Positions 1 through 20,000 of a DNA stretch of 20,000 nucleotides are shown one piece after another; positions within the stretch are counted from its first letter, which is position 1, and each line of letters begins with the position of its first letter. Source of the DNA: an uncultured virus (IMG/VR IMGVR_UViG_3300031269_000004) (Duplodnaviria > Heunggongvirae > Uroviricota > Caudoviricetes). The stretch lies in IMG/VR virus record IMGVR_UViG_3300031269_000004; one strand, given 5' to 3'. The notes under the pieces are model-generated. The model had not been told where the DNA came from. It saw only the letters and a program-made list of their open reading frames with translations, and did no database searches. A program made the position numbers and the translations under genes.

Positions 1-2
1 AT

Positions 3-3000
3 GCTAATGCTGAAGAGTTAAAATTGTTTACTCAACACTTACATGCTATTTTACCCACTTGCAAAAGAGTCATCATCATACCTGGGAATCACGATGTTAG
101 ACAAAGAGGTATTGCACTAACGACTAGCACAGAAAAAAGAAACTTAACCGATGCTATTGATCTTGCTGTTACTGCAGTAAAGTCACCTAAAATATCATAT
201 TACCAAAAAACCGGACTCTACGAGGACACTACTTTTGACATTACCTGGGCAGTTTGGTCACAATGGACCAAGCATAGTATGGCTGACGTAAAACCAGCAT
301 ATAGCCCTTGGGTAGACAATGACATTAAGTCAGTAAAAACATCTTCTGTTATTGAATTGTTTCACGATCCAGTTATGGGTTGCAAACACTTTGACGGTCA
401 ACCTAGTAAGCATTTCGAAAATTACAAAATTACGATGGCAGACTTTCAGGCACCAACAGTACTTGCTGGTGATATTCATGCACCTGACATTGTTAGAGAC
501 GGTGACAAGACATTTACATATTGTAGTTCACTAGTACAGCGTAATTTTGGTGAAGGTGACTATTACGATGGTCACAAATTGACAGTAAAGGGTAACTGTC
601 AGCATGGCTACAACATTTTGACTTTTGATACTGACATTAACCGGGTTGTTGATATTGAATTTTTTAGTCTTAATCAGGTTGTTAGTAGGCATACGATATA
701 CCTGTCTGACAAGTTTGATTATGAAACTATGACTGCATTACTAAGTATTGAGGCTACAGAACTAAATAAGATTAGACTGGTTTGCAAATCTGGCCTTAGT
801 GAATTTACTAAAAATGAAGAGGCCCTAGTTCGACACTTTAAGTCTAAGTATACTTGCTCTGTTGAAACAGACTGGGCCAAAGATGTCCTTAGTGTTGAGG
901 TTGATACTACGGAATATGCTGACTTATCACAAATAGTTGATAAGGACAAAATGCTAAAGATTTCAAAAAAGTACATAGACACTATTGTTAAACAGTCAAC
1001 AACAATTGAAACAGAAGATCGTGAAGCATCAGCAGCAATGATATATGAAATGTTTGAAGAACAATTGCTTGCTGCAGACTTGACTAACAAAAAATTAAGC
1101 ATTGACATTATCGGCGGTACTGTTAGTAACTTTATGTCATTTACAAAAGATGTACAAATACGATTTGGTAATGCACCAATTACTAAGATAACGGGGGCCA
1201 ATGGTGTTGGCAAAACAAAACTGTTTGACTTTTTAAAATGGATGACTAAAGATCAAATAAGTAGTAGTCAAAATCTAAGAAACAAACGATATAACTACGC
1301 CCTGTATTTTAATGATCATTCAGAAGCTGACACTGTTAGTGGTGAACTTAAGTTTATTGTTAACGGTAAACCACACAAATTGGTTAAGACGTTAACCCGT
1401 TCTTGGAAAAAAGGCAAAAAAGACATATTTGCTAAAAATTGGATAGACAACCTATCTGGTACGCCAACGATGTCATTAACCCTAACTTCGTCTAACCTTA
1501 CAACTGATAACACACAAGAAGTTGTGGAATACATGGACAGTTTATTTACTTTTCAAGAGTTAGAGCAACTTGTATTCATTAACAGCTTTTCTTTCGATCG
1601 TCTAATTAATATGAAGCCTGAAGACTTGTCTGCTAGATTCTTAAACATTATTGGTCTTGATGCAATGACAGACCTACTGGGTCAAATAGAAGATGTTAAG
1701 GCTGCAAAGCTTGGTCCGTTGGCTAAACCTGCAATGACAGTAAATCAAATTGTCGAACAAATAGCACAGATTGAAACCAAAGCTCAAACTTTAGAGCATG
1801 ATACCAAGGCCAAGCGGTCAGAAGCAGAGGCAATTGAGACAGAGGTAGACGCGAAGACTAAAGACACAAACGGGTTACGTTCTAAACTGCATCAGGTAGA
1901 CAAGACGCACATTATAGACGCACAAATAGAAGTCATTAACGCAAATGTGGCAAGGCGACAGGATACAATTACTGAAAAACAGGCTCGTCTAGACCTCTTA
2001 CTGGCAACCAAAGATTCAATGTCAATTGACAAGTTAAAAGACGGTAGTCATGCCTTAGAACTTAAACTTGTTAACGCTAGGCATAAGGTAGAACAAAGTG
2101 AACAAAGGGCAGAGTCAATAAGGCAAACTATTGATGCTAAAAAGTCTGATGCAGTACTAATAGTTAAAGACGTTACGTTTGAGTTAAATAGTGAAATAGC
2201 AATACAAGAAAAGTCAATTTCAGCAAAGAGAGAATTAATACTAGAACTTAAAGGCAAAAAGTCAGCCCACGTGGCTTCTTGGTTAAATGAAGTACAGCGT
2301 AGCAAAAATGCAGTTGATGAATTACTCAACAAGTCTATTACAGTTGGCTCAGGTCTTAATGATGCACTGTCAGCAATAAAAATTGTAGCCGCAGAAGTCG
2401 CAATGGCAAAAAAGACAATTACTGAAAAGATAGAACGTGCAGAAAAAAAGGTTGCTGACTTAGTAACATCTAAGGTTTGCCTAACCTGTAAGCAAACAAA
2501 ATCAAAAAGTGCACAAGAGGCAATTGACAAACAAATAGTAACAGTAAAGAAGTCAATAGTAGACCAAGAAGCAGAAATGCTATTGCTAGGCGGAAAGGTT
2601 GACACCATAAAGGCAGATTGGTCACAGTGTCAGACAAAGATTGAACTAAACAAAGCCATACAGGCAGAGCATAACAAAGAGTCGATAAAGCTTAAAGCCT
2701 TACTTTTAGGTGAAACAGTACCTAATATTTCAGAATGGCAACAGGCTTTTGCAATGGGTCAGGCAATAACAAAGGAGTTAGCAGACCAAAGTGAACAGCT
2801 AGAGACTCTTACTGCTGAAGTTGTTCACTTTGGTGCAGAACTAGGTGCAAAACTTAAGCAACACGATCGTGTTATTGAAGCAAAGTCACAAATAGTAAAG
2901 GTTACTCAAGAACTTGAAGAGCACAAGGGGTCAGAGGCCTTGCTAAAACAGGCAGTTATAGACATTAAGATTGATATGGCTAAAATTGAAGCCAAGCTTG

Positions 3001-3803
3001 CAGAACTAGCCACAATTGATGACAACATACAGGAACTTAATGATGCGGTTAAGCTTCACTTGGTAGACAATGAAAAAGAAAGGGGTACACAACAACTGCT
3101 TACACAAAGGCTAAGATGGTCAATAGAAAATAAAGAAACACAATTAAAGATAGACACGCAAGACAGGTTGCTAGGTGACATGAAAGAACAGGCAAGGTCA
3201 GTTAATGAAACACTAGCCGCATTCGCGCAAGAAAAGGCATCAGGTATTCAACAGGTTGAAATACTTAACGGCAAAATAGGAGAAGTTAGACAATGGAGAC
3301 TAGTTGAATCAAGTCTTAAATTGTATAAACGACTGCTTGGTAAACATGGCCTGCCTCAGTACATATTTGCACATATTGTTGGTCTAATTAATACTAAGCT
3401 AAACGAAAGCCTTGAAGGCGTAGACTTTAGACTACAATTCGATCAAGACACATTGGAGCTTAAATTTATCGATCTTAAGCAAGATGTTATGAGACCAGTA
3501 CAATTTGTATCAGGTATGCAAACGACAGTCATAGCCCTGGCCTTGATTAATATTATGAGGCAGTTAAACGGTAGCAAACAATTTAATGTCTTAATGATTG
3601 ATGAAATATCTGGTAAGCTAAACGACGGCAAAGACCTTACATACGAGGCAAGAAATTACAAAGAATTGGTTCAGCAATTTATAGCAACTATTAGTAAGGG
3701 CTGCCAGGTTGTCATTGTTGACCACACGCTAACATTTAAGGACTCTAAGGTTATAGAAGTCTTTCCTGACACAGGCGGTTCAAACTTAAAATACAGAAAA
3801 TAA
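3..3803 (+). CDS. Mre11/SbcD nuclease - Rad50/SbcC ATPase fusion (gp47/gp46-like), 5'-truncated by window edge
   Basis: Metallophosphoesterase motifs GNHD, FHD and GDIH, followed by Walker A GANGVGKT, a long coiled coil with zinc hook CLTC, signature-like VSGMQ, Walker B VLMIDE and H-loop VDH. The frame is open upstream of TTG 24 to the window edge (ANAEELKLF), so the true start lies outside the window. Confidence 0.9.
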   Translation, partial: ANAEELKLFTQHLHAILPTCKRVIIIPGNHDVRQRGIALTTSTEKRNLTDAIDLAVTAVKSPKISYYQKTGLYEDTTFDITWAVWSQWTKHSMADVKPAYSPWVDNDIKSVKTSSVIELFHDPVMGCKHFDGQPSKHFENYKITMADFQAPTVLAGDIHAPDIVRDGDKTFTYCSSLVQRNFGEGDYYDGHKLTVKGNCQHGYNILTFDTDINRVVDIEFFSLNQVVSRHTIYLSDKFDYETMTALLSIEATELNKIRLVCKSGLSEFTKNEEALVRHFKSKYTCSVETDWAKDVLSVEVDTTEYADLSQIVDKDKMLKISKKYIDTIVKQSTTIETEDREASAAMIYEMFEEQLLAADLTNKKLSIDIIGGTVSNFMSFTKDVQIRFGNAPITKITGANGVGKTKLFDFLKWMTKDQISSSQNLRNKRYNYALYFNDHSEADTVSGELKFIVNGKPHKLVKTLTRSWKKGKKDIFAKNWIDNLSGTPTMSLTLTSSNLTTDNTQEVVEYMDSLFTFQELEQLVFINSFSFDRLINMKPEDLSARFLNIIGLDAMTDLLGQIEDVKAAKLGPLAKPAMTVNQIVEQIAQIETKAQTLEHDTKAKRSEAEAIETEVDAKTKDTNGLRSKLHQVDKTHIIDAQIEVINANVARRQDTITEKQARLDLLLATKDSMSIDKLKDGSHALELKLVNARHKVEQSEQRAESIRQTIDAKKSDAVLIVKDVTFELNSEIAIQEKSISAKRELILELKGKKSAHVASWLNEVQRSKNAVDELLNKSITVGSGLNDALSAIKIVAAEVAMAKKTITEKIERAEKKVADLVTSKVCLTCKQTKSKSAQEAIDKQIVTVKKSIVDQEAEMLLLGGKVDTIKADWSQCQTKIELNKAIQAEHNKESIKLKALLLGETVPNISEWQQAFAMGQAITKELADQSEQLETLTAEVVHFGAELGAKLKQHDRVIEAKSQIVKVTQELEEHKGSEALLKQAVIDIKIDMAKIEAKLAELATIDDNIQELNDAVKLHLVDNEKERGTQQLLTQRLRWSIENKETQLKIDTQDRLLGDMKEQARSVNETLAAFAQEKASGIQQVEILNGKIGEVRQWRLVESSLKLYKRLLGKHGLPQYIFAHIVGLINTKLNESLEGVDFRLQFDQDTLELKFIDLKQDVMRPVQFVSGMQTTVIALALINIMRQLNGSKQFNVLMIDEISGKLNDGKDLTYEARNYKELVQQFIATISKGCQVVIVDHTLTFKDSKVIEVFPDTGGSNLKYRK

Positions 3804-3813
3804 ATAAAACAAT

Positions 3814-4125
3814 ATGAATTACACGAAAGAGCAACAAGACTTATGGCATAATGGTGATATAGATGAAATTCTAGCCTATTGCGCAAAGAGTAATGGACAC
3901 AAAAAGATTACAATTTCAATCCTATTAGAAGATAGTGATAACAAGGAAAGAGAAGAGACAAGATGTCAACTGCTAACGAGTACAATTAGTGCTAAGCCTC
4001 CTGGTGTGGACCTGACAAGTAGCCTTTTACGGTCAATGTTTGAGCAAATGTTTATTAGGTCGACGGACATTGCTAATCAAGGCCTGACGCCGTTAGAGGT
4101 TAATGCAACACATACCGAGGCATAA
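3814..4125 (+). CDS. Hypothetical protein (103 aa)
   Basis: ATG after an A-rich spacer, 10 nt downstream of the previous stop; no recognised motif. Confidence 0.7.
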   Translation: MNYTKEQQDLWHNGDIDEILAYCAKSNGHKKITISILLEDSDNKEREETRCQLLTSTISAKPPGVDLTSSLLRSMFEQMFIRSTDIANQGLTPLEVNATHTEA

Positions 4126-4192
4126 TGAGCTAGCATAAAAACTTTACGTTATTTCATTCTTGTATACATATAATCTAAACTAAGCATAAAGG

Positions 4193-5245
4193 ATGAAAAG
4201 TATAACTTCATACATTAACGAAAAATTGGCTACACAAGATGTTGATGCTACCCGTTTTCCGAACGGCGGCAAAACTGATCGTGACTTTTTCAGCAAGGGT
4301 CAACGAGATGGTAACAAGGTCGATGACATTGTTAAGACAGTAAAAGTTAAAATATCAGCAAAAGAGCTTCTTGCTTCACAAGATGCTGTTTACTTAGGTA
4401 AATCTTTAAGCATGGCGATTGGTGGTGTTTCTGGTGGTGATCTTGGCAGTATTGTTAGTAAAGAAAATCGTATACTAGACGGTCACCATAGATGGGCTGC
4501 TACGATGTTTAATAATCCTAATGCAATACTAGATGTTAGCAAAGCTAACATGACAATTGGTGATCTTATACCAGTACTTCGTGCAGCTGGTGACAATTAT
4601 GGTAACAAAAGAGGCAACGATCAGGTTTCTGGTGACCTTAACGTATTTAAGGCGACAGTTTCAGATATTGAAGACAGCATTTACAAAGGTAAAGGCATGG
4701 ATGTTGCATTTTACAACCAACAAAAAGCAATTGATTGGTACGAAAGCATTGGTGCCAGTACTATATCAAAAAGACTTTCTATGCTACAAGCTGCAAAGCC
4801 TCCAGTTGGTGCACCGGCCCGAAAGGACATGCCAAAAATAGAACCAGAACAAGTTGATAAAGTTACTAAGTCAATGTCCAATGGTGATATTGATATTAGA
4901 GACCCTTATGTTGCTGAATCAAAAAATAACAAAAAGAAAAAGAAAACTATAAAATCATTAAGCACACATATCACCGAATCATTAGTTAACGAGGCTAGTG
5001 AAATGGTATCAGGTTGGCCTAGATATTACAACAAAAAGTCATCTCAAACGTTTGTATTGACAAAGTTACAAAATGATCGAGCTACGTATATGGCATACTT
5101 TCGTGGTTATGAAACAGATGGCCCTGTAATATTTAACAGTGTACAAGAGCTACATAAATTTGAAGCAGGCACAAACGTCTCAAGACAACAGGCAGAAACA
5201 TATCGATTTAGTAAAGAAATAGCATTACCTGAAGCAATAAAATAA
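4193..5245 (+). CDS. ParB/Srx-like domain protein with N-terminal leader MKSITSYINE, fused in frame to a second leader-bearing cassette from 4949
   Basis: SQD and ILDGHHRWAA are ParB/Srx N-terminal motifs. Internal IKSLSTHITESLVNE at 4949 follows a Lys-rich linker encoded by an A-rich spacer-like sequence. Confidence 0.8.
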   Translation: MKSITSYINEKLATQDVDATRFPNGGKTDRDFFSKGQRDGNKVDDIVKTVKVKISAKELLASQDAVYLGKSLSMAIGGVSGGDLGSIVSKENRILDGHHRWAATMFNNPNAILDVSKANMTIGDLIPVLRAAGDNYGNKRGNDQVSGDLNVFKATVSDIEDSIYKGKGMDVAFYNQQKAIDWYESIGASTISKRLSMLQAAKPPVGAPARKDMPKIEPEQVDKVTKSMSNGDIDIRDPYVAESKNNKKKKKTIKSLSTHITESLVNEASEMVSGWPRYYNKKSSQTFVLTKLQNDRATYMAYFRGYETDGPVIFNSVQELHKFEAGTNVSRQQAETYRFSKEIALPEAIK

Positions 5246-5262
5246 CACACAAAAAAACAACT

Positions 5263-5712
5263 ATGAAATCATTAAGCGCACACATTACAGAATCATTTAG
5301 TTTCAGCAAGGTTACGGCTCCAAACTATGAAAAATGGTTATCAGATAACCCGGCTGGTCTTGACAATAAAAACGACCCTAAATATATGAATGCTGGTCGC
5401 TGGTTATCACACACTTTAGAAATTGTTTGGCGAACTGACGAAATACAGGCTGCTGCAGATTTATATAAATTAGCTATTGTTTCTTTTCCAGAGTTTAAAC
5501 AAATTAGCGCTTCGGATCGTAAGCACTTCGACACAATAGTCGGTTGTATAATGACGCAAGAGACTGATGATTCTGACCTAGCAGGCTACATGAAAGCATT
5601 GCCACAACAAGCAAAGACTTACATTAAAGATCAGCAAGGTTCACCAGTAGGTGATGACAGTATGTTTGACTACGGTTTAGAATGGTTTTGTATGTCCGTA
5701 CTTAACATGTAA
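5263..5712 (+). CDS. Leader-bearing hypothetical protein (MKSLSAHITESF), putative capsid-internal protein
   Basis: Conserved leader followed by a unique body; function is inferred from the leader only. Confidence 0.85.
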   Translation: MKSLSAHITESFSFSKVTAPNYEKWLSDNPAGLDNKNDPKYMNAGRWLSHTLEIVWRTDEIQAAADLYKLAIVSFPEFKQISASDRKHFDTIVGCIMTQETDDSDLAGYMKALPQQAKTYIKDQQGSPVGDDSMFDYGLEWFCMSVLNM

Positions 5713-5730
5713 TAACACACAAAAACAACT

Positions 5731-6087
5731 ATGAAATCATTAAGCACACATATTACAGAATCATTCGGCGGTTTGCTAAACGAAATGAAAGACGATAATT
5801 TTACAGAAGCACAGAACGGTAATCCTACACATAATTTTAAAGTATACAAAGAGATCATACAAGTTTATCCACATATGCAAAGTATTATAGAAGATAGTTT
5901 TAAAGTAGGTAGCCCAGACTATAGTATACATGGTATATGGGATGCAGGTAAGCAAATCGTTTTTTATTTTGATAGATCATGTGGTATTAGTTTTAAAAGA
6001 CTAGGTAATGACTTGGCAAAGCATAACGTAAGTTTTCAATTACCTGGTAACACTGATTATAACTTTAACATATCAATAGATAAATGA
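5731..6087 (+). CDS. Leader-bearing hypothetical protein (MKSLSTHITESFGGLLNE), putative capsid-internal protein
   Basis: Conserved leader followed by a unique body. Confidence 0.85.
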   Translation: MKSLSTHITESFGGLLNEMKDDNFTEAQNGNPTHNFKVYKEIIQVYPHMQSIIEDSFKVGSPDYSIHGIWDAGKQIVFYFDRSCGISFKRLGNDLAKHNVSFQLPGNTDYNFNISIDK

Positions 6088-6104
6088 CACAAATAAAAAC
6101 AACT

Positions 6105-6428
6105 ATGAAATCATTAAGCACACATATTACAGAATCATTTGTCAACGAGTCAAATAGCATGTTTGCTGTTATGTTAACAGGAGGCTCTATAGGCGACAAG
6201 CCAAGACCGTCAAACGCTAGGGAATTTAAGGGCATGCCGGTACCAAAAGATGAACAGCTGTTCAGTAAGGAAGACGCCACGGCGAAAGCAAAAAGAATGA
6301 ATAAATCAATGTCGCCCGGAGAACGTAAGCACTATCGTTTAAAATACGTTGTTGTACCAGTTAACGGCAACCTGTTTGAATCTGATAGCAGTAGGACTGT
6401 TGTTCTAAGTTCTGGTTTTAAGGAATAA
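6105..6428 (+). CDS. Leader-bearing basic hypothetical protein (MKSLSTHITESFVNE), putative capsid-internal protein
   Basis: Start moved from 6084 to the ATG at 6105 because it sits in the conserved aaaaacaact-ATG repeat context. Confidence 0.85.
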   Translation: MKSLSTHITESFVNESNSMFAVMLTGGSIGDKPRPSNAREFKGMPVPKDEQLFSKEDATAKAKRMNKSMSPGERKHYRLKYVVVPVNGNLFESDSSRTVVLSSGFKE

Positions 6429-6446
6429 AAAACAAAATGAAAAAAT

Positions 6447-7046
6447 ATGAAATCATTAAGCACCCACATTACAGAATCATTCGTCAACGAAGCTGTCCAA
6501 GATGTCAAGTCAGCAGCCAAAAGTGGATTTGATTTAGTCATTACTAAAGACTTAAGAGAAGGCACAGACTTTAAAGAAATCTCAGAAGAAGACTTCGACA
6601 GATATGATGAAGTAGTCGTTAGCCCTAATCCATTTGGTGTTGTACCTACTATCATTGAAAAAGGAACAGTAGTTAAAAATGTAAAACCGCAAGGCAATTA
6701 TATAATGGGTGAATTGTTTGCTGTCTCTAGTAGAAATGGTCGAAATAAATTCGTTGGTAATATTACGTTGACGTTAGATTCTATATCGATACTTAAAATA
6801 CCTGAACCAGTTAGAGGTATTAGCGCTTTAGATATTAGCAAGGCCTTGTATGACGCTGTAGTGTATACAAGTTTTATCGTAACAGACGGTGACAACACTA
6901 TTGGATTTGCTCTAGGTCGTGGTTACGATGACGAAATGGCAGATAAGATCATTGCGGCCCTATCTCAGTTTGGGAATAAGTTAAACATACAAATAGGCGC
7001 GAGTGCCGGCGGTGATAAGGGCTCCGAATGTGTCTACTATAGCTAA
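6447..7046 (+). CDS. Leader-bearing hypothetical protein (MKSLSTHITESFVNE), putative capsid-internal protein
   Basis: Conserved leader, 199 aa, unique body with an acidic patch (EISEEDFDRYDE). Confidence 0.85.
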   Translation: MKSLSTHITESFVNEAVQDVKSAAKSGFDLVITKDLREGTDFKEISEEDFDRYDEVVVSPNPFGVVPTIIEKGTVVKNVKPQGNYIMGELFAVSSRNGRNKFVGNITLTLDSISILKIPEPVRGISALDISKALYDAVVYTSFIVTDGDNTIGFALGRGYDDEMADKIIAALSQFGNKLNIQIGASAGGDKGSECVYYS

Positions 7047-7091
7047 ACAAAAAAGAACAAAAAAGAACAAAAAATAACAAAAAAAAAAAAG
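7046..7091 (+). repeat. Intergenic 10-bp tandem repeat (aacaaaaaag) x~4 ending in a 12-A tract
   Basis: aacaaaaaag aacaaaaaag aacaaaaaat aacaaaaaaaaaaaag, read directly from the sequence. Confidence 0.85.
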
Positions 7092-7097
7092 AAAACT

Positions 7098-7502
7098 ATG
7101 AAATCATTAAGCACACACATTACAGAATCGTTTCAAATTGATGAAGCAGGGCAAGAGATTATCAATCTCTATGTCTATACTGAAATGATTAACATTATGC
7201 GTCCAGGTCAAACTAAACCGACAGGACGTAAACCTGTTAGCATTGCTATTGTACCGATCACGTCTAATAACAAACGTAATCTTGCCAGTTTTGTTAAGCA
7301 AGACAAAAAAGGTGGTGCAGAATCCATAATTATTAAAGATTTGGACAAGGCAGGACAAGAATTAGCAGACTTTGCTAAACGATTCCCTAATCTCAAAATT
7401 GATCCACGAGATACTTTGCAACTAGATAATACTACGCTATATAGCATCGACGATAATGTCATACAAGACATAAAGTCAACTATTGATAAAGTCAACTATT
7501 GA
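7098..7502 (+). CDS. Leader-bearing hypothetical protein (MKSLSTHITESFQIDE), putative capsid-internal protein
   Basis: Conserved leader; the stop codon is produced inside a 16-bp tandem duplication. Confidence 0.85.
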   Translation: MKSLSTHITESFQIDEAGQEIINLYVYTEMINIMRPGQTKPTGRKPVSIAIVPITSNNKRNLASFVKQDKKGGAESIIIKDLDKAGQELADFAKRFPNLKIDPRDTLQLDNTTLYSIDDNVIQDIKSTIDKVNY

Positions 7503-7506
7503 TAAA
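7470..7506 (+). repeat. Perfect 16-bp tandem duplication ATAAAGTCAACTATTG x2 (+ATAAA)
   Basis: 7470-7485 and 7486-7501 are identical. Confidence 0.95.
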
Positions 7507-7533
7507 CACACGAAATTACTAGGCAAAACAACT

Positions 7534-8010
7534 ATGAAATCATTAAGTAAACACCTTACAGAGACCTTGGCGACAACCGTTAACGAGTCTGACATTCTTG
7601 GCAATCGTTTTACAATAATGCCACATGAATGGCGTACATTTGTTAAAATAGCCAAGGCAACAAACAGGTCTTTGAGAACAGTTACCGACAGTGGCCTTGA
7701 TATTTTATTAAGTATTAAGACAAAACAGGCGGTTGCAAAATGGGACGAAGAGACACTTGAACTGTGGACTGATATGTCAAAGTCTGACTTTCAGGCAATA
7801 ATATCAGGCAGGGCTAAACAGTCAGGGCGTTGGTTGCAAGACCCGGTAACAGAAGCGGTAACAGAAGGCATAGGTCAAGGTGACACAGTGACTGTAAAGA
7901 TGGGTAAATGGTCAGGCCAAAGTGGCACAGTTACACTAATATTAAAAGACAGTTACATGCTTGATTTACAAGATGGCAATAGTGTAGAAGTCAAAAATTC
8001 AGAAATTTAA
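7534..8010 (+). CDS. Leader-bearing protein (MKSLSKHLTE) with C-terminal KOW-like domain
   Basis: Start moved to the ATG at 7534 (aaaacaact-ATG context). C-terminal GDTVTVKMGKWSGQSGTV fits the KOW motif, preceded by a 12-bp duplication encoding VTEAVTEG. Confidence 0.8.
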   Translation: MKSLSKHLTETLATTVNESDILGNRFTIMPHEWRTFVKIAKATNRSLRTVTDSGLDILLSIKTKQAVAKWDEETLELWTDMSKSDFQAIISGRAKQSGRWLQDPVTEAVTEGIGQGDTVTVKMGKWSGQSGTVTLILKDSYMLDLQDGNSVEVKNSEI

Positions 8011-8019
8011 GCAAATGCT

Positions 8020-8057
8020 GCAACGGTGCATATATTTTATGCATCGTTGTTTAATTT
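8020..8057 (+). terminator. Probable intrinsic terminator closing the leader-gene array
   Basis: Hairpin CAACGGTGCATA-tattt-TATGCATCGTTG (one G-U pair) followed by a T-rich tail, about 10 nt after the last array gene. Confidence 0.65.
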
Positions 8058-8087
8058 AATTATACAACTAAAAAAATTACACAATTT

Positions 8088-8324
8088 ATGCCTAAATCAA
8101 AGCACCGTAAAGGATTCAAAGCGAAAGCAAACAAACTTAAATCTACTCAGCTTGCACAAAAAAAGCAAGACGCACATAACCTCAAACGTCGAGTTAACAA
8201 GATTATGCTTGAAGAGGAACAACGAAAGCAGCTTGCGAAAAAGGCTCAACGAGACACCCAGCTTAGTGTGCTGAATGATGCAGAAGACAACAAGACTATG
8301 ACGTCTAAGTTGTTAGAACCATAA
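8088..8324 (+). CDS. Small basic hypothetical protein
   Basis: Lys/Arg-rich ORF (MPKSKHRKGFKAK) after an A-rich leader; packs tightly against the next gene. Confidence 0.7.
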   Translation: MPKSKHRKGFKAKANKLKSTQLAQKKQDAHNLKRRVNKIMLEEEQRKQLAKKAQRDTQLSVLNDAEDNKTMTSKLLEP

Positions 8325-8334
8325 CACAAACAGC

Positions 8335-9105
8335 ATGCAAAGAAATTCAACATTATTTCAAGAGCTTAAACGAACAGGTTGGGACAACAGAACGGCTTGG
8401 CAAAATGCCCATCCAGACCAAAAGCTATTGTCTACGTATGCAATTAACAAAGCACTACAAGAGCCAAAAGATTGGGATGCAATAGCACTAAAATGTTCAA
8501 ATAATCCTAATCATGAAATGTTTGGTCTTACAGTTGAAGCAATCAGACTTGAATGGTCGTCGAGAGGCAAAAAAGGACAAAATCGCGGACTAAAGTTAGA
8601 GGACTACATTGACTCAAAATTGGCACACGGTGGTCAAGTAGACATCGCAGGTATTGAAGACCCCAAACTATTGTCAAAAATGGGTCACTTTGACAACCTA
8701 TATGATACTGTGCTTAGCCGCATGCATTCTTGGATTGGCACAGAGATTTGGCTAACATCTAAAGTGCTAGGTCTTAGCGTTCGATGTGACAGCCTGTTCC
8801 TAGCGAAAGACAGCCCACAAATTTGTCTTATTGCTGAATGGAAAAACACAGAAAGTATTGCAACCTCGAACAGATTTGAGAAACTTATCGGCCCAGCATC
8901 ACACCTTGATGATTGCGAATGGGTTAACTATACAATACAGTTTCAAATTTATCAATACATACTTCTAGAATATGGTATATTTGACGAGATTATAGCTCGA
9001 TGCTTTCAATTTAAGACAACGGGCTATGAAACATTAGGTCCCGCATTTGATTTTGATCCTACTTTTATTGAAGCAATCGTTAACTTTACAAGAATAGAAA
9101 AATGA
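8335..9105 (+). CDS. PD-(D/E)XK superfamily exonuclease
   Basis: RG..(L)E helix, TEIWL, RCDSLF, IAEWKN and YTIQFQIYQY follow the RecB/lambda-exonuclease-like E...D...(D/E)xK...QxxxY pattern. Confidence 0.8.
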   Translation: MQRNSTLFQELKRTGWDNRTAWQNAHPDQKLLSTYAINKALQEPKDWDAIALKCSNNPNHEMFGLTVEAIRLEWSSRGKKGQNRGLKLEDYIDSKLAHGGQVDIAGIEDPKLLSKMGHFDNLYDTVLSRMHSWIGTEIWLTSKVLGLSVRCDSLFLAKDSPQICLIAEWKNTESIATSNRFEKLIGPASHLDDCEWVNYTIQFQIYQYILLEYGIFDEIIARCFQFKTTGYETLGPAFDFDPTFIEAIVNFTRIEK

Positions 9106-9644
9106 AAAACTTACTTTGTGTACCTATTAATGGTATGGCCGGTTCGGGCAAAGACACCTTTGCAGCAATGGCAGCAGAACACGTTGAGTCAATTGGCGCA
9201 GACATAGTAGTACATAATGTGTCATCAGTAGACCGGGTTAAACAGGCAGCACGCTTACTAGGGTGGCATGGTGATAAGGACAACAAGTCTAGGCAGTTCT
9301 TGTCTGACATAAAAGACCTTGCAACAGCGTACAGTAACAGCCCATTTAAGTATATGACAGGCCACGTTGAACGTGCCAACAGGGCAATAGTATTTCTACA
9401 TATTAGAGAGCCAGAAGAAATTACAGCAATAGTGGAATGGTGCAAGACGCATATGATACATTGCCAAACTTTAAAGATATCACGTACTTCAGTTGACATC
9501 GTTGACAATAATACAGGAGACGTTGGCTCTACTTTACCTTACGACTATGACATACAGGTCAACAACAACTTGGCACTAGCTGAACTTAGACTAGCAGCTG
9601 AAGAGGTTGTAAACACCTGGATAGAAAAATACAAACTTACATGA
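9102..9644 (+). CDS. Deoxynucleoside monophosphate kinase-like P-loop protein
   Basis: N-terminal INGMAGSGKDT P-loop, VKQAA..LGW, SRQFL and HIREPEEI, as in phage dNMP kinases. Confidence 0.7.
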   Translation: MKNLLCVPINGMAGSGKDTFAAMAAEHVESIGADIVVHNVSSVDRVKQAARLLGWHGDKDNKSRQFLSDIKDLATAYSNSPFKYMTGHVERANRAIVFLHIREPEEITAIVEWCKTHMIHCQTLKISRTSVDIVDNNTGDVGSTLPYDYDIQVNNNLALAELRLAAEEVVNTWIEKYKLT

Positions 9645-10189
9645 CAAAAGTACAAGAAAATAAACTGTTAATTGAATTTGAATTACTAAAATTGTCACAG
9701 CTAGGCATTAAAAATTGTACAGGTCAACACTACGAGTTGTGTACTATTGACGCCGCACAACTTTGTATTTCAATTACATCTGTACGCGGTCAAAATATGT
9801 GGTACGAGACGTACAGGTTCTTTGACGGCAAAAAAACAGGTCTGTACAAACAAAAAGTATGGGGCTTGCAATTAGCAAACATAGTAGAAGACTTTGTATC
9901 TTTGCTTTCTGAACACGAAATAAAAACGGCTACCAATATTTTACTAAAACGAAAGACTGCAACAGCAACAAAGGCTAAGACTGATACTAGCACAATGGCT
10001 CAATCTTCAAAGAGACCAACAAAGTACAAAAGAAATACAAGAGGCCAAACTTCACCAAAAGAGCCATTGCTGCAACAAACAAAAGACAGTACAGGTCTAA
10101 CTAGACCTAGCAACCAAAAAGAGAGGGACCAGGCTAAACTTGAACGTAAACTATTTAGCAACCCAAAAATGTGGACGTTTAGCCTATAG
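9641..10189 (+). CDS. Hypothetical protein with basic low-complexity C-terminal half
   Basis: ATGA overlap with the upstream gene; no recognised domain. Confidence 0.7.
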   Translation: MTKVQENKLLIEFELLKLSQLGIKNCTGQHYELCTIDAAQLCISITSVRGQNMWYETYRFFDGKKTGLYKQKVWGLQLANIVEDFVSLLSEHEIKTATNILLKRKTATATKAKTDTSTMAQSSKRPTKYKRNTRGQTSPKEPLLQQTKDSTGLTRPSNQKERDQAKLERKLFSNPKMWTFSL

Positions 10190-10224
10190 TGCCAACATGA
10201 AAACAGTAACATAACTTAAAACCC

Positions 10225-10413
10225 ATGCCAAAAAAAATCACAAAAAGAGGTGAACCTAAATGTAAAATGCAAGACTTACCTTTTTGGGATCGAAAAATTA
10301 ATCCAATTACAGGTTGGCCTACTGCACAAGTGACTAGACTAGACGATGAAAGTAATGAAATGAAGTATTGGCAACAAAGTATAAGCATTGCAGGAGATAA
10401 GAATAGAAAATAA
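10225..10413 (+). CDS. Small hypothetical protein
   Basis: Co-oriented ORF filling the gap before the promoter element. Confidence 0.55.
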   Translation: MPKKITKRGEPKCKMQDLPFWDRKINPITGWPTAQVTRLDDESNEMKYWQQSISIAGDKNRK

Positions 10414-10424
10414 TCAAGCGTTTT

Positions 10425-10498
10425 TGTTAACAAGTTATTGAAAAGTTAACAAATTAAGGTGTCATTTATGCACTAATTGTTATATATTTATATAACAA
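10425..10498 (+). promoter_or_regulatory. Conserved promoter/operator element, copy 1
   Basis: TGTTAACAAGTT...TGTCAT...TAA followed by the palindrome TTGTTATATA-TT-TATATAACAA (10477-10498), 21 nt before ATG 10520. Confidence 0.8.
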
Positions 10499-10519
10499 TA
10501 AAAAACTAATACATCTATT

Positions 10520-10924
10520 ATGAACACGTCAATCTCAATATTATCCACCTGGGGCGAATTATTTAGCCAAAACGTTATCGATAACAACAAAAACATTGAT
10601 AATTTTGTTGGAACATTTAGCCATACTGGTACTACCGAAAAGTATTCAATGTATATGTTACATAGACTGTCAGAAATAGACCAAGAGTTAACAGGTCACA
10701 TTCAGTTACCTGAACATCAAATGATATTCACTGTACAAACAAAAAGATCTTCAATTTTTGGAACATCTGCTTTTGTTATAATAGACTTTAAATCAAAACG
10801 AGTATTTTTTACCACAAATGGAGAAAATAACCCAATTAGTTTTAGTAAAGTTGGTAACAGAATACGCACCATATCAATAATGTGGCTCTATGAAAATATG
10901 ATTAACACAAAAGCAATCGCATAA
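10520..10924 (+). CDS. Hypothetical protein
   Basis: First gene after promoter element 1; no recognised motif. Confidence 0.7.
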   Translation: MNTSISILSTWGELFSQNVIDNNKNIDNFVGTFSHTGTTEKYSMYMLHRLSEIDQELTGHIQLPEHQMIFTVQTKRSSIFGTSAFVIIDFKSKRVFFTTNGENNPISFSKVGNRIRTISIMWLYENMINTKAIA

Positions 10925-11256
10925 TGGCACTAAAAGATAGACTAGGTAAATGTTACATGTTGGCATATCAACATGTAACAGAAAAACAAGATTGGACATT
11001 GTGTCACGGCTTTATTACAGATAATATTTTTGGCACTGGCAATACAATAGATCATGCATGGTGTGAACACAATGCAACTGGTAAACTATACGATCCAGTA
11101 CTACAAAAGCATTACAGTAAGGAAATGTTTATTGCAACATTTTCACCAGACACAACAGTAAGATATACTAAACAGGAAGTACTACAACATGCGTTTAAAT
11201 TTAAACATTATGGACCGTGGCACGAAATTGACAATTCTAAAATAAAATTTAACTAA
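10924..11256 (+). CDS. Small transglutaminase/papain-like fold protein (Cys-His-Asp triad)
   Basis: GKCY, HAW and LYDP motifs in the order typical of transglutaminase-like triads; TAATG coupling with the upstream gene. Confidence 0.6.
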   Translation: MALKDRLGKCYMLAYQHVTEKQDWTLCHGFITDNIFGTGNTIDHAWCEHNATGKLYDPVLQKHYSKEMFIATFSPDTTVRYTKQEVLQHAFKFKHYGPWHEIDNSKIKFN

Positions 11257-11268
11257 ACAAACAACACT

Positions 11269-11592
11269 ATGAATTCACTTAGCAAACACATAAACGAATC
11301 TTTCAGACCGCAAAATAACATTAAGATTGACAGCTTAAGTTTAGCAAACGGTCTGAAAAAGAGTGACTTTGGTGACTTAGTCACTAGCATACAAGACCTA
11401 AAGCTAGGAGACAGCATAATTATAGTAAACAGATCAGACAACGAATGGCGAGATCAGGTTGAATTTTTAGGTGATTCTGGTAATGCTGTCCAATTATTGT
11501 TTACTTATGGTGGCAATAATGAAAAGGTGAAAATAAGATACAGTTGGTTCTTAGAAGACATTAGTCTTGGTTTCGTATACAAAAAGAAATAA
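11269..11592 (+). CDS. Leader-bearing protein (MNSLSKHINESF), paralog of 11889
   Basis: Leader plus a body that aligns by eye with 11889: GL.K..FG..VTS...L..GD..I.V...EWR...EFLG.S....Q.L. Confidence 0.85.
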   Translation: MNSLSKHINESFRPQNNIKIDSLSLANGLKKSDFGDLVTSIQDLKLGDSIIIVNRSDNEWRDQVEFLGDSGNAVQLLFTYGGNNEKVKIRYSWFLEDISLGFVYKKK

Positions 11593-11753
11593 TGCGTCAA
11601 ATTATGCTTGACTATTTTAACGAACTTATTTTTAAGTTTGCTAACAAACAATGGCGGGTTGACTTCCCTGACTATACCTTGCTAGACAAACCTGATCATA
11701 TTAATAGCGATATGATTAATGGCAGCTTTGGTGCAATAGCAGTTAAAACCTAA
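11592..11753 (+). CDS. Small hypothetical protein (53 aa, MRQIMLDYFNELIFKFANKQWRVDFP...)
   Basis: Not in the ORF track; translated by hand. TAATG stop/start coupling with the upstream gene. Confidence 0.55.
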   Translation: MRQIMLDYFNELIFKFANKQWRVDFPDYTLLDKPDHINSDMINGSFGAIAVKT

Positions 11754-11758
11754 ACATA

Positions 11759-11914
11759 ATGGAACACGTAATAAATTGCAATCACGACTTTCCGCTTAGA
11801 GTTAAAAACTTTTTATTTTGGCAGTGTCCTAACTGCAATGCAATAAAGTCTAGATTTTTTTGGTCAAAACATAAAAGAAAACAAAATAATGAAGTCACTA
11901 AGCAGTCACATTAA
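11759..11914 (+). CDS. Small putative zinc-ribbon protein (51 aa)
   Basis: Translated by hand: MEHVINCNHDFPLRVKNFLFWQCPNCNAIKSRFFWSKHKRKQNNEVTKQSH, with a CxH...CxxC pattern. Confidence 0.55.
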   Translation: MEHVINCNHDFPLRVKNFLFWQCPNCNAIKSRFFWSKHKRKQNNEVTKQSH

Positions 11915-12197
11915 CGAATCATTTGAGGCCATCGATCTAGACGGAATGAGCATAGGCCCTGGCCTAACCAAGGGGCAATTTGGTCAACCTGTTACCAGTC
12001 ATGTCCAGTTACAAATGGGTGATAAACTAATTGTTGTTGACAAGGGCGAATGGCGAAACAGCTTTGAATTTTTAGGCTACAGTGAAGGCATTATTCAGTT
12101 TTTAGACTATCTTGGCACAAAGAAAGAAAAGATAACTATGGGGCTGTCAAAGTTTCAGTCTGCCATTGAGGCCGGCCACGTCAGGAGAGAGTTGTAA
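11889..12197 (+). CDS. Leader-bearing protein (MKSLSSHINESF), paralog of 11269
   Basis: Leader plus the body motifs shared with 11269. Confidence 0.85.
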   Translation: MKSLSSHINESFEAIDLDGMSIGPGLTKGQFGQPVTSHVQLQMGDKLIVVDKGEWRNSFEFLGYSEGIIQFLDYLGTKKEKITMGLSKFQSAIEAGHVRREL

Positions 12198-12264
12198 CAA
12201 AAGAGGACAGTACGACTTTGCACCATCTTCTTTTTTAGTGTTTAATTTTAAAATAATACAACAT

Positions 12265-12618
12265 ATGAAAAGTCAAGAAGAATTAGCAATGCTTGTCGAG
12301 TTAACAAAGAGACACTATGCCCTAATGACAACTAGGGATGTTCTTATTAGCGTTTATACTAATGCTTCAGGTTTTTTGTGGTCAGCAATGATGGTTAGAA
12401 GTGGCACCGAACTAGGGTATTCTGATCATAATGGTGACAATGTGTGGTCAGGCACATTTTCAACATATAACAAGGCATTAGCTGATGCAGTAGACCTTAT
12501 CGAAAGTTGTAGTTTAAAAAAGTTTAGGCATGTGACAAGTTCAGATACGTTTCATTGGGGTAACTACGTTGACTTTCTTTACGCACGTCGAAATAGACTC
12601 AAAAAGACAAGAGTGTAG
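12265..12618 (+). CDS. Hypothetical protein (MKSQEELAMLVE...)
   Basis: ATG 12265 after an A-rich leader is preferred to the TTG at 12166, which overlaps the previous gene. Confidence 0.7.
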   Translation: MKSQEELAMLVELTKRHYALMTTRDVLISVYTNASGFLWSAMMVRSGTELGYSDHNGDNVWSGTFSTYNKALADAVDLIESCSLKKFRHVTSSDTFHWGNYVDFLYARRNRLKKTRV

Positions 12619-12646
12619 GAAAGCAACTCAATATTGAACTGCAACA

Positions 12647-12720
12647 TGTTAACAACTTTGCCTATTTTTAACTGTTTAAGTTGTCATTTAACCACTAATT
12701 GTTATATATTTATATAACAA
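12647..12720 (+). promoter_or_regulatory. Conserved promoter/operator element, copy 2 (upstream of ligase N-half)
   Basis: TGTTAACAACTT (12647), TTGTCA (12681) and the palindrome TTGTTATATA-TT-TATATAACAA (12699-12720), 15 nt before the ATG. Confidence 0.8.
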
Positions 12721-12735
12721 ACAAATATAAATACT

Positions 12736-13785
12736 ATGTCACAATCAGACTACAAGGCTAAAGTTGATCTATACTATATAGCAAAAGATGCATATTATCA
12801 AGGAGAAGCTATTATATCAGATGATGAATTTGACTCTTTAGAAGATGAACTTATAGAACAAGGTTTTGATCCAACGGTTGGTTACCAAGAGGTATCAACA
12901 GAAAGAAAGGTTAAGCATGGCCATCGAATGTTAAGTCTTTCTAAGACTAAAGTGGAAACAAATGGTATGTCAAATGAAACTGCACAGGCCTTATTTGATC
13001 GTATTGGTCCAGGCCAACTCAGTTGGAAATATGATGGTGTTGCAATTGAAGCCAGTTACAAAATGGGTAAACTAGAAATGGTTTCCACCAGAGGTGATGG
13101 CAACATGGGTGTTAATGTCCATGCAAAATTGGCTTCATTATTTCCACAATGTATTGGTTACAAAGACCATGTTGGTATTCGTTTTGAAATGGTTATGAAT
13201 CAAAGAGTATTCGAAAGTAAATATTCAGATAAGTATTCACACTCTAGAAATCTGGTTGCTGGCATAGTTAATGACATTAACAAAGATGATGTTAGAAAAC
13301 ATGATCTTATACCAATTATGTTAGAGTCTGTTACACCAACTGGTGAAATATTAGACTTAGACATGTTTCCTGAATTTACCTGTAAAGAAATAACCAATTG
13401 CACCACCCCGGACCAATTAGTAACATCATTTGCCAGTATGGCACAAAGACGTAAAGAGTACCAATTTGGTACAGATGGTATTGTTTTTAACACAATAGGT
13501 GTCAAAAAGGTATTACATAACGGTACATATCCTAAGCATGCAGTTGCTATTAAATTTAAGGCACCAACTATGCAGTCAACCGTTACTGATATTAAATGGA
13601 ATATGAATAAGACAGGAAGATGGACCCCAGTAGTTTATTTTATGCCAATCATAGTTGATGGTAGAAAAATACAAAGAGCATCAGGTCATCACCTTCAATA
13701 CCTGGTTGTTAACGATATCCAAATTGGATCAAATGTTACAGTTACACTGGCTAATGACATAATCCCAATGATCAAAAAAGCATAA
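12736..13785 (+). CDS. ligA: NAD-dependent DNA ligase, N-terminal part (Ia + adenylation + OB domains)
   Basis: AYY..(I)SDDEFD, HRMLSL, catalytic KYDG, STRGDG, RNLVAG, DGIV, AIKF, GRWTPV and DIIP; the ORF stops right after the OB fold. Confidence 0.92.
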   Translation: MSQSDYKAKVDLYYIAKDAYYQGEAIISDDEFDSLEDELIEQGFDPTVGYQEVSTERKVKHGHRMLSLSKTKVETNGMSNETAQALFDRIGPGQLSWKYDGVAIEASYKMGKLEMVSTRGDGNMGVNVHAKLASLFPQCIGYKDHVGIRFEMVMNQRVFESKYSDKYSHSRNLVAGIVNDINKDDVRKHDLIPIMLESVTPTGEILDLDMFPEFTCKEITNCTTPDQLVTSFASMAQRRKEYQFGTDGIVFNTIGVKKVLHNGTYPKHAVAIKFKAPTMQSTVTDIKWNMNKTGRWTPVVYFMPIIVDGRKIQRASGHHLQYLVVNDIQIGSNVTVTLANDIIPMIKKA

Positions 13786-13787
13786 CT

Positions 13788-14078
13788 ATGGAACACACAT
13801 CAATCATGTTACATTTTACAGAACAAGAAATGCAATTGTACCTGACTAAACGAGACTACAGAATTGTTATGACACAGCTTAGCATTTGGTGCCCAGGCGA
13901 ACTGGGCTATCCAGACGTCATAAAAACAAAATGTGTACCTGTACTTTACTATGATTGTGGTACCAGTAATGAAATTGAAGTATTCCATCCAGCAACAATG
14001 ACGCAAGGTTCACACCAAGAACTAATCACAGCAACATTTACAAAAGAACTAAAAAAGACTTTATTGTTAATAACTTAG
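13788..14078 (+). CDS. Hypothetical protein lying between the two ligase halves
   Basis: Starts 2 nt after the ligase N-half stop; no homing endonuclease motif seen. Confidence 0.7.
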   Translation: MEHTSIMLHFTEQEMQLYLTKRDYRIVMTQLSIWCPGELGYPDVIKTKCVPVLYYDCGTSNEIEVFHPATMTQGSHQELITATFTKELKKTLLLIT

Positions 14079-14127
14079 TGACCAATTAGTGTCATATAAC
14101 AATTAATTGTTATATATTTATATAACA
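14065..14127 (+). promoter_or_regulatory. Conserved promoter/operator element, copy 3 (upstream of ligase C-half)
   Basis: TGTTAATAACTT (14065), TGTCAT (14090) and the palindrome TGTTATATA-TT-TATATAACA (14108-14127), 16 nt before ATG 14144. Confidence 0.8.
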
Positions 14128-14143
14128 CCAATAAATAAATATT

Positions 14144-14971
14144 ATGCTTCAAGAGATACCAGAACCAACAGATATTGCAAGAATTGCAGGTAAAGACATT
14201 ACATATGCACAACTTAGGTCTAATTTTAACTTACCAGAAATGGCAATAGTTAAAGGTTGCAATGCAATGGTTATTGATGATGGTCAAGCAATGCAAAGAC
14301 TACAATTTTATCATTTTATGGCATGCTTCCCAATACGAGGCTTTAGCGGTAAATCATTTAAGCGATTAATGCAAGTTGATACATTACTACAAAGTCCAAT
14401 AGGTTTTTTCGATCCTGTAATTGTAAATGCAAAAGTATTGAATGAGGTTGGCTTTGGACCAAGACAAACAGAATTACTGCTACATGGCATACTAAAATGG
14501 AGAACAAAAGGCTTTGAACTATTTAGAATCATTAGGTCACTAGGCATTAATAATTGTGGTAACCGAATTGCAAAAGAATGGTCTAAGAAACTAGCAGGTA
14601 TTGGTTACAATTTCGATAGTATGGCAGGCAAAGTACTCGAAGAATTAGAAAATTCAGACCATCGTATTAACAACATGCAAATGAGGTTACGTAATATGGG
14701 TTACACTATACACTTGCCAGTGGAAGACACGGCACCAGCTGCCAATACTGTAAAGTTTTTAATGACTGGTTCACCAAAAAGTTTTGGTTACAAAACAAAG
14801 GCCTTGTTTAAGTCTGAACTGGTAACATGGCTTGAGGTTGACAAGCTTAAAGATGCACAGGTACTGATTACAGATAACCTACAATCTACATCATCAAAAA
14901 TGAAACAAGCCAAGTCACTTGGTATTGAAACAATAACATACGGCATGGCTGTATTAAAAGCAAAGGCATAA
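14144..14971 (+). CDS. NAD-dependent DNA ligase, C-terminal part (HhH repeats + BRCT)
   Basis: HhH-like segments IRGFSGKS, GFGPRQ and SLGINNCGNRIAK; C-terminal BRCT-like FLMTGS...LITD....SSKMKQAKSLGIETITY. Confidence 0.82.
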   Translation: MLQEIPEPTDIARIAGKDITYAQLRSNFNLPEMAIVKGCNAMVIDDGQAMQRLQFYHFMACFPIRGFSGKSFKRLMQVDTLLQSPIGFFDPVIVNAKVLNEVGFGPRQTELLLHGILKWRTKGFELFRIIRSLGINNCGNRIAKEWSKKLAGIGYNFDSMAGKVLEELENSDHRINNMQMRLRNMGYTIHLPVEDTAPAANTVKFLMTGSPKSFGYKTKALFKSELVTWLEVDKLKDAQVLITDNLQSTSSKMKQAKSLGIETITYGMAVLKAKA

Positions 14972-15510
14972 TGGAACAAGGCAAAGAGTTAGAAAAAATA
15001 GGTAAACTAGTCTCATTATGGCGAGGTGGTACTACTGAGGCAGAAATTGCTAACGCACTAGACAAAATAAAAAGAGTTTGTAAACGTCACGGTATTAACC
15101 CTGACCGTGTCATGTCTGACGATGATGCAACTAGCAAATACGAGTTTCAATTTAAAACACCAGAAGACAGACGTTTGCTAATGCAATTATTGTCAATGCT
15201 AACAGAACTTACAGTTTTTGCGACATTCAAAAACGGTGTCAAGCGCATAGAGGTTGAACTAACAGCAAAAGAATTTATTAACGTTAGAGAATGGTATATC
15301 TTTTACAGGTCTTTACATAAAGAAGAATTGGCAGAACTTAGAGAAAACTTTTTTCTTGCTTTTATATCTAGACATGGTCTATTTTCTGACAAAAAGCGTG
15401 GCAACAAGAGTAAACCAAACGATGCTATCGACTTTGATCTTATTAATAATCTGGCAGGCAGAAAGCCAAAATTGACACCAATGACTAAAATAGGAAAAGA
15501 ACAAAAATAA
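14971..15510 (+). CDS. DUF2786-like protein
   Basis: N-terminal KIGKLVSLWRGGTTEAEIANALDKIKRVCKRHGI resembles the DUF2786 pattern (KIxKLLxLA...EAxxA...LxxKYGI). Confidence 0.65.
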   Translation: MEQGKELEKIGKLVSLWRGGTTEAEIANALDKIKRVCKRHGINPDRVMSDDDATSKYEFQFKTPEDRRLLMQLLSMLTELTVFATFKNGVKRIEVELTAKEFINVREWYIFYRSLHKEELAELRENFFLAFISRHGLFSDKKRGNKSKPNDAIDFDLINNLAGRKPKLTPMTKIGKEQK

Positions 15511-15515
15511 ACAAC

Positions 15516-16007
15516 ATGGTAAGAGAAGAGAAACAAATAAAGGCATTGTCAGATTGGGCAACAGCTTTTAGTAAATTTACACCAACTATGCTAACGCTTG
15601 AAAACTTTAGGCTATTTAGTGCCTTGCTTGTATATGAAAACGAAACGCAAGACTTGGCTAAAATGTCAGATATCGTAGACGAGGAGACCTTTATGATTAA
15701 GATCATACAGGTAAAGCTTACAGGTTTTGAAAATATGACAATGTCACCTTCTGCTATAGTTTGGCTTTCTAGTCATTGTTCAACACCCGGCATTGCTGTG
15801 ATGCTGCTCGCGTATACGTATTGGCGAGCTAAAAATGCCTTGTTAGAAAAAGTTACTATTTCAAATATGGGACACACGATTTTTCCAGATGGTATACCAA
15901 CGCATGAGTGGCTTGTTGCAATGTGGGATAGACAAAAACTGTCACCTGGTTCAGAATCAACAAGCGACAACTTGCTAGATGCAATAATGGACATGCAACA
16001 TGACTAG
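15516..16007 (+). CDS. Hypothetical protein
   Basis: Tightly packed, co-oriented ORF. Confidence 0.7.
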   Translation: MVREEKQIKALSDWATAFSKFTPTMLTLENFRLFSALLVYENETQDLAKMSDIVDEETFMIKIIQVKLTGFENMTMSPSAIVWLSSHCSTPGIAVMLLAYTYWRAKNALLEKVTISNMGHTIFPDGIPTHEWLVAMWDRQKLSPGSESTSDNLLDAIMDMQHD

Positions 16008-16155
16008 CCAGTGGTCAACTAAAATGACCAAGGTATTGGATCACATAGAGGCCCAGTCCGGCACTTTACGAGATGAACGGTCACTTGTCCTGGCTGGTAA
16101 ATCAACATTGCCAAGGTCACTTCGTGACTTTGTAATTGAACAATTTAAAGACTAA
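16000..16155 (+). CDS. Small hypothetical protein (51 aa; alternative start 16024)
   Basis: Translated by hand: MTSQWSTKMTKVLDHIEAQSGTLRDERSLVLAGKSTLPRSLRDFVIEQFKD; fills the gap between neighbours. Confidence 0.55.
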   Translation: MTSQWSTKMTKVLDHIEAQSGTLRDERSLVLAGKSTLPRSLRDFVIEQFKD

Positions 16156-16158
16156 GAA

Positions 16159-16527
16159 ATGAAAATACTGAAAAGTTATAATGTGCAAATATGGGTTGGT
16201 CTTGGTCAGCATTACAATCCAGACACAATAGTCCATCCCGAAGTGGTTAGGTCACTATGTCAGACTTGGACTGACGATGTGAAAGATTGCGTTACTGTTA
16301 CACCAACAGAATTCATATACGCAGGTGGCAATGAACCTGGCGTAGTTGTTGGTCTGATACAATATCCAAGATTTGAAATGCAAGAATCTGACATACTTGA
16401 CAGGGCTATTGCCCTGGCAACAATTTTGATGCACAGTCTTGATCAATTTAGAGTTACAATAACAACTCCAACAGAAAGCTTTATGTTAGAAAATACAGAA
16501 CTAATACTTAAACACGACAAGAAATGA
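16159..16527 (+). CDS. Conserved phage hypothetical protein
   Basis: The motif CVTVTPTEFIYAGGNEPGVVVGLIQYPRF resembles a recurring phage protein family (recalled, not searched). Confidence 0.7.
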   Translation: MKILKSYNVQIWVGLGQHYNPDTIVHPEVVRSLCQTWTDDVKDCVTVTPTEFIYAGGNEPGVVVGLIQYPRFEMQESDILDRAIALATILMHSLDQFRVTITTPTESFMLENTELILKHDKK

Positions 16528-17537
16528 AAATATTGGTAACCGGAGGACTAGGCTATATTGGTTCACATGTAGTTGTTAGACTGCAAGAAGTCGGCTATGC
16601 TGTTATCATCATTGACAACTTGTCAAACTCTTCTATGTCTGTGCTTGACAGTATTAGTGACATTACTGGCATAAGGCCTCAATTTAATCAAATAGACGTT
16701 AGGGACCGTTCAGCCCTTGTTGACTTTTTTAGCAAAGAACTTGAAATTGATGGTGTTATTCACTTTGCTGCGGCTAAAGCTGTAGGTGAAAGTGTGCATG
16801 ACCCACTAAAGTATTACGACAACAATGTTGCCGGACTGGTCAACTTGCTAAGCCAAATTGAACACAGAAAAATGAGATTAATATTTAGCTCTTCTTGCAC
16901 AGTTTATGGTCAACCCCTTGAGCTGCCAATTTCAGAATCGGCACCTATACAGCCTGCCCAGTCTCCTTATGGTAACACAAAAAAGATTGGAGAAGAAATA
17001 ATACAAGACTTGTGCAATGCAAGACCGGGCTTTAGTGCCATAGCGCTTAGGTATTTTAACCCAATTGGCGCACATAGCAGCCTAAAGATTGGAGAGTTGC
17101 CAATTGGTACACCGCAAAACCTTGTACCTTTTATCACACAGACTGCAATTGGTTTACGTGATGAACTTTCAGTATTTGGCGATGACTGGTCAACAAGAGA
17201 TGGTACTGCTATTAGAGACTATATACATGTTGTTGACCTTGCTGATGCTCACGTAGTAGCAATGAACAGACTTGTCGAAGCGTCAAGCCCAAGGGATAGG
17301 TTTGAACAATTCAACATTGGTACAGGAGTAGGCAGTACTGTTATGGAAGTTATTACTGCATTTGAACTGGTTAGTGGACTTAAGCTAAAGTACAAAAAAG
17401 TAGCAAGAAGACAGGGCGATATACAGGAAGCTTGGGCCCAAACTCTTAAGTCAAAACAGGTACTTGGTTGGTCACCAAAGTTAACCCTAGCAGATGCAAT
17501 GGCGAGCGCCTGGGCTTGGGAAGTTGCACAAATTTAA
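16524..17537 (+). CDS. galE: UDP-glucose 4-epimerase
   Basis: GGLGYIGSH NAD-binding motif, HFAAAKAVGES, FSSSCTVYG, catalytic YGNTK, LRYFNPIGAH and RDYIHVVDLA. Confidence 0.97.
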   Translation: MKILVTGGLGYIGSHVVVRLQEVGYAVIIIDNLSNSSMSVLDSISDITGIRPQFNQIDVRDRSALVDFFSKELEIDGVIHFAAAKAVGESVHDPLKYYDNNVAGLVNLLSQIEHRKMRLIFSSSCTVYGQPLELPISESAPIQPAQSPYGNTKKIGEEIIQDLCNARPGFSAIALRYFNPIGAHSSLKIGELPIGTPQNLVPFITQTAIGLRDELSVFGDDWSTRDGTAIRDYIHVVDLADAHVVAMNRLVEASSPRDRFEQFNIGTGVGSTVMEVITAFELVSGLKLKYKKVARRQGDIQEAWAQTLKSKQVLGWSPKLTLADAMASAWAWEVAQI

Positions 17538-17564
17538 TTAGAAACAGTACAAATACGAAACAGT

Positions 17565-17960
17565 ATGAAATTTATAGATGAAACATTGGCTCTTTTTACA
17601 CCAACAGCAAGTCAAACTGAACAGCAAACTAAAGATCAAATATATTCTATCGTTACAGGCTTACTTCAGTTGACTGACACAGATTGTAAAATGACAGCAG
17701 ACGATCACTTTTATGTTTACAATGACAGAATGCACTACTATGTACTTATAACACCAGACCTAACTAAGGTTACAAATTCAAAGATGCACTACGTAACACA
17801 ACATGGCTATGATTGGTATAAAAAAACAAAAAAGCCAATTATTAAATGGATAGACGAAAAACAAAAGTTGTTTGAAGCAAAAATATTTGAATCCGAAATT
17901 GGTATGTTAACATCAATTGCAACCGCAATAGAACGTGACGTTAGTAGGAAAAAGAAGTAA
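17565..17960 (+). CDS. Hypothetical protein
   Basis: Co-oriented ORF with an A-rich start context. Confidence 0.7.
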   Translation: MKFIDETLALFTPTASQTEQQTKDQIYSIVTGLLQLTDTDCKMTADDHFYVYNDRMHYYVLITPDLTKVTNSKMHYVTQHGYDWYKKTKKPIIKWIDEKQKLFEAKIFESEIGMLTSIATAIERDVSRKKK

Positions 17961-18017
17961 GACGTCACGCTAGGCAATATGCATTGTTATATTATAATAT
18001 ACAAAAAACTTGACTAA

Positions 18018-18230
18018 ATGTCACAAAACAAAGAGATTAAAGCAATACTAAAAGTTTTCATCAAGACGACACTTAAGCCAACTGAAGAACAGTATAACGA
18101 TGTAGCCGAAAGCATAATACAATTGCAATCAACAGACAAGCTTTCAGAGGAATGCACTGACGGTTGGTTAGACAGCACGTATTGTCAAGAAAAGGACAGT
18201 TGCCTAAACTGTAAAGTAGAGTCAAAATGA
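18018..18230 (+). CDS. Small hypothetical protein with Cys-rich C-terminus
   Basis: C...C...CxxC at the C-terminus; ATGA overlap with the next ORF. Confidence 0.6.
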   Translation: MSQNKEIKAILKVFIKTTLKPTEEQYNDVAESIIQLQSTDKLSEECTDGWLDSTYCQEKDSCLNCKVESK

Positions 18231-18352
18231 GTAGTACTAAAAAAAGCTGCAGGGTTTCCTGTTTAGGTTGCATAGGACTTGTTGTTGTCATGTTTGGCAT
18301 CGCGTTGGCCTTTATTTGCCTTGCAATAATTGCATATGACTTGTTAAGTTAA
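18227..18352 (+). CDS. Single-pass membrane peptide (41 aa)
   Basis: Translated by hand: MSSTKKSCRVSCLGCIGLVVVMFGIALAFICLAIIAYDLLS; basic N-terminus followed by a hydrophobic helix, with ATGA coupling. Confidence 0.6.
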   Translation: MSSTKKSCRVSCLGCIGLVVVMFGIALAFICLAIIAYDLLS

Positions 18353-18362
18353 AAGGAAATTT

Positions 18363-18686
18363 ATGAAATGGACAGAACCAAAGAGCCCATCAGAAGGCGT
18401 TAGCTATTATGATCACGCAATACTAGACACTGCACTAGGTCAATTTATAATAGAGTGGAAGAGTTGGAAAGATAGACCTAGCTACGACATTATACATAAA
18501 GGTAACTGGCTAGGGTCTGCCATGTCACTGGCTGATGCACAACGTGACACCACTGGGCACATACAAGACATGACTAATAGTCATATAAAGTGTCTCATAG
18601 ACCTTGTCGAACCTGGCATAGACGGCAGCACGGTAACAGCAAAATTGTGCCTAGCATTACTAGAAAAATATAACAATGGAAAATAA
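18363..18686 (+). CDS. Hypothetical protein
   Basis: Co-oriented ORF. Confidence 0.7.
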   Translation: MKWTEPKSPSEGVSYYDHAILDTALGQFIIEWKSWKDRPSYDIIHKGNWLGSAMSLADAQRDTTGHIQDMTNSHIKCLIDLVEPGIDGSTVTAKLCLALLEKYNNGK

Positions 18687-18703
18687 AAAGAGGGTTTAAC
18701 TAA

Positions 18704-19396
18704 ATGAAAGATGCACACTGGTATGTAAGGGTTAAGGGTCATAGTAATTGGTTCCTACGGATTGACGATAGACATCTTGGACCAGATGGTCTTTCTGCAA
18801 CCATGCAAGAAAAAATACTTAGGTCACAGGTTTGCAAAGTGCACGATAGGCGTGACGTTATGGGTCCAATGCATAGATTGATACTTGCTGCTACCCGTGA
18901 AGTTAACTATGCTGCAACTGCTGCCCGTTATGGCACATTACTGGTTAGACCTAGTGGTTCATATATGCTCTTGCAGGGTAATGAGATAACAGAAGAAAGG
19001 TTAGACCTTGACTTTCCAATAGACAAGTATGGCAGTATAGTTATTTGTGAAAACGACGAAAAGCCAGAACGGTACTGGGTTCGTTACCTTAGAGAAAGAT
19101 TTCCCGAACAAGTAATTGTAACAATAAACTATTTTGATCTTAGAAGTGATTATGACATTTTTAGATACTTTGACAATGCGGACATCATAACATTTTCAAC
19201 AACATTCAGCTCTTACGATTGGTTTAGGCGGTTAACTGAACATCAAATGGGTAAGAAGTTAATTGGTCAATGCCATGTAGAGTCTGCTTGGGCCAATGCG
19301 CTAAAGATTAATCAAACTGTTGAACGTGTAGATGAATTTTCTAAAGAGACTATGGCAAGATTAGACCTCTTACCTAAGCAAACAATAGTTCAATAA
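18704..19396 (+). CDS. Hypothetical protein (230 aa)
   Basis: Long co-oriented ORF; no recognised motif. Confidence 0.75.
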   Translation: MKDAHWYVRVKGHSNWFLRIDDRHLGPDGLSATMQEKILRSQVCKVHDRRDVMGPMHRLILAATREVNYAATAARYGTLLVRPSGSYMLLQGNEITEERLDLDFPIDKYGSIVICENDEKPERYWVRYLRERFPEQVIVTINYFDLRSDYDIFRYFDNADIITFSTTFSSYDWFRRLTEHQMGKKLIGQCHVESAWANALKINQTVERVDEFSKETMARLDLLPKQTIVQ

Positions 19397-19430
19397 TGCA
19401 AACTCATATAATAAATAAAAAGTAAGAAAA

Positions 19431-19577
19431 ATGGCAACACAATATAACATAAAGGTTACTTCGCACTGGATTGCATACACTAAGGACCAAATGGCAGAGC
19501 GCTTGAGGTCTGCCTTAATGGCAATCGAAAGAGACAAGGGCAACGAGGTCACAGTTGTGGTTCATGATCGTAAATAA
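19431..19577 (+). CDS. Small hypothetical protein (48 aa)
   Basis: Translated by hand: MATQYNIKVTSHWIAYTKDQMAERLRSALMAIERDKGNEVTVVVHDRK, after an A-rich leader. Confidence 0.55.
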   Translation: MATQYNIKVTSHWIAYTKDQMAERLRSALMAIERDKGNEVTVVVHDRK

Positions 19578-19588
19578 AACATAGCATA

Positions 19589-19891
19589 ATGTCACAAATA
19601 AAAGAATTAACAGAAGAAATAGCAGTAAGCCTGTTTATTAAGCCTTGTGATGAAACAGAATTAATGAAGAGAGAATTCTTAAAGGGTTATTGGATTGGTA
19701 ATATTCAAAGGATTATCATGAGGCTTGAAAAGGATGCAATTTGGTACAAGGGTGAAACTATGCATATCTATAAAAAATGGGCAAAGAAAAACCTAACAGG
19801 TTACGATCTTTGTTTTGACACTAAAAAAGACCGGGCCAGTTACGGAATAACTGACTTTGCTAAGCAGGTGCAGCGTTCACGTAATAGTTAA
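19589..19891 (+). CDS. Hypothetical protein
   Basis: Co-oriented ORF. Confidence 0.65.
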   Translation: MSQIKELTEEIAVSLFIKPCDETELMKREFLKGYWIGNIQRIIMRLEKDAIWYKGETMHIYKKWAKKNLTGYDLCFDTKKDRASYGITDFAKQVQRSRNS

Positions 19892-19900
19892 AAGACAAAC

Positions 19901-20000
19901 ATGGAAACAACGTTAGAAAAAATAAGGGCATTACAAACAATGCTTGCTGAAGATGGCTATGGTGCAGAAAACATAGTTATGCAAAAGGCAAAAGACATAG
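19901..20000 (+). CDS. Hypothetical protein, 3'-truncated by window edge
   Basis: METTLEKIRALQTMLAEDGYGAENIVMQKAKDI..., open to the end of the window. Confidence 0.55.
   Translation, partial: METTLEKIRALQTMLAEDGYGAENIVMQKAKDI

Follow-up and report, generated by a model that had tools for sequence, protein, structure and literature searches.

An uncultured salt-lake phage carries an in-frame fusion of two leader-bearing cassettes, probably internal head cargo of T4 type

The internal proteins of phage T4 are the closest described counterparts of the locus reported here. IPI, IPII, IPIII and Alt are unrelated small proteins encoded at variable loci, each with a short N-terminal propeptide, the capsid-targeting sequence (CTS), that is removed by gp21 (PMC9026906, PMC3012670, PMC12373910). 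In IPIII, the first 10 residues are reported to be enough to direct the protein to the head, positions 4 and 7 being important for this targeting and positions 8 and 10 for processing (PMC9026906), while Ip1, Ip2 and Ip3 are each described as blocking a different GmrSD enzyme (PMC12373910). The array described below shares with these proteins the short N-terminal propeptide on unrelated small proteins, the hydrophobic-x-Glu motif at residues 8-10 and the T4-like leaders of its ParB-like homologues. It differs in that two leader-bearing units stand in one frame with the second leader inside the chain, in carrying at least 13 leader genes on the contig vs three Ips in T4, and in that packaging and cutting are here predictions from the sequence and the protease was found on contigs of relatives.

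Fusions of this kind have been made at the bench. Black and co-workers' expression-packaging-processing system uses foreign proteins engineered onto the C-terminus of T4 IPIII or behind its CTS, and these fusions are reported to be loaded into the head and processed (PMC9026906), whereas the fusion in this phage arose naturally from a spacer and keeps an internal leader as its likely cutting site. The polyvalent proteins of phages and conjugative elements (Iyer et al. 2017) also hold several unrelated effector domains per chain and are delivered with the DNA; their cargo includes ParB/Srx-type domains, such as the DdrB-like ones in the phage P1 head, and some are proteolysed (PMC5512222). They are large proteins of 2-15 domains, in which a resident zincin-like peptidase domain often does the cutting (PMC5512222), in contrast to the two small units found here, for which the joint is a head-targeting leader and a cut by the prohead protease is expected. 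The fused chain consists of two unrelated units whose delivery is suggested by the leader, and Pfam and PHROG searches revealed no peptidase domain within it. Ejection and inner-body proteins of the giant phages phiKZ, 201phi2-1 and SPN3US resemble it in the use of a Glu-specific head protease with several x-x-Glu sites per chain, but their motif is A/S/G-x-E, their propeptides are long, and neither a cassette array with a common 10-residue leader nor a spacer-derived linker is known for them (PMC5694885). No description of natural in-frame fusions of CTS cassettes was found in the literature searched; one may exist elsewhere.

Head-packaged, injected proteins are a main anti-defence arsenal of T4-like phages, and this locus presents a concrete route by which that arsenal changes, in which cassettes sharing leader and spacer can be joined by a single-base event and the joint keeps an apparent head-protease cutting site, as predicted from its motif. 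If the cutting is confirmed, many long 'hypothetical' phage ORFs would be explained as natural polyproteins linked by leaders. Gene calling and cargo prediction would benefit, and such chains would be natural models for packaging several proteins in phage heads at fixed ratios.

The ORF was found in an uncultured salt-lake phage, in a window of 20,000 nt (the whole stretch of DNA that was analysed), and encodes 350 aa plus a stop (Table 1). It probably arose naturally, by the in-frame joining of two cargo cassettes from an internal head protein array of T4 type.

Table 1. Coordinates of the fused ORF, its parts and the leader-bearing cassettes in the window
Feature	Position	Strand	Remarks
Fused ORF	4193..5245	+	Leader, ParB/Srx-like domain, linker, internal leader, C-terminal cassette
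N-terminal leader MKSITSYINE	4193..4222	+	Candidate capsid-targeting sequence; I-N-E at residues 8-10; 16.3 bits (leader profile)
ParB/Srx-like domain	4223..4918	+	Residues 11-242; ends PYVAE; 427 homologues
Linker SKNNKKKKKT	4919..4948	+	Translated former spacer; near-identical to true spacer 7068-7097
Out-of-frame TAA	4927..4929	+	Frame +2 of ORF 4193-5245; within spacer repeat unit CAAAAAATAA
Internal leader IKSLSTHITE	4949..4978	+	ATA at 4949-4951 replaces ATG; 15.8 bits (leader profile)
C-terminal cassette body	4979..5242	+	S263-K350; no detectable homologue
Junction-spanning stretch of the uncut 350-aa chain			ESKNNKKKKKTIK
Leader-bearing cassette	5263..5712	+	
Leader-bearing cassette	5731..6087	+	Family fused to ParB-like domain in P0087
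Leader-bearing cassette	6105..6428	+	
Leader-bearing cassette	6447..7046	+	
True intergenic spacer	7047..7097	+	Paralogous to linker; three 10-nt units, then A12-G-AAAACT
Leader-bearing cassette MKSLSTHITES...	7098..7502	+	Behind true spacer
Leader-bearing cassette MKSLSKHLTET	7534..8010	+	
Leader-bearing cassette MNSLSKHINES	11269..11592	+	
Leader-bearing cassette MKSLSSHINES	11889..12197	+	

At the junction the DNA reads gtt gct gaa tca aaa aat aac aaa aag aaa aag aaa act ATA aaa tca tta agc, followed by aca cat atc acc gaa tca, and is translated in the frame of the ORF as YVAESKNNKKKKKTIKSLSTHITESLVNEAS. The earlier note on this DNA had described a ParB-like ORF running without a stop through linker and leader, with ATA as the start codon of the second cassette, and both readings hold: by frame arithmetic the ATA is codon 253 of the ORF, in frame, and the leader behind it is otherwise complete. 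The linker (4920-4948) has the form c-A6-taa-c-A5-g-A5-g-aaaa-ct-ATA and the true spacer (7068-7097) the form c-A6-taa-c-A12-g-aaaa-ct-ATG. Both linker halves have exact copies in the window at these two places alone. A 16-mer of the linker is found exactly at 4920 and 7068 and, with one mismatch, twice more in the same spacer (7068-7097); 0.03 matches were expected in the window, and four were reached in none of 200 shuffles. A 14-mer lies at 4937 and 7086 (0.09 expected in the window). The linker is a former spacer that is now translated, and, together with the leader whose ATG became ATA, it confirms the merger of two cassettes that had been proposed; the likeness to a spacer had also been recognized correctly, at 7068-7097 rather than at 7071-7100.

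The first A-run comprises six positions in both the linker and the true spacer, and the second 11 in the linker vs 12 in the true spacer. One base added upstream would bring the TAA into frame, and the earlier proposal that an extra A in the six-A run restores a stop is therefore sound as arithmetic; it is probably not the historical event, the difference lying in the second run. Since translation of the true spacer in the KNNKKKK frame is out of register with the leader and stops (TKNNKKKKENYEIIKHTHYRIVSN and then two stops), the base that joined the frames more likely came from the second A-run. The TAA at 7075-7077 of the paralogous spacer does not terminate the preceding gene, whose stop lies at 7044-7046. 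The heptamer at 4921-4927 was considered as a dnaX-type -1 frameshift site and rejected, no stimulatory structure being present within about 5-9 nt.

Recoding at the linker would provide another reading, in which a -1 slip at A-AAA-AAT (4921-4927) or polymerase stutter produces a short ParB-like protein alongside the fusion, comparable to tau and gamma of dnaX. A-runs are abundant in the region and a -1 shift at this position (into AAA AAA TAA) meets the TAA at once, yet a six-A run is short for transcriptional slippage, the sole predicted hairpin (4973-5007) lies 45 nt downstream with no stimulatory structure near, and the same 6-A-TAA unit is present in plain spacer at 7068-7077, which makes this reading very unlikely.

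The junction exists as DNA. A second IMG/VR contig from a different metagenome (L008) matches at 99.98% identity over 11,242 nt and shows the junction unchanged. Contigs of three sequencing runs (X1, X2 and X4, possibly the source samples) span 4150-5720 with 0 differences, and contigs of a fourth run that is not flagged as a source (X5) span 4874-5158 with 0 differences. No indels or other letters were seen at the junction in the contigs of these four runs, which hold the DNA as contigs, a form that drops rare variants; all are salt-lake metagenomes of one year and possibly of one campaign. Partial contigs that map to the repeated leader and spacer alone belong to other cassettes and are uninformative on the junction at 4949. 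The protein is identical to P0001, which occurs on five contigs; a contig of 146,775 nt encodes the identical protein. A true sequence with a stop and an ATG, hence separate genes, would turn the junction into an assembly or sequencing error; homopolymer-rich DNA beside a repeated leader is indeed hard for assemblers, and the evidence inspected consists of contigs rather than raw reads. Such an error would need two separate differences, in run length and in the ATA, and would have to recur with the same letters in two IMG/VR contigs of different metagenomes and in the contigs of four runs. As the same junction is seen in independent assemblies, a sequencing error is very unlikely, in line with the earlier judgement. 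The internal leader has two further synonymous changes of its own, and so is no copy of one of the other leaders placed here by misassembly.

The leader is located at the N-terminus of 13 ORFs of the contig (16-22.5 bits with the leader profile), and [IL][TN]E occupies residues 8-10 in all 13 as well as in the internal copy. When six frames of the contig were searched with the profile, the internal leader was the sole match above 9 bits besides these 13 (match at 4952), and the leader DNA pattern gave six matches in the window vs 0.00 expected. Compared with its nearest leaders, the internal copy shows ATG to ATA, replacing Met with Ile, plus two synonymous changes, and is otherwise intact. 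The cassette bodies have no Pfam or PHROG family in common. The T4 late-promoter motif TATAAATA has four matches vs 2.08 expected, none of them upstream of the cassette array, a result that is uninformative on when the genes are expressed. A short N-terminal propeptide common to otherwise unrelated proteins and ending in hydrophobic-x-Glu (13/13 leaders), as in T4-type CTS proteins, is what was found. CTS-like motifs are also carried at the N-terminus by 81 of the 93 homologues of the ParB-like domain that lack an N-terminal extension, and T4-type leaders among these homologues, such as MKTFKSFIAE and MKSFKQYIAE, are collinear with the leader of this phage.

The leader might instead be another sorting, regulatory or recombination element, leaving the fusion unrelated to head loading or cutting. 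The 49.8-kb contig (22% complete by CheckV) has no capsid, scaffold or protease genes, and conserved spacer-plus-leader DNA could persist mainly as a recombination site. Among the close leader copies (5263-7098), however, differences affect 2-4 synonymous vs 1-2 non-synonymous codons, and this mostly synonymous pattern points to selection on the peptide; in more distant copies, non-synonymous changes are about as many as synonymous ones. Peptidase_S77, the family of T4 gp21, was detected on contigs of two of the five relatives searched (45 bits, above the cut-off), and it is from these relatives that we infer a gp21-type protease for the source phage, because its contig has no protease gene. 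With the collinear T4-type leaders and the 13/13 [IL][TN]E motifs added, a role other than capsid targeting is quite unlikely, and both fused proteins are probably packaged in the virus head.

The C-terminal cassette has no homologue among 1.84 billion representatives or among proteins of 53-172 aa, its scores in the ESM Atlas are below 0.8, and most of residues 271-350 have pLDDT below 50 in the predicted model. From 4949, the frame nevertheless stays open for 98 codons at 35% G+C, a stretch that was stop-free in 10 of 20,000 shuffles, while the other five frames contain 3-12 stops; this open frame suggests that the cassette encodes a functional protein. Searches of a named phage collection, with the locus at the nucleotide level and with the fused protein at the protein level, gave no matches, and the source phage has no cultured close relative in that collection. 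The C-terminal part might also be made alone, from the ATA at 4949 or from ATG 5003 (Met271), the latter having an in-frame GAGG (4991-4994) 8 nt upstream of its start codon (5003-5005). That GAGG is formed by the codons for Asn, Glu and Ala at the conserved VNE motif, inside the hairpin 4973-5007, and none of the other cassettes has a Shine-Dalgarno sequence. ATA codons serve very poorly as starts, initiation at Met271 would leave the leader out of the product, and separate production is very improbable.

Comparable fusions recur in relatives. Of the best 120 of the 427 ParB-like homologues (query included), 64 stand alone, 29 are extended C-terminally, 7 N-terminally and 20 on both sides. 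Among these 120, a leader-like motif lies within 45 aa of the terminal PY of the domain in 33 of the 49 C-extended homologues, compared with control values of 0 of 480 for windows in domain bodies and 6 of 60 for windows elsewhere in the tails. On a tree of the ParB domain built from the same 120, fused and unfused states require 21 changes, at least 12 of these changes being forced by well-supported branches, and shuffled labels give a mean of 38. The domain is thus not always fused without a spacer-like linker, as both stand-alone genes and fusions to other cassettes occur. The earlier note had also called for relatives with two separate genes: stand-alone ParB-like genes were found, and in the databases searched no relative encodes this C-terminal cassette on its own. 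The nearest fused relative (P0002) has the linker KKKKKT. Two contigs (L021 and L024) read ...PYVKEQKSNRT-ATG-KALNEFLNE at the joint, the same architecture as in the fused ORF, and a third (L022) has ATA at the codon where L021 has ATG, with 94.8% identity over the 1353-nt ORF; the fusion is in frame in all three, which are about 5-8% apart. P0087 has a fused C-terminus homologous to the gene at 5731-6087 (41% identity, 86 aa, E 1e-19); this cassette family, stand-alone in the window, is joined to a ParB-like domain elsewhere. Taken together, the sequences indicate that cassette mergers occur commonly among T4-like phages from marine and saline habitats, and polyproteins among the relatives reach 1438 residues.

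Several homologues (among them P0005, P0028, P0039 and P0053) run a few residues into leader-like sequence and stop there, which means that accidental read-through occurs in the ParB-like family. The locus could on this model be a dying remnant, frameshifted into a neighbouring cassette without a start, with the tail a neutral passenger that is not necessarily cut off, and the C-terminal cassette, with no homologue and a low-confidence predicted fold, would suit such decay. The 98 codons kept open at 35% G+C (10/20000 shuffles stop-free, 3-12 stops in other frames), the leader peptide intact save Met1 with two synonymous changes of its own, and the analogous fusion in frame across three contigs about 5-8% apart all speak against decay, and a remnant is considered unlikely.

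Under the preferred reading, a natural fusion of two head-protein cassettes, the single polypeptide would be recruited into the prohead core via its N-terminal leader, MKSITSYINE, and then cut by a gp21-type prohead protease after the Glu of hydrophobic-x-Glu at INE10 and ITE262, perhaps with further cuts at VAE242 and VNE267. This would release the ParB/Srx-like protein and a protein of 83-88 residues, to which no function is assigned, in equal numbers for ejection with the DNA. We infer this cutting and packaging of the fused chain from its motifs. The frames most likely became joined when the long A-run of the spacer lost one base (12 to 11 positions). The internal ATG, no longer needed, would have drifted to ATA. 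V-A-E differs from the [IL]-x-E of the 13 leaders. In the fused copy, a G now interrupts the long A-run.

More generally, the A-rich, homopolymer-bearing spacers that separate leader cassettes may be switches prone to slippage. Single-base changes in them may repeatedly make and break polyproteins, stop loss where stop and ATG abut may provide an alternative route, and T4-like phages may in this way re-sort co-loaded cargo proteins and their ratios; a retained internal leader may serve as a ready-made protease-cleavable joint, and the run-interrupting G of the fused copy may lock the fused state. That all these parts hold jointly is unlikely.

The N-terminal unit had been labelled 'ParB-like', a label that its predicted fold supports weakly and that finds no match at the profile level. 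D96, G97, H98, H99 and R100 are invariant in the homologue alignment, and the model has pLDDT above 90 across most of residues 40-230. The ParB N-terminal profile PF02195 matched none of 65 family members with a cut-off of E 0.1, Pfam gave no match for the fused protein of the window, and a profile search of PDB sequences returned nothing below E 0.06 and no ParB. The top Foldseek rows are ParB, Noc, pNOB8 ParB-N, sulfiredoxin and Atu1540, all weak (E 0.06-1); VIA-align to ParB/Srx proteins, which covers model residues of about 49-140, is also weak (Z 4.0-4.6, rmsd 3.1-5.7 A, 85-114 residues aligned), and the ESM Atlas gives weak leads to ParB_N. These model-based matches weakly support membership of the ParB/Srx superfamily. 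With the homologue P0114 as query, tblastn gave matches of 80 residues and 39-40% identity in Pseudomonas phage F116 and in six Pseudomonas phages related to it, and the matched region is annotated as a methyltransferase in two of those phages.

The window comes from the minus strand of an IMG/VR virus contig of 49,826 bases, 22% complete by CheckV. Its ORF 4193-5245 fuses a ParB/Srx-like domain to a second leader-bearing cassette through a joint translated as YVAESKNNKKKKKTIKSLSTHITESLVNEASEMVS. The leader is a short N-terminal peptide and a candidate T4-type capsid-targeting sequence (CTS). Two readings of the earlier note hold at this joint: the TAA at 4927-4929 lies out of frame (frame +2 of the ORF), and the internal leader begins in frame with ATA at 4949. 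Internal initiation, with the cassette still translated by itself, is very improbable.

Parts of the fused ORF (window coordinates) and leader genes upstream of the window (coordinates of L015, the window's contig)
Feature	Position	Strand	Remark
Fused ORF	4193-5245	+	350 residues
Leader MKSITSYINE	4193-4222	+	codons 1-10
Conserved domain with PYVAE end	up to 4918	+	through codon 242
Linker SKNNKKKKKT	4919-4948	+	
Internal leader IKSLSTHITE	4949-4978	+	codon 1 is ATA
C-terminal body		+	88 residues; stop codon 5243-5245
Leader gene MKSLKSYINE	L015 9341-9706	-	adjoins nrdA/nrdB region
Leader gene MKSLSTHITE	L015 8843-9292	-	adjoins nrdA/nrdB region
Leader gene MKALSKHLTE	L015 7569-8828	-	adjoins nrdA/nrdB region
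Leader gene MKSLRVRLNE	L015 5214-5804	-	adjoins nrdA/nrdB region

The linker is a translated former spacer, as had been proposed. Bases 4920-4948 read C-A6-TAA-C-A5-G-A5-G-AAAA-CT followed by ATA, the true spacer at 7068-7097 reads C-A6-TAA-C-A12-G-AAAA-CT and leads into the start codon (ATG) of gene 7098, and exact copies of either linker half were found in the window only at these two places. Since the remaining array spacers are of another type (...TAA-CACACAAAAACAACT-ATG), the two are specifically related beyond mere A-richness. The proposed loss of a seventh A survives in its arithmetic, but the true spacer likewise has six A in its first run; the length difference sits in the second run, with 11 positions in the linker versus 12 in the true spacer. 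In the KNNKKKK frame the true spacer continues as ENYEIIKHT..., off register from the leader, and then meets a stop, and therefore a second run one base shorter joins the upstream frame to the leader frame. Under this path the TAA at 4927-4929 would never have been the stop of the ParB-like gene; the TAA at 7075-7077 is likewise not the stop of gene 6447-7046. In DNA of such low complexity, loss of one base from the second run is the likelier joining event. Recoding at A-AAA-AAT, where no nearby structure was found, has a very small chance of accounting for the frame. Before gene 7098, the true spacer region 7047-7077 also consists of 10-nt units repeated three times in tandem (CAAAAAAGAA, CAAAAAAGAA and CAAAAAATAA), and a run of 12 A comes next.

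The joint persists across contigs, which at contig level bears out the argument against a sequencing error: the same A-runs and ATA are present in L008, an IMG/VR contig from a different metagenome (11,242 nt aligned, 2 mismatches, junction identical), and in Logan contigs, as distinct from reads, of four salt-lake metagenome runs sharing habitat and year, compared over 4150-5720. Runs X1, X2 and X4, which may be source samples, each provide one contig across this entire interval with 0 differences, run X5, not flagged as a source, provides a 285-nt contig (4874-5158) with 0 differences, and no indels or alternative letters are listed in the contigs of the four runs over the interval. The exact 350-residue protein is recorded on five contigs. 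Two synonymous changes (ATC, ACC) are private to the internal leader and absent from all other copies, and therefore it is no mis-assembled neighbour copy; an assembly error is extremely improbable. A single position, 19228, differs between the window and the compared contig.

MKSLSTHITES or a near variant opens nine window ORFs (4193, 5263, 5731, 6105, 6447, 7098, 7534, 11269 and 11889), and four further leader-opened ORFs, one of 420 residues, lie on the contig upstream of the window. When all six frames of the whole contig were scanned with a profile built from these leaders, all 13 were recovered at 16-22.5 bits, with the internal copy at 4952 as the sole extra site (15.8 bits) and a runner-up at 8.7 bits. 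[IL][TN]E occupies residues 8-10 in 13/13 leaders, and the leader DNA pattern has 6 matches in the window against 0.00 expected. The cassette bodies have no common family in Pfam or PHROG. At cassette 6105 an extra in-frame ATG lies seven codons earlier (MTQIKTT-MKSLSTHITES, window 6084-6108), overlapping the stop of the preceding gene, and the choice of start decides whether this leader is truly N-terminal.

From the ATA to the stop, 98 codons (35% G+C) are stop-free, as are 10 of 20,000 shuffles of this stretch, with 3-12 stops in each of the remaining five frames, and the internal leader peptide is unaltered except for Met>Ile. For the C-terminal body, no homologues were detected among 1.84 billion representatives or among proteins of 53-172 residues, no ESM Atlas score exceeded 0.78 and the predicted structure is of low confidence. 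That the downstream part is a neutral read-through tail is unlikely. An RNA hairpin is predicted directly behind the internal leader at 4973-5007 (-11.5 kcal/mol, z -2.97, 1/200 shuffles as stable), spanning GAGG 4991-4994 and the beginning of an in-frame ATG at 5003.

The upstream domain is called ParB/Srx-like, as a candidate member of that superfamily. Pfam ParB_N matched 0/65 family members, and a profile search of PDB sequences found no ParB. The AlphaFold model is confident over residues ~40-230, and the top Foldseek rows were all ParB/Srx-fold proteins, but with E 0.06-1; VIA-align gave Z 4.0-4.6 over residues ~49-140, and DGHHR is invariant in the family.

The fusion recurs among relatives of this domain, for which 427 homologues were found (E up to 0.001, proteins of 192-613 residues) and the best 120, query included, were analysed. 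MKTFKSFIAE, MKSFKQYIAE and the like open many of these 120, and a T4-type leader motif defined by us (hydrophobic-x-x-aromatic-hydrophobic-x-E) falls within the first ~20 residues in 81 of the 93 without N-extension. By our own cut-offs (tail >25 residues past the terminal PY for C-extension, >20 for N-extension), 64 of the best 120 stand alone, terminating 1-9 residues past PY, 29 are C-extended, 20 are N- and C-extended and 7 are N-extended. The motif lies at most 45 residues from PY in 33 of the 49 C-extended forms, compared with 0/480 45-residue domain-body windows and 6/60 in the remaining tails, some of these six being third cassettes; a short [LIV]NE|[AGS] site directly past PY was seen in several of the 16 motif-less C-extended forms. 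Position 1 of the internal leader keeps Met in some (e.g. P0026, P0029, P0043) and is Leu, Val or Ile elsewhere (e.g. P0015, LKNIQSFEEFILE). On a rapidly built maximum-likelihood tree restricted to the domain, in which the window's row is a long branch of unsure placement, the C-fused state changes 21 times, at least 12 times forced by well-supported branches; label shuffles averaged 38 changes, and 0/500 were as low as 21.

An ORF of 449-450 residues on contigs L021, L024 and L022 comprises a leader, a small unit, the ParB-like domain, a QKSNRT linker, an internal leader and a 140-residue unit; codon 1 of its internal leader reads ATG in two of them (L021, L024) but ATA in L022, which is 94.8% identical to L021 across the 1353-nt ORF. 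On L042 and L061 a stand-alone ParB-like gene ends directly against the ATG of a gene that bears the leader (0-nt spacer), and on L060 and L078 the two are 1 nt apart; stop loss at abutting genes would produce the linker-less fusions found elsewhere. Window gene 5731-6087, which stands alone, matches the C-terminus of fused P0087 (41% identity, 86 residues, E 1e-19). Leader-like or ESVNEA-type sites are held by long chains on L009 (3390-5615, 741 residues, with three ESVNEA sites besides an internal leader), L013 (4258-7302, 1014 residues), L098 (729 residues) and L101 (1438 residues), the last three also containing the ParB-like domain, and these chains are candidate large head-cargo polyproteins.

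In the account of T4 IPIII in PMC9026906, the first 10 residues are enough for head targeting, cutting depends on residues 8 and 10, and fusions to the C-terminus get packaged and processed. Because of these properties (see also PMC3012670 and PMC5694885), we infer that the N-terminal leader would load the whole chain into the head, where cuts after INE10 and ITE262, and perhaps VAE242 and VNE267, would give two proteins in a 1:1 ratio. Among the five relatives whose contigs were searched (57% identity in the ParB-like part), two carry a Peptidase_S77 match that, at 45 bits, exceeds the Pfam cut-off, and since relatives' contigs carry this family, the gp21-type (T4 prohead) protease documented for them is presumably encoded by the window phage as well. 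No head genes were found on the 49,826-base, 22%-complete contig. A different role for the leader is improbable. By analogy with T4 Ip1-3 (as described in PMC12373910) and with the ParB/Srx domains of polyvalent proteins (PMC5512222), an anti-defence or DNA-directed role of the fused parts after ejection is no more than a reasonable guess.

Neither CTS cargo arrays nor engineered CTS fusions are new, and no paper on natural in-frame CTS-cassette fusions was found in the portions of the literature searched. ORF 4193-5245 contributes a spacer that can still be recognised, an ATG>ATA change that has an independent parallel, and a switch count within one cargo family.

The contig further encodes NrdA, NrdB, a fused Mre11/Rad50-like ORF, a split NAD-dependent ligase, a helicase, part of a DNA polymerase and a baseplate protein. 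The fused ORF of about 1324 residues (window 3-3803, start upstream of the window) joins a metallophosphoesterase (Mre11-like) N-terminus to an SMC/Rad50-like ATPase and matches phrog_35725 (E 5e-186). The ligase is seemingly split into 12736-13785 (adenylation and OB domains) and 14144-14971 (C-terminal part), with a 96-residue ORF and one copy of a promoter-like motif between them. This conserved sequence, about 50 nt long (ATTTAACACTTTAAG...ACTAATTGTTATATATTTATATAACA), resembles a promoter or shuffling motif as described for T4-like phages and has about nine copies on the contig's gene strand; its window copies, 10444-10499 and 14074-14129, each lie in the gap directly upstream of an ORF (10520 and 14144).
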